This document shows positions 1 through 64,000 of a stretch of 64,000 bases of DNA, in pieces. Source of the DNA: an uncultured Gammaproteobacteria bacterium (GTDB taxonomy: Bacteria > Pseudomonadota > Gammaproteobacteria > CAWCPV01); the NCBI GenBank assembly GCA_963797555.1, contig CAWCPV010000004.1, forward strand, positions 96,001-160,000, in the 5' to 3' direction. A program made the translations under genes and the position numbers. Numbering within the stretch: the first letter of the stretch is position 1; every line of letters starts with the position of its first letter. The notes under the pieces are model-generated. The model made no database searches. It was not told the DNA's origin and saw only the letters and a list, made by a program, of their open reading frames with translations.

Positions 1-1
1 C

Positions 2-859
2 GGACCGCGAGAGTTCCCTCCCGAGGTCGCCCTGTCCTCTCGAGTGCCGATCCGGGAGTTCGCGGAGGATATCGCCATTCGCGAACGAGGCCGTCTGCAC
101 CTGGGCGATCAGCCTGTCCTGGACCTTCGTTCGCTGGCCGAGGAAGCAGGGGTGCACGTGTTCTATTGGGAGATACCGTCGCCGATCGCGGGCATGTACG
201 CGTTCGTCCCGGACTTGGGCTACTGCATCCTCATCAACCGCAAACACCCTCCCGAGCGGCGCCGGTGGACCCTGGCCCATGAGTACGCTCATTTTCTCTG
301 CGACCGGCACCGGCCGGGCATAGACTTCCTGGCCGAGTCCAAGCGCAAACCCCTTAACGAGCGCTTCGCCGACGCGTTCGCAGCGGCTCTACTGATGCCC
401 GAGACCGGGATACGACGGCACTTTCTCGTCGTGACTGCTAGCACGGACGACTTCCAGACAGCGGACTTGTGCCGGTTGGCGAACACCTATTTCGTTTCGG
501 TGCAAGCGATGGCATACCGCTTGGAGGACCTCGGCCTCCTTCCCAAGGGGGCATGGGAGGTGTTGCTGGAGCGTGGCTTCAAGCCCACCCTGGCGAGGCA
601 GACGTTGCGGTTGGAGGCACCGTGCGCCGAATCCGGTGACGCCGTCCCGGAGCGGTACCGCTACCTCGTAGTTCATGCCTATGTTCAGGAGAAGATTACC
701 GAGGGTCAGCTCGCCGGGTTCCTGCGGACGGACCGTGTCTCCGCTCGTGAGATGGTGCTCGCCGCCATGAGTGCTAGGGAGGTGGACAGCCAAGGTCGCG
801 AGCAACTCCTGGAAATTCCCCTGGCACGATCCCTGTTCAAAATCGCCCCCGAGGCTTGA
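2..859 (+). CDS. ImmA/IrrE-family (peptidase M78) metallo-endopeptidase, 5'-truncated by window (probably an XRE-HTH fusion)
   Basis: Frame is open from base 2. Contains ILINRKHPPERRRWTLAHEYAH (HExxH), NERFADAFAAALLMP and FVSVQAMAYRL, all typical of COG2856/ImmA proteins. Confidence 0.9.
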   Translation, partial: GPREFPPEVALSSRVPIREFAEDIAIRERGRLHLGDQPVLDLRSLAEEAGVHVFYWEIPSPIAGMYAFVPDLGYCILINRKHPPERRRWTLAHEYAHFLCDRHRPGIDFLAESKRKPLNERFADAFAAALLMPETGIRRHFLVVTASTDDFQTADLCRLANTYFVSVQAMAYRLEDLGLLPKGAWEVLLERGFKPTLARQTLRLEAPCAESGDAVPERYRYLVVHAYVQEKITEGQLAGFLRTDRVSAREMVLAAMSAREVDSQGREQLLEIPLARSLFKIAPEA

Positions 860-866
860 ATGCGGC

Positions 867-1412
867 ATGGAGGCGGTCGTTATCGATAGCTGTTGCCTGA
901 TCAACCTGTATGCAACGGGCAAACTGGGGCAGCTACTGGAGACCGTGGGCTGGTCTTGGAAATTACCCGAGGTGGTTGCCCGAGAGGCGCTGTACCTACG
1001 CGTTAAGGATGCAGAAGGCAACCCGGGCCGGGAGGCTATTGATCTCACCCCATTTGTAAGCACCCGCCTTCTCCAGACCGCCGCGCCGCAAACCGAAACC
1101 GAGTTCGCCGCCTACGTGGATCTGGCGGTTGCAGTCGACGACGGCAAGGCGATGGCCCTGGCCCTTGCTGTTTGCCGTGGCTGGCGCCTGGCCACCGATG
1201 ACGCCAAGGCCCTGCGCACGGCGGAGCAGAAAGGCGTGAAGTGCGTCACGACTCCGGAGATCATAAGGCAATGGGCCGAGGCCACCGCGGCACCGACCGG
1301 AGAAGTCGCGGCCATGCTGATGGCGATTCAGGAGCGGGCGCGATTCGCTCCGCCACGGAGTCACCCGCTCGGCCGTTGGTGGGCGCGTTCTTTGGAAGGG
1401 ATCGAGGGCTAA
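867..1412 (+). CDS. PIN-domain putative toxin
   Basis: ATG 7 nt after the ImmA stop. VVIDSCCLINL...EVVAREA...VDDGKAMALALA...LATDDAKA matches the PIN pattern, but the usual GEA motif reads GKA. Confidence 0.75.
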   Translation: MEAVVIDSCCLINLYATGKLGQLLETVGWSWKLPEVVAREALYLRVKDAEGNPGREAIDLTPFVSTRLLQTAAPQTETEFAAYVDLAVAVDDGKAMALALAVCRGWRLATDDAKALRTAEQKGVKCVTTPEIIRQWAEATAAPTGEVAAMLMAIQERARFAPPRSHPLGRWWARSLEGIEG

Positions 1413-1449
1413 TGACTGCAATCGTGCACACGCCGGGGGACGTGCGACT

Positions 1450-1727
1450 GCGCCATCACCGCGGCATGTGTTGTTGAGCATTGATACCTTCAAGCAGCAC
1501 TACGGGAAAGGAGTCGCTGCCGAGGGTCATCAGCCCTTCGCCGGCCGTGAAGTGGTAGATCTCCTCGCTGAGACGGTGGCGGTGCAGGACGGTTCGGACA
1601 CCAGGCGCCACTGTGGCTTCGGCAAGACTCGTCGGCGATTCCCATGGCGGGCCGGGTGCATCAGTTCACGGATAACCGACCCGTCCTTGGTAACGTAGGG
1701 GGTGACCGTCGCGTAGGGGATTCTCAC
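1450..1727 (-). pseudogene. Cupin-domain protein, frameshifted and 3'-truncated
   Basis: TKDGSVIRELMHPARHGNR, then after a 1-nt loss near 1630 SLAEATVAPGVRTVLHRHRLSEEIYHFTAGEGLMTLG (cupin HxH-x4-E motif). Similarity stops near 1500. Confidence 0.75.
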
Positions 1728-2175
1728 ACCCGCAGTACGAGATTTACTCTACAAATTTATAATTACGGAACGTTCTGTGTGGTTTAAATTTCCTGTCACG
1801 CTTCTGGACTGGTAGAAGTAAGGATGCCGGCGCTGGCGACGCGGCGCTTGTGCAGCGCATTTTCACGGTGACGCCACTTTGCGCCGGGGTGGCTCACGGA
1901 TCAGTCCTTTATCGCACCCTCGCCCAGACATCACTTTCGGTGTCCATCGAGTAGCGCAAGTGGAGCGGCCGTTGGCGAAGGGCACGCCCCTGGTTGCCAA
2001 CATCCCGCGAAGGGTGCCCGCCATAGCCCCAGAGGGAGACCCCGCTAAAACAACTGATTAAATAACCACCGCATCGGCGCGGTTGCCAATGCCGCCGGAT
2101 GACGCCACGACTCCGATTGCACTAGAATATCGGCTAGCGGCGAGGCAGTTTCCCTCAAAAATCAGGAGGTTTCTC

Positions 2176-3267
2176 ATGGCGGACATTTCACGGCAACAGG
2201 TGGAAGCGGCGCTCAAGGAGGTTGTCGACCCTTACGTCAAAAAGGATCTGGTTTCTTCCAACGCCGTCAAGAACATTGCCATCGACGGCGGTCGGGTCAG
2301 CGTCGACCTCCATCTGGGCTACCCCGCCAAGCGCTATCATGCGGAGCTGGCCAAGGCCGTCCAGGACAAGGTCGAGGCCATCGGGGGCGTCACCGAAGCC
2401 ATCGTCAGCGTGGCCACTAAGATCGCCGCCCACAGCGTCCAGAAGGGCGTCACGCCCATGAAGAACCTGAAGAACATTATCGCGGTGGCCTCTGGCAAGG
2501 GCGGGGTCGGCAAGTCGACGGTGGCAGTCAACCTCGCCCTGGCGCTTTCCACGGAGGGCGCCAACGTGGGTATCCTGGATGCCGACATTTACGGACCCAG
2601 CCAGCCCCGAATGTTGGGCATCCACGCCAAGCCGGAGTCCAAGGACGGTAAGACCCTCGAGCCAATCGTCAGCTACCACCTCCAGTCCATGTCCATCGGC
2701 TACCTGATCGACGAAGAGACCCCGATGATCTGGCGCGGCCCGATGGTGACCCAGGCCCTGGAGCAACTGCTCAAGGACACGAACTGGAAGGATCTGGACT
2801 ATCTGGTGGTGGACCTGCCGCCGGGGACCGGCGACATCCAGCTCACCCTGGCCCAGAAGATCCCGGTCAGCGGGGCGATCATCGTCACGACCCCCCAGGA
2901 CATCGCCTTGCTCGACGCCCGCAAGGGCTTGAAGATGTTTGAGAAGGTCAACGTCCCCGTATTGGGCATCGTGGAGAACATGAGCATCTACATCTGCCCG
3001 AAGTGCGGCCACGAGGACCACATCTTCGGCGAAGGAGGCGGCCGCCGCATGGCGGAGGAGCATGAGGTGGACTTTCTGGGTTCGTTGCCGCTCGACGCCC
3101 GTATCCGCGAAGCCGTCGACAGCGGGAACCCGTCGGTGGTATCGGAGCCCGATGGGCGCGTGGCCCAGATGTACCGGGAGATCGCGCGCCACGCTGCGGC
3201 CAAGCTGTCCCAGCAGGCCAAGGACTATACGACCAAGTTCCCCAGCATCGTCATCCAGAGCAATTAG
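2176..3267 (+). CDS. apbC: Fe-S cluster carrier ATPase ApbC/Mrp
   Basis: AGGAGG SD before ATG 2176. Motifs ASGKGGVGKST, DADIYGPS, DLPPGTGD and CPKCGH. Confidence 0.97.
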   Translation: MADISRQQVEAALKEVVDPYVKKDLVSSNAVKNIAIDGGRVSVDLHLGYPAKRYHAELAKAVQDKVEAIGGVTEAIVSVATKIAAHSVQKGVTPMKNLKNIIAVASGKGGVGKSTVAVNLALALSTEGANVGILDADIYGPSQPRMLGIHAKPESKDGKTLEPIVSYHLQSMSIGYLIDEETPMIWRGPMVTQALEQLLKDTNWKDLDYLVVDLPPGTGDIQLTLAQKIPVSGAIIVTTPQDIALLDARKGLKMFEKVNVPVLGIVENMSIYICPKCGHEDHIFGEGGGRRMAEEHEVDFLGSLPLDARIREAVDSGNPSVVSEPDGRVAQMYREIARHAAAKLSQQAKDYTTKFPSIVIQSN

Positions 3268-3612
3268 GGCGCACGCCACGCAGCCTAGCCACACTCGCCA
3301 CCCGGCTGCGGGCGGCTGCCGCGGGGGCCGGGTGACGCCGAGAGCCCGTCGCGGCGTCTCTTAGATAAATCGTCGCGAGGGGCCCGGGCGCAAGGCGCAG
3401 GGAGCGCAGTGGTGCTCGGGGAACCGATCCACTGCGTGGTCGAGCCGCTCTGGCTCGCCGTCGCTGAGGGGGCCAGCGTCGCTCCCCGGAATCGTAGAAT
3501 CGAGCAGCATGATCTGCGTGGCGCGGGTACGGGCGAATCGGTATCATGTCGCCAGCGCCGGCAGGGCGTGAACAGCACGGGCCTTCTCTCGGAGCGCGTC
3601 GGAATTGCGGAC

Positions 3613-4179
3613 ATGAGCGTCAAGTCAGACGGCTGGATCCGGCGGATGGCCATTGAGTGCGGCATGATCGATCCTTTCGAGCCGCGCCAGATCAAGGAAA
3701 ACCAGGCGGGGCGTATCGTCTCGTACGGCACCTCCAGCTACGGCTACGACATCCGCTGTGCAGACGAGTTCAAGATCTTCACCAACATCAATTCCGCCAT
3801 CGTCGACCCCAAGAACTTCGACGCCAGCAGCTTCGTGGACCTGCGCTCGGACGTTTGCATCATCCCGCCCAACTCCTTCGCCCTGGCGCGCACCGTGGAA
3901 TATTTCCGGATCCCCCGCAACGTGCTGACCATCTGCCTGGGGAAGAGCACGTACGCACGCTGTGGTATCATCGTCAACGTGACTCCCCTGGAGCCGGAAT
4001 GGGAGGGCCACGTGACGCTCGAGTTTTCCAACACCACCCCGTTGCCCGCCAAGGTGTACGCCAACGAAGGGGTGGCTCAGGTCATCTTCCTGGGGGCCGA
4101 CGACGTGTGCGAGATCTCGTATCGAGATCGTGGCGGGAAATACCAAGGGCAGATTGGCGTTACTTTGCCCAAGACCTAA
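3613..4179 (+). CDS. dcd: dCTP deaminase
   Basis: [13 protein letters not shown]...[12 protein letters not shown]...GKSTYARCG...PLEPEWEG; conserved position after apbC. Confidence 0.97.
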
Positions 4180-4251
4180 GCTCTGGCCGATCGAGCATCC
4201 CGACGCAACGCCCGAGAGGTCACCCCCCGGGCACAGCGTGGGGCAAACGCG

Positions 4252-4416
4252 TTAGACCTCCATCATCTCGAAATCTTCCTTCCCGACGCCGCAGTCCGGG
4301 CAACGCCAAGTGGTCGGAATGTCCTCCCAGCGGGTCCCGGGCGCAATCCCTTCCTCGGGCATGCCCGCCGCTTCGTCATACACGAAGCCGCAGATCAGAC
4401 ACAGATAGACCTTCAT
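4252..4416 (-). CDS. Rubredoxin
   Basis: [18 protein letters not shown]...PGTRWEDIP...[13 protein letters not shown] with two CxxC motifs. An alternative in-frame ATG lies at 4476. Confidence 0.95.
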
Positions 4417-4641
4417 CTGCGACGCCGCCGGCAGCGTGTCAAGGGTTTGGGAGCGGACAGCGGTGTCTTGAACCATAGTGGAAACCCACACCTTCGATTT
4501 GTCGGAACTGGTTAAAGCGACGACCGCTGAGACCCCGGTGCGGTGCCGTGGCGGCCGAGGCTTCGGGGGACGGCGACCGGTTCCAGCGGTCGGGCCGGTC
4601 GGGCATAATGTTACGATTCTCTGTCCCTCAGACGCAACACA

Positions 4642-5460
4642 TTGGCAGCAGACACGCACACGGTCCCCGCTGTGCTGGTGTTCGCCGGCAACGACCCTAG
4701 CGGCGGCGCCGGCATTCAGGCCGACATCGAGGCCATCGGCAGCATGGGCTGCCATACACTGCCTGTCGTGACCGCGCTGACCGTGCAGGACACCCAGGGC
4801 GTGAAGGGGTACCTCCCGGTCGAGCCCTCCTGGGTCATCAGTCAGGCACGCGCGGTGCTGGAGGACGTACCGGTCGCGGCCTTCAAGATAGGCATGCTCG
4901 GCCAGGTGAGCAACGTCGAGGCGGTCCACACGATCCTCACGGACTACCCGAATGTGCCGGTAGTGCTGGATCCGGTGCTTGCCTCGGGTACCGGTCAGGC
5001 CCTCAGCGAGGCCGCGGTGGTCGAGGCCATGATCAGCCTTCTGTTCCCGCAGACCACGGTCCTCACACCGAACACCCTGGAAGCGCGCGCCCTCGCTTCG
5101 GGCGCTGACAACCTCGACGCGTGCGCCCAACAGCTCATGGACCGTGGTTGCGAGTTCGTACTGCTCACCGGGACTCACGAGCCGACCCCTCAAGTGGTGA
5201 ATCGGCTGTATGGCGCTCGCAGGGAGATGGAAAGCTACACCTGGGAACGGCTGCCGGACAGCTATCACGGGTCGGGCTGCACGCTGGCGGCCGCGCTCGC
5301 CGGCCTTCTGGCGCAGGGGCGGGAACCGTTCTCCGCGGTATATGAGGCCCAGCAGTACACCTGGGAGAGTCTGAAGTACGGCTACCGCCTGGGCATGGGC
5401 CAGCACATCCCCAACCGCCTGTTCTGGGGCTCGACGGACGACCAAGAGCATGCAGGCTGA
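4642..5460 (+). CDS. thiD: Hydroxymethylpyrimidine/phosphomethylpyrimidine kinase
   Basis: [32 protein letters not shown] and HGSGCTLA motifs; TTG start. Confidence 0.93.
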
Positions 5461-6097
5461 CAGCCATGTGCACGGACTGTACGTCATCACCGGCGAGGCG
5501 GACGTTGGGGTCGAGACTCTGGTCCGGCAGACGGCTTCGGCCATCCGCGGGGGAGCATCGCTCGTGCAGTACCGGCGTAAGGGGGACGCCCCTGAGCGGC
5601 GTCGTCAACAGGCGCAGCGCCTCGGTCATCTGTGTCGGGCCCACGGGATCCCGTTCATCGTCAATGACGATATTTCCTTGGCACGGGACGTCGGCGCCAC
5701 GGGCGTCCACCTCGGTAAGGACGACCCTCCCGTCGCCGTTGGACGGCGCATCTTGGGGCAGCATGCACTCATCGGTGTCTCGTGCTACGACTCCTGGCAG
5801 CGCGCTTCAGAGGCACAGAGCGCCGGTGCGGATTACGTCGCCTTCGGCAGCTTCTTTCCCTCCCCGACCAAGCCCGAGGCGGTGCACGCCGACTTGGCGC
5901 TGTTGAGGCAGGCGAAGGCCACGCTACGAGTCCCCGCAGTCGCCATCGGGGGCATCACCCCGCAGAACGCGATAGCGCTCATCGAGGCGGGCGCCGATGC
6001 GGTCGCCGTGATCAGCGGGGTATTCGGGAGCGACGACGTGGAAGCAGCGGCGCGACGTTACGCAGAGCTGTTCGAGGACCCGTGCCGCGGCCTCTGA
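5450..6097 (+). CDS. thiE: Thiamine-phosphate synthase
   Basis: [33 protein letters not shown] and AIGGIT motifs; overlaps the end of thiD. Confidence 0.95.
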
Positions 6098-6238
6098 TAT
6101 CGCTGACTCATGGACGGGCCGAGCGACCGAACGGGCTGAGGAGCACGCGACCCCGCCGGTCCTCGGGCTGAGCGGCAGAGGAGGAGTGCGAGATCACCTC
6201 CATGTCTGCCCCCTGGCTCGCTCTGCGAGCCCACTTCG

Positions 6239-6268
6239 TTGACACCCGGGCACGCCGTAGCGTATAAA
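6239..6268 (+). promoter_or_regulatory. Sigma70-type promoter for the hyf/ehr operon
   Basis: TTGACA (6239-6244), 18-nt spacer, TATAAA (6263-6268). Confidence 0.6.
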
Positions 6269-6366
6269 ACGACGCCCGTCACGAGGACCCAGACCGGCCC
6301 GGCGCCTCGCCCAACGGGTTGGTCCGGTCCTTCCCTGACACCCTCGCCTTCCTCGGGGAGCGCCTC

Positions 6367-8391
6367 TTGGCACTGACCGTTGCCGCATGGGCGGCCGTCT
6401 TCGCTTTGGCATCGGCAGGTGCGAGCTTGGGCCTGGACACCCGGCCCCGGCTGTTCAAGCCCCTCAGCTTCGTGCTCCTCGGGATCTCCGGCGCTTGCGC
6501 GATCATCGCCGCGGGATGGGCGTTGGGGACGGCGACCGCCACGACCGGGGTACTCCCGATTGGTTTGCCCTGGATGCCCTGGCACCTGCGCCTGGACCCG
6601 CTCGCCGGCTTCTTCTTCGGCGTCATCGGGCTGGTCACGCTGGCCGTGGCGTTGTACGGCCCCGGACATCTGCGCGAATATGAGCGCGGTAAGCAACCTC
6701 TTTGGATGCTGGGGCTGTTCACCGGCTTGTTCGTAGCGGGCATGCAGCTCGTCGTGCTCGCCGACGACGCCTTCGCCTTCATGGTGTCCTGGGAGCTGAT
6801 GTCACTCGCGAGCTATTTTCTCGTCGCCTATCAGCACCAGCACGCTGCGAACCGTCGTGCGGCATACCTGTATCTGCTGATGGCGCAAGTGGGAGGCCTG
6901 GCGATCCTCCTCGGCTTCGGCGTGCTCGCCGGCTTCGCCGGCGACTTCACCTTCAACGCGATGCGCGCCGCCGACCTCTCCAAAGGCTGGGAGACGGCGG
7001 CTTTCCTGCTCGCGCTGGTCGGCTTCGGCATGAAGGCGGGGCTGGTGCCGCTCCATGCGTGGCTGCCCGAGGCGCACCCCGTGGCACCCTCCCACATCTC
7101 CGCCCTCATGAGCGGAGTGATGCTGAAGGTGGCCGTCTACGGGTTCATCCGTTTCACCTTCGACCTGATCGGGGAAGTGCAATGGGGGTGGGGACTAGGC
7201 GTGCTCCTCGTCGGCAGCGCTTCGGCGCTGCTCGGGGTGCTGTACGCCCTGATGCAGCATGACCTCAAGCGCCTGCTGGCCTATCACTCGGTGGAGAACA
7301 TCGGGATCATCTTCATCGGGCTCGGACTGGCCATGATCTTCTTCGGCACCGGCCATCCGCGCCTGGGCATCCTGGGCTTCCTCGCGGCCCTCTACCACAC
7401 CTTGAACCACGCCCTATTCAAGAGTCTGCTGTTCATGGGTGCCGGCACCATCATCCAGCACAGCCACCAGCGGGATTTGGAGCACATGGGCGGGCTGATC
7501 CACCGCATGCCGCTTACTTCGGTGTTCTTTCTGGTAGGCTGCGTCAGCATCTCCGCTCTGCCGCCCTTCAACGGCTTCGTCTCCGAGTGGCTCACCTTCC
7601 AGGCCGCTCTCCAGTCTCCGGCGCTCGAGAGCGGCGTGCTGCGCGCCATGATCCCGGTGACCGCGGCCATGCTGGCCTTGACCGGGGCGCTCGCCGCCGC
7701 ATGCTTCGTCAAGGTCTACGGAGTCGCCTTCCTCGGCCAGCCCCGCAGCCGCCACGTGCGGCGGGCGCGCGAAGCGCACTGGGGAATGCATGCGGCGCAA
7801 GCGTGGCTGGCGGCTTTGTGCGTGGTATTCGGGGTGCTGCCCACGTACGCCATCGAATTGATGGACGCTGTCCCGCGCACCCTGCTGGGCCAGGGCCTGC
7901 CCAGCGCGTGGGCCTCGGGCTGGCTGTGGTTGACCCCGGTCTCGCCGGACGTGGCCTCCTATGGAGCACCCCTCGTGCTCGTGGGCCTGTTGCTGAGCGG
8001 GGGGATCGCCTACTGGGTGCTCCACCGTCCCGGTCAGGCCGCCACGGAGCGCCGCAGCCGTCCCTGGGATTGCGGCTTCGGGCCGCTGAGCCCGCGCATG
8101 CAATACACCTCCACGGCCTTCTCCATGCCCATCCGGCGCATCTTTCAGCCGGTGTGGGAGGTGCACGAGACGGTGGACGAGACGCGCGACCCGGTCCAGC
8201 CTCTGCGCGTCGCCGCGATACGCCATGCGCTGCGTGTCGAGGACCGGTCCTGGAGCGTCGTGTACGAGCCCCTCGGGCGCGCGGTGCTGAGCGCCGCTCG
8301 TTACGTCGGACGCATCCAGACCGGGAGCCTGCGCACCTATCTCGCATACTCGTTCTTCACGCTGGTGGTGCTGTTGTGGCTCATCAGCTAA
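6367..8391 (+). CDS. hyfB: Hydrogenase-4 component B-like antiporter subunit (NuoL/MrpA family)
   Basis: SWELMSLASYFLV, KAGLVPLHAWLPEAHP, LKRLLAYHSVENIG, PPFNGFVSEW and WDCG...RMQYT. The TTG at 6367 follows a GGGGAG SD; the ORF is open from 6319. Confidence 0.92.
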   Translation: MALTVAAWAAVFALASAGASLGLDTRPRLFKPLSFVLLGISGACAIIAAGWALGTATATTGVLPIGLPWMPWHLRLDPLAGFFFGVIGLVTLAVALYGPGHLREYERGKQPLWMLGLFTGLFVAGMQLVVLADDAFAFMVSWELMSLASYFLVAYQHQHAANRRAAYLYLLMAQVGGLAILLGFGVLAGFAGDFTFNAMRAADLSKGWETAAFLLALVGFGMKAGLVPLHAWLPEAHPVAPSHISALMSGVMLKVAVYGFIRFTFDLIGEVQWGWGLGVLLVGSASALLGVLYALMQHDLKRLLAYHSVENIGIIFIGLGLAMIFFGTGHPRLGILGFLAALYHTLNHALFKSLLFMGAGTIIQHSHQRDLEHMGGLIHRMPLTSVFFLVGCVSISALPPFNGFVSEWLTFQAALQSPALESGVLRAMIPVTAAMLALTGALAAACFVKVYGVAFLGQPRSRHVRRAREAHWGMHAAQAWLAALCVVFGVLPTYAIELMDAVPRTLLGQGLPSAWASGWLWLTPVSPDVASYGAPLVLVGLLLSGGIAYWVLHRPGQAATERRSRPWDCGFGPLSPRMQYTSTAFSMPIRRIFQPVWEVHETVDETRDPVQPLRVAAIRHALRVEDRSWSVVYEPLGRAVLSAARYVGRIQTGSLRTYLAYSFFTLVVLLWLIS

Positions 8392-9335
8392 CGCTCTGGC
8401 TCCTCGCCCTGCTCCAGGCAGCCCTGTTCGTTGCGGCCGCGCCGCTGCTCGCCGGCTGGGTGAAGCGCTTGAAGTGCCGCTCCCAGAACCGCTCGGCCCC
8501 CTCGCTGTTGCAGCCGTATCGGGATCTGGCGAAGCTGTTTCGCAAGGACTTGGTGCTCGCCGACAACGCCTCGTGGGTGTTCCGCGGCGCCCCTTACATC
8601 GTCTTCGGCGCCACGGTGCTGGCTGCGGCCGTCGTCCCGCTGCTGGCCGTGCACTTGCCAACCGCGGCAGTAGCCGATGTCATCGTACTGGTAGGCTTCT
8701 TTGCCCTGGCGCGATTCTTTCTGGCCCTGGCGGGCATGGACATCGGGACCGCCTTCGGCGGCATGGGTGCTTCCCGGGAGATGACCGTTGCGTCACTGGC
8801 CGAGCCGGCCATGCTCATGGCGGTCTTCACTCTCGCCATGACCGCTTCCACGACCAATCTCTCGGTGGCGATGGAGTCGATCCTGGGATCGGGCTTGGTG
8901 CTGCGCCCGTCTTTCGTGTTCGCCCTGCTGGGCCTCGCCATGGTCGCTGTCGCGGAAACCGGCCGCATCCCGGTGGACAACCCGGCGACGCACTTGGAGC
9001 TGACCATGATCCACGAGGCCATGATCCTGGAGTACACCGGCCGTCATCTGGCACTGATGGAGTGGGCGGCCCAAATCAAGCTAATGACCTATGGGGTGCT
9101 CATCGCCAACATCTTCCTCCCGTGGGGCATCGCCACGGATCTCAGCCTGAAGGCCGTGGTCATCGGGGCGCTTGCCATCACGCTGAAGTTGGCCCTGCTG
9201 TCGGTCGCCCTGGTCGTGAGCGAGACGGTGCTCGCCAAACTGCGGCTGTTTCGCGCGCCCCAGTACCTTAGCTTCGCGTATCTGCTCACGGTGCTCGGCA
9301 TGCTGAGCCACATCATCCTGGAGACGGGCGTCTGA
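8391..9335 (+). CDS. hyfC: HyfC/NuoH-like membrane subunit
   Basis: QPYRDLAKLFRK, FGGMGASRE and AETGRIPVDNPATHLELTMIHEAMILEY. The apparent start is ACG overlapping the hyfB stop (TAACG). Confidence 0.88.
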   Translation, partial: TLWLLALLQAALFVAAAPLLAGWVKRLKCRSQNRSAPSLLQPYRDLAKLFRKDLVLADNASWVFRGAPYIVFGATVLAAAVVPLLAVHLPTAAVADVIVLVGFFALARFFLALAGMDIGTAFGGMGASREMTVASLAEPAMLMAVFTLAMTASTTNLSVAMESILGSGLVLRPSFVFALLGLAMVAVAETGRIPVDNPATHLELTMIHEAMILEYTGRHLALMEWAAQIKLMTYGVLIANIFLPWGIATDLSLKAVVIGALAITLKLALLSVALVVSETVLAKLRLFRAPQYLSFAYLLTVLGMLSHIILETGV

Positions 9336-9336
9336 C

Positions 9337-10015
9337 ATGAGCCTGATGCACCTCAGCCTCTACGAGCAGGCGATCCTCTTCTTCGCCGCCGCCATCCTGT
9401 TCACCTCGTTCGCCATGCTGGCCCAGCCCCGGTCGCTCGCGCTCATCCGCGTATTCGCTTGGCAGGGCGCGATCCTGGCGCTGACCACCGCGTTGGTCGC
9501 CGGGGTGTCCCACCATCCACATCTCTACGTCTCCGCTGTGCTCACCCTCAGCATGAAGGCCCTGCTCATCCCCTGGCTGCTACACCGGCTGGTGGTGCGC
9601 CTCGGTCTGGCTCGGGACGCGGAGCCGCTCAAGAACACCGCCCTGGTGCAGATCGGCGGGGCCAGCGTGGTGGTGTTCAGCTACTATGTCTCGCTGCCGG
9701 TCGTGGAGTTGTCCAAGTTCGTGACCCGCAACACCATCGCCATCAGCCTGGCAGTGGTGCTGCTCGGGCTCCTGCTCGATGATCACGCGGCGCCGCGCGG
9801 TCACGCAGGTGGTCGGCTTCATGGCCATGGAGAACGGGCTATTCTTCGCGGCAGTGGTCTCGACGCTCGGCATGCCCATGGTGGTGGAGCTGGGGGTCGC
9901 CTTCGACGTGCTGGTGGCGGCCATCCTGTTCGGGGTCTTCTTCTTCCAGATCCGGGAGAGCATCGAGTCGCTGGACGTGGACCGGCTCAACCGCCTGACC
10001 GAGGCGGACGAGTGA
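9337..10015 (+). pseudogene. hyfE: HyfE-like membrane subunit with a +1 frameshift near 9778
   Basis: N-terminal 148 codons read as HyfE. The C-terminus (MITRRRAVTQVVGFMAMENG...VELGVAFDV...LNRLTE) is in another frame; one extra base in CTGCTCGATGATC explains this. Confidence 0.8.
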
Positions 10016-11484
10016 CGAGCCTCCTCCTGATGCTCGGCCTGCCCCTCGCGGGTACGCTGGCACTCGCCGCGCTCGGGGGTTACCGCCGGCTCGGCGGGCT
10101 CGTCAACGTCGGCTTCTCCATCGCGACTTTCGCGGCTTCGCTGGGGCTTGCAGCGCAAGTTCTGCGGCATGGACCGCTGCTGTCCCAGGGCAAGTTCCTG
10201 TACATCGACACGTTCAATGTCTACCTGGTGGCGCTGACCGCGTTCGTGGGGATGACGACCGGGATCTTCTCGCGCCGTTACATGGAACATGAGGTGGATC
10301 GCGGGCGCGTGACCCCGCGACGCATGCAGCTCTATCACGCGATGTATCAGGCGTTCATGTTCGCCATGCTGTCGGCGCTCTCCACGAACAACCTGGGAAT
10401 CCTGTGGGTGGCGATGGAGGGAGCCACCCTCGCCACGGCCTTGCTGGTCAGCCTGTACCGTACCCCCGAGTCGGTAGAGGCCGCGTGGAAATACTTCGTA
10501 CTGTGTGGCGTGGGCATCGCACAGGCCCTGTTCGGCACGGTGTTGGTGTTCTTCGCGGCGGAGCGGGTGGCGAGCCTCCCACGGAACGACGCACTCTCCT
10601 GGAGCATCCTGCATAGCCACGCCGGCGAGCTGGACCCCACCATCATGGCCCTGGCCTTCGTCTTCCTTCTCGTCGGCTACGGCACCAAGGTGGGGCTCGT
10701 CCCGCTGCACAACTGGCTGCCGGACGCCCACTCGGAAGGCCCGACTCCCATGTCGGCGATCCTCTCGGGCTTGCTCCTCAACGTGGCGCTATACGCCGTG
10801 GTGCGCCTCAAGATGCTGGTCGACCCGGCCCTCAACGGACCCCTCGCCGGGCACCTGATGATGGGCTTTGGGCTGCTGTCCTTTCTGGTGGCCGCCCTGT
10901 TTCTGCACCGCCAGCGCGACGTCAAGCGCATGTTCAGCTACTCCTCCATAGAACACATGGGGCTCATGACCTTCGGGTTCGGCGTCGGCGGTCCGCTGGC
11001 CACCTTCGGCGCCCTCCTTCACATGACCGTGCACTCGCTCACCAAGTCAGCCATCTTCGTGACCGTTGGCCACGCAGCCCAGGTGGCCAAGACACAGGCG
11101 ATCGACCGCATCCGCGGCCTCATCCGCACCCAGCCTGCGGTGGGTTGGGGCCTGCTCGTCGGCGCGGCGGCCATCGCCGGTTTTCCGCCCTTCGGAGTGT
11201 TCACCAGCGAGTTCCTCTTGCTCACCGCCACGATGCGGAGCTGGCCTTGGCTGACCCTGCCATTGCTCGTCGGGCTCGGCATCGCCTTCGCCGGGCTGTT
11301 CCGACACATCCATCCGATGGTCTACGGAGAGCCGCCCGACCAGCAACGCGCCCTGCCCGCGAACATGCTCCCGGTCGCCCTGCACCTGTTCCTGGTCCTT
11401 TGGCTAGGTCTGTCCATTCCCGGTTTCCTCGGTCGATGGTTCGACCATGCCACCTTCCTGATCTCCGGGACGTCCCTGCTGTGA
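10012..11484 (+). CDS. hyfF: Hydrogenase-4 component F-like antiporter subunit
   Basis: GTGA overlap with the hyfE stop. WVAMEGATLAT, EAAWKY, KVGLVPLHNWLPDAHSEGP and YSSIEHMG motifs. Confidence 0.92.
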   Translation: MTSLLLMLGLPLAGTLALAALGGYRRLGGLVNVGFSIATFAASLGLAAQVLRHGPLLSQGKFLYIDTFNVYLVALTAFVGMTTGIFSRRYMEHEVDRGRVTPRRMQLYHAMYQAFMFAMLSALSTNNLGILWVAMEGATLATALLVSLYRTPESVEAAWKYFVLCGVGIAQALFGTVLVFFAAERVASLPRNDALSWSILHSHAGELDPTIMALAFVFLLVGYGTKVGLVPLHNWLPDAHSEGPTPMSAILSGLLLNVALYAVVRLKMLVDPALNGPLAGHLMMGFGLLSFLVAALFLHRQRDVKRMFSYSSIEHMGLMTFGFGVGGPLATFGALLHMTVHSLTKSAIFVTVGHAAQVAKTQAIDRIRGLIRTQPAVGWGLLVGAAAIAGFPPFGVFTSEFLLLTATMRSWPWLTLPLLVGLGIAFAGLFRHIHPMVYGEPPDQQRALPANMLPVALHLFLVLWLGLSIPGFLGRWFDHATFLISGTSLL

Positions 11485-11551
11485 CGGCCTCCTGCCTGCC
11501 AGCCGCACCGCTCCAGCGTGCTACCTGCTCAGGCCCCTGCGGAGAGCGGCG

Positions 11552-13141
11552 GTGACCCAGCGCTTCGCCTGGCTCCCGGCCTACCTGGCCCGGCTGCAGC
11601 GGGAGAGCATCCTGGTGCATGAGCCGGCCGCCCAGACATTGCGCCCGGCTCGGCTGCTCATGACCGACGTGGAGGACTGGGGCCGGGCGGCCAAGCAGGC
11701 CGCGGCAGAAGGTCTACGCTGGTGCGCGGTGTGGGGCGAGGACGCCGCAGAGGCCCTGGTGGTCACCGCCTGCCTGGAGAAACAAGGCGACTACCTGCTG
11801 CTGCGCGTGGGCCTCGACCGAGCGACACCGGTCCTCCCATCGCACACACCGGCCTATGCGGCGGCAGACCGGCCGGAACGCCATGTGCAGGATATGCTGG
11901 GGGTGGTCTTCGCGGACCATCCCGATGGCCGCCGCTGGACACGGCATCGCGCCTGGCAAGAAGGTGAGTATCCGCTGCGTCGCAGCTTCCCGGCGGACAG
12001 GCTTCCCGCCCACCCATCCCCGCCCGACGCCGACTACCCCTTCCTCCGGGCGGAGGGCAGTGGCGTGTACGAGATCCCGGTGGGACCTGTCCACGCCGGG
12101 ATCATCGAGCCAGGACACTTCCGCTTCCAGGCGGTAGGAGAGACTGTGCTCAACTTGGAGGAGCGGCTCGGTTACGTGCACAAGGGCATCGAGAAGCGCG
12201 CCGAGGGCCGGGACCCCGACGGGCTCGCAAAGCTTGCCGGGCGCGTCTCCGGGGACTCCACGGTAGCCCACGCCTGGGCGGCCTGCATGGCCATGGAGCG
12301 CGCAGCAGGGATCGAGGTGCCCCGGCGGGGTCTGTTCCTCCGAGCTATCCTCGCGGAACGCGAGCGGATCTGCAATCATCTCTGGGACATGGCTGCCATC
12401 TGCAACGATGTCGCCTTTGCCTTCGTGTACTACCAGCTCGGTCGGCTGCGGGAGCTGTGGCTGCGGGAGAATGCCCGCACCTTTGGTCACCGGCTGCTCA
12501 TGGACCGCGTCGTACCTGGGGGCGCCGCCGTGGAGCTGGACGCCGACGCCGCGCGCCGGCTACGCGAGCAGTCCGCAGCCCTCGCCCGGGAAATCGACTC
12601 TCTGCTCGCCATCATGGAGGACAACGCTTCTCTCCAGGATCGCCTGGTCTCCACCGGCGTCCTGTCCCCGGAACTCGCGGCGAGGTTCGGAGCGCTGGGA
12701 TACGTGGCACGCGCCAGCGGCCAGGACTTCGACCTGAGGCGCGATAACGCTTACCCGCCATACGACCGCCTCGACATCTCGGTGCCGGTGTACGGCAACG
12801 GTGACGTTGCGGCACGTGTCCAGGTTCGCGCGGCGGAGGCCAAGGTCGCCGCAGGATTGATCGTTCGACTGTTGAGCGACCTGCCCCAAGGTCCGGTGCG
12901 TGCCGCGTGGCAGACACCCGTAGAGGACGCCGAAGGGCTGGGAGCCGCGGAGGGGTGGCGCGGCGAGATCCTCGCCTACATCCGTTTTGCGGACAGCAGC
13001 CGCATCGCCCGCTACTTCCCCCGCGACCCGAGCTGGCTGAATTGGCCGGCGCTGGAGCACCTGATCCGGGACAACGTCGTGCCGGACTTCCCGGTGTGCA
13101 ACAAGTCCGTCAACGGCTCGTACTCCGGCCATGACCTGTAA
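11552..13141 (+). CDS. HyfG/NuoCD-like large subunit lacking NiFe-binding Cys motifs (Ehr-type)
   Basis: EIPVGPVHAGIIEPGHFRF and LGYVHKGIEK are present. L1 reads GRVSGDSTVAH (not RxCGxC) and the C-terminus reads DFPVCNKSVNGSYSGHDL (not DPCxxC). Confidence 0.9.
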   Translation: MTQRFAWLPAYLARLQRESILVHEPAAQTLRPARLLMTDVEDWGRAAKQAAAEGLRWCAVWGEDAAEALVVTACLEKQGDYLLLRVGLDRATPVLPSHTPAYAAADRPERHVQDMLGVVFADHPDGRRWTRHRAWQEGEYPLRRSFPADRLPAHPSPPDADYPFLRAEGSGVYEIPVGPVHAGIIEPGHFRFQAVGETVLNLEERLGYVHKGIEKRAEGRDPDGLAKLAGRVSGDSTVAHAWAACMAMERAAGIEVPRRGLFLRAILAERERICNHLWDMAAICNDVAFAFVYYQLGRLRELWLRENARTFGHRLLMDRVVPGGAAVELDADAARRLREQSAALAREIDSLLAIMEDNASLQDRLVSTGVLSPELAARFGALGYVARASGQDFDLRRDNAYPPYDRLDISVPVYGNGDVAARVQVRAAEAKVAAGLIVRLLSDLPQGPVRAAWQTPVEDAEGLGAAEGWRGEILAYIRFADSSRIARYFPRDPSWLNWPALEHLIRDNVVPDFPVCNKSVNGSYSGHDL

Positions 13142-13202
13142 ACTCCGGCTGGTCCCTCGTTTCTTTCCCCTCAGGGGGACGGCAGGCGGGAGGTAACAAG
13201 CC

Positions 13203-13733
13203 ATCCTCCGCATCCTCGGTAGGATCTTACGACTCGGTATCGTCACCGAGCGGCTGTCACCGTCCGGCGAGCCCGCACTCCTGGAAGTGGGCGAGCGGAT
13301 CCGGGCGGCGGTCGGACGGCGTTTCGGAGGGAGCCTCGCTATACGCCACGTGGACGCCGGCTCCTGCAACGGATGCGAGCTGGAGATCCACGGTCTCAAC
13401 AACCCCTTCTACAACGTCGAGCGCTTCGGCATTCACTTCGTGGCCTCACCCCGCCATGCCGACATGCTGCTAGTGACCGGCCCGGTGTCGCGCCACATGG
13501 AGGCGGCCCTGCGCCGCACCTACGAGGCGACCCCGGACCCTAAGCTGGTGATCGCCGTTGGCGACTGCGGGGCTGACGGCGGCGAGTTCGGCGTCTCCTA
13601 TGCGAGCTGTGGCGGCGTCCGCAACGTTATCCCCGTGGACGGCGTGATCCGCGGTTGCCCGCCGACGCCGCTCGGGCTGCTGCGGGGAATCCTGGCCGCT
13701 ATCGAGGGCCAACTCGGGGAACCGCCAAGCTAG
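13203..13733 (+). CDS. HyfI/NuoB-like Fe-S small subunit
   Basis: HVDAGSCNGCELE, ASPRHAD, VGDCG and GCPP motifs. A GGAGGT SD lies 8 nt before ATC 13203; the next standard start is GTG 13287. Confidence 0.88.
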   Translation: MLRILGRILRLGIVTERLSPSGEPALLEVGERIRAAVGRRFGGSLAIRHVDAGSCNGCELEIHGLNNPFYNVERFGIHFVASPRHADMLLVTGPVSRHMEAALRRTYEATPDPKLVIAVGDCGADGGEFGVSYASCGGVRNVIPVDGVIRGCPPTPLGLLRGILAAIEGQLGEPPS

Positions 13734-13829
13734 CCTGGAACACTCGACCGGCAACTACTTAGAGCCCGCGGACTACCAGCCGACCTGCCCAGCCGAGAGG
13801 GAAGCTTCGAACCTCCGGAACCGGCCCGC

Positions 13830-14990
13830 CTACTGCAGTTCCCCGACCAACAGCCGTGTCTCGATCCGCTGAAGACAGCTCGACACCAGGCACGAATCGT
13901 CACTGAGACCCTCGATCAGGCTCTCCAGACTCTTCGGGTCCGAGTGCGCCTGAATCGCGGCGAAGATATCCCCGCAAGTCTCGTGCATCCGCCGGTGGGG
14001 CTGCTCCAGGGCATCGAAATCCTGGTCTCCCCGAAACGTCCGCCCCGCTCCGTAGTACCATCGCCCCAGCGGACATTCGTCGTGGGCCATGTGCAATCCC
14101 GGCGGCGCCGGCCCGGGGTTCTCCCGACTGCGGAGAAAGGCGAACACCTCGTCCATCAGCAGCTTGTGCTGCCAGCTGTGGCCGAGCTGCGCCATGCGCA
14201 GCATGCCGACTGGGCTGGAAGGCCAGCGCCGGTCCGAGCGCAAGAAACACAGATAATCGTCGAGGGGCAACGGGCGGCTGATCCAATAGCCCTGGCCTTC
14301 CGTACAACCGCAGTGGAGCAACGAGTGGTACACGCCCTCCGACTCGATCCCTTCGATGACGGTCTTGATGCCCAGCATCTGCGCCATGGCGACGCTGGCC
14401 TTCACCAAGGTCGCACTCTTGGGTGAACGCAACATCTTCAGGACGAAGCTCTGGTCCAGCTTGATGGCGGAGAATGGCAGCCGATTCAGAGTGTCGAGGG
14501 AGGAGAAGCCGGTGCCATAGTCGTCCATGGATAGCTGAATGCCGGCGGTGCGCAGGGCCGCGACGCTGCACATGGCGGAATCGGTGCCCGCCACGACCGC
14601 GCTCTCGGTGATCTCGATCTCCAGGTGAGCGCCGTCGATCTCCCCACGCCGGACGGCCTCCTCCACCAGGGTACGCAGTTTGGGGGTATCCAGGTCCTGA
14701 GCGCAGATATTGAGGGCGACCACGCTGTCCGCGCACTGTGCGCGGACGCGCTGGAAATCCTCGACCAGCCGCGGAAACATGCCCTGGGTGATGCGCGGTA
14801 CCAGGCCGTGAGCCCCGGCCGATGGGATGAACTCCTCCGGAGCAACCAGCTTGCCGTTGCTGCGCTGCCAGCGGATGAGGGCCTCCGCTCCACTTACCCG
14901 TCCGGTCAGGAACGCAACCTTCGGCTGGTAATGGAAGACAAGCTCTCCTCGTTCGATGGCGCGGTCGATATCGGCGGGCGCCATGATCAT
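13830..14990 (-). CDS. EAL c-di-GMP phosphodiesterase with C-terminal CZB (chemoreceptor zinc-binding) domain
   Basis: EAL motifs: YQP..GAEALIRW, EITES, DDYGTGFSSL, KLDQSF, EGIE, GQGY. CZB motifs: GHSW, HDECPLGRWYY, PHRRMH. Confidence 0.88.
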   Translation of the reverse strand: MIMAPADIDRAIERGELVFHYQPKVAFLTGRVSGAEALIRWQRSNGKLVAPEEFIPSAGAHGLVPRITQGMFPRLVEDFQRVRAQCADSVVALNICAQDLDTPKLRTLVEEAVRRGEIDGAHLEIEITESAVVAGTDSAMCSVAALRTAGIQLSMDDYGTGFSSLDTLNRLPFSAIKLDQSFVLKMLRSPKSATLVKASVAMAQMLGIKTVIEGIESEGVYHSLLHCGCTEGQGYWISRPLPLDDYLCFLRSDRRWPSSPVGMLRMAQLGHSWQHKLLMDEVFAFLRSRENPGPAPPGLHMAHDECPLGRWYYGAGRTFRGDQDFDALEQPHRRMHETCGDIFAAIQAHSDPKSLESLIEGLSDDSCLVSSCLQRIETRLLVGELQ

Positions 14991-15195
14991 GGCGAGCGGC
15001 CTCCGAGCAGCAGCGCGACCGTGCCGCCATTCGCGTCTCCGCTCTGCCTCGACTGCCTCATCGCTTCCTGTGGCGGTCGCCTGCGCATGTGGACAGTGTA
15101 GCCGAAAGCCGCAACACAGAGGTGGGCACCTCGCGTCGATCGACGCCTTGAACTCGGGCCGCTCGCGACGATTTCTTCGCAAATTCCGGGGCAAC

Positions 15196-16041
15196 TCAGG
15201 GCGGCAAACTCCTCTCGAGAAACCCACGCAGGCCCTCGGTGTAGCTGGTACCGCTGACCAGAAACCCGTCGTTGTGTCCGCCGCGGATGCGCAGCAACTC
15301 CTTGGGCTCCCGGGCGCGCGAGAACAGCTGAAGGCCATAGCTGAAAGGGACGATCTCGTCCTCGGGGCTGTGAACGATCAGCACAGGACAGGAAACCCCT
15401 CGCAGGTGCTTCTCGGTGGAGTACCGGAAGCGGGAGAGCCATCGCGCCGGCAGGAATGGATAAAGCTGCGCGGCCAAGTCCGGCACGGAGGTGAACGTGG
15501 ACTCCAGGACGAGGGCGCCCGGCCGGTGCCGGTTGGCGAGCGCCGCGGCTACGGCGCCGCCCAGCGAGCGCCCGAATACCACTATCCGGCGCGGGGCAAC
15601 CCCGTGCTTGCGCGTCAGATGTTCCCACGCGGCTTCCGCGTCCCGGTATGTACCCTGCTCCGAGGGTGTCCCCTCGCTCTCGCCGTAGCCCCGGTAGTCG
15701 AAGATGAAGGTGTTCAGGCCGAGCTGGTGTAGGATGCGCAGGGAGTCCACACGGTGCGAGATGTTGCCCGCGTTTCCGTGAAGGAACAGGACCGTCGCCC
15801 GTGCCGTCTCCACGGGCACCCACCAGCCGCGGAGCCGCGGACCGTCCGACGCGCGGATCACCTCCGCGACATAGGCCAGGCCGGCATCGGCTGGCGTTGC
15901 CTCGGTGCGGCAAGAGGGGACGTTGGGGAGATAGAGCAGGTGGGCCTGCCCAAGGTACACCGCCAGCAGCAGCACGCCATAGCCTGCAGCCATGACCAGC
16001 ACGATGGAGAGCACTGCGCCCATGGGAGTCCGTGCGCCCAC
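15196..16041 (-). CDS. Alpha/beta hydrolase (Bem46/ABHD13-like) with N-terminal TM anchor
   Basis: FLHGNAGN, DYRGYG, GRSLGG nucleophile elbow, DEIVP and GGHND. Confidence 0.9.
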   Translation of the reverse strand: MGARTPMGAVLSIVLVMAAGYGVLLLAVYLGQAHLLYLPNVPSCRTEATPADAGLAYVAEVIRASDGPRLRGWWVPVETARATVLFLHGNAGNISHRVDSLRILHQLGLNTFIFDYRGYGESEGTPSEQGTYRDAEAAWEHLTRKHGVAPRRIVVFGRSLGGAVAAALANRHRPGALVLESTFTSVPDLAAQLYPFLPARWLSRFRYSTEKHLRGVSCPVLIVHSPEDEIVPFSYGLQLFSRAREPKELLRIRGGHNDGFLVSGTSYTEGLRGFLERSLPP

Positions 16042-16103
16042 GACCTTCAGAGCCGCCCGCGCTGCGTTCTCGAACTCAATGCCGACACGCCCGGCCTCAG
16101 CGG

Positions 16104-16811
16104 CTACCTGCTCGTTGACGCGTCGTTGGCATCCTCCGCGGGGGTCACCGGCTGAATGAGGTCGACCCCATCGTTGGAGGCCCTATTGACCCCGAACCCC
16201 ACCGGAAACGCCTCCAGCCTCTCCGCCGGATAAGGCCTGAGCAGCCTCTGTACGCGAGGGGGGTTCTCGACGGCAGGATCCAGCCACAGCGAGTAATCTT
16301 CCGGGCGCACGATGACCGGCATGCGCTCGTGAATGATCTCCACCCCCTTGCTCGCCTGCGTCACGACGATGGCGCAGGACTCGATGACGTCACCTTCGAT
16401 CCCTTGCCACCGTTCCCACAGCCCCGCGAAGGCGAACGGCCTACCGCCCTTCACGCGGATGAAGTAGGGCTGTTTATGCCGCATTCCCGCTCTCCACTCG
16501 TAAAAACCGTCTGCAGCGATCAGGCAGCGGCGCCGCCGCAACGCGGAGCGGAACGCCGGCTTGACGGCAACGGTCTCGGCCCGTGCGTTGATCATCCGGT
16601 GCCCTTTCTTGGGGTCCTTTGCCCAGGGCGGCACCAGTCCCCACGTCAACACCACCAACTCCCGCCCGCCGCCTGGGTCCGCTCGGCACGCAAGCACCGG
16701 ACTGGACGGAGCCACGTTGTAACGCGGCGCCAGATCCGGCATCCCGGTGCGTGCACCGAACAGGCGGGCGAACTCGCGGACTGGAGTAAAATTGGCATAG
16801 CGGCCGCACAT
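16104..16811 (-). CDS. SOS response-associated peptidase (SRAP/YedK family)
   Basis: N-terminal MCGRY, RYNVAP, WGLVP, INARAET, DGFYEW and IHERMP. Confidence 0.93.
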   Translation of the reverse strand: MCGRYANFTPVREFARLFGARTGMPDLAPRYNVAPSSPVLACRADPGGGRELVVLTWGLVPPWAKDPKKGHRMINARAETVAVKPAFRSALRRRRCLIAADGFYEWRAGMRHKQPYFIRVKGGRPFAFAGLWERWQGIEGDVIESCAIVVTQASKGVEIIHERMPVIVRPEDYSLWLDPAVENPPRVQRLLRPYPAERLEAFPVGFGVNRASNDGVDLIQPVTPAEDANDASTSR

Positions 16812-16990
16812 CCGAACAGGATAGCGGACGCACACCCCGTCGAGACAGGGGTACCGGACCCGGCAGCAGGTGAGACACGGCGCGGCGCTGGGGATGCTGC
16901 CGGGAGGAGAGGGGGCATAGACACCGAGTCGGGTGCGACGGCGAGCACCACCGCCGAGCCTCACACGTACCGGCCGCGCCGGGAGCCATT

Positions 16991-17500
16991 ATGACCAAGC
17001 GACTGTATTTCCTCCTGCCGGACGTGGATAGCTGCAAGGCGGTGGTGGGGGGTTTGCTGCAGCGCGGGGTGAAGCAGCGTCACATCCACGCCGTCGCCAA
17101 CCGCTTCACCCCGCTGGAGGGGCTCCCGCACGCCTCACTGCTTCAGACCAGCGAGTTCGGCCGCGGTATCGATCTGGGCCTGGGGCTCGGGGGCATCGCG
17201 GGCCTGCTGGGCGGGCTGATAGCGGTCACGTTCCCTCCGGCTGGACTCGTGCTTGGCGGCGGCGCGCTGCTCGTGGCGGCCGCCGGAGGAGCCGGAGCGG
17301 GCGCCCTGGTATCCGCGATGGTGGCGTCGGATATACCCAATCACAAGCTGAAAACATTCGACGACGCCATTTCCGCAGGGCAGGTGCTGCTGCTGGTGGA
17401 CATCCCGAGGGGGCAGGTGGATGCGACCGTGCAGTTGATCCAGCAGCGCCATCCGGAGGTGGAGATCGGCGTGTCCGAGCCACGAGGCAACCCTTCCTGA
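16991..17500 (+). CDS. Glycine-zipper membrane protein (DUF1269-like)
   Basis: MTKRLYFLLPD...GLGLGGIAGLLGG...GQVLLLVD; GGAG SD. Confidence 0.7.
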   Translation: MTKRLYFLLPDVDSCKAVVGGLLQRGVKQRHIHAVANRFTPLEGLPHASLLQTSEFGRGIDLGLGLGGIAGLLGGLIAVTFPPAGLVLGGGALLVAAAGGAGAGALVSAMVASDIPNHKLKTFDDAISAGQVLLLVDIPRGQVDATVQLIQQRHPEVEIGVSEPRGNPS

Positions 17501-17585
17501 CGGCCCTTCGGCCGCGGTTGGAGATGTTCTCCATGTCGCCTCGCAACGCATCGCTCGCTCCGGCGTCCGGGCGGCGTACACGTGC

Positions 17586-18149
17586 TCAATAACGGACTAT
17601 CGTCACCTGTCGATCCGGCCCGCGGATGACGTCTCCGAGGTGCACGGGGTAAACCCCCGCTCGACGGTCCTGGAAGTAGAGCTCGAGGGTTTCTCTCACG
17701 ACGGGGAAGGCCAGTTGCGCCCACGGGATGTCCTCCTCGTCGAACAGCGCCACCTCGAGGCTTTCGTCTCCGGGACTGGCCTTACCCTCGCGAAGCCGTC
17801 CCCGGAACATCAGGTATACCTGGCTCACGTGGGGAATGTTGAAGAGCCCGTAGAGAGTCAGGTCCTCCACTCGGGCATTGGCCTCTTCGAGGGCCTCCCG
17901 CGCAGCCGCCTGCGCCGTAGTCTCGCGGTTCTCCATGAAGCCCGCCGGCAGGGTCCAGAGACCATAACGCGGCTCGATGGACCGACGGCAGAGCAAGATC
18001 CGTTCCCCCCACTCCGGGATGCACCCTGCGACGATCTTGGGGTTCTCGTAATGGACCGCACCGCAAGCATCGCATACATACCGTGGCAGCGTGTCCCCCG
18101 GTGGAATGCGCGAAGCGACCCGTGCCCCGCACCGGCTGCAAAAGTTCAC
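17586..18149 (-). CDS. NUDIX hydrolase with N-terminal zinc ribbon
   Basis: FCSRCG...CDACG, YENPK and a Nudix box (AGFMENRETTAQAAAREALEEA). Confidence 0.92.
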   Translation of the reverse strand: MNFCSRCGARVASRIPPGDTLPRYVCDACGAVHYENPKIVAGCIPEWGERILLCRRSIEPRYGLWTLPAGFMENRETTAQAAAREALEEANARVEDLTLYGLFNIPHVSQVYLMFRGRLREGKASPGDESLEVALFDEEDIPWAQLAFPVVRETLELYFQDRRAGVYPVHLGDVIRGPDRQVTIVRY

Positions 18150-18304
18150 TGGCCCCTCTGCGCTCGTGCAATGTCAGTCGAACATATCAGAAAGCGCGGG
18201 AAACCGTTAAGGACACTCGCGAGGTTCACCCTCTCGCGCGGTTACGGACGCGTGGTGCGCCCCTCGGCAGATCTCGATGGTCCGCCGCCTGCCCGGCGCT
18301 CCGG

Positions 18305-19168
18305 CTAGCCCGCACTCGGCGCCCCGAGGAAGCGTCGGACGAGCCTCGCGAGCCGCGGCACCAGCATCGGCCGGGGCAGCCGCGGATTGAGCATCGCCAT
18401 GCGGCGGTCGTTCTCCCGCAGGCACAGGTCGACAAGCTCGCGCACGCGCATGTCGCCGGCGCCGAGCGACTCATGGCCCTTGACCGTGAAATTCTCCCCG
18501 CCGCCCACATTGCGGGCGGTCTTGAGCCGACCCCAGATCTGGTGCACGAACGCTGCCAGGCAGCGCAGTGTAAACAGCGGTCCGCGCCACCAGGGCAGGT
18601 TGCGCCGGTGCCAGGTTACCCAGTTTACGAAGAACAGGATGTGCCGGCACTCCTCTTGGATGACGGGCTCGAAGGTCTCCACGAGCTCTTGCGGGAAAAA
18701 GCCCGAGCGCTGGGCCATGGCGAATAGACCGAAGGCGAAGAAGCTGTCGAGGCACTCCGCGTAGCCGGTGCGCAGGAAAGCCCATTCGCCGTCCCTCGGA
18801 TAGAAGTACTCCGGCTCGGGCCGCAGCCCTATGCCGTAGAAGCGGACCATGTGCGAGAGCACTTCCTTGTGGCGCCTCTCCTCGAACGCGTCGAGCCGCA
18901 CCGCCTCGGCGAGCAACGGGTCCATGATGGTGTCGGCATAGGACTGGACGTTGATAGCGGCCTGTCCTTCGGTCGCTACGGCCATGTCCCAGATTGGCAG
19001 GCTCGTGAGTCGCGCGAGCGCATCCCCTTCGAGCTGAGGCCATGCCATGACCGCCGGCTTGTAAGGGTCGTGAGTATCGAGCAGCATCCGACAGAACGCC
19101 TGCTTATGCTCCTCGGACCCGAGCCGGAGCGCCGGCATGCTTGTCTGAGCGTCGGCGAGTTCAGCCAT
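18305..19168 (-). CDS. Ferritin-like (di-iron carboxylate) domain protein
   Basis: Two ExxH motifs (EERRH, EECRH), each preceded by a helix Glu (ATEG, YAECLDS). Confidence 0.75.
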   Translation of the reverse strand: MAELADAQTSMPALRLGSEEHKQAFCRMLLDTHDPYKPAVMAWPQLEGDALARLTSLPIWDMAVATEGQAAINVQSYADTIMDPLLAEAVRLDAFEERRHKEVLSHMVRFYGIGLRPEPEYFYPRDGEWAFLRTGYAECLDSFFAFGLFAMAQRSGFFPQELVETFEPVIQEECRHILFFVNWVTWHRRNLPWWRGPLFTLRCLAAFVHQIWGRLKTARNVGGGENFTVKGHESLGAGDMRVRELVDLCLRENDRRMAMLNPRLPRPMLVPRLARLVRRFLGAPSAG

Positions 19169-19286
19169 AAAAGGATTTCCTTTATCCGGCAGTCCCTCAA
19201 GACTGCGAATGTCTTCCGGGCCCGGCGAGAGTGCCCGCCGAGCAAAATGTGGTCGATAGTCAGCTTTGGACCATCGGCTGCGGAAA

Positions 19287-19620
19287 GGCGTTGTCGATCA
19301 AATAAATTTATGGGCGCATTAAATGTACTATGGGCTTGGCCCCAGGAGGGGTTTCCCCGGTTTTCCCCCTATTTGGCGCGTTTGGGCAGACCGAGCCTGT
19401 TCATGCGGTTGAGCACGGAGACACCCACGTAGGCCTCGGTGATCTGGGTGTGTGGCAGACGGGCGCTGAGGCAGGGGCCGAGGATCTGTTTGTAGCGAAA
19501 CATGGCGGTCTCGGCGTTACTGCGCCAGTGATAGCCGACGGTGCGTTTCCAGGCTGAACGGCCTTGGGTGCGGCAAGCCTCGATGCCGCTGCCGAGTTTT
19601 GTCGCAGGCGGTCTTTCACC
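19287..19620 (-). mobile_element. IS5-family (IS903-group) transposase 3' remnant with terminal IR
   Basis: GYHWRSNAETAMFRYKQILG...LSAR...LNRM. GGCGTTGTCG at 19287 resembles IS903-type ends. Confidence 0.75.
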
Positions 19621-20328
19621 CATCACAATGATGGTCCTCACGCATCTCAATACGGTCGCGCTCAGCGAGGACTGCAGCGGCGGCCGGGAGTCTCACCACC
19701 GGAGCCGAGGTGAATCGTGAGGCCAGCAGGCCGGCTCGTCAACCCTCGCGTGCCGGGCGCAAGACACGCAAGCCGCCGGTCGGGTCCGCAAGCGAAGGAG
19801 TCAGCTCATGGAACTGGGTATTTCGGGCAGGAAGGTGCGATCGTTTGCGCCGCCAGCAGGGTACGCGAGACCGCCCAACAGGTCGCCCCCGAAGAGAAAC
19901 CGGAAGTCCGGGGGAAGAGATTGCGGAGCACTCGCGCCAGCGAGAGCGCCGCCATCGCGAGGATGAGGTCGTGGGGAGCTTGCGGGCTAACACGTGCGGG
20001 TCTCCCTTTTTGGGGCGGCTATCCCCCCGAGGAGCGCCCACAAGGTTCAGCATCAGAACGGTTTCTCCATGTGTCTGGGTGGAATCGCTCTGCTGGGCAC
20101 GCGGTAACTGGCACTGCCATCGAAGCGGCGGCGCATAGGGTCTTTACCGAGCAGCCGCAGAGGGAGGTACGCTATGGGCATCGGACAACGCTGCTGGTGG
20201 GGCGCGCGGCAGATTGATTCACAGGCTCCCAGGGGAGCAGGGAACGAAACGGCCGGCTGCGGAATCTACAGCTACTGTCCGGGTCGGGCACATACACTCG
20301 GACCCCAACGACAGCGAGGCATACGACG

Positions 20329-21186
20329 ATGGCACTTCGGAAAGTCCTTCAGCTCGTGGCCGCGACCTCCGTCTCCGAGGGCGCCGGGGTCACCGTGCGG
20401 CGCAGCATCGGGACGCCGGCCCTGCGCCACCTGGATCCGTTCCTGATGCTAGACCATTTCAGCAGCGAGGACCCCAACGACTACATCGCGGGATTTCCGG
20501 ACCATCCCCACCGTGGGTTCGTGACCCTTACCTATATGCTCAACGGCCACATTCTGCACCGGGACAGCATGGGCAACCGCGGGGATCTGCGCTCCGGCGG
20601 GGCGCAGTGGATGAAAGCGGCGAGCGGCGTCATCCACTCCGAGATGCCCCAGCAGGCAGAGGGCCTGATGCGCGGCTTCCAGCTCTGGGTCAACTTACCC
20701 GGGCGCGAGAAGATGAGCGACCCCGCTTACCAGGAGATCCCCCCTGAGGCCATCCCGGAGATCGAGACGGAAGGGGTGCGCGTGCGGCTGCTGAGCGGGC
20801 AGCACGACGGGCGCCGCGGCCCGATAGACGATCCCCACACCGCCGTAATGTACCTGGACGTCCGTTTGGAGCCCGGCCGCAGCTTCGCACATACGCTCAG
20901 TACCGAGCTGAGCGCCTTTCTTTACGTCTTCGAGGGCGATGCGACCGTGGCCGGCAAGGCCGTGCCACTTCACTGCCTTGCCGTGCTCGGTACGGGCGAC
21001 GAGGTGAAGGTGACCGCAGGCCCCAACGGTACGCGCTTTATCCTGGTTGCCGGGCGTCCGCTCCGCGAGGCCATCGTCCAGTACGGGCCGTTCGTGATGA
21101 GCGCCCGCGAGGAGATTGAGCAGGCTGTCGAGGACTACCGCGACGGACGGCTGGTGCGAAAGAAGGCCGACGTCCTTGGAAAGTAG
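20329..21186 (+). CDS. Pirin family protein
   Basis: DPFLMLD, GFPDHPHRGF, HRDSMG, GVIHSEMP, FQLWVNLP and YGPFVM. Confidence 0.95.
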   Translation: MALRKVLQLVAATSVSEGAGVTVRRSIGTPALRHLDPFLMLDHFSSEDPNDYIAGFPDHPHRGFVTLTYMLNGHILHRDSMGNRGDLRSGGAQWMKAASGVIHSEMPQQAEGLMRGFQLWVNLPGREKMSDPAYQEIPPEAIPEIETEGVRVRLLSGQHDGRRGPIDDPHTAVMYLDVRLEPGRSFAHTLSTELSAFLYVFEGDATVAGKAVPLHCLAVLGTGDEVKVTAGPNGTRFILVAGRPLREAIVQYGPFVMSAREEIEQAVEDYRDGRLVRKKADVLGK

Positions 21187-21589
21187 AGAAACGAAGCCGG
21201 AGGAGGAGGGTGTCTCTGACTGCCGAGTCGGGCTCCATGACCTGAAAACGCTTCCCCTCGATTGCTCTCATCGCCACGCAGCCGAAGTCTGCCGGCAATC
21301 CCAGTGCCGGAAAACGGCACACCGGGTCTGACGGGGCGGGCGCTGGAAACCCGGCCCGGCTGGTCCTGTACTGCTGAGGGAGGGCTGGCACACGGCGCCC
21401 AGCTTCCTCCACCTGGGAAACCGCCCTCGAAGCCATGAGGAGCTGCCTCTCAGCCGAAGGGCGGGTCCCGAGGCCGGGGATGAGGTGCGCTTTTCGAAAC
21501 CGTGTCGAATGTACGCTCGGCCGTGGCTGGTGATCGTGGTTCTTGGGCTTGCGTCAGCGGTGCAGAGCGCGCAAAAGGAGTCTAGGTAC

Positions 21590-22694
21590 ATGCCGGATCC
21601 GCGCACTCAAGACGCCATCGCGCTCATGCTGGGCTTCGCGGAGCGTACCGGGCTCGTCTCCGAACGCCCTCCGCGGCGCTACCTGTGGACGGACGCCTTT
21701 GCGGTATGCAATTTCCTCGGCCTGGCGCGTCTGACCGGGGAGCAGCGGTACATGGATCTCGCTCTGCGGCTGGTCGATCAAGTGCATCACACGCTGGGAC
21801 GGCATCGGGAAGACGATCCGCGTACCGGCTGGATCAGCGGGCTGACCGAGCGCGACGGTGAGGCCCATCCCACCCGAGGCGGGCTTCGGATCGGCAAGAA
21901 GCTCCCCGAACGCGGTCCCAGCGAGCCTTTCGACGAGGCGCTGGAGTGGGATCGCGACGGGCAGTACTTCCATTACTTGACCCAGTGGATGCACGCCCTG
22001 GATCAGGTGACACGTTCGACCGGGCGGCCGCAGTTCAATGCATGGGCGCGCGATCTCGCCGGAACCGCGTATACGGCGTTCACTTATGTGCCTGCCGCCG
22101 GGCGTCCCCGCCGCATGTACTGGAAGATGAGCATCGACCTGAAGCGGCCGCTCGTGCCTGCCATGGGGCAGCACGATCCGCTGGACGGATACATCACTTA
22201 CGTCCAGCTCCGTTCGACCGCAGCGAGGTTCCCGAATTCCTTCGGCGCGGTAAACCTTGAAGACGAGACCCGCCAATTCGCAGCGATGGTCGAGAGAGGC
22301 GAGTGGGAGACCCCCGATCCGCTAGGCATCGGCGGTCTGCTGATCGACGCTTACCGTGTGAAGCAGTTGATGCAGCAGGGTGCATTCTCGGACGAGCGTC
22401 TTCTCGAGACTTTGCTCACGGCGTCGCTCGCGGGGCTGCAGTCTTACGCCAAAGGCGGCGAGTTACAATCGCCGGCCGAATACCGGCTTGCTTTTCGGGA
22501 TCTCGGTTTGGCGATTGGGCTGCACGCGATAAGACTCATGTGGCAAGCCGCCGAGCGCGATCCGAAGCGCTCTGCCGCGAGCTCCGCGGTGCATGCACGC
22601 CTTCAAACGCTGATGCAATATGCGCCTCTCGGCGAGCAGATCGAATCGTTCTGGCGGGACCCCGAGCATCGACGCGCTACTACTTGGTCTGAGC
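21590..22694 (+). pseudogene. Conserved hypothetical protein, C-terminus cut by an IS4-family insertion
   Basis: Gene-like ORF (RRYLWTDAFAVCNF, GGLRIGK, DGQYFHYLT.WMHAL, LAFRDLGLAIGL) runs without its own stop into the IS end at 22695. Confidence 0.7.
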
Positions 22695-23460
22695 CATGTC
22701 GTTATACACATCTCGGGCTCTGTGAGGCCCGTTGTGCGTCCATGGCGAGCACGAAGTCGCGGGTTCGCTGCAGCCCGATCCACAGGCTTTGCGGACCCGG
22801 GAAGCCGTCGCCCTTGCGATTGAGGAGGCCGCCGAAGCTCGCCACCATACGCACCATCGCATCGAGCGGGGGGGGTGTCTCAGGCGGGGGCTGGCGCTTG
22901 GTGACGATATACACCGCGCGCCATTCCTCCTCGGCGAACACCACGTTGCAGGGCATCTGCGGGCAGTCGCGCCCGAGCAGGGTGAGGTAGAGCACCCGCC
23001 AGGCGATGATGAGGTAGAAGGCGAGCGCGGGCTCCAGGCGTTCGAAGGTCTCGAGCTGCAGCTTCTCGATGCGGCAGCCGCTTTTGAGGATCTTGAAGAA
23101 CACCTCGATTTGCCACCGGCAGAGGTACCATTGGAGCTTCTCCAGGGCCTGCTCGGCGGTCTCGACGGGGAGGCTGGTGAGGAGCAGCCACTCGATGGGC
23201 TCCTCGCCCTGGGGCGGGTCCACCTCGCGGGCCAGCACGGCGCTCACCTCGATGTCCGCCAGGGTGCGGTCCGAGCGATGCGGGGCCTTGAAAGTGACGC
23301 GTGCGACGCGCAGCTGCTGGTGGATGCGCCGCGCTGGACGCCTAGCGGTGGCGGGCAGGTCGAATTCGGCCTCGGCCAGCACCGGCGTAGAGGTCGGCCT
23401 CGCGGTCGGCGACATAGACCAACCGGGTCTCGGGCAGGGACTCGATCGAGCTCCGAGACG
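22695..23460 (-). mobile_element. IS4-family (IS50/Tn5-like) transposase remnant with Tn5-like end
   Basis: VYVADREAD, EWLLLT, YLCRWQIEVFFKILKSGC and GG..RKGDG.PG...W.G. End sequence CATGTCGTTATACACATCT at 22695-22713. Internal deletions present. Confidence 0.88.
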
Positions 23461-23830
23461 CGTGCCCGCGAACCGGCCGACCTCGACAAAGGTCTCCAGC
23501 AGCACCGGGCGTACCCCGTAGCGCTCTTCGAACTCGCCCGGCACCTGCCGCGCGGCCAGCCCGAGAACCGCGCATGGTTCAGCACCTGCCCCAGGTGCTG
23601 CGCACGGCTTGGCGCATCCCAGCCAATCCAGCGGTCGCGCACGCCCACCTTCCAGGCCGCGGCCCGAAGCCCATGGCCCCCACCACACCCCCGTCCCAGC
23701 GAATCAGATAGCGCAGCTGGGCACCGGGCAGCGGCCGGTAGCCCAGATAATGGTACCGGTCGATGAGCCCATTCCACAGCGCCGAGTCCGCCGGGTCAGC
23801 AACCGGCGCCAAGTGCAGACCCTGCAAATC
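23461..23830 (-). pseudogene. DUF4338 (DruA-like) domain fragment preceding the IS4 transposase
   Basis: WNGLIDRYHYLGYRPLPGAQLRYL...RDRWIGW...VLNHARF...YGVRPVLLETFV..GRFAGT, spread over shifted frames. Confidence 0.7.
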
Positions 23831-23844
23831 CCGCACTGCGCCCA

Positions 23845-25032
23845 CCACCGGTACCTCAGCGGGTACCGGCTGCCGGGAACCGAAGCGCTCGAGCTCCACC
23901 ACCTGTACCGGGCCATGGCCTGGCTGGGGGAGGCGCTGCCGGCGGAGGCGCAGGCCGGGCGCACACCGTTCGCCCCGCGGTGCATCAAGGACCTCATCGA
24001 GGAGGACCTGTTCGCCTACCGCCGCACTACCCTGGACGTGGTGTTCTTCGACACCACCTCCTTGTACTTCGAGGGCGAGGGCGGAGGGAGCCTCGGTCAG
24101 TACGGGCACAGCAAGGATCACCGGCCGGATCTCAAGCAGATGGTGGTGGGTGCGGTGTTGGACGGTGCCGGCCAGCCGGTGTGCTGCGAGCTGTGGTCAG
24201 GCAATACCTGCGATGTCACTCTCTCTGGTGCCCATCGTGGAGCGGCTGCGCAGGCGCTTTGCCATCGGGGAGCTGTGCGTGGTGGCCGACCGCGGCATGA
24301 TCAGCCAGCCCCACGCTCGGGGAGGGCGCGGATGCGCCGGCACAAGGAGGTGCGCGAGGAGGTCCTGGCCCGAGCCGGCCGCTATCACGTGGTCCATCCA
24401 CCCGGTGCCCACGCCCAGGACCCTGCCCCCCTGCGGGTCAAGGAGGTGAACGTCGAGGGCCGCCGCTATGTGGTCTGTCTCAACGAGGCCCAGAAGCGCA
24501 AGGACGAGGCGGACCGTGCGGTCATCCTGGCGGCGTTGCGCGAGAAGCTCAAGCAGGGCGACAAGGCGCTCATCGGCAACCGCGGCTACCGCAAGTACCT
24601 CGCGGGCCAGGGCGAGCGCTTCGTCATCGACGAGCAGGCGGTGCGCCGCGAAGCGCGCTACGACGGCAAGTGGGTGCTGCGCACCAACACCGACCTCACT
24701 GCCGCCGAGGTGGCACTGAAGTACAAGCAGCTGTGGATGGTGGAGGAGCTGTTTCGCGAAGCCGCTGCTCGCCACCCGGCCCATCTTCCACCGCTGCGAC
24801 GAGACCATCCGCGGTCACGTGTTCTGCTCGTTCCTGACGCTCATCTTGCGCAAGGAGCTCCAGGCGGGTCTGGAAGCCCGCGGCGAGCCCCTGGAGTGGG
24901 ACGACATCGTGCGCGATCTCGACGCCCTTACCGAGACCGAGGTCGTACACGAGGGCAAGCGCTTTCGCCTGCGAGCCGAAGCCAAGGGCACCTGCGGCAA
25001 GGTCTTCCAGGCCCTCGGCGTGGCCCCCCCTC
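23845..25032 (+). mobile_element. IS1634-family transposase remnant (frameshifted, deleted)
   Basis: LYRAMAWL, FFDTTSLYFEG, GHSKDHRPDLKQ, VVADRGM, DGKWVLRTN, YKQLWMVE and IRGHVFCSFL. Confidence 0.85.
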
Positions 25033-26550
25033 TGTGCCAATAATGACTGAGACACGGGTTTCCTGGAATGTAAGTATGATTCGAGGGCGGACTGGAGGAT
25101 GTCATGCCCAAGCCTGTTTCAGTTGGAAGTGGTACTGAGGTGGTAGCCAACCCTGAGCATGATCGGGGGCTGCATCGGCGCTTCTCGGCCGAGGACAAGC
25201 AACGTCTTTTGGCCGAGGCCGAGGCTTGCACTGAGCGTGGAGCACTGGCGGCGCTGCTGCGTCGAGAGCGGCTGTACAGCTCCCAATTGGCGGCCTGGCG
25301 TGTGCAGCTCGAGCGTGAAGGCGAGGCCGGGCTCGCACCCAGGAAGCCGGGTCGCAAGGCGCTCAAGGATGCCAAGGACCGGCGCGCATCGAGGCGCTGG
25401 AGCGCGACAAGGCGATCCTCACGCGCAAGCTCCTCATCGCCGAGAAGCTCCTTGAGCTCCAAAAAAAAGCCCAGGAGTTGTTGGCGGCCACCGAGAGCGA
25501 GCACGTGCCATGAGTGCGCTTCACTCGAAGCGTGTGACCCGGTGGTGCCGCTCAAGTCCGCCTGTGCGGCCCTGGGGCTTGCGCGGGCGACACTCTATCG
25601 GCACCGACCGCGGGTTACTCGGCCTGCCAGCGGTCCACGGTGTAGCCCACGGCGCCTGAGCGAGGCGCAGCGCCGGGAAGTGCTCGAGGTGCTCCACGAG
25701 GAGCGCTCATCGACCAGCCCCCGGCTGAGGTCTACGCCAAGCTTCTGGACGAGGGGCGGTATCTGTGTTCTGTTCGCACCATGCATCGGCTGTTGGCCGA
25801 ATCCGCAGAGTCGGGCGAGCGGCGCGCCGTGCGCCCCAAAACTCACCATCCCGTGCCGCGCTTGGAGGCAAGCGCCCCCAACCAAGTCTGGACCTGGGAC
25901 ATCACCAAGCTCGCCACCCTGAGCCGAGGCGTGTTCCTGAATCTCTACGTGGTGCTCGACCTCTACAGCCGCTTCGTGGTGGCTTGGCTGGCGGCCCGCG
26001 AGAACAGTGCACTCGCCAAACAACTGCTGGCAGAAGCCATCCATCGCCATGGCATCGAGCCACGCAGCCTGCGGGTCCACCAGGACCGCGGTGCCCCCAT
26101 GACCGCACGGGGCTTTCTCGACCTCCTGGCGGAGCTGAAGGTGGAGCCCTCTCACTCCCGCCCCAGGGTGAGTAACGACAATCCCTTCTCCGAGTCTCAG
26201 TTCAAGACCCTCAAGTACCAGCCGGACTTTCCCAGTCGCTTCCGAGGTCTCGAGCAGGGGCGGGCTTGGTGCACCGAGTTCTTCGACTGGTACAACCACC
26301 ACCATCAGCATTCGGGGCTCGCCCTGTTCACGCCGGCTGATGTGTTTCACGGACGGGTCAAGGAGCTCTTGGCGGTGCGCCAGGCGGCGCTCGATGCCGC
26401 CCACCAGGCACATCCCGAGCGCTTCGTGCGGGGGCGCCCAGTCGCAGCCCAGCCCCCCAAGCTGGTCGCCATCAACCCGATAGTCCCCGAGCAGGATCTG
26501 CCCACGGCCAGTACCCTGCTCCTCGAGCAAGCCAACACGCTCGGCCATTG
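25033..26550 (+). mobile_element. IS3-family element (orfA/orfB), frameshifted, right end missing
   Basis: orfA: RRFSAEDK...LLRRERLYSSQL. orfB integrase core: PNQVWTWDITKL, LDLYSR, HQDRG, SNDNPFSESQFKTLK. Confidence 0.88.
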
Positions 26551-28838
26551 CAGAACTCCTGACTTGGCGCTAAATTCAATGCGACTGGACGGTGTCGTAG
26601 ACCAGGCGCAGGTGGGTGCCAGGGTATTTCATCGGCTGGGTATTCAGATATTCGCAAAGAGCGATGAGAGCTTGTTGAGATCGATTATTGGCCAAGCCGT
26701 AGAGACGCACCCGCAATTCATGGCGCTGGTAATCCGGGATAATATCGCCGGGTAAGCAGAACACGGCTTTGAGGAAGGCGCGAACTTCGTCGTCGTGGCG
26801 CACGAAAAAGGGTTCGACAATGCTCGCGAGACAACTCTCACTGCGATAAGCGACGACCTTGATGAGCTGGGTAATGGTTTTTCGTTCGCGTTCGTGATGT
26901 ACGATCTTGTCCGCCTCATAAATGCTCTTCAATGGCACGCGCTTTTCCATCGCGTTGATGCGTTCGCTGAGTTGCTCGCATTGCCTTTCCAATCGTTCGA
27001 TGGCCTCTGTCGCCTTCTCTTGCTTCGCCGTCGATGCCCTGTTACGTTGGTGCTTGCCACGCTGGGCGTAGGCTCTGCCGAGCTGCGCCTTGGTTGCCTG
27101 GAGCGATTTTATCAGCGCTCGGCGCTCAGGATCGGGAACCATCCGCTCAGGATCGGCTGGTTCGGTGGCATAGGTGCTCAAGTGGTCGATGTTGAATTCG
27201 TCCTGCAGGTATTTGAAGAAGTTCTCTTGGCGCCAACGGCCGAACATGCGATGGGCGATCTCTGCGGCAGGTAAGTCCTGCCGGGTCGTCAGGATCGCGC
27301 TCTGATGTCCGTTTTTGCATAAGCGGCGGATCTCGCGCATCCACAAGGCGGGTTGTTTGCGATTGGCAGCGATGACCTGCACGCTGCACTCGGCCAGACT
27401 ATAGGTCACAGACTTACCGTGGTGCTCGACGCTTAAGGGGCGGAAGTCCTCCGGGTCCCAGGGCGTTTGTTTACCCTTGCGATACGTGATGACTTCGGCC
27501 CCTTGGCTGTGCCACTGCTGGAAGGACTGGGGGCTCCAAGCCTCACGGTCAAACACCAAGGTCAGCGTCCGGTCGGGGCCGATCTGCTGGCGCGCCTGGG
27601 GAATGACCTCCTGCTCGATCAGCGCCAAGAGGTGTCCATTGAGGGGGCTGGTGACGAAGAACACCGGCTCGGCCGCTCCGTTATGCACCCAAACATCCGT
27701 CGAGGCGGGCAGACACTGGCGGCGTTTCTGCACCAACGTCTTAGGCAGCGGATGCTTGCGCCCCGTGTAGGCATGGACGTGACCGTCGACGTACAGTATG
27801 CCCAGCTCATCGGGCTCCCCCTGCGCCCACTGGGCGGTCAACGCCGCGGCTAGTTGCGCCGCCTGTTGGCGAGCTCCCAGTTGCGCGAGCTTACGCCGCA
27901 GCGTTTTGACTTCCGGCACGCGATCCAGTCCCAGCAAGATGCCCAGCTCACCAGGCGCTCAATGCTCTTGATGCGCAACAACGCCATCATGACCAGGCAC
28001 CACAGGATCGAATGCAGACCATAGAACCCGGCTTTGAGCGGCGCGTAAACACGCTCGGCGTGGCACAGCAGACCTTCACCAATCATGGCCGGTAAGGCAA
28101 GCAAGACGCCGGCGTTCGCCACGCCCTCCGCAGGCTCAAAGTGGGGGGCTGCTTCGCCGAGCATCCCTTGGCAGGCGAGGACGCGTTCCTCCAAGCGTTT
28201 GACCGCGGTACCCGCCCCGCGGGCCTGCGCGGCGTCACGCTCAGCCCGCTCGCCTGGCAAGAGCGCGGCGCGGTGTTGTCGAGGCCGCTGGCGGCGCAGC
28301 CGTCCGGTCTTGATCGCATGGCGCACCGCCGTCTCACTCACACCGAGCGCACGCGCGGCCTGCGACTGCGAGCACCCTTGGTCCAAGCACGCCTGAGCGA
28401 TCGGCAAAACCTCATCGGTGAGCTTAATGCCCACGACGCGGCGCACCATGGCCTCGGCCATCGCGTATGGCATCAAGACCCCCTTCGCGATACAGCGTCT
28501 GGTTGCGAAATACCGTCGAGCGGTGAACACCCAACACCGCCGCCAAGTCCTCACCCTTCGCTAAACCCTGCGTCATGAACACCGCCCCGAGGTAACGCTT
28601 AGCCGTCGTATCCGTACGCGCGCAGCTCATCAACGGACCGGAGGCATTCATGAACACGAGTTCCTTGGGCGTTTCGATGACCGTCAACCGCAAACCCAAT
28701 GTCACAGCCTGTTCGGGCAGCAGGGGAAGCTCAATGGTGCCTGGCATAGCATTCCTCTGGTCTCGTATTTATATTTCGATACCAGCATCGATTATAGCGC
28801 CTTCTCAATCGGTTAGGTAGCGCATGTCAGGAGTTCTG
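26551..28838 (-). mobile_element. Unclassified 2288-bp IS ('IS-X') copy 1; HTH + DDE-type transposase split by two frameshifts
   Basis: 13-bp perfect terminal IR CAGAACTCCTGAC; flanks CATTG and CAGTG. Transposase motifs LYVDGH, VFDREAW, RWRQENFFK. Near-identical copy at 39671-43482. Confidence 0.85.
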
Positions 28839-28840
28839 CA

Positions 28841-29160
28841 GTGGTTCTTGTGGCTTGTCGTGTTGGTCAGGCAGCGGCGGAGGAGTCATTGGTGGTAGGG
28901 CGCATATCGCATTGGAGGGATAGTTGCTGCGCTATGTCCCCGCCACAAGAAACTGGGTCGCTACCGTCAAGGATGCACCGTTTGGGATGGACGATGCTTT
29001 CTTTTCGGACGAACACGGGAAAGCAGAGTTCATCATGCCCAATAACACCTGGATTAGGATCGGCGGGAGCACGCAGATCCAGTTCATCGCCTTGAAGAAC
29101 GATGTGACCGAGGTCGACGTGGCTCAGGGTGTGGCTCGGTGTTACAACGGTCCTGTTTCA
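28841..29160 (+). pseudogene. FecR-like beta-rich periplasmic protein fragment
   Basis: VVGRISH / LRYVP...WVATVKDAPFG.DD...GKAEFIMPNNTWIRIG..TQIQ...VARCYN, frameshifted; 5' end removed at the IS-X junction. Confidence 0.5.
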
Positions 29161-29495
29161 CCCTAGAGTGCTCATGCAGAAACCGAAGCGAGTGGAGGCG
29201 CCGAGCCCGGGTGTGACAGGACGGCCAACCATAGGACCAGCGAAGGGAATTCCGGGCACACGCGATGAGAGGCTGCAGCCGACCGAGTCGGGACAACCGG
29301 GCCAGAGTCCCATACGGCCTCCGAGACACGCCGAAAGAGTCGGCCCGAAAGAGCCAACGCAAGCGCCGGAACCGGGACGCCCCCCCCGCGAAGCCAGAGC
29401 CAAGACTCCGGCTGCCGGTCCTCAGCCTCTGAGCAACCCAATCCCGCGCGCGGGCCAGGTGTTCTGGAAGAAACGCCGATGAGGTACAAGGTGAG

Positions 29496-29673
29496 CGGCA
29501 GCGCCGAGAATGACCGACACGTCATGGGTGCGAGCCCGCGGCGTTAGCCGACGCCTTGGTGCGAGCTCGTCTCTGAGCATGGTCCGGGAATCGTCGGTGA
29601 CATGGGTGAGCGGCGCGAGCCGCATCCCGTTTGAGAGATCGAGTCGATTTCGATGCTTCCCATGGCGCTGCCG
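29496..29673 (+). ncRNA. Candidate IS110 bridge/seek-type structured RNA upstream of the transposase
   Basis: Closing 10-bp perfect IR CGGCAGCGCC / GGCGCTGCCG, internal GCGA-tetraloop hairpins; ends 25 nt before the IS110 ATG. Confidence 0.5.
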
Positions 29674-29698
29674 TTCCTCAACGATAGTGGAGCAGGCC

Positions 29699-30930
29699 AT
29701 GGCGATGCGCAAGCGAGAAGAGGAGGTTTTTCCCAACGCGGCGGCGGTGGAGGTAGGGGCATCGAGTCACTGGGTGGCAGTGCCTGCGCATCGCAGCGAT
29801 GCCCCGGTGCGCGAAGTCGCTACGATGACCGATGACCTCAACGCCCTGGCCGACTGGCTACTCGCCTGCGGGGTCGATGGGGTGGCGCTGGAGTCCACTG
29901 GGGGGTACTGGGTCCCGGTGTACGAGGTGTTGGAGAGCCGCGGCTTGAAGGTGTGGCGGGTTGATGCGCGGCAGGTGAAGTACGTGCCGGGGCGCAAGAG
30001 CGACGTGCAGGACTGCCAGTGGCTGCAAAAGCTCGTGAGCCATGGGCTGCTGCGCGCAGCGTTGCGACCCGCGGCTCACCGAGCAGGCCAGTTGGGTGCA
30101 GCGCATGCAAAAGGCGCTAGTGCAGATGAACATCCAGCTCACCGAGGTCATCAGCGACGTGACGGGCCAGGCGATCATCGGCGACATTGTGTCCGGCCAG
30201 CGCGATGCGCGGGTGCTGGCGCGGCACCGTCAGCCGGCGCATCCGGGCCAGCGAGCAAGACATCGCGCGAGCGCTGACGGGCAACTGGCGCGAGGAGCAC
30301 CTGTTCGTGCTCAAGCAGGCGCTGGGGATGTATGAGGACGATGCCCAGTGGCTGGCCATGTTGGCTCGCGCCGGTCTGTTGCGCGCCTCCTTCGTGCCGA
30401 AGGCCAAACTGCGCGAGCTGCGCCTGATCGCCCGGCAGCGACAGAAGCTCGTGGGCTTGGCTGCCTCGGAGAAGAACCGGCTGCACAAGGTGCTCACCGA
30501 TGGTGGCATCCGCCTGGGGGTGGTGGTGAGCGATATCCACGGCCAGTCGGCCCGTGCCATGCTGAAAGCCCTCATCCAGGGGGCTGCTGCCCACGAGGTC
30601 CTCCCCCTGGCCAGCCGCCGGCTGAAGGCGAGCCGCGAGGAGCTGCTCGATGCCCTGCAGGGGGACCTGACCGAGTCTCATCGCTTCGTCCTCGATGAAT
30701 TGATGCGCCACATCGAGGAGCTCGAAGCCCGCATCGCCCGCTTCGATGCTCGCTTGCTCGAAGGCCTGAAGGAGGAGGCCAACAGCCTGCTGTTGTTGCA
30801 GACCCTACCAGGGGTCAATGTCATCGGTGCCGCCATGCTGCTGGTGGAAATCGGTAGCGACATGAGCGCCTTCGGTCATGCCGAGCGGCTCGCTTCCTGG
30901 GTGGGTATCTGCCCCGGCAACCACGAGTCG
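29699..30930 (+). mobile_element. Two fused IS110-family transposase remnants
   Basis: First piece: PNAAAVEVGASSHW, ALESTGGYW, VPGRKSDVQDCQWL. Second piece from about 30335: DAQWLA..ARAGLLRASFVP...TLPGV...VEIG.DM..F...CPGNHES, cut at 30930. Confidence 0.85.
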
Positions 30931-31752
30931 CCTGCGCATCCCAACCTGCGCGGCCCCGAGTACTACCACTGAAGAGGACCTCCGAGATGCTCACTCATCC
31001 CACCCTAGAGAAACTCTCCGCCCTGCGGCTCAACGGCATGCTGAAGGCAGGACCAACAGCATACCCCGGACATCGAGGCGCTCTGCTTCGAGGAGCGCCT
31101 GCGTGGAGGACATCGACTACCGCGCCCCGCGGGGGCTGGACAAGGCGCTGATGGCCACTCTCGCCTCCTGCCGCTGGGTGGACGAGCACCTCAATGTGCT
31201 GATCACCGGTCCCACGGGGGTGGGCAAGAGCTATCTCGCCTGCGCACTCGCCCACAAGGCGTGCCGAGAAGGCCACAGCGCGCTCTACCAGCGTCTGCCG
31301 CGACTGCTCCAGGACCTCTCGCTCGCCCGCGGCGATGGGCGTTACGGAGCATTGCTTACCAGCCTTGCCAAAGTGGATGTCCTGGTGCTCGACGACTGGG
31401 GGCTCGCCAAGCTGACCGAGGAGCACCGCCGCGATCTGTTGGAGCTACTCGATGACCGCCACGGCCTGCGCTCCACCCTGGTCACCAGTCAGCTCCCCGT
31501 GGAGCACTGGCACGAGCGCCTCGGCGACCCCACGCTCGCCGATGCCATCCTGGACCGCTTGGTCCACAACGCCTACAAGCTCACTCTCAAAGGAGACTCG
31601 ATGCGAAAGAAACGCTCACCCTTGACCCAAACCGCTCAGTTGCAGTAAAAGTGAACGGCCCTGCGTCGCTTCGCTCCGACCACCGATCGGTTTCACCGGT
31701 CTGGGTGATCACTTTGCCGTGGACCAGGCGATCGATTTGCGTGGAATACGCA
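30931..31752 (+). mobile_element. istB: IS21-family remnant: istA C-terminus, istB ATPase (internal deletion) and right end
   Basis: [37 protein letters not shown] and ADAILDRL. Repeated GATC-containing terminal motifs end in ...GGAATACGCA at 31752. Confidence 0.88.
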
Positions 31753-31779
31753 GATCGGTCGAGAAGCTTCTGCTGGCGA

Positions 31780-31898
31780 CGATCCTGTTCTACGTTGGCT
31801 CCCGTTGAGGAAGGGCGCAGCCGACGCGGGCCCGTCTCGGATAACGCGTAAGTCTGGGACCGCGAGGTGCGGAGGCTCACTGACCGGGGCTTGTAACA
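31780..31898 (-). mobile_element. Possible orphan IS110 left (non-coding) end
   Basis: Minus strand TGTTACAAGCCCCGGT...CGCGTTATCC...GGCCCGCGTCGGC...GGAGCC resembles IS110 leaders from memory only; no transposase follows. Confidence 0.3.
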
Positions 31899-32000
31899 CT
31901 TCGAGCCTCCCGTTGGATGGGGGTGGGGCATCGCCGAATCGCGCACGGTAGCCGGGAACTATTGCCCGTTGCCCGGCTTTGACAGGCTCGAAGCCAATCT

Positions 32001-33244
32001 CTAACGAGGCTTCGCCTCAGACCGTCGAGGCATGGGGAGCACAGACGGAGGGTTCCGAGTGTTGCAGAGCGTGGTAGGGTGTACGCGCTGCGTTAGATCG
32101 CTCAAGCGATCGGACCCTGTGGGTCAAGGAAGTGACACTCGGAGCCCAGGAGCCATGATAGCCAAAAACGTTGCGGAGCTGATCCGAGATCATGTGGTGC
32201 TGGAGGTCGAGAGCCTCGATCGGCTGTACCTCAACGGCTATGTGCCTGGGCTGCAGAGCGAAGGGGGCTTTGTGCATTTCGTGCGCAGTCACCTTGGCTA
32301 TCCCATCGCCTCCACCGCGGTGATCGCCCCCATGACCGAGGCGTTCGTCCGCTCCATCGAGCGGTTTGCGCAGGAGAGGCGCATTGATGTGGTCGCCTTC
32401 GAGAAAGGACAGCGCAAGGACGATGTGGCGAAGGAGTACCTGGCAAGGTGTGCTTTCTCCGAAGGGGTATTGTTCATCGGCAAGGCCCAGGAGAAGGCCT
32501 CGGTGTTCCGCACCACCGGCAGGAAGCACCCCGAGACCGGCCAGCGCTATCCTTGGATCACGCGCGGCTCGGCCCTGCCCAACCACTATTACTTCTACCT
32601 CCTGGATGAGGACTTCGGGCCGCTGTTTATCAAGTTCTGCTCGTACTTCCCCTATGCGGTCAAGGTGTGCCTCAATGGCCACGAGTGGGTCAAGCGCCAG
32701 CTCGCCAAGGAGGGCATCGCCTTCACTGCCCTCGACAACGGTGTGCTCTGGTGCGAGAACCCCCAGCGGCTGCAGCAACTGTGCGCGGAGCTGGACGCCG
32801 AGAAGATCGAAGCGGTGTTTGGCAAGTGGCTGGCGCGGCTGCCTCACCCCTTTCGCCCGGAGGACCGGCAAGCGGGTTACCGATACGCGCTGTCCATCCT
32901 GCAGGCCGAGTTCTCGCTCACCCAAGTGCTCGATTGCCCCCGAACGGGCCGGCAGTTCTTCGAGGAGGTCATCCGCGAGAACCTCGACCTCGGCCGGCCC
33001 GACCGGGTGCAGCTCATCTTCGGCCGCAAGGTCACCCGCCGCACCCCGGGGACGTTTCGCACCCGCGCCCATGCCCGCTTCTTCCGGCTCACCTTCGCCC
33101 TCGACGGACCCATCAGCCCCGCTCGGGCCACGCGCGCCTTCCTCCAAGCCAGCAGCGCAGTGGACCGGCTCATCGAAGAGGTGAAACTCGCCGCTTGAAA
33201 ACTTGACTCAAGATCCAAGAATCAGTCGCACTCAAGGACTTCTA
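32001..33244 (+). mobile_element. Unclassified TIR-less mobile element with structured leader; ORF 32155-33198, probably internally deleted
   Basis: TCTA at both boundaries (32000-32003, 33241-33244), no terminal IR, multi-branch leader at 32020-32147, AGGAG SD. Protein motifs HVVLEVESLDRLYLNG, HYYFYLLDEDFG, CSYFPY, LNGHEW, QAEFS. Confidence 0.6.
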
Positions 33245-33310
33245 GCGGCTGCTGGGCCAATCGTTCACCCAGACGAGCCAGTCGGGTAACGCTTCGTAGG
33301 AGGGGTGCCG

Positions 33311-33796
33311 ATGGAGGAATTGCCGCTGCAATTGGAAATCGTGGGGCTGCCCGCGCATGTTGAGAGCTGGAGCGTTGCAAAGATACCCGGCTTCGTGCTT
33401 GCGGTGCTGAAGCGCTGGCGCAGAAACCAGGTTCGGCTGCCGCGCACTTTCAGCATGCTCATGTGCCCCCAAGTGGAGGTCAACGCCGTTGGCGGCTTGC
33501 CGCCCAGGGTCGTGGAGCTGACCGACCCCAAGCTCCGCTGCCGGCACTTCACCGGTTGCCACAAGCCCTATCTGGTGGTGCTCTTCACCGGCGAAGATGC
33601 GGAGGAGCGCCGGATCGAGGCGCAGGCGTTTCTCTCTTGGTCGGAAGGGTACAACGTGGAGCTGACACCCGATACCGTGCGCTTGACGTTCGCCGCGGCC
33701 AGCGAGGAGACGATCCACGAACGCGGCGATTTTCCGCCACCGCGGACCATACAGGAGTTGCTCGCGACCGGCGAGCTGGTGAGCATCTTGTCCTAG
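33311..33796 (+). CDS. Hypothetical protein (161 aa)
   Basis: AGGAGG SD before ATG 33311; gene-like GC3-rich codons; no recognised motif. Confidence 0.55.
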   Translation: MEELPLQLEIVGLPAHVESWSVAKIPGFVLAVLKRWRRNQVRLPRTFSMLMCPQVEVNAVGGLPPRVVELTDPKLRCRHFTGCHKPYLVVLFTGEDAEERRIEAQAFLSWSEGYNVELTPDTVRLTFAAASEETIHERGDFPPPRTIQELLATGELVSILS

Positions 33797-34083
33797 GGCA
33801 CCGCAACGGGCGGCAAACGCCTGCAAGCCTCGACGGGGTGTCTGTCGGCACCGGCGTTTTCCCATGCCCCGCTGTGACCCGGTGTCCTGAAGCTCGACTC
33901 TGTCGACACCTTATTCACTTTCACGATCGAGGCAGGCTGAGCCCCTCCAGTGGGCACCCCATTCCGTGTGGCCTTTGGGGCTTGCTGGCGCGGGGCGCTC
34001 AAGCCGGGGGTGAAAGACATCCCAGGGGGTGCACCGAGTCGGGTCAGACGCTGATATACCCATTTAAGGGCACCTCGAATAAT

Positions 34084-37000
34084 CCTAGAAAGCTCAGTCG
34101 ACCAAGTGCAAGCTGCCTGGGAATCAGGCAGGCTGTGGGTTTCGAGGCATTGAAGGGGGTCACCCGATGGGTGAGTCGAGACTGGAGCCGGTGGGGGCGC
34201 AAGAAAGGATTGCATCGTGTGCCGGGGTGCAGACGGCTGGGGGCCGGGTGCAAGTGCGCTGGGAGACCGAGAGCGCGGCCACGCCGATGGGCCAGCTTGC
34301 GTACTTCATCGAATTTCTCACGCTCACTGGACTGTGGTCGCGCTGGCAAGAGGGCTACCCGTTGCGTTACGTGAGTCCCAATGCGCCGAGCAAGGCCGAG
34401 GTGCTTGGCACCTGGATGCTGTCGATTCTGTCCGGTCACAGGCGCTATGCGCATGTCACGGCGATCCGCTGCGATGGCGTCAATCCGGGGCTGCTCGGCA
34501 TGAACAAGGTGATCAGCGAGGATGCCCTGCGCCGGGCGCTCGCCGCGAACCCCCGAAGCCGCAGGCGTCGCCTGGCTGGACCGGCACCTGGAGGAAAGTG
34601 TGGCGCTGTTGCTCGATGCGCCGTGGATTCTCGACATCGACATGGCGGGGCTGCGGCTGGTCGTCGGCGCCGAGGTCAAGGCGGGCGATGCGCACTCGGG
34701 CAGCCACAGCCTGCCGGGGCTGCTGAAGATACTCGACGCCCTCTCGCCCCCCAGACGACCGAAGCTGGTGCGCGGCGATTGCGGTTTCGGCTCCGACACC
34801 CTCATGGCTCCGCTGGAGGAGCGGCAACCACCCTACCTGTTCAAGCTCAAGCTCTCGAAGAACGTCAAACGTCACATCGAGCGCATCTTCTGGGGCAGCG
34901 GCTGGTCCGATGCCGGTCAGGGCTGGGAAGGCAAGGACGGCAGCCTGCGTCTGTGTGGCTGGCAGGCGCCGCGGCGCGTCGTGGTGTTGCGCCGCCCGCT
35001 CCAGGGCAAAGTGCTGATTGCGCAGGACCATAACGGCCAGCAACTGCTGGGTTTCATCGAGGCGGACCGAAAGGCGGGTAAGAACATCACCGGCTACGAG
35101 TATGCCGTGCTGGTGACCAATACCGACTACGAGATTCGAAGCCTCGGCCAACTCTACCGGGACCGGGCCGACGCCGAGAATGCCTTCGAGGAGCTGAAGA
35201 ACCAGTGGGGTTGGGGCGCCTTCACCACCCACAACCTGCACCGCTGCCAGCTCTCGGCCCGCGCCGTGGCGCTCATCTACAACTGGTGGAGCCTGTTCGT
35301 CCGCCTGGCCCACCCCAAGGCCCGGCGCGAGGCCATCACCAGCCGGCCGTGGTTGCTCGCCTCGGTGGGACGCAAGACCGAACATGCCGGCCAGACCACC
35401 CTGACGCTCACCGGATTGCATGCCCATTTCGGTCAAGCCAAAGCAGCCCTGATGCGTGTCTCTGCCTTGTTCCAGACCTGGACAGCCTACGCTGCGGAGC
35501 AGTTGAACCCGACCTCCGTCTGGCACCTCGTCTGCGACCATCTCAAGCGCCTCCTCGCCGGCGTTAAACCGCCTCCCCACCGTCGGGCTATCGAAAATCA
35601 TACGTGCGCCATCGGCTAACTGCGGTTTTTAGTCCGACTTCGCGGATTCGCGGGGTAGGGATAGCGTAAGTGGTTGAAATTGCGAGAGGGTGCCTGGCAA
35701 GGTCTGCACTACATCGCGGCGGCTGAGGCAGTGTGGGCGGTGCTGATTTTCGGAGCTGGTGGTGCGGGCAGTTCGAGCTTCAACTGCGCGAGGAGCAGTT
35801 GCAGTTCTGGCTCAGGTTGGGTGTAGCGGGTGAACGTCAATTCGCGCCCATCGGTGGTCGGCACCGGTACGTCGACCATCTGCACGGCGGCGAATTTCTC
35901 CAGCACGCTGCGCGTGGTTAATCCAGGCGCGAGCGCATGCAAACGTCGCCCGAGCGTGACATGCAGACAATAGGCAAGAAAGGCAATGAAGATATGGGCT
36001 TCGATACGCTCGATGTGTTGATGAAAGATTGGCCGAATGGCCAAATCCCCCTTGAGATTCTTGAATGCTTCTTCCACCGCCACCAGTTGCAGGTAAAACC
36101 CCCATAGCTTGGCGGGATCGGTGTCGGTGAGATTGGTGCGCAGCAGATACCGTCCTTCGCGCCGGCGCACTTCACGCAGCTTATCGCGGCGCAGGCGGTA
36201 GCTAAACGTGGCGTCCTTGGGGTCGACCTCCAGTTGAACCAAGCGCCATACCGCCGGGCCGTGTTGGCGCGCCGCACCGAGCTTCATCAGCAGCTGCTCG
36301 CGGGTGAGCTGCATGGTCGCGAGTTTCTTCAACCGCGCCCATAACCACTTCAGCTTGCGCCGTCGTATCGCACGCTCCTTCGCCACGCGCTGTTCACTTT
36401 GCGCGTACACATACAGCTCCCCATCCTGCGCCAACAGTTTCACGGCTACGCCGGGGCGCGCTTCCCGCCACGGCTTGAGCAACAGCGCGCTCTCCAATTT
36501 GCTGAGCCGCCCCTTGGGCGTGCCCACCAGGTCAGTGCACTGGCGGGCGACTTGCGCGCATCTCTTCCAGCACCGCTTCGGTCGGAATGCCGCGGTCCAT
36601 CACCCAAATCCGCTGCGCTCTTCCGTACTGACGCTCAATGCGCGCGAGGAACTCCTTCAACGTCGTCTTGTCGGCCGTATTGCCCACCAACACTTCATAG
36701 GCCAAGGGCAAGCCTTCCGGGGTCACCACCCAGGCGATCACCACCTGCACACAGTCCCTGCGCTTATCGCGCGAGTGGCCGAATCGTCGTTTGTCCTGCT
36801 CCGACTGCGGGGGCTCACACTCAAAGTAGGTGCTCGTGAGGTCGTAGAGCAGCACCTCGAAGGTGGCATTGAACAGATCCCGCCACCGCCGCACCAGATG
36901 GTCAAAGACCGCCGCCTTGTGCTCCAGCAAGCGGTCGTGACAGACATACAGCCGGTGGCTGTCGGAGAGCGCCGCATCCGCTCCGAGCAAATCCGCCAAG

Positions 37001-37645
37001 GCCGTACGGCCAAACCACTCCCGGTGCAACCGCCACTCGCTGCCCGGTGCCAGCAACCGATAGGCCACGAGCACGAATAACACCTGATCCCACCGAGTGC
37101 CCTTGCGACTCGGCGTTAACCGTTCCCACCAGAAGCGATCTAACTGCAATTCCTCCCACAGTTGCAGCGCCAGCCAACACGCACCCCACTGCCGCGGTCG
37201 GCACAGCCGCAATTCTTTCAGCCGCAAACGTACCACCGAAGCATCCCTCGACAGCTCTTCAGATCGCTCCTCGGGAAACAACGACATCGTGCGCGGTGTC
37301 AGCGCCCCGTCTTCGAACACCTCAATGGATTTGCGCCACGCCAACTCCTGCGAGGAGTTGATCTCACCCAAATACAGCACATGCCGTTGCAGCACGCGCC
37401 CACCGCTCAGGCGCCTATTCTCGACAATACTCCAGTAACGGTGCTCCTTGCCGTCTTTCTTCCGCGTCGTGGCCCTTAGAAACATGATGGAACATCATTA
37501 TCCGCAGATTTTTCCCCTTGAAAACAAGCAAGGTCTTCACTACAGCGCGTTTCAACCCTTTTTGGCTCACCACGGTCCCCACAAACAATCACTTACCCCT
37601 GGCCAGCGGGCCAATCGCCGTGCGAATCCGCGAAGTCGGGTTAGG
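34084..37645 (+). mobile_element. IS1380-family element; transposase 34167-35619 frameshifted and deleted
   Basis: ATAAT duplication at 34079-34083 and 37646-37650. IR CCTAGAAAGCTCAGT vs CCTAAAAACCGCAGT. Motifs ILDID, VRGDCGF, YRDRADAENAFEELK. Confidence 0.85.
35633..37640 (-). mobile_element. IS1634-family element, complete ends; transposase 37485-35709 with one +1 frameshift near 36533
   Basis: 18-bp perfect IR CCGACTTCGCGGATTCGC and TTAG duplication. Motifs LYDLTSTYFE, GHSRDKRRD, VMDRG, VEEAFKNLK, IRPIFHQ. Confidence 0.92.
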
Positions 37646-40068
37646 ATAATTGGTTTTGGCGCCGGTCGGTCCCTCTGATCGAGTCACGGATGGGGGAATT
37701 GGGGCGAAACGGGTGGATTTTAAGGGGTTTTGGGAGGGCGCCCGTGGCCTTGCGGGCGCCGGGCGGAGGCTCCGGCGGCGATCAGGCCGGTGCCGGCATC
37801 GGACCTTTACCGCCTGAGCTGACCAGGTAGCTCAGCCGGGGCATGTTGTAGACGAGATTCATGAGCCCTATCTTGGCCCTCGCACGCACCCCTCCGATGG
37901 TTCGCACGAGCTTGCCGCCTTGCTCGTTGTGCTGGGAGCCGAAGACATGCTCGACGCGCACCCGGATGCTTGAGCGGCGCCGGTTGAGCGCTTGCTGGTA
38001 CACGCTGAGCGCCTTGTGGCGGTGACCCCGACGGTGAATCCGGCTCCTGAGCCCCTTCTTACGCAGCAGCCGCTCGGTCTCCTCGGAGCGGTAGGCGCTG
38101 TCGGCCCAGACCTCGGTGCTGGTGTTGGCGCGATCGAGCAGCGGCTCGAAGACCTACCTGCGCACCCGCTTGTGGGCAGCGTCCACGCTCAGGTGGTTCT
38201 TGTACCCGTAATAGCTCTTGCCATGTTTCTTGGTCCAGCACGCCTCGGTGTCCTTTTGACGAAGCTTGGCGGGCTTGTCCTTCCAGGACTCGGGCGTCTC
38301 GCCCCGCTTGAGGGCGTCGTTCTCTTCCCGGCTGTTGCGCTGCTCGGGAGCGGAGACGATGCTGGCATCGATGATCTGTCCCTTGCGGGCGATGAACCCC
38401 CGCCGCTCGATCTGCTGGTTGAAGGCCCGAAACAGCTCTTGCACGGCGTTCTCCTTCGCCAGCGCCTCGCGAAACAGCCATACGGTGGTGGCATCGGGCA
38501 CCCGGTCCTCGGGCAACAGCCCCAGGAATCGGCTGAAGGAGTATCGGTCCCGAATCGGGTACTCGACGCTCTCGTCACTCACGTTGTACAGGTGCTGCAG
38601 AACGAGCACCTTGAACATGAGCACAGCATCGTAGGGCTTGCGCCCCGCGTTGCTCTTGCGCGGCCTGTCCCGCAAGCACTCAAGCCGGGGGCGAAAACCC
38701 TCCCAGTCAACCACCTGCCGGATGTGCACCAGGGGGTCACCGAGCCGGCTCAGACGCTCATAGCGCTCATCGAGGTCGAAGAATCCGGGCTGGGGCATCG
38801 CGCTGTTCCTCATCGGCCACGAACTGGCGCCAGTCTACCGGGCAGCCGCCCCCAGTGCCAATTTTTCGAGGTGCCCTTAATACCAAATTTCGGTTTTTCG
38901 ATTGCCGAGGATTTGGAAGTTCTCCGTCAATAAGGAACGCAGTTGCGTGGCATATGTGGTGGCGTTGCGGAAAAACCGTTCGCAGGTCCTGCTGGAAGTC
39001 TTTGAAGCTTTCGTAGTAGGAGTCGTAGAGAATTCGCTTCTTGAAGAATTTCAAGAAGCGCTCAATCAAGTTTAAGTTCGGCGAATAGGGAGGTAGAAAA
39101 ACGAGTTCGATCTTGGAGTTATCCGTGAACTCCCGAACGTCCCTGGATCGGTAGTAGCTGGCGTTGTCGCAGATGACGAAGATCCGTTCGGCCTGGGAGT
39201 TCGCCTCTTCGAGCTGCCTGAACAAGGGCTCTTTCCGGAATCGTGTGGGTAGCAATGCCTATGGCGCGGGGGCATCTGCCTGATCTCTGACACCAGCGGG
39301 TGTGTTGAGCAGCGAGGCGGGCAGGTGGGCGAGATTGCCGGCGATGAGGTAGGCGATGGTGATGAGCGAGTGCGTGGTGCGGTAGCCCCGGGCGCGAGCC
39401 TTGGCGGCCTGGATGAGGGAGTTGATGCCCTCGGCGCGGCCGTTGGTGAGGCCCGAGTGGAATGCGGCGAGCACGCCGTCCCAGTGCTCTTTCAGGGTGG
39501 TGGCGAGGCGTTTCATGGGCTGCAGGCGGCTACGCCGTGCCCAGCTATACCAGCGCCCGAGGGCGCTCTCGGCCTGCTCGAGGGGTGCTGGCCGTGGCGT
39601 AGATATCGCGCAGCGCCTCCTTGAGGCGCCAGGCACGGGCGGTCTTGAGGCGGGCGCGGGAGAGCCAGTGCAGAACTCCTGACTTGGCGCTAAATTCAAT
39701 GCGACTGGACGGTGTCGTAGACCAGGCGCAGGTGGGTGCCAGGGCATTTCATCTGCTGGGTATTCAGATATTCGCAAAGAGCGATGAGAGCTTGTTGAGA
39801 TCGATTATTGGCCAAGCCGTAGAGACGCACCCGCAATTCATGGCGCTGGTAATCCGGGATAATATCGCCGGGTAAGCAGAACACGGCTTTGAGGAAGGCG
39901 CGAACTTCGTCGTCGTGGCGCACGAAAAAGGGTTCGACAATGCTCGCGAGACAACTCTCACTGCGATAAGCGACGACCTTGATGAGCCGGGTAATGGTTT
40001 TTCGTTCGCGTTCGTGATGTACGATCTTGTCCGCCTCATAAATGCTCTTCAATGGCACGCGCTTTTCC

Positions 40069-41583
40069 GGCTCTTTCGGTAATTGTGTGGATCGTGGTGG
40101 TCGAGTAGCATCCGTTCTGAGCAATCGTCTATCACAACATCTTGTGGTTGGGCCTGTGGGGTTGTGGGCGAGAGGCCCGCGAGTGTGGGCAACCGGGAGG
40201 TTGTCCACACGGTCCTTGGGACGCGGGCCGCTCCGCAGGACTCGTCCACAAATCCACAGGCCATCAAGGGGGGAGCGCCATGGAGCCAACGCATCTATTC
40301 ACGACGGCACTGGGCCTCACGGCGCCTTGGGAAGTCACCGGCGTACGCTTTGACCCCGAGGCTGGGCGCATCGACCTCGAGGTGGCCTTTGCCAAGGGGA
40401 GCCGCTTCGCCTGCCCGGCGTGCGGAGTGCCAGGCCAGCCGGTGCATGATACCCGCAAGCGCAGCTGGCAGCACCTGAGCTTCTTTAAGTCGCGGGCAGA
40501 CCTGCACGCGCATCTGCCGCGAGTGCGCTGTGAGAGCTGCGGCAAGACGACTCAGGTCGAGCCGCCGTGGGCGCGCGCACAGAGTGGCTTCACGGCGCTG
40601 ATGGAGGCACTGGTGGTGACGCTGTGCCAGGCGATGCCGGTGGCGACCGTCGCCCGGCACCTGGGCGTGGGCGATGAGCGCCTGTGGGGGGTGCTCGAGC
40701 ACTACGTGGAGGCGGCCCGCGCCCAGGAGGACCACTCCCCGGTGCGCGCCGTGGGCCTGGACGAGACCGCCGCCCGGCGTGGGCAGCACTACATCAGCCT
40801 GTTCCATGACCTCACGGGCAAACGCCTGCTGTTCGCCTGCGAGGGCCGCGACCAGAGCACCGTGGCGGCCTTTGCCGCCGACCTCCAGGCGCACGGGGGC
40901 GACCCGCAGGCCATCGAGCAGGTGTGCATCGACCTGTCCGCCGCTTATCTCGCCGGGGTGACCAAGCATCTGCCTAAAGCCACGGTGAGCTTCGATGCCT
41001 TCCATGTCATCCAGCTCGCCAACCAGGCCGTCGATACAGTGCGCCGCGAGGAGGTCAAGACCGAGCCCGCCCTCAGGGGCACCCGCTGGACCTGGCTCAA
41101 AGACGCCCACGACTGGACCTGGGAGCAGCTCACCGACTTTCACTGGCTCTCCCGCGCCCGGCTCAAGACCGCCCGTGCCTGGCGCCTCAAGGAGGCGCTG
41201 CGCGATATCTACGCCACGGCCAGCACCCTCGAGCAGGCCGAGACCGCGCTCACGCGCTGGTATAGCTGGGCACGGCGTAGCCGCCTGCAACCCATGAAGC
41301 ACCTCGCTGCCACTCTGAAAGACCACTGGGACGGTGTGCTCGCCGCGTTCGACTCCGGCCTCACCAACGGCCGCGCCGAGGGCATCAACTCCCTCATCCA
41401 GGCCGCCAAAGCCCGCGCCCGAGGCTACCGCACCACGCGCTCGCTCATCACCATCGCCTACCTCATCGCGGGCAACCTGGCCCACTTGCCGGCCTCGCCG
41501 TTCAACACACGATCTTGTGTCAGACCTCAGGCAGAGGCTGCCGCAGCGTAAGCATATCTACCCACACGATTCCGGTAAGGACC
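40069..41583 (+). mobile_element. ISL3-family element variant A, intact (1515 bp)
   Basis: 8-bp duplication GCTTTTCC at 40061-40068 and 41584-41591; uninterrupted transposase. Confidence 0.95.
40280..41551 (+). CDS. ISL3 transposase
   Basis: Zinc finger CPACG...CESCG; DDE motifs GLDET, CIDLS, AEGINS; GGGGAG SD. Confidence 0.95.
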   Translation: MEPTHLFTTALGLTAPWEVTGVRFDPEAGRIDLEVAFAKGSRFACPACGVPGQPVHDTRKRSWQHLSFFKSRADLHAHLPRVRCESCGKTTQVEPPWARAQSGFTALMEALVVTLCQAMPVATVARHLGVGDERLWGVLEHYVEAARAQEDHSPVRAVGLDETAARRGQHYISLFHDLTGKRLLFACEGRDQSTVAAFAADLQAHGGDPQAIEQVCIDLSAAYLAGVTKHLPKATVSFDAFHVIQLANQAVDTVRREEVKTEPALRGTRWTWLKDAHDWTWEQLTDFHWLSRARLKTARAWRLKEALRDIYATASTLEQAETALTRWYSWARRSRLQPMKHLAATLKDHWDGVLAAFDSGLTNGRAEGINSLIQAAKARARGYRTTRSLITIAYLIAGNLAHLPASPFNTRSCVRPQAEAAAA

Positions 41584-44500
41584 GCTTTTCCATCGCGTTG
41601 ACGCGTTCGCTGAGTTGCTCGCATTGCCTTTCCAATCGTTCGATGGCCTCTGTCGCCTTCTCTTGCTTCGCCGTCGATGCCCTGTTACGTTGGTGCTTGC
41701 CACGCTGGGCGTAGGCTCTGCCGAGCTTGCGCCTTGGTTGCCTGGAGCGATTTTATCAGCGCTCGGCGCTCAGGATTGGGAACCATCCGCTCAGGATCGG
41801 CTGGTTCGGTGGCATAGGTGCTCAAGTGGTCGATGTTGAATTCGTCCTGCAGGTATTTGAAGAAGTTCTCTTGGCGCCAACGGCCGAACATGCGATGGGC
41901 GATCTCTGCGGCAGGTAAGTCCTGCCGGGTCGTCAGGATCGCGCTCTGATGTCCGTTTTTGCATAAGCGGCGGATCTCGCGCATCCACAAGGCGGGTTGT
42001 TTGCGATTGGCAGCGATGACCTGCACGCTGCACTCGGCCAGACTATAGGTCACAGACTTACCGTGGTGCTCGACGCTTAAGGGGCGGAAGTCCTCCGGGT
42101 CCCAGGGCGTTTGTTTACCCTTGCGATACGTGATGACTTCGGCCCCTTGGCTGTGCCACTGCTGGAAGGACTGGGGGCTCCAAGCCTCACGGTCAAACAC
42201 CAAGGTCAGCGTCCGGTCGGGGCCGATCTGCTGGCGCGCCTGGGGAATGACCTCCTGCTCGATCAGCGCCAAGAGGTGTCCATTGAGGGGGCTGGTGACG
42301 AAGAACACCGGCTCGGCCGCTCCGTTATGCACCCAAACATCCGTCGAGGCGGGCAGACACTGGCGGCGTTTCTGCACCAACGTCTTAGGCAGCGGATGCT
42401 TGCGCCCCGTGTAGGCATGGACGTGACCGTCGACGTACAGTATGCCCAGCTCATCGGGCTCCCCCTGCGCCCACTGGGCGGTCAACGCCGCGGCTAGTTG
42501 CGCCGCCTGTTGGCGAACTCCCAGTTGCGCGAGCTTACGCCGCAGCGTTTTGACTTCCGGCACGCGATCCAGTCCCAGCAAGATGCCCAGCTCACCAGGC
42601 GCTCAATGCTCTTGATGCGCAACAACGCCATCATGACCAGGCACCACAGGATCGAATGCAGACCATAGAACCCGGCTTTGAGCGGCGCGTAAACACGCTC
42701 GGCGTGGCACAGCAGACCTTCACCAATCATGGCCGGTAAGGCAAGCAAGACGCCGGCGTTCGCCACGCCCTCCGCAGGCTCAAAGTGGGGGGCTGCTTCG
42801 CCGAGCATCCCTTGGCAGGCGAGGACGCGTTCCTCCAAGCGTTTGACCGCGGTACCCGCCCCGCGGGCCTGCGCGGCGTCACGCTCAGCCCGCTCGCCTG
42901 GCAAGAGCGCGGCGCGGTGTTGTCGAGGCCGCTGGCGGCGCAGCCGTCCGGTCTTGATCGCATGGCGCACCGCCGTCTCACTCACACCGAGCGCACGCGC
43001 GGCCTGCGACTGCGAGCACCCTTGGTCCAAGCACGCCTGAGCGATCGGCAAAACCTCATCGGTGAGCTTAATGCCCACGACGCGGCGCACCATGGCCTCG
43101 GCCATCGCGTATGGCATCAAGACCCCCTTCGCGATACAGCGTCTGGTTGCGAAATACCGTCGAGCGGTGAACACCCAACACCGCCGCCAAGTCCTCACCC
43201 TTCGCTAAACCCTGCGTCATGAACACCGCCCCGAGGTAACGCTTAGCCGTCGTATCCGTACGCGCGCAGCTCATCAACGGACCGGAGGCATTCATGAACA
43301 CGAGTTCCTTGGGCGTTTCGATGACCGTCAACCGCAAACCCAATGTCACAGCCTGTTCGGGCAGCAGGGGAAGCTCAATGGTGCCTGGCATAGCATTCCT
43401 CTGGTCTCGTATTTATATTTCGATACCAGCATCGATTATAGCGCCTTCTCAATCGGTTAGGTAGCGCATGTCAGGAGTTCTGCAGTGGAAGTCAGTGAGC
43501 TGCTCCCAGGTCCAGTCGTGGGCGTCTTTGAGCCAGGTCCAGCGGGTGCCTCTGAGGGCGGGCTCGGTCTTGATCTCCTGGCGGCGCACCGCGTCGACCG
43601 CCTCGTTGGCGAGCTTGATCACGTGGAAGGCATCGAAGCTCACCGTGGCCTGGGGCAGGTGCCTGGCCACCCCGGCGCGGTAGGCGGCGGACAGGTCGAT
43701 GCACACCTGCTCGATGGCCTGCGGGTCGCCGCCGTGCGCCTTGAGGTCGGCGGCGAAGGCCGCCACGGTGCTCTGGTCGCGGCCCTCGCAGGCGAACAGC
43801 AGGCGTTTTCCCGTGAGGTCATGGAACAGGCTGATGTAGTGCTGTTCACGCCGGGCAGCGGTCTCGTCCAGGCCCACAGCGCTCACCTGCGAGTGGTCCT
43901 CCTGAGCGCGGGCACTGCCTACGTAGTGATCGAGCACCCCCCACAGGCGCTCATCGCCCACACCCAGGTGCCGAGCCACGGTCGCCACCGGCATGGCCTG
44001 GCACAGCGTGACCACCAGCGCCTCCATCAGCGCCGTGAAGCCACTGTGTGCGCGCGCCCACGGCGCTTCGACCTGGGTCGTCTTGCCGCAGGCCTCGCAG
44101 CGCACCCGCGGCAGATGCGCGTGCAGGTACGCCCGTGACTTAAAGAAGCTCAGGTGCTGCCAACTGCGCTCCCGGGTGTCGTGCACCGGCTGGCCTTGCA
44201 CTCCGCAGGCCGGGCAGGCAAAGCGGCTGCCCTTGGCAAACGCCACATCGAGGTCGATGCGCCCAGCCTCGGGGTCGAAGCGCACGTCGGTGACCTCCCA
44301 AGGCACCGTCAGGCCCAGTGCCGTGGTAAACAGATGCGTGGGCCGCACGGTGCTCCCCCCCTTGGATGACGGCCTGTGGATTTGTGGACGAGTCCTGCGG
44401 AGCGGCCCCACGCGAGGGCCTCTCGCCCACCACCCCAACCACAAGATGTGTTGTGATAAGCGAAAGCAGATGCTACTTGACTACCACGACCCACACAATT

Positions 44501-45410
44501 GCCGAAAGAGCCTGAACAAGCCCACGGTCGAGGCGGCGTTGATGGTGTCGTGCGAATCGCACCACCGGCGCCAAGCGCTTGAGGTCAATCGCCCCATTGA
44601 TGTTGAGCCGGCGACGCCCGGTGTTGCTCGGGATGGCACGCTCCTCGCCGCGCTTGATCCAGCCGTAGCCCAACACCGGATTGTGCTGCGGGTGAACAGC
44701 ATCGACGAAGTAGATCGCATCGTTCGGGCCTTGGTGCTCCTTGAGGCGCGCGTAGTCATCGAGAAACGCCCGCTGGGCTCCAGCGTCGGCCTTGCCCGGC
44801 AACTAGCTTGGGCTTTTTATAGACGTAGCCGAGGCGGTGCAGCAGGGCAGTCATCCCGCTTTCGCTGTAGCACACGCCAAAGTGCTGCTCGACCCAGTGC
44901 GCCACCTCCTTGGCCGTGAGGTAGAGCGTGCACTGCAAGTGGGCGTCTAAAAGCGCTCGCTCGGCGCTATCCAGCCACGCCTCACCCCCACTGTAGGCCA
45001 TGTGCACCAGATGCTCGATGCCGCCCTCTTGGTAGCGCTTGAAATAGGCCCTCGCGGTATCGGCTTCCATCAGCAAAGCCTCCGCTGCCTGTTCGGCAGA
45101 CCAGCCGGACCCAAGCAAAATAACGACATTGAGTCGATACGCCGCGCGCTTGTCGCGCGTACGTCGGTGTTCAGCACGCAGTTGCGCAAAGTTCTGATTG
45201 CCCTAACCGGTAGTCGATCATGCCCACAAGCATACACTCACTTTCAGTGACTTACATCCTCTGTCTAAACCGAAGTCTGGAATGAGACTGGTATAGCGCT
45301 CGTCGAAGTCGAAGAATCCGGGCTCGGGCATCGCTTCGTTCCTCGTCAGGGACCGACTGGCGCCCGTCTACCGGACAGCCGCCCGCAGTGGCAATTTTTC
45401 GAGGTGCCCT

Positions 45411-47231
<1,821 letters not shown>

Positions 47232-47533
47232 GGGAGAGCAGTCGGTGCCGGGAACCCCTTATTGTAATCCAGAAAGACTCGCTCACGTGAGCTTTCACGT
47301 GAAAGAAACGGCTTCCTGGGCGTGAGGGGCGTGGCCGATGAAGGCTACGGCGGAGTGTAAAGCGTTCAGGCTGGGGCTGGCAGGAAGCCGCAGCGCCTCA
47401 AGGACTCGATGTGACTCAGGGGCAAGTGACGGCCCAGGCTGTTGCGCTCATTCCTTCAGGCTGTCAGTCGCCCTCAGGCACTCCCGACGGCCCAGTCCAC
47501 GACCCCAGCAGCAGATTTGTGCGACAACTCCGT

Positions 47534-48470
47534 TCAAAACCAGAAGGAGGTCCCCTTGAGTAGAAACTCCACATAATGCATGTAGTGCGATCCGTCGCAG
47601 GAAAAGGTCAAGCTAACCATACCGTTGAAGATATTTATCGAAGACGTTCCGCAAATAGATCGTCTCGTCGGCGATGCGCAGCTCCCGCATAGTGTCCAGA
47701 ATCCGGGCTATGTCTGGTGGTCGTATCAACGCATCGGCCGGATAGGGCCGCACCGGGTAGACCAGACAAATGTCCGGGTCTGTCATCGCTTCGCGATCCA
47801 GTATTCGATAGCGGAAGGGATCGTCCACCACCCAGATCGTGGCCTGGCTGCTTGAAAAATGAACCTGACACTGGAATACTCCGCGTTCCCTCACCAGTTC
47901 CTCGAGGATGGATAACGCCAGATCGAGATTGCGGTCCATCGGACTTTCGACTCGGGCCTGTTGAAAAACAGTCCCCCTGATGGCAGGGTCACCCTTGACC
48001 TGCCGCCAGTAGCCCGGTTCCTCATAGAGCTCCGACGTTACGGGCAGATTACGCAGGTCGAAATCCGCGCCCAGATAACCCAGAGTGCCAGTGTCGGAGC
48101 GAACGATTTGCAGCGCGGTGAGTGACGGCCGCCGCTCGGACAGGCTGATGTAGGCGTCAGACAAGAGGTAGCCCCAGGGGGGGATTGGCTCGTTCATATA
48201 GGGGCGCTGCGACCGGTCGCGTCCGTGATGCTCGCGCAAGAGTCCTGAGCTGCCCACGTTGTCGCTGATCTGTACGCCGTCGGTCCCGATCACATACAAA
48301 TACGTACAATAGGGAACGCCCGAGAATCCGTCCACGAGGATCTCGTTCAGCTTATCCCGCTCGCCCCAAACTGCAGCGCATCTCTCAGCCAGCCGTGTCA
48401 GCGGTTCGCGAAGGATCCGCGCCAGTTCTTCACGTTGCCGATAGATACTGTCTTTCCATGAAAGTCCCAT
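47534..48470 (-). pseudogene. Stand-alone PDC/Cache-like sensor-domain protein with a +1 frameshift near 47648
   Basis: GVQISDNV...GRDRSQRPY...LSDAYIS..RPSLTA...LGADFDL. Removing one A restores ..IYLRTSSINIFNGMVSLTFSCDGSHYM...FWF*. Confidence 0.7.
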
Positions 48471-49352
48471 CACCTTATCCTGACATGCGATATTGTTGCC
48501 ATTGCTTCTCATCGGTCTGCATCACGGGGCCGGCCGACGACACGTGACATGAAATCAGAGCCAGACGTGGAAGCGTGCCGCCGAATGCTCCAAGGCCGCG
48601 ATCAGAGACTGATTGACGAGACGAAGCTATACGCGCTATCGCCGCGCTCACAGACACCCCTCCCTGGGCAGAGGCCCAAGGGGCGGCGAGGCACCTCATC
48701 AAAGGCCGCGGCAGACGGGATGCCGGCTGGGGGTACCCCAGCGCCTGCAGGGCTTCCACCAAGGCGTGAATCAGCGCCGTCGACGCGAGTGCCGACTGGG
48801 AGCTACGGGAGCGCACACCAAATACATGAAGCAGCACCGCCGCGCGGAGATCACCACCATTCTGGCCGCGGTTCTCAGCTATCGACTATATTCTTGGCTC
48901 TATAAGTCGACCGCAATCGGGCGATGACAATCATTAGGCATTAGGCAGGACCAAACGATAATGGTTCCCTGCGCTTCATCCGGGCCTCGGCCGCAGTGCT
49001 GCGGGATGCATCGCTAGCCTCGTCCCTCGTAGTCGAGACGATGTGGGACGAGATCGCGCCGGCCCCGTACCGCGCGGGGAATAGAGGCAGAGGACGCGGG
49101 TCCCGTAACATGACTTGGGGCGGGGAACTGTGCTGGTTCCAAGTCAGACTGTGCACGCGCCCCTCGGCGCAACGATTTCCCCGCGGCGCCGGACACCGGC
49201 AATGAAGAACGCTGAAACGACCGTTCACGCCCTACTTCCTGACCACAGGGGTCGGCCTATCCGAGGAGTAACGACCCTCGTCGTCAGGCAAGGCACTCTG
49301 CACCGCCTCGACGAAGGGCAACGTCAGCGCACCAAACCGCGAGGAAGTAAAG

Positions 49353-50868
49353 GGTTCTTACCGGAATCGTGTGGGTAGATATGCCTTACGCTGCGGCAGC
49401 CTCTGCCTGAGGTCTGACACAAGATCGTGTGTTGAACGGCGAGGCCGGCAAGTGGGCCAGGTTGCCCGCGATGAGGTAGGCGATGGTGATGAGCGAGTGC
49501 GTGGTGCGGTAGCCCCGGGCGCGGGCTTTGGCGGCCTGGATGAGGGAGTTGATGCCCTCGGCGCGGCCGTTGGTGAGGCCGGAGTCGAACGCGGCGAGCA
49601 CACCGTCCCAGTGGTCTTTCAGGGTAGTGGCGAGGTGTTTCATGGGTTGCAGGCGGCTACGCCGTGCCCAGCTATACCAGCGCGTGAGCGCGGTCTCGGC
49701 CTGCTCGAGGGTGCTGGCCGTGGCGTAGATATCGCGCAGCGCCTCCTTGAGGCGCCAGGCGCGGGCGGTCTTGAGCCGGGCGCGGGAGAGCCAGTGAAAG
49801 TCGGTGAGCTGCTCCCAGGTCCAGTCGTGGGCGTCTTTGAGCCAGGTCCAGCGGGTGCCTCTGAGGGCGGGCTCGGTCTTGACCTCCTCGCGGTGCACTG
49901 TATCGACGGCCTGGTTGGCGAGCTGGATGACATGGAAGGCATCGAAGCTCACCGTGGCTTTAGGCAGATGCTTGGTCACCCCGGCGAGATAAGCGGCGGA
50001 CAGGTCGATGCACACCTGCTCGATGGCCTGCGGGTCGCCCCCGTGCGCCTGGAGGTCGGCGGCAAAGGCCGCCACGGTGCTCCGGTCGCGGCCCTCGCAG
50101 GCGAACAGCAGGCGTTTGCCCGTGAGGTCATGGAACAGGCTGATGTAGTGCTGCCCACGCCGGGCGGCGGTCTCGTCCAGGCCCACGGCGCGCACCGGGG
50201 AGTGGTCCTCCTGGGCGCGGGCCGCCTCCACGTAGTGCTCGAGCACCCCCCACAGGCGCTCATCGCCCACGCCCAGGTGCCGGGCGACGGTCGCCACCGG
50301 CATCGCCTGGCACAGCGTCACCACCAGTGCCTCCATCAGCGCCGTGAAGCCACTCTGTGCGCGCGCCCACGGCGGCTCGACCTGAGTCGTCTTGCCGCAG
50401 CTCTCACAGCGCACTCGCGGCAGATGCGCGTGCAGGTCTGCCCGCGACTTAAAGAAGCTCAGGTGCTGCCAGCTGCGCTTGCGGGTATCATGCACCGGCT
50501 GGCCTGGCACTCCGCACGCCGGGCAGGCGAAGCGGCTCCCCTTGGCAAAGGCCACCTCGAGGTCGATGCGCCCAGCCTCGGGGTCAAAGCGTACGCCGGT
50601 GACTTCCCAAGGCGCCGTGAGGCCCAGTGCCGTCGTGAATAGATGCGTTGGCTCCATGGCGCTCCCCCCTTGATGGCCTGTGGATTTGTGGACGAGTCCT
50701 GCGGAGCGGCCCGCGTCCCAAGGACCGTGTGGACAACCTCCCGGTTGCCCACACTCGCGGGCCTCTCGCCCACAACCCCACAGGCCCAACCACAAGATGT
50801 TGTGATAGACGATTGCTCAGAACGGATGCTACTCGACCACCACGATCCACACAATTACCGAAAGAGCC
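49353..50868 (-). mobile_element. ISL3-family element variant A, intact second copy
   Basis: 8-bp duplication AAGTAAAG at 49345-49352 and 50869-50876; near-identical to 40069-41583. Confidence 0.95.
49386..50657 (-). CDS. ISL3 transposase
   Basis: Same protein as 40280-41551 with a few substitutions. Confidence 0.95.
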   Translation of the reverse strand: MEPTHLFTTALGLTAPWEVTGVRFDPEAGRIDLEVAFAKGSRFACPACGVPGQPVHDTRKRSWQHLSFFKSRADLHAHLPRVRCESCGKTTQVEPPWARAQSGFTALMEALVVTLCQAMPVATVARHLGVGDERLWGVLEHYVEAARAQEDHSPVRAVGLDETAARRGQHYISLFHDLTGKRLLFACEGRDRSTVAAFAADLQAHGGDPQAIEQVCIDLSAAYLAGVTKHLPKATVSFDAFHVIQLANQAVDTVHREEVKTEPALRGTRWTWLKDAHDWTWEQLTDFHWLSRARLKTARAWRLKEALRDIYATASTLEQAETALTRWYSWARRSRLQPMKHLATTLKDHWDGVLAAFDSGLTNGRAEGINSLIQAAKARARGYRTTHSLITIAYLIAGNLAHLPASPFNTRSCVRPQAEAAAA

Positions 50869-50930
50869 AAGTAAAGGCGCGGCTGAAACTCCGCCAGGAG
50901 GCGCAAGGAGTCAGCGCTTGTAAGAAATCG

Positions 50931-50965
50931 GCGCCCATGAGGACATCAAGCATCCTCATGGGCGC
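50931..50965 (-). terminator. 13-bp perfect hairpin, likely intrinsic terminator downstream of hns
   Basis: GCGCCCATGAGGA, 9-nt loop, TCCTCATGGGCGC; followed by CGATTTCTT on the minus strand. Confidence 0.5.
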
Positions 50966-51130
50966 GTGTCTCCGCCATGTGCACGTTGGCGCGTGCGCAT
51001 GCTCCTGTTACGCTCGGCCTCCAGCCGTCCAACAGTCGGTGGCATAGAAGCCTCACCGATCCAGTTTTCGGAAAGTACAGACAAAGTCATTCGTATACCA
51101 CCCCGACGGCGGGCGGGCACGATTAACGCG

Positions 51131-51451
51131 CTAGCTGGCGGCTAATTCCTCAAGGGACTTGTCCGAGGCCAGCCACTCCTTGATCCAATTAGGCTGCCGG
51201 CCTTGCCCAGCCCACGTCTTGTTGGGGTCCTCGGGATGGCGATACTTCACGCGTTTTTCCGGACGCCCTTTCGCCTTGCCGACGCGTGAGGGTTCGACCA
51301 GCTCGCTCAGGGAAAACCCGTGCTGCTGGGCGAGCTTCTTGATCTCGGCCAGAGTCTCCTTCTTGCTCTCCTTGCGCCGTTTCTTGATCTCGGTCTCCGC
51401 GTCTTGGGCAAGGGCTTGCAGCTGTTTAATGCTCAGCTTGGATAAGTTCAT
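51131..51451 (-). CDS. hns: H-NS family nucleoid protein
   Basis: N-terminal coiled coil; C-terminal KYRHPEDPNKTWAGQGRQPNW; AAGGAG SD. Confidence 0.92.
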   Translation of the reverse strand: MNLSKLSIKQLQALAQDAETEIKKRRKESKKETLAEIKKLAQQHGFSLSELVEPSRVGKAKGRPEKRVKYRHPEDPNKTWAGQGRQPNWIKEWLASDKSLEELAAS

Positions 51452-51591
51452 GACGGCTCCTTCTTGAAGGTTCTCGGGTTTGCTGAACAACGCAGTGAGG
51501 TTTTATTCTAAATCGAAACGGCAGATTTGCAAGGGTATCCACCGAGGTCCTCAGCAGGACCACGCGGGAAGATTGACTCAAGGTGATTAGT

Positions 51592-53034
51592 GGCTCTTTC
51601 GGCAATTGTGTGGGTCGTGGTAGTCAAGTAGCATCTGCTTTCGCTTATCACAACACATCTTGTGGTTGGGGTGGTGGGCGAGAGGCCCTCGCGTGGGGCC
51701 GCTCCGCAGGACTCGTCCACAAATCCACAGGTCGTCATCCAAGGGGGGAGCACCGTGCGGCCCACGCATCTGTTTACCACGGCACTGGGCCTGACGGTGC
51801 CTTGGGAGGTCACCGACGTGCGCTTCGACCCCGAGGCTGGGCGCATCGACCTCGATGTGGCGTTTGCCAAGGGCAGCCGCTTTGCCTGCCCGGCCTGCGG
51901 AGTGCAAGGCCAGCCGGTGCACGACACCCGGGAGCGCAGTTGGCAGCACCTGAGCTTCTTTAAGTCACGGGCGTACCTGCACGCGCATCTGCCGCGGGTG
52001 CGCTGCGAGGCCTGCGGCAAGACGACCCAGGTCGAAGCGCCGTGGGCGCGCGCACACAGTGGCTTCACGGCGCTGATGGAGGCGCTGGTGGTCACGCTGT
52101 GCCAGGCCCTGCCGGTGGCGACCGTGGCTCGGCACCTGGGTGTGGGCGATGAGCGCCTGTGGGGGGTGCTCGATCACTACGTAGGCAGTGCCCGCGCTCA
52201 GGAGGACCACTCGCAGGTGAGCGCTGTGGGCCTGGACGAGACCGCTGCCCGGCGTGAACAGCACTACATCAGCCTGTTCCATGACCTCACGGGAAAACGC
52301 CTGCTGTTCGCCTGCGAGGGCCGCGACCAGAGCACCGTGGCGGCCTTCGCCGCCGACCTCAAGGCGCACGGCGGCGACCCGCAGGCCATCGAGCAGGTGT
52401 GCATCGACCTGTCCGCCGCCTACCGCGCCGGGGTGGCCAGGCACCTGCCCCAGGCCACGGTGAGCTTCGATGCCTTCCACGTGATCAAGCTCGCCAACGA
52501 GGCGGTCGACGCGGTGCGCCGCCAGGAGATCAAGACCGAGCCCGCCCTCAGAGGCACCCGCTGGACCTGGCTGGGACCAACTCACCGACTTCCACTGGCT
52601 CTCCCGCGCCCGCCTCAAGACCGCCCGCGCCTGGCGCCTCAAGGAGGCGCTGCGCGATATCTACGCCACGGCCAGCACCCTCGAGCAGGCCGAGAGCGCC
52701 CTCGGGCGCTGGTATAGCTGGGCACGGCTAGCCGCCTGCAGCCCATGAAACGCCTCGCCACTACCCTGAAAGAGCACTGGAACGGCATCCTCGCCGCGTT
52801 CCACTCGGGCCTCACCAACGGCCGCGCCGAGGGCATCAACTCCCTCATCCAGGCCGCCAAGGCCCGCGCCCGGGGCTACCGCACCACGCACTCGCTCATC
52901 ACCATCGCCTACCTCATCGCCGGCAATCTCGCCCACCTGCCCGCCTCGCCGCTCAACACACCCGCTGGTGTCAGAGATCAGGCAGATACCCCCGCGCCAT
53001 AGGCATTGCTACCCACACGATTCCGGAAAGAGCC
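51592..53034 (+). mobile_element. ISL3-family element variant B, frameshifted, no target duplication
   Basis: Both ends present. A 23-nt deletion near 52572 and a 1-nt deletion near 52729 relative to the other copies. Flanks TGATTAGT and CAAAGATC do not match. Confidence 0.92.
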
Positions 53035-53850
53035 CAAAGATCTCATGGCGATAAAGACATGCCCGCGCGTTCTGGGGGCTTTGCGCACAAAGATGGGTCT
53101 GACTTCCAAGAAGCCGGTCTTGAGCCGTCTGAAGTTGCGCTCCACGGTTTGGAGATCTTTGTAGCGGTCATCCTCTTACTTGGAAGCCGAGCAAAACGAG
53201 CTTGGGGCCTATGGCTATAATCGTGATGGCAAGAAAGGCAAGCAACAGATCGTTATCGGATTGCTCGCCGCCAAAGATGGCGAGCCCCTCAGCGTAGACG
53301 TCTTCGATGGCAATACCACCGACCCCCAGACGCTCGGCTCTCCAGTGCAGAAGCTCACCGAGCGCTTCCACGTGAAAGAGGTGGTTCTAGTGGGCGATCG
53401 GGGCATGATCGGCCCAAGGCAAGGAGCGCCTGAACCAAGCGCATCTCAAGTACATTACGGCACTCACCGACCCGCAAATTCGCAAACTCATCAAGCAAGA
53501 CGTCCTTCAGCCCGATCTCTTCGATGAGCACGTGGTGGAAGTCCGTTACCAGGACAAGCGCCTGATTTTGCGTCGTGATCCGGCGACCCAACACAAGGAG
53601 CGTCATCGCCGCGAGGACAAGCTGCAGCGCTTGATGGGGCTGGTGGAACAGCGCAACGGCTTCGCTTTCAATACAATAACAGCCGTCCAGTAGCTCGGCG
53701 TCCTGCTTGGCTTGCGCATCGATTTGTAATTCGAGGGTTCGGCCGTTCGGTGTCAAGTGGACAAACCCGGCGTTGCGCAGTCGCCCCGAGCCAAGCCCGA
53801 GGCGGGATTGAAAAACCTGCAAGGCTGGGCACGTCGTCATAAAATCGGCA
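53035..53850. mobile_element. Scrambled IS1634-family transposase fragments on both strands
   Basis: Plus strand: YGYNRDGKKGKQQIVIGLL..VGDRGM. Minus strand: LLDGCYCIE and DRYKDLQTVERNFRRLKT..EVRPIFVR. Confidence 0.8.
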
Positions 53851-54603
53851 TTGGAAACACAGCACGAAGTCGTCGATGTAGCGCACCAGGTAGGCTTCGC
53901 CCCGCAACCGGGACTTGACCACCCGCTCGAACCACAGGTCGAGCACATAATGCAGGTACACGTTGCGAAGCCCCACGCTGATCGACCCCCCTTGCGGTGT
54001 CCCCTCCTCGTTCGGACGGCTTTCCCCGGCTTCCAGGATGCCCGCTTTCAGCCAACGCCGTATCAGGCTCAACAGGCGCGGATCTCCGACTCGATGCTCG
54101 ACGGAAGCGGAGCAGCCATCCGTGGTCCAGACTCCCGAAGAAGTTCTTCAAATCCGCCTCCAGCACCCAGTTCACCTTGCGCCCAGCAACCACCTCTAGT
54201 AGAGGGTGGCCAGAGCGTGGTGAGGGCTCAACCGAGGTCGTCCACCGAAGGAACACGGCAGGAAATCCTGCTCGTAGATGGCGGACAACACCTGGGCGGC
54301 GCTGCGCTGGAGCGCCCGGTCAGCGACACAGGGCACGCCCAGGGGGCGCTTCTCCTGCTTGGCCTCACTTGGGGATATACACCCGCCAGATGGCCGGTGC
54401 ACGATACCCCTGGCGGTGCACGGCCTCGAGCATGGGCTCAATCCAGGCCTCGAAGCTCTCCTTCGCCACCGTCTGGCCATCGCCATGCCGGCGGTACAAA
54501 CCCCGGAAGCACCCCAGGACACTCGCCAATGCGCGCCCTGGGATTTCGCCTTCCCCATAGAGAGACTGGGTCGGCTGCTTCGACCACGTTCGATTTCGGG
54601 GAC
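53851..54603 (-). mobile_element. Group II intron reverse transcriptase/maturase remnant
   Basis: RVYIPK, PLGVPCVADRALQ, YEQDFL..SFG.RP, EADLKNFF, GTPQGG and RYIDDF; several frameshifts; truncated after the YxDD motif. Confidence 0.88.
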
Positions 54604-54938
54604 CTTACCGTCGAAAAAGGTTGTGTCGATCCGGCCGTCGAGCTTATCGACGTACATCGCGTCGACGCGCTAGACGATCCGCCAACATCAGGACGCCAAC
54701 CAAGCCTACCTGGACGAGGGTATCCCTGGAACTGGCGCAGAGAGCCGGCACTTTGTTTCGGTAACAGTCACCGGCCGAGAAAGCCCACTTCTTGGGTTCG
54801 CACTACCGAACTGTACCTGAAAGAACGGACGACTGACAGCGCAGTACCGCCAACCTTTTGATCTGTTTGCGAAAAACGTGGCCGCTTTCGACAAGAAGGA
54901 GCGGGCTGAGTGGGGCTCAGACCCGCGTTTTTGACACT
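54604..54938. pseudogene. Large serine recombinase C-terminal remnants next to the tRNA 3' end
   Basis: Minus strand: DAMYVDKLDGRIDTTFFD. Plus strand: LLGFALPNCT*KNGRLTAQYRQPFDLFA, heading into the tRNA (..TWLPG). Recognised from memory of LSR tails. Confidence 0.5.
54901..54932. terminator. Hairpin just downstream of tRNA-Asn, possibly a bidirectional terminator
   Basis: GCGGG-CTGAG, loop, CTCAG-A-CCCGC; followed by GTTTTT on plus and TCCTTCTT on minus. Confidence 0.5.
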
Positions 54939-55014
54939 TGGCTCCCCGGGACGGGCTCGAACCGCCGACCTAGTGGTTAACAGCCACCCGCTCTACCGAC
55001 TGAGCTACCGGGGA
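54939..55014 (-). tRNA. tRNA-Asn(GTT)
   Basis: 76-nt cloverleaf TCCCCGG TA GCTCAGTCGGTAGAGC G GGTGG CTGTTAA CCACT AGGTC GGCGG TTCGAGC CCGTC CCGGGGA GCCA. Confidence 0.97.
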
Positions 55015-55157
55015 AAACGCGCTCATGATACTGAGCGGCGTTGTGCACGGTCAATAGGCCGTGGGACGGGCTTCTGTTATCCTAGACGAGTGGGCAAGCA
55101 AGGTTGGGCTGGAGTGCAGCCCGGGTTCCCATGTTGGCGGTTCGCTCGGTAGCTATA

Positions 55158-55200
55158 TATAATTAGCACTCGCAAGTGGGCCTCTGGCCCATTTTTTGTT
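55158..55200 (+). promoter_or_regulatory. rimP promoter -10 and rimP-leader attenuator hairpin
   Basis: TATAAT at 55158-55163; GTGGGC-CTCTG-GCCCAT-TTTTT hairpin immediately upstream of rimP, as known for gammaproteobacterial rimP leaders. Confidence 0.75.
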
Positions 55201-55210
55201 TCTGAGCGTC

Positions 55211-55684
55211 ATGAATACAGGTATCGGCAGGTCGCCGTTGGTTGGTCGAGTGCAGGCGCTCCTGGAGCGGGTGGTCGAGCGGATGGGTTATGAGTTGGTT
55301 GGTGTCGAGTACGTGCATCAGCACGGTCGGCCGATACTTCGGATATACATCGACAAGGCGGAGGGAGTTACGGTGCATGATTGCCAGATGGTCAGCGAGC
55401 AGGTCGGCGCGTTGCTGGACGTGGAGGATCCACTGCGGCGTGCGTACTACCTCGAGGTTTCGTCTCCGGGGATCGAGCGGCCACTCTTCACGCGCGAGCA
55501 GTTTGCGCGCTTCATTGGTCGGCGTGCCCGGGTCCGGACCAGCCTGGCCATCGAGGGGCGACGCAACTTTGTGGGAGTCATCGCGCGGGTAGACAGCGAG
55601 GTGGTCCTGCTGCTGCCGGACGGGCATCTCGTGGCACTGGCTGTCCCGCAGATCGAGAAGGCCCGTCTTGTTCCTGAGGAGTGA
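55211..55684 (+). CDS. rimP: Ribosome maturation factor RimP
   Basis: GYELVGVE, LRIYIDK..GV...DC and YYLEVSSPGIERPL. Confidence 0.95.
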   Translation: MNTGIGRSPLVGRVQALLERVVERMGYELVGVEYVHQHGRPILRIYIDKAEGVTVHDCQMVSEQVGALLDVEDPLRRAYYLEVSSPGIERPLFTREQFARFIGRRARVRTSLAIEGRRNFVGVIARVDSEVVLLLPDGHLVALAVPQIEKARLVPEE

Positions 55685-55710
55685 GCATCGGGTCGTTGGA
55701 GGTCGCGTTT

Positions 55711-57225
55711 ATGAACAAGGAGATCTTGCTCGTGGTGGACGCGATGTCCCACGAAAAGGGTGTCGAAAAGGCTGTGATCTTCGAAGCGATCGAGGCCGCT
55801 TTGGCGACCGCCACCAAGAAACGCCACGGGGGCGATATCGATGTGCGGGTGGCGATCAACCGCGAATCAGGTGATTACGAAACATTTCGGCGCTGGGAGG
55901 TGGTACCGGACGAGGATCCGATGGAGGCGGCGGAGAGGCAGATGCGGTTGAGCGATGCCAACGCTATCCGATTGGGGATCGAGGTCGGCGGTTTCATCGA
56001 ACAGCCCCTGCCCTCAGTGGAGTTCGGCCGGATCGCTGCCCAGACGGCCAAACAGGTGATCGTTCAGAAGGTGCGGGAGGCGGAGCGGGCCAAGGTCATA
56101 GAAGCTTATCGCGGCCGGGTCGGTGCGCTGGTCATGGGGATCGTCAAGCGTACGGACCGTAACGGTGTGATGTTGGATCTGGGCGGCAACGTAGAGGCGT
56201 TCCTTCCCCGCGAGCAGCTGATCGGTAAGGAGGCCGTTCGGCCGGGTGACCGCTTGCGCGGCTACCTTTACGAGGTCAGGGAGGATATGCGCGGGCCGCA
56301 GCTCTTCCTGAGCCGCTCGGTGCCCGAGTTCCTGGTGGACCTTTTCAAGCTGGAAGTTCCGGAGGTGGGGGAGGGACTTATCGACATCGTTGCTGCCGCC
56401 CGCGATCCGGGATCACGGGCGAAGATCGCGGTACGGTCCAAGGACGCGCGCATCGACCCGGTGGGAGCGTGTGTGGGCATGCGGGGACTGCGGGTCCAAG
56501 CGGTGTCCAACGAACTGGCGGGAGAGCGCATCGACATCGTGTTGTGGGACGAGAACCCGGCGCAGTTTGCGATCAAGGCCATGGCACCGGCGGAAGTCAA
56601 GTCTATCGTGGTGGACGAGGACAGCCACAGCATGGACATCGCCGTGGCGGCGGAGTACCTCTCGCAAGCGATCGGCCGTGGAGGGCAGAACGTGCGGCTC
56701 GCCAGCCAGCTGACAGGCTGGGAACTGAACGTCATGAGTGAGGAGGAGGCCGAACAGAAGAGCGAGGTCGAGGCGCAAGTGCTTCAAGCGATGTTTATGC
56801 AGCAACTGGATGTGGACGAGGAGGTGGCTTCCATTCTGGTTCAGGAGGGTTTCTCGAGCATCGAGGAAGTCGCGTATGTTCCTGCTCAGGAGATGCTGAG
56901 CATCGACGAGTTCGACGAAACCATCGTGCAGGAGATCCGTAGCAGAGCCCGCGACGTCCTGCTGACCAGAGCAATAGCCAGTGAGGAGCAGTTGGGGCAC
57001 GCCCAGCCTGCGGCGGACCTGCTGGAGCTGGAGGGCATGGACGAGGATCTCGCGCGGCGCCTGGCGGAACAGGGCGTAGTCACGCGCGAGGATCTCGCAG
57101 AACAAGCGGTAGACGATGTCAAGGACATCGACGGAATGGGTGAGCAGCGCGCGGCGCAACTTATCATGAAGGCGCGAGAGGTGTGGTTTACCGACGCGCA
57201 AGAGGCGACCGACGGACAACAGTGA
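55711..57225 (+). CDS. nusA: Transcription termination factor NusA
   Basis: MNKEILLVV, FGRIAAQTAKQVI, ARDPGSRAKI and AIGRGGQNVRLAS. Confidence 0.98.
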   Translation: MNKEILLVVDAMSHEKGVEKAVIFEAIEAALATATKKRHGGDIDVRVAINRESGDYETFRRWEVVPDEDPMEAAERQMRLSDANAIRLGIEVGGFIEQPLPSVEFGRIAAQTAKQVIVQKVREAERAKVIEAYRGRVGALVMGIVKRTDRNGVMLDLGGNVEAFLPREQLIGKEAVRPGDRLRGYLYEVREDMRGPQLFLSRSVPEFLVDLFKLEVPEVGEGLIDIVAAARDPGSRAKIAVRSKDARIDPVGACVGMRGLRVQAVSNELAGERIDIVLWDENPAQFAIKAMAPAEVKSIVVDEDSHSMDIAVAAEYLSQAIGRGGQNVRLASQLTGWELNVMSEEEAEQKSEVEAQVLQAMFMQQLDVDEEVASILVQEGFSSIEEVAYVPAQEMLSIDEFDETIVQEIRSRARDVLLTRAIASEEQLGHAQPAADLLELEGMDEDLARRLAEQGVVTREDLAEQAVDDVKDIDGMGEQRAAQLIMKAREVWFTDAQEATDGQQ

Positions 57226-57256
57226 TTGTCGGAGGCCGTAGCGGAGGACGTTGCAA

Positions 57257-59803
57257 ATGGCAGAGCTCACGGTAAAAGAGTTTGCGAGCGTGGTCGGGGT
57301 CCCGGTCGAACGGCTGTTGTTACAGCTAGACGCAGCGGGCCTGCCCATCAAGAACGCCGAGGAGACCATCAGCGACAGGGAGAAGTTGCAACTGCTGAGC
57401 TACCTGCGCCAAGCCCATGGTGGGGAAGAGCCTCCCGTCGCGACGGAGCCGAAGCGAGTCACGCTGCGCCGCAAGACGGTGAGCGAGATCAAGGTGCCGG
57501 GCGGCCCCGGCAGGGCCAAGACAGTCAGTGTGGAGGTGCGTCGCCGCCGCACGTATGTCAAGCGCAGCGCGGTGCCGGGCAAGGAAGCCCTGGAAGAGGA
57601 CATGCATGGGGAGGAGATCAAACGCGCCGAGGCTGAAGAGCGTGCCCGCGAAGAGGAACGAGTACGCATGGAGGAGGCCGGGCGCCAGCGGCAGCTCGAA
57701 GAGCAGCGTCAGGCGGAGGAGGAAGAGGCACGCCGCAAGGCCGAGGAAGAGTCACGTCACAAGGCCGAGGAAGCCGTCAAGCTGCGCGAGCAGGTACAGG
57801 CCGGAGAGCAGCGTAAGGCCAAGACGGAAGAGAGGCCAGCGTCCGAAGCGCCCCCCAAGGCCGCAGAGAAGAAAGGGCGGAAACGGCTGACTCGAGAGGA
57901 GCGTGGCGGAGACCGGGAAGCCAAGGTCGGGCGGGAAGAGTTGCATGTAGCGCCGGACAAGACCGGCCGGCGCAGGAAGCCGAAGACCGCTGCGCGCCAG
58001 CCTGCGCTGCCAGCGACCCAGCACGGCTTCGTGAAGCCCAGTGCACCGGTGGTGCGCGACGTCGTTCTTCCTGAAACCATGACGGTGGCGGAGTTGGCTC
58101 AAAAAATGGCGGTCAAGGCCGCAGAGGTGATCAAAGTGATGATGGGGCTCGGCGTCATGGCCACCATCAACCAAGTCATCGACCAAGAGACGGCAGCCGT
58201 CGTCGTGGAGGAGATGGGGCATGTGCCCAAGCTCCTGCGCGAGAACGCCCTGGAAGAGAGCCTGGCTCTGGTCGAGGAGACCGAGGGGACAAGCAAGCCG
58301 CGGCCTCCGGTGGTGACCGTCATGGGCCACGTGGACCACGGCAAGACCTCGCTGCTCGACCACATCCGTCGGACACGCGTGGCCGCGGGCGAGGCCGGTG
58401 GCATCACGCAGCATATCGGTGCCTACCACGTGGAGACCCGCAAGGGCACGGTGACGTTCCTGGATACCCCGGGTCACGAGGCCTTTACCGCGATGCGTGC
58501 ACGGGGGGCCAGGGCGACGGACATCGTGGTGCTGGTGGTGGCGGCAGATGACGGCGTAAAGCCCCAGACCGTAGAGGCCATCCAGCATGCCAGGGCGGCA
58601 CGGGTGCCGCTGGTCGTGGCGGTCAACAAGATCGATAAGCCTGGTGCGGACCCGGACCGTGTACGGCAGGAACTGTCGGGCCAGGGAGTGATCCCGGAGG
58701 CATGGGGCGGAGACGCTATGTTCGTTAATGTTTCCGCGAAGACGGGCGAAGGTATCGACGAGTTGCTTGACTCTATCGTTACCCAGGCCGAGGTGCTGGA
58801 ACTGACCGCGGTGGAGGACGTCCCGGCGCGCGGAGTCGTTCTCGAATCGACCCTGGACAAGGGACGCGGTCCGGTGGCCACGGTGCTGGTCCAACACGGT
58901 ATCCTGCGGCGCGGTGAAGTGCTGCTTGCGGGTCAGGAATATGGCCGCGTGCGCGCGCTGCTGGACGAGAACGGCAAAAATGTCGAGGAGGCGAGAGCGT
59001 CCACGCCCGTGGTGGTGTTGGGGCTCTCCGGTACACCGGCGGCGGGGGACGAGACCATGGTCGTGCCCGACGAACGCAAGGCTCGGGAGGTGGCCCTCTT
59101 CCGCCAGGGCAAATACCGCGAGGTCAAGCTGGCGAGGCAGGCAAAGCCCAAGCTGGAGGATGTGTTCTCCAGGATGCAGGAAGGTGAGACCCGTGCCCTT
59201 AACATCGTTCTAAAGGCGGACGTGCAGGGCTCGGTCGAGGCACTGAGCAGCGCACTCACACAGCTTTCCAGCGCAGAGGTGCACGTGCACATCGTGGGTT
59301 CCGGGGTCGGCGGCATCACCGAGTCCGATGTCAATTTGGCCGCTGCTTCCAACGCCATCCTGATCGGCTTCAACGTGCGCGGCAATTCCGGTGCCCGCAG
59401 GCTCATCACAGAACAAGGTGTAGACGTGCATTACTACAGCGTGATCTACGACGTCATCGACGAGGTCAAGCGCGCCATCAATGGCATGCTGGCGCCGGAA
59501 ATCAAGGAGGAGATCATCGGACTGGCGGAGGTGCGCGACGTGTTCCGGTCGCCGAGATTCGGCACCGTCGGCGGGTGTCTGGTGCTGGAGGGGGTGGTAC
59601 GGCGCAATCGCCCGATCCGCGTACTGCGCGACAATGTCGTCCTCTTGGAAGGTGAGCTGGATTCGCTGCGTCGCTTCAAGGAGGACGTGGCGGAGGTACG
59701 GGCCGGTACGGAGTGCGGCATAGGCATCAAGAACTTCAGTGACATCCGGGCAGGAGACCAAGTCGAGGTGTTCGAGCGCGTCGAAGTGGCGCGGGCGGTT
59801 TAG
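57257..59803 (+). CDS. infB: Translation initiation factor IF-2
   Basis: [38 protein letters not shown] and KADVQGS. Confidence 0.98.
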
Positions 59804-59805
59804 CG

Positions 59806-60186
59806 ATGCCACGCGAGTTCCAGCGCACCGAACGTGTCGGCGACCTCCTGCAGCGCGAGCTGGCGGTGCTTCTTGAGACAGAGGTTCGGGACCGAGGGCT
59901 GGGTTTGGTGACGGTGTCGGGAGCGGAGGTGTCGCGGGACTTGGCGCATGCCAGAGTCTATGTCTCCGTGCTCAACAGTCCGCGCGACATCGCGTCGGTC
60001 ATCAAGATGCTTAACGAGGCGGCAGGACATTTGCGGCACCGGCTCTCCCAACGCCTTCGTCTTCGGTCTGTGCCGCGCCTGCGATTCGTGTATGACGCCT
60101 CCATCGCCCAGGGCGCCAAGCTGTCGGAACTCATTGACGCTGCAGTCGCCGCGGACGAGAGCAAGCACAAGGAGACTCATGGGTAA
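59806..60186 (+). CDS. rbfA: Ribosome-binding factor A
   Basis: RTERV...[16 protein letters not shown]...VPRLRFVYD. Confidence 0.96.
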
Positions 60187-61115
60187 GCGTCCGACCAGAG
60201 GCCGCGACGTGCAGGGCATCCTGCTACTGGATAAGCCTCCCGGAATCAGCTCCAATGCTTCCTTGCAGGAGGTCAAGCGACTGTATCGCGCACGCAAGGC
60301 GGGGCATACCGGCAGCCTGGACCGCATCGCCACCGGGATGCTTCCCGTCTGCCTTGGGGAGGCGACGAAGCTCTCGGGCTTCTTGCTGCACGCGGACAAG
60401 CGCTACCGGGCGGTGTTCAAGCTCGGGGTGCGGACCACAACCGGGGATAGTGAGGGACGGGTGGTGGAGACAAGGCCCGTCTCGGTCCTAGGCGAACGGG
60501 CCGTGCTGGAGGTGCTCGGTCGATTCATCGGCAGCATCGAGCAGGTCCCGCCTATGTTTTCGGCCGTCAAACACCAGGGCCAGCGGCTCTACCGTCTCGC
60601 CCACCAGGGGGTGACCGTGGAGCGGGAGGCGCGCGTGGTTAACGTTCACGAGCTCAATCTCCTGCGCCTGCAGGGCGACGAGATGGAGGTAGAGGTTGCT
60701 TGCTCCAAGGGAACGTACGTGCGCACTCTGGCGGAGGACATCGGCGAAGCGCTGGCTACGGGAGTCTCACGTGAGCAGTCTGCGTCGCCTGGGGGTCGGA
60801 CCCTTCCAAGAGCAACAGATGATAACATTGGAAACCTTGGGCGAGGTTGCCGTACGGGGCCTGGAGGCACTGGATGCCGTGCTGTTGCCGTCCGATGCGG
60901 CGGTGCTGCAGTGGCCCGCGGTTAAGCTGTCCGGAGATGTGAGCTACTACCTTAGGCTCGGACAACCAGTTATGGTACCGCACGCGCCGACCGACGGTTG
61001 GGTTCGGCTCTATGGCAATGGCGCTTTTCTGGGGGTGGGGGAGGTTTTGGATGACGGGCGTATCGCGCCGCGCCGACTGGTGGATGTCGCGCCCCACACC
61101 ACCAGCTTTCCATAG
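60179..61115 (+). pseudogene. truB: tRNA pseudouridine-55 synthase with a +1 frameshift near 60765
   Basis: [17 protein letters not shown] and [13 protein letters not shown]. One extra T in GGAGTCTCACGTG shifts (GA)HVSSLRR...PRRL into another frame. Confidence 0.9.
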
Positions 61116-61174
61116 GCTGGCATTTACAATAGAATGCCTTAGTTTGGGCGGAAGGTTTGCGCGAGGAATCATGC

Positions 61175-61444
61175 ATGTCCATGAGCACGGAGCGGAAACG
61201 CACGATCATCGAGGAGTACCAACGCGTCAGCGGTGATACCGGCTCCCCCGAGGTTCAGGTCGCTTTGCTGTCAGAGCGCATCCAGCATCTCACCGGTCAC
61301 TTCAAGGTGCACGCCCACGACCACCATTCCCGCCGAGGCCTCATGAAGATGGTGGCCCAACGCAGAAAGCTTCTGGATTATCTGAAGGCGCGTGACGCCG
61401 ATCGATATAAGGAGCTTATCGCGCGGCTTGGCTTGCGTAAGTAA
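61175..61444 (+). CDS. rpsO: 30S ribosomal protein S15
   Basis: [12 protein letters not shown]...HDHHSRRGL...LGLRK. Confidence 0.98.
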
Positions 61445-61459
61445 ATCGAAGGTACGCCT

Positions 61460-63565
61460 GTGGCTCCCGTCCAGAAGACTTTCCAATATGGCCCCTATAC
61501 CGTCAGGCTAGAGACCGGAAACATTGCCCGCCAGGCGAGCGGTGCGGTGATTTCGAGTATGGGCGACACCGTGGTCCTGGTGACCGTGGTGGGTCTCAAA
61601 CAGGCGGTCGAAGGGCGCGATTTCTTTCCGCTCACGGTCAACTACCAGGAGCGTACCTATGCCGCAGGGCGCATTCCCGGGGGGTTCTTTCGTCGGGAGG
61701 GGCGCCCCAGCGAGAAGGAGGTGTTGACCTCGCGGCTCATCGACCGGCCGTTGCGACCGTTATTCCCCAAGGATTTCAAGCGCGAGGTCCAGATCATCGC
61801 GACGGTGCTGTCGGTGGACGATGACATCGACCCGGATATCCCGGCCATGATCGGGGCGTCCGCCGCACTGGCGGTGTCAGGGATTCCGTTCAGGGGGCCG
61901 CTGGGTGCCGCCCGAGTTGGCTACCTCGACGGCGAGTACTTGCTGAACCCGGGCTTCAGCCAGCTCAAGCGCTCCGTCCTGGACTTGGTCGTGGCCGGGA
62001 CCGATGATGCCGTGCTGATGGTGGAGTCAGAGGCCAAGGAGCTGTCCGAGGAGGTGATGCTCGGGGCTGTCATGTTTGGGCACCACCAGATGCAGGCGGT
62101 GATCCAGGCCATCCGGGAATTAGCGATGGAGGTCGGGCCGGCGCCGTGGGGGTGGCAGCCTCCGCCTGGGGATGACGCTCTTCGTGCGGTCGTTGCGCAA
62201 GCGGCGCAGGCGGACATCGACGAAGCCTACCGGTTGCGTGATAAACAGCCACGGCTGCAACGGCTGGCCGAGATTCGGGCCGCAGTGGTGGCGCGGCTGA
62301 GTTCGGAGGAGGGGGGTGGCTGGGCGCCCGACGGAGTTTTGCATGCCGTAGAGAGCTTGGAGAAGAAGGTGGTGCGCGACCGTATCCTCAACGGCGAGCC
62401 GCGCATCGATGGGCGCGATACGCGCGCCGTGCGTCCGATCGCGGTGCGCACCGGGGTGCTGCCTCGGACTCATGGCTCGGCGCTGTTCACGCGCGGCGAG
62501 ACGCAGGCGCTGGTGGTGACGACGTTGGGCACAGAGCGCGAGGCTCAGACCATCGACGCGCTGGAGGGGGAGCGTCGGGAACCATTCATGCTCCACTACA
62601 ACTTCCCTCCCTACAGCGTCGGGGAGACCGGCTTGGTCGGCTCGCCCAAGCGTCGGGAGATCGGCCATGGACGGCTGGCAAAACGCGCCTTGCTGGCGGT
62701 CATGCCGGGGCTTGATAACTTTCCGTACGTGATCCGGGTGGTTTCCGAAATCACCGAGTCCAACGGATCGAGCTCGATGGCCACGGTCTGCGGGGCCAGC
62801 CTGTCCCTCATGGATGCCGGCGTGCCTATCAGCGCACCCGTGGCGGGCGTTGCGATGGGCCTCATCAAGGAGCAAGAACGTTTTGCTGTCCTGACCGACA
62901 TCTTGGGGGACGAGGACCATCTGGGAGACATGGATTTCAAGGTGGCCGGCACCGTCCACGGGGTGACCGCGCTGCAGATGGACATCAAGATCACCGGCAT
63001 CACCCGCGAGATCATGCAGGCCGCACTGGGGCAGGCTCGGCAGGGGCGGCTGCACATCCTGGAGGCCATGAACCGGGTGATCGCGGCGCCGCGCAAGGAC
63101 ATGTCCGTCTATGCGCCGCGCATCGTGACTTTCAAGATTCCGCCGGACAAGATCCGAGATGTGATCGGGAAGGGCGGGGTGACCATCCGCGCTATCACCG
63201 AGGAAACGGGCACCAGTATCGACATCGCCGACGACGGGACTGTGAAGATCGCCTCGGTGGACAGGGCGGCAGGCGAGGAGGCGCGTCGGCGCGTCGAGGA
63301 GATCACCGCGGAGGTGGAAGTGGGCAAGATTTACCAGGGACGCGTAGCCAAGCTCATGGACTTCGGCGCCTTCGTGACCATTCTGCCCGGGAAGGACGGT
63401 CTCGTGCATATCTCCCAGATCTCCGAGGAACGCGTCCAGAACGTCAGTGACAAGCTGACGGAGGGCGATATGGTCCGCGTCAAGGTCCTGGAGATCGACA
63501 AGCAGGGGCGCATCCGCCTCAGCATCAAAGCGGTCGGTCAGGAGGGCGGGCAGGAGCAGGGATAG
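61460..63565 (+). CDS. pnp: Polyribonucleotide nucleotidyltransferase
   Basis: [37 protein letters not shown], plus KH and S1 domains. Confidence 0.98.
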
Positions 63566-63569
63566 CGGC

Positions 63570-64000
63570 GTGCCCTCCTTCAACGTCGTCTCGGAGGTCG
63601 ACAGCCACGAGCTGCGCAACGCGGTGGACCAAGCCAACCGCGAGGTCGAGCAGCGTTTCGACTTCAAAGGATCCGCGGCGCGCATCGACCAGGAAGGCTT
63701 GGTGCTGACCCTGCATGCTGCGACGGAGTTCCAACTCAAGCAGATGGCGGACGTGTTCCACGCCAAGCTGGCGCGGCGTGGCGTGGACCTGGACTGCTTG
63801 GCCCCCGATGCGCCCGAGATAAGTGGCCAGCGCGCGCGCCAGCGCGTCACCGTTCGCCAGGGGATAGATGCCGAGCTGGGACGAAGGATCGTCAAGCTCG
63901 TCAAGGAGACCAAGCTCAAGGTCCAGGCCGGTATCCAGGGCGATCAGGTGCGTGTGAGCGGGAAGAAACGCGACGACCTGCAGGCTGTCGTCGCGATGCT
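63570..64000 (+). CDS. yajQ: YajQ-family nucleotide-binding protein, 3'-truncated by window
   Basis: GTG start; PSFNVVSEVD.HE..NAVDQANRE...RFDFKGS...KLKVQAGIQGDQVRVSGKKRDDLQ. Confidence 0.95.
   Translation, partial: MPSFNVVSEVDSHELRNAVDQANREVEQRFDFKGSAARIDQEGLVLTLHAATEFQLKQMADVFHAKLARRGVDLDCLAPDAPEISGQRARQRVTVRQGIDAELGRRIVKLVKETKLKVQAGIQGDQVRVSGKKRDDLQAVVAM

Follow-up and report, generated by a model that had tools for sequence, protein, structure and literature searches.

The element at positions 32001-33245 (+) of the window (here the whole stretch of gammaproteobacterial DNA that was analyzed, 64,000 nucleotides) is a dead, non-autonomous, internally deleted relic. Taken jointly, the evidence makes it probable that the relic belongs to an undescribed family of insertion sequences (ISs) of ~1.8 kb, which would encode a Rep_trans-like tyrosine nuclease behind a leader that limits its translation. 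All features given below lie on the + strand.

The ends were set at 32001 and 33245 because three comparisons agree. Copies elsewhere in the same genome begin to match at 32001 and stop at 33232-33245; within-genome copies in seven other genomes are limited by CTA(A/G)CGAGGC... on the left and by ...CTAG on the right; and contigs of relatives, found in three RNA-library runs, have 32001 and 33245 as the exact limits of their match, with unlike sequence outside. By the same comparisons, the left terminal tetranucleotide is CTAA (32001..32004) and the right one is CTAG (33242..33245). A preliminary description had placed here, at 32000..33244, a mobile unit with a TCTA core and without terminal inverted repeats. 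A discrete element does lie there, one base further on; the core common to the compared copies is CTA(A/G) rather than TCTA; and no terminal inverted repeat was visible when both ends were compared side by side. Mobility is borne out by the multiple copies in other genomes. Two left-end-only copies in the element's own genome are truncations, not miniatures.

Five nucleotides inside the left boundary lies the hairpin GAGGC-TTC-GCCTC (32006..32018), which elsewhere, in other subfamilies, reads GGGGC..GCCCC, with both arms changed; the left tetranucleotide itself is CTAA, CTAG or TTAG across the family and is fixed within each subfamily. Comparison with relatives also revealed a conserved left-end box, CAGACCGTCGAGGCATG (32018..32034). 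The CCGTC/GACGG hairpin noted in the preliminary description, a 5-bp stem (32022..32048, pairing 32022-26 with 32044-48), is present in the MFE structure and seems to be a remnant of the long hairpin (~26 bp) by which the whole left terminus is paired in an Acidobacteria subgroup. At the other end, the region 33199..33241 holds a conserved box, AAACTTGACTCAAG, just past the stop codon. The CTTGA/TCAAG motifs that had been reported inside the 3' end are found at 33202-06, 33208-12 and 33232-36, the second TCAAG (33232-36) standing 5 nt ahead of the terminal CTAG, and most of the relatives listed have CTTGAC and TCAAG boxes in their right-end tails as well, some of them degenerate or cut. CTTGA(C) and (G)TCAAG are able to pair; alternatively, the palindromes at the ends could be dimer-binding sites in duplex DNA, not hairpins. 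An outward promoter-like site at 33195-33222 was considered as a junction promoter and rejected, as relatives have no conserved -10.

An AGGAG followed by an ATG start (32155), read from the sequence at 32148..32157, opens an ORF of 347 aa (32155..33198) that corresponds to residues 1-305 plus 490-531 of a family protein of ~531 aa. The ORF is an in-frame deletion derivative with 184 residues missing; across the same region P0002, a full-length relative that is 94% identical, has ..GTFRTR-VLTAG..(184 aa)..FFTRAQ-ARFF... The ~552 bp lost (184 codons) had a common 8-nt repeat, CACCCGCG, on both sides, which remains at the junction (33060..33067). Between 33067 and 33060, contigs from RNA-library runs X15 and X19 have some 510-545 additional bases, and contig pieces in run X17 break at the same two places. 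The preliminary description had suspected a deletion at TFRTR|AHAR in a widespread and longer family; P0002 and the RNA-library contigs show this to be the exact junction. The RNA-library evidence (four runs) consists of contigs, which establish the ends and the undeleted form and are no proof of transcription, of discrete RNA ends or of circle junctions; none of the sequencing runs shares at least half of the window's words. The shortened ORF keeps the first TBP-like repeat, with D22, D151 and E252, and is without the K324-x-Y326-x-K328 and R334-x-E336 strands and the winged helix discussed below. We regard the window copy as dead because it lacks both the winged helix and the tyrosine proposed for catalysis.

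Relatives of the ~531-aa protein form 12,089 clusters at 50% identity (representatives at E ≤ 1e-3); the first protein search alone returned 8000 of 8000 scored candidates at E ≤ 1e-3. Among species-representative genomes, 232 of 423 candidate stretches encode a relative, and 80 loci were kept, which by record title come from many bacterial lineages. The intact unit is ~1.8 kb long and has one gene, a hairpin close to its left end and a CTTGAC...GTCAAG pair close to its right end. It occurs in 4-5 near-identical copies per genome (five full-length copies in one genome, four in another); within a genome the copies agree at 99.1-99.9% of positions over 1.81-1.85 kb, whereas their flanks are unrelated. 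The window protein had no match in Pfam, NCBIfam or PHROGs, in keeping with the earlier remark that no DDE, DEDD, HUH or tyrosine-recombinase motif could be seen in it. Five full-length members matched no Pfam family at E ≤ 1 and, in NCBIfam, only two chance-level rows (E 0.016-0.02, far below the cut-off). PDB sequence and profile searches gave nothing relevant, the ESM Atlas gave unnamed clusters only, and the matches in plasmid records were mostly 'hypothetical protein' or unannotated, with one 'ArsR family transcriptional regulator'. In the literature searched there was no description of the family, nor of any TBP-fold or Rep_trans transposase. Judged by its sequence, the protein cannot be placed in any of the transposase families that Pfam or NCBIfam name. 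Single-copy homologs with conserved synteny, a leader without covariation or assignment to a named IS group had been listed beforehand as outcomes that would tell against a new system; the copies are multi-copy, the leader covaries, and no named IS group emerged from Pfam, NCBIfam or the literature searched.

Insertion sites were compared for 51 unique full insertions. The left tetranucleotide is CTAA in 33, CTAG in 16 and TTAG in two, and the right one is CTAG in 51/51, but CTAG was required there by the selection rule. Because the flanking tetranucleotides differ in 35/51, there is no simple target duplication. On the left side, 40/51 insertions have an A at position -4, against an A background of 19%. 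Insertion favours 5'-A-N3-CTAG-3', and the TAG of this site is frequently a gene's stop codon. Reading frames were followed at eight loci: three (L116, L091 and L119) need 4 (or 1 or 7) nt to stay behind for a long frame to be restored, and at three others (L107, L112 and L079) the insertion is on a C-TAG stop codon. The other two are uninformative, L103 being without a long frame and L104, at first in-frame, having no clear in-gene insertion; the flank gene at L104 begins near the insertion, so that CTAA and CTAG targets are not separable there. At the sites examined, the uninterrupted target is best explained as a single CTAR tetranucleotide. One element lies exactly at the terminal CTA|G of another, and at L093 a left-end fragment comes after a right end, with one CTAG common to both. 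Copies of one subfamily show no flank likeness beyond A-N3-CTAG.

For the window copy itself, a search of its own genome past the limit of the adjacent IS21 found no second, uninterrupted version of either flank that would reveal an empty site, and none of 30 genomes from its class matched the right flank; one flank of a Pseudomonadales copy likewise had no match in 20 relatives. The surroundings of the window copy are a graveyard of IS fragments, with a neighbouring IS21 and a neighbouring IS110 gene. Flank GC skew showed no orientation bias (16 positive, 18 negative among 34 loci), in a noisy test that left out 17/51 insertions because their flanks together measured less than 2.5 kb, and the five copies of one complete chromosome occupy both strands. 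Strict lagging-strand single-strand targeting thus has no support from skew or chromosome orientation.

Several of these patterns would also suit an element that moves as a double-stranded circle with one CTAG and enters CTAG by conservative site-specific recombination, by the logic of IS110/IS607, its protein mainly binding or bending DNA and its chemistry not being Rep_trans-like. Each junction has a CTAR core, and the examined sites agree with a single such core before insertion; the left tetranucleotide is subfamily-specific and the right one nearly always CTAG, as with a crossover within or next to a shared core; strand orientation shows no bias; and L093 has its right end and left-end fragment on one CTAG. 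The target preference is asymmetric, however, with the A at -4 on the left only, and the junctions at L093 and L121 fit equally well with insertion at the terminal CTAG of a resident element. The properties of the protein, to which we turn now, bear on the same question.

AlphaFold models of the ~531-aa protein (full-length pLDDT 86.6; domain model pLDDT 86.0, pTM 0.84) predict an N-terminal TBP-like double repeat, then a PadR/MarR-type winged helix and C-terminal helices. When the domain model was compared with 48,161 chains, the best seven were TBP-containing chains (Z 9.4, 7.9, 7.7, 7.2 and 7.0) and two structures of Rep_trans proteins, 4cij_A with 189 residues aligned at rmsd 4.6 (Z 7.2) and 4cwc_A with 181 aligned at rmsd 4.9 (Z 7.1); the top chain, the TBP 1mp9_B (Z 9.4), aligned over 177 of 189 residues. 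From Z 6.8 downward most rows have much shorter alignments, largely confined to one repeat, and the whole double repeat is matched only by TBPs and Rep_trans initiators (Z 7-9.4), where Z ~7 is middling and the non-enzyme TBP scores are equal or higher. The best PDB match by Foldseek was again 4cij (E 2.7e-3, prob 0.84-0.91). BFVD yielded eight matches at E ≤ 1e-3, and its matches include one viral TBP and several unnamed proteins; at rank 46 stands A0A345MNV4 (E 2.1e-2), according to an excerpt of PMC13107129 a Rep_trans protein of an inovirus. Further along the protein, the C-terminal winged helix resembles PadR/HxlR/MarR proteins (Z 9-9.6). None of five full-length members had a TBP match in Pfam, and because the context is a bacterial mobile element, the TBP likeness is taken as a common fold, not as membership.

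A candidate active site is borne on the strands of this predicted fold. Y326 occurs in 27/27 sequences of alignment A1 and in 19/20 of alignment A2, which includes paralogs at 26-28% identity, the sole exception being a single copy; K324-x-Y326-x-K328 and R334-x-E336, invariant or nearly so, lie on consecutive predicted strands. The segments IKQYHKE and ALRTE resemble IRIYNKK (YxKxxE) and LWRVE (LxRxE) of RepC, whose counterpart residues are Y191-N-K193..E196 and L210-W-R212-V-E214. At the level of sequence, the YxK and RxE motifs resemble motifs III (YxKxxE) and IV (W/LxRxE) of Rep_trans, as defined in an excerpt of PMC5714925. Rep_trans proteins hold their metal with three acidic ligands (D, D, E), each on a strand of its own; the conserved candidates for such ligands here are D22, D151, E252 and E336, and the model puts each of the four on a separate strand. 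Only 8 residues lie between the Tyr motif and RxE here, versus 21 in RepC; hhalign of the N-terminal alignment against the RepC alignment, which is shallow (rows at least 83% identical), gave a probability of 0.05%; and PF02486 had no match in five full-length members (E ≤ 1) nor in the element's own genome. From the modelled fold and the motifs we infer Rep_trans-like catalysis by the family protein, which agrees with one half of the preliminary suggestion of a 'Rep_trans-like rolling-circle or RNA-assisted' element; the RNA-assisted half fared less well, as described below.

In the mechanism that we propose, the winged helix and the beta-saddle would bind the end structures, and Tyr326 (K-x-Y-x-K) would work with a metal whose ligands would come from among D22, D151, E252 and E336 (R-x-E). 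One strand would be nicked at CTAR sites through a 5'-phosphotyrosine link and transferred to a CTAG target, in a rolling-circle or 'peel-and-paste' style of reaction that would make the protein an analogue, with another fold, of the HUH transposases of IS91 and IS200/IS605. The closing stem of the leader, P1, would hide the Shine-Dalgarno sequence and so brake translation of the transposase.

The TBP scores, at least equal to those of Rep_trans, would leave room for a protein that mainly bends DNA around a circular intermediate; yet no serine-recombinase, tyrosine-recombinase or DEDD domain was detectable with Pfam or NCBIfam, and the conserved YxK and RxE sit on neighbouring strands as in Rep_trans. 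We consider recombination of a double-stranded circle unlikely. The nearest catalytic fold relatives are replication initiators and relaxases, and many homologs lie on contigs of about 1.8-2.2 kb, so the ORF could also be pictured as serving a very small rolling-circle replicon or satellite, either to initiate its replication or to regulate it, with chromosomal copies arising when the host now and then integrates it. Such a replicon sits poorly with exact ends, a defined target and many unrelated chromosomal sites, and the unit has no further gene that could supply integration; moreover, the short contigs (L017 and L059) end at or near the element ends, as collapsed repeats do. This reading strikes us as very improbable.

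The preferred reading, of a Rep_trans-like nuclease, also includes the 154-nt leader, which folds into a four-helix junction, P1-P4 (32050..32147; MFE and comparison of leaders). A 16-bp stem enclosing three hairpins, with G-U wobbles that favour the sense strand, had been read off beforehand, and it holds: 32050-32065 pairs with 32132-32147 over 16 bp, including three G-U pairs (T53-G44, T63-G34 and G64-T33), and the MFE structure keeps 14 of them as P1 (32050-32063 with 32134-32147), around P2 (32064-32091), P3 (32096-32111) and P4 (32113-32125). The window leader has an MFE of -75.6 kcal/mol (z -3.9), matched by 1/200 shuffles. Over 54 leaders the mean z is -3.97, with 51 below -2; sense folds better than antisense in 45/54; and exactly three hairpins are found in 38/54, compared with 1292/3240 shuffles. 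When 31 leaders were aligned with plain MAFFT, the share of P1+P3 cells that pair was 86.4%, against 75.9% in shuffles, and 14 of their 18 pairs show changes on both sides, a number reached by 0/500 shuffles. This column-wise covariation covers P1+P3, P2 and P4 being recognised sequence by sequence, and RNAalifold on either the MAFFT or the CM alignment recovered P1 only. Searches of Rfam returned no family that matches the leader.

The 3' arm of P1, CGGAGCCC, holds the family Shine-Dalgarno GGAG, which stands about 6-10 nt ahead of the start codon. Structure prediction thus suggests that the leader most likely limits transposase translation by burying the Shine-Dalgarno sequence. IS200 has an end hairpin and a leader that hides the ribosome-binding site, limiting translation. 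In IS110, on the other hand, a bridge RNA is encoded in the 5' non-coding end, and the leader here, in the same position, might be a functional non-coding RNA in transposition (a guide, bridge or scaffold), like that RNA or the omega RNA of IS605. Its four-way junction is kept across many lineages with compensatory changes and is more elaborate than hiding a ribosome-binding site requires, the sense strand folds better, and Rfam holds no such family. A guide would nevertheless need an extended target, and same-subfamily flanks are alike only in A-N3-CTAG, for which reason RNA guidance of the target was rejected; besides, the P1 3' arm coincides with the GGAG before the start codon. An RNA function of this kind is distinctly unlikely in our view. 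To a larger claim we give slightly less than an even chance, namely that this is the first transposon class with a TBP-fold (Rep_trans/Rep-Arvir-like) tyrosine nuclease, its four-way leader perhaps taking part in the transposition complex and not just braking translation.

Transposases are generally grouped into a handful of mechanistic classes: DDE, DEDD, HUH, the tyrosine and serine recombinases, and Cas1. The family protein may be a new kind of DNA-moving enzyme, and an abundant bacterial IS protein outside these classes would, if this is true, add one. It would then be a third structurally independent solution to single-strand transposition, beside HUH Y1 and Y2, and would link the initiators of rolling-circle plasmids and phages to transposons for a second time, after HUH. 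A family abundant in many bacterial lineages and absent from every family library searched here would account for thousands of 'hypothetical proteins' and for many ~2-kb contig breaks in metagenomes. Annotation would gain a model of an element that lands on the rare tetranucleotide CTAG, on TAG stop codons and hence at operon junctions, and a compact enzyme that reads a short site and a hairpin could interest tool builders. The window itself offers a dead relic among IS fragments.

Among known systems, the IS5 group combines a DDE transposase with a CTAG/CTAA target and a 4-bp duplication. The family shares the preference for a CTAR tetranucleotide; unlike IS5, which has terminal inverted repeats and DDE_Tnp_1, it showed neither, and its two flanking tetranucleotides differ in 35/51 insertions. 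Like IS110/IS1111, it has no terminal inverted repeats, a short core at both junctions and a structured 5' non-coding region. It differs from them in having no DEDD_Tnp_IS110 or Transposase_20 domain, both of which the same domain searches found in the neighbouring IS110 gene as a positive control, and no extended subfamily-specific target. With IS200/IS605 and IS91/ISCR it shares the lack of terminal inverted repeats and of ordinary target duplication, subterminal hairpins, insertion in fixed orientation beside a specific tetranucleotide and, probably, chemistry by tyrosine and metal. In contrast to IS200/IS605 and IS91, no HUH motif or Y1/Y2 domain was found with Pfam or NCBIfam, the predicted fold is TBP-like rather than RRM-like, and no replication-strand bias was detected.

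Likeness to Rep_trans (PF02486) and the MOBT relaxases (RepC/RepD of pT181/pC221, RepSTK1 and NicK) extends from the TBP-like curved double-repeat sheet, predicted here too, to a separate DNA-binding domain after the catalytic one and hairpins next to the break site; the conserved Tyr in YxK on a predicted strand, the RxE on the next strand and the Asp in the first may also correspond. The two differ in that no sequence-level match was found with Pfam or hhalign, the catalytic domain is ~380 aa with large insertions instead of about 200-240, the DNA-binding domain here is a winged helix, and the breaks would lie next to the hairpin and not inside the loop; the family is also an integrated multi-copy transposon, whereas Rep_trans proteins belong to plasmids, phages or ICEs. 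As described in excerpts of PMC13107129, the archaeal rolling-circle endonucleases Rep-Arvir/DUF7845 have a TBP-fold catalytic domain, a MarR-like winged helix and a C-terminal region, the same domain order as the family protein. Their Pfam model is PF25227; in the Pfam copy searched, which may not include it, five full-length members of the family matched nothing at E ≤ 1. The relation of Rep-Arvir to Rep_trans is likewise seen by structure only, and a hairpin serves as the cis element; according to the same excerpts, they are replication proteins of archaeal viruses and plasmids, whereas the protein described here belongs to a bacterial insertion sequence.

The boundaries of the element were set by comparing copies. 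Within each of seven other genomes, pairs of copies were 96.4-99.9% identical over 1.81-1.85 kb (blastn) and had unrelated flanks; their common part started with CTA(A/G)CGAGGC..GCCTCAGACCG.CGAG and ended with ..TCAAG-N4-6-CTAG. Contigs from three RNA-library runs, from relatives about 90-95% similar, matched the window exactly from 32001 to 33245 and carried unlike sequence beyond. Both sets of ends therefore define the unit as 32001-33245 (+). The preliminary description had recognised this unit, but placed its ends one base off, at 32000 and 33244, and its TCTA core is replaced by CTA(A/G) (CTAR) in the copy comparison. It was right that the element is mobile, as near-identical multi-copy units with unrelated flanks occur in other genomes, and that terminal inverted repeats are lacking, none being visible when the two ends were read side by side.

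Further partial copies turned up in a DNA search of the element's own genome (84.6% complete, 20 contigs), with matches starting at 32001 and stopping at 33232-33245; the window copy and fragments were present there, and no intact copy. Two of these fragments, 85-90% identical, are truncated copies consisting of the left end plus leader. At C5:116952-117821 of this genome (L002, L003, L010, L011), two adjoining pieces of a second copy lie in opposite orientation with 99% DNA identity, in what looks like a rearranged fragment. Beyond its right end, a Terriglobia copy (L019, 4128-4447) carries the right-end region again, as a partial direct repeat and as an inverted repeat.

The surroundings of the element, 29-37 kb, are a pile of IS remnants. 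Pfam and NCBIfam named an IS110-family transposase gene in two overlapping frames (29510-30972, +; DEDD part 29510-30277, Transposase_20 part 30187-30972), which is probably frameshifted and dead, and the IS21 helper ATPase gene istB (30878-31648, +). No istA adjoins istB in the 30878-31752 region, and a 253-bp match to contig C5 (100% identity) stops at the IS21 end, about 31752. To the right lie C-terminal fragments of an IS1380-like (34522-35619, +) and an IS1634-like (35709-36527, -) DDE transposase. Immediately to the right of the element, a 163-aa ORF (33305-33796, +) had no match in Pfam, NCBIfam or PHROGs, and its DNA was unmatched among 30 same-class genomes. The element's right end contains an outward-facing promoter-like site, TTGAAA-16-AAGAAT (33195-33222, +); the TTGACT box beside it is kept across the family, with no conserved -10 seen.

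Relatives were widespread: one was encoded in 232 of 423 candidate stretches from species-representative genomes. The 80 loci kept from these, with lineages assigned by record title, came from Gamma- and Alphaproteobacteria, Acidobacteriota, Actinomycetota, Cyanobacteria, Spirochaetes, Planctomycetota, Chloroflexota, Gemmatimonadota, Armatimonadota, Myxococcota and Desulfobacterales. Five genomes searched whole yielded 2-13 matches each; full-length copies numbered five in one genome and four in another, and a third held two subfamilies (1 + 4 copies).

Insertion sites were compared by a script requiring a left end, an ORF of at least 480 codons and a right end. It returned 66 instances, of which the 51 that were unique and had flanks of 40 nt or more at either end were used; nine loci with a left end and no right end under this rule were dropped. 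The left 4-mer was CTAA in 33, CTAG in 16 and TTAG in 2, and the right one CTAG in 51/51, as the rule itself demanded; exceptions on the right in the unfiltered listing were L087 (CTAA), L020 and L031. Ordinary target duplication is ruled out by the 35 of 51 insertions in which the two 4-mers are unlike. In the left flank, A stood at -4 in 40/51 (background, 19% A) and at -5 in 23, and a mirror-image preference was absent from the right flank of these insertions. The A at -4 on the left only therefore defines an asymmetric target, 5'-A-N3-CTAG, with a single insertion orientation.

Reading frames across the junction were inspected in eight loci. In L116 (299 + 299 open codons), L091 (210 + 299) and L119 (82 + 84), the flanks are in frame only with 4 (or 1 or 7) nt remaining. 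In L107, L112 and L079, the TAG of the flanking CTAG is the stop of the upstream frame, and an ATG within the long downstream frame follows the CTAG by 8 nt in L107 and by 2 nt in L112. Of the other two, L103 lacks a long frame and L104, at first seemingly in frame, is not a clear in-gene insertion. These frames are best explained by an empty site that would hold one CTAR, often serving as the stop codon at operon junctions. This fits two nested cases: in L121 an element is located precisely at the CTA|G end of a subfamily-B element with 52% identity, and in L093 a right end directly abuts a diverged left-end fragment, one CTAG being common to both. Uninterrupted target sites were not found in the relatives searched. 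Subfamily B itself (L109, L114, L118 and L121 of genome G033; 52% identical) has a left end starting CCAATGAAGC.., not CTAACGAGGC.., and the base after CTA at its right end is G, G and A among 99.8% identical copies. The roughly 20 nt (GTTTATGAGATGGCT..) preceding this left end vary among the 99.8% identical copies and are partly duplicated in L114; they represent either a longer, repeat-bearing left end or a repeated target that subfamily B prefers.

The window copy contains one long ORF in 31700-33600 (+ strand, ATG at 32155, stop at 33198). Its 347-aa product matched nothing in Pfam, NCBIfam or PHROGs, of which the first two did name the neighbouring IS genes. A word-indexed search gave at least 8000 relatives at E≤1e-3 (8000 of 8000 scored candidates), and most of the best 120 matches were 529-537 aa long and covered only about 88% of the query; an exhaustive HMMER search gave 12,089 representatives (50% clusters) at E≤1e-3 and 1349 at E≤1e-30. 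Five full-length members hit no Pfam family at E≤1 and, in NCBIfam, two chance-level rows far below cut-off. PDB sequences gave no significant match (one row, E 0.93) by sequence or profile, and the ESM Atlas unnamed clusters only. Matches on plasmid records (Burkholderia, Caballeronia, Paraburkholderia, Rhodococcus, Mycobacterium) were mostly annotated as 'hypothetical protein' or not at all, and once as 'ArsR family transcriptional regulator'.

That the family protein is longer, and that the window copy is deleted at TFRTR|AHAR, had been proposed from the sequence, and the junction proved exact against full-length P0002 (94% identical), which reads ..GTFRTR|VLTAG.. and, 184 residues on, ..FFTRAQ|ARFF.., where the window copy reads ..GTFRTRAHARFF... 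Between window positions 33067 and 33060, contigs from RNA libraries X15 and X19 have approximately 510-545 additional bases, contig pieces from library X17 break at both deletion edges (33060/33067), and an 8-nt repeat, CACCCGCG, is common to both sides. The extra bases and the repeat thus indicate that some 552 bp have been deleted from the window copy between two short direct repeats. Because the missing residues, 306-489, comprise the Tyr strand, the RxE strand and the winged helix, this copy is inactive and cannot be capable of activity.

The 154-nt leader folds as described beforehand, with a closing stem (P1) around three hairpins (P2-P4), at -75.6 kcal/mol in the sense and -64.9 kcal/mol in the antisense strand. 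When 55 leaders of other loci were folded one by one (MFE), most followed the same plan: a left-end hairpin, then the closing stem GGCTCCGG.../...CCGGAGCC round three hairpins. In an Acidobacteria subgroup the left-end hairpin is lengthened to a stem of ~26 bp that pairs the very terminus. Covariation was assessed in 31 leaders sharing ≤85% identity and aligned by plain MAFFT, L064 (early stop) and L021 (wrong coordinates) being omitted from 33 representatives. Across the 18 pairs of P1 and P3, 86.4% of cells were paired (75.9 ± 0.9% in shuffles), and both-sided changes occurred in 14 of the 18 pairs, in 61 cells versus 19.5 in shuffles; none of 500 shuffles reached these values. Relatedness inflates these figures; with the partner slid, a control that retains relatedness, pairing drops to 27-49%. 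A covariance model built from the alignment found the domain on the + strand in 54 of 60 sources (55 matches), after removal of three weak minus-strand echoes. The sense strand was the more stable in 45 of 54 distinct domains (mean difference 3.8 kcal/mol), exactly three hairpins formed in 38/54 against 1292/3240 shuffles, and the folding z averaged -3.97, lying below -2 in 51/54. No Rfam family matched. The leader structure is real, conserved and sense-strand specific, as RNA or as top-strand DNA. GGAG, about 6-10 nt upstream of the start codon, lies within the 3' arm of P1, and because P1 is predicted to hide the ribosome-binding site, we read the leader first as a probable translational brake; it could also take part in the transposition complex. 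An RNA-assisted mechanism, raised in the preliminary description, is unsupported in the form of target guidance, since copies of one subfamily share only A-N3-CTAG and no extended target.

In A1, an alignment of 27 full-length homologs, D22, R23, E113, Y146, G155, P166, N174, H176, N195, Q250, E252, F289, K324, Y326, R334, D344, Y453, L455 and L458 are invariant. With paralogs at 26-28% identity added, the invariant set is D22, R23, K88, D151, E252, K324, K328, R334 and E336; Y326 is kept in 19 of 20 sequences, the exception being one copy with Asp, and His replaces Y146 and Y148 in some. Two distant paralogs lying head to tail (L129 and L130; G035, contig C28: 8252-9661 and 9975-11267; 28% identity to the family) retain D22, D151, E252, K-x-Y-x-K and R-x-E; the superfamily extends beyond the CTAG element.

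P0002 was modelled with AlphaFold2 from the 27 full-length homologs, which had been picked by hand (30-76% identity), with mean pLDDT 86.6 and pTM 0.77. In this model, K324, Y326 and K328 take alternate positions along a predicted strand, as do R334 and E336 along the next; residues ~8-382 cover essentially the whole of TBP (1mp9: Z 9.2, 176-181 residues), and residues ~381-503 form a winged helix-turn-helix (Z 9.0-9.6 to HxlR, PadR and MarR proteins). Its best Foldseek match in the PDB was the Rep_trans initiator RepSTK1 (4cij, E 2.7e-3, probability 0.84-0.91). The N-terminal 381 residues were also modelled alone, from 20 translated loci without L034 (stop codons), giving pLDDT 86.0 and pTM 0.84. 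Against 48,161 representative chains, the seven top rows for this model were TBP-containing chains (Z 9.4, 7.9, 7.7, 7.2, 7.0) and two Rep_trans structures, 4cij_A (Z 7.2, 189 aligned, rmsd 4.6) and 4cwc_A (Z 7.1, 181, rmsd 4.9); later rows (Z 6.8 and below) mostly aligned far fewer residues, mainly inside one repeat. Predicted viral proteins gave eight structural matches at E≤1e-3, one of them a viral TBP and several of them unnamed; A0A345MNV4, described as an inovirus protein with PF02486 (PMC13107129), ranked 46 (E 2.1e-2).

According to Carr et al. (PMC4797284), the catalytic domain of Rep_trans proteins is a curved sheet of TBP connectivity whose inner face bears a tyrosine and three acidic metal ligands; the nick site is presented by a hairpin, and a distinct DNA-binding domain binds a second inverted repeat. 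The Rep_trans motifs are listed in a review as N' (D), I (RxD), II, III (YxKxxE) and IV (W/LxRxE) (PMC5714925). RepC of pT181 has ..FIRIY191NKKQE.. and ..LWR212VE214.., where the element family has ..KIKQY326HKEG.. and ..ALR334TE336..; the likeness is only local, Tyr and Arg being 8 residues apart in the family and 21 in RepC, and hhalign found no profile similarity to RepC (probability 0.05%). We therefore consider a Rep_trans-like mode of action probable for the protein, and do not file it as a member. The Rep_trans-like rolling-circle guess of the preliminary description thus gains support from the predicted TBP/Rep_trans fold and the local motifs. In archaeal Rep-Arvir proteins, as described (PMC13107129), the domain order is the same as in the element's protein, and kinship to Rep_trans is likewise invisible in sequence.

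Local GC skew at 34 loci revealed no orientation bias (16 versus 18), and five copies on one complete chromosome occupied both strands. Both observations argue against a strict single-strand, lagging-strand mechanism, and a double-strand circle intermediate with recombination at the core therefore stays a live rival to single-strand transfer. The ends, target and stop-codon preference reported here derive from our own sequence comparisons; a full-text literature search returned no description of the element family, nor of any TBP-fold or Rep_trans transposase. Single-strand transfer is suggested by the anatomy: inverted repeats are absent, hairpins lie just within the two ends, the element has a fixed orientation with respect to a short, asymmetric target, and one tetranucleotide is kept in the empty site. 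These four features are the same as in the single-strand tyrosine-nuclease transposons IS200/IS605 and IS91, and the predicted fold of the element's protein suggests the other family in which such nucleases are known.
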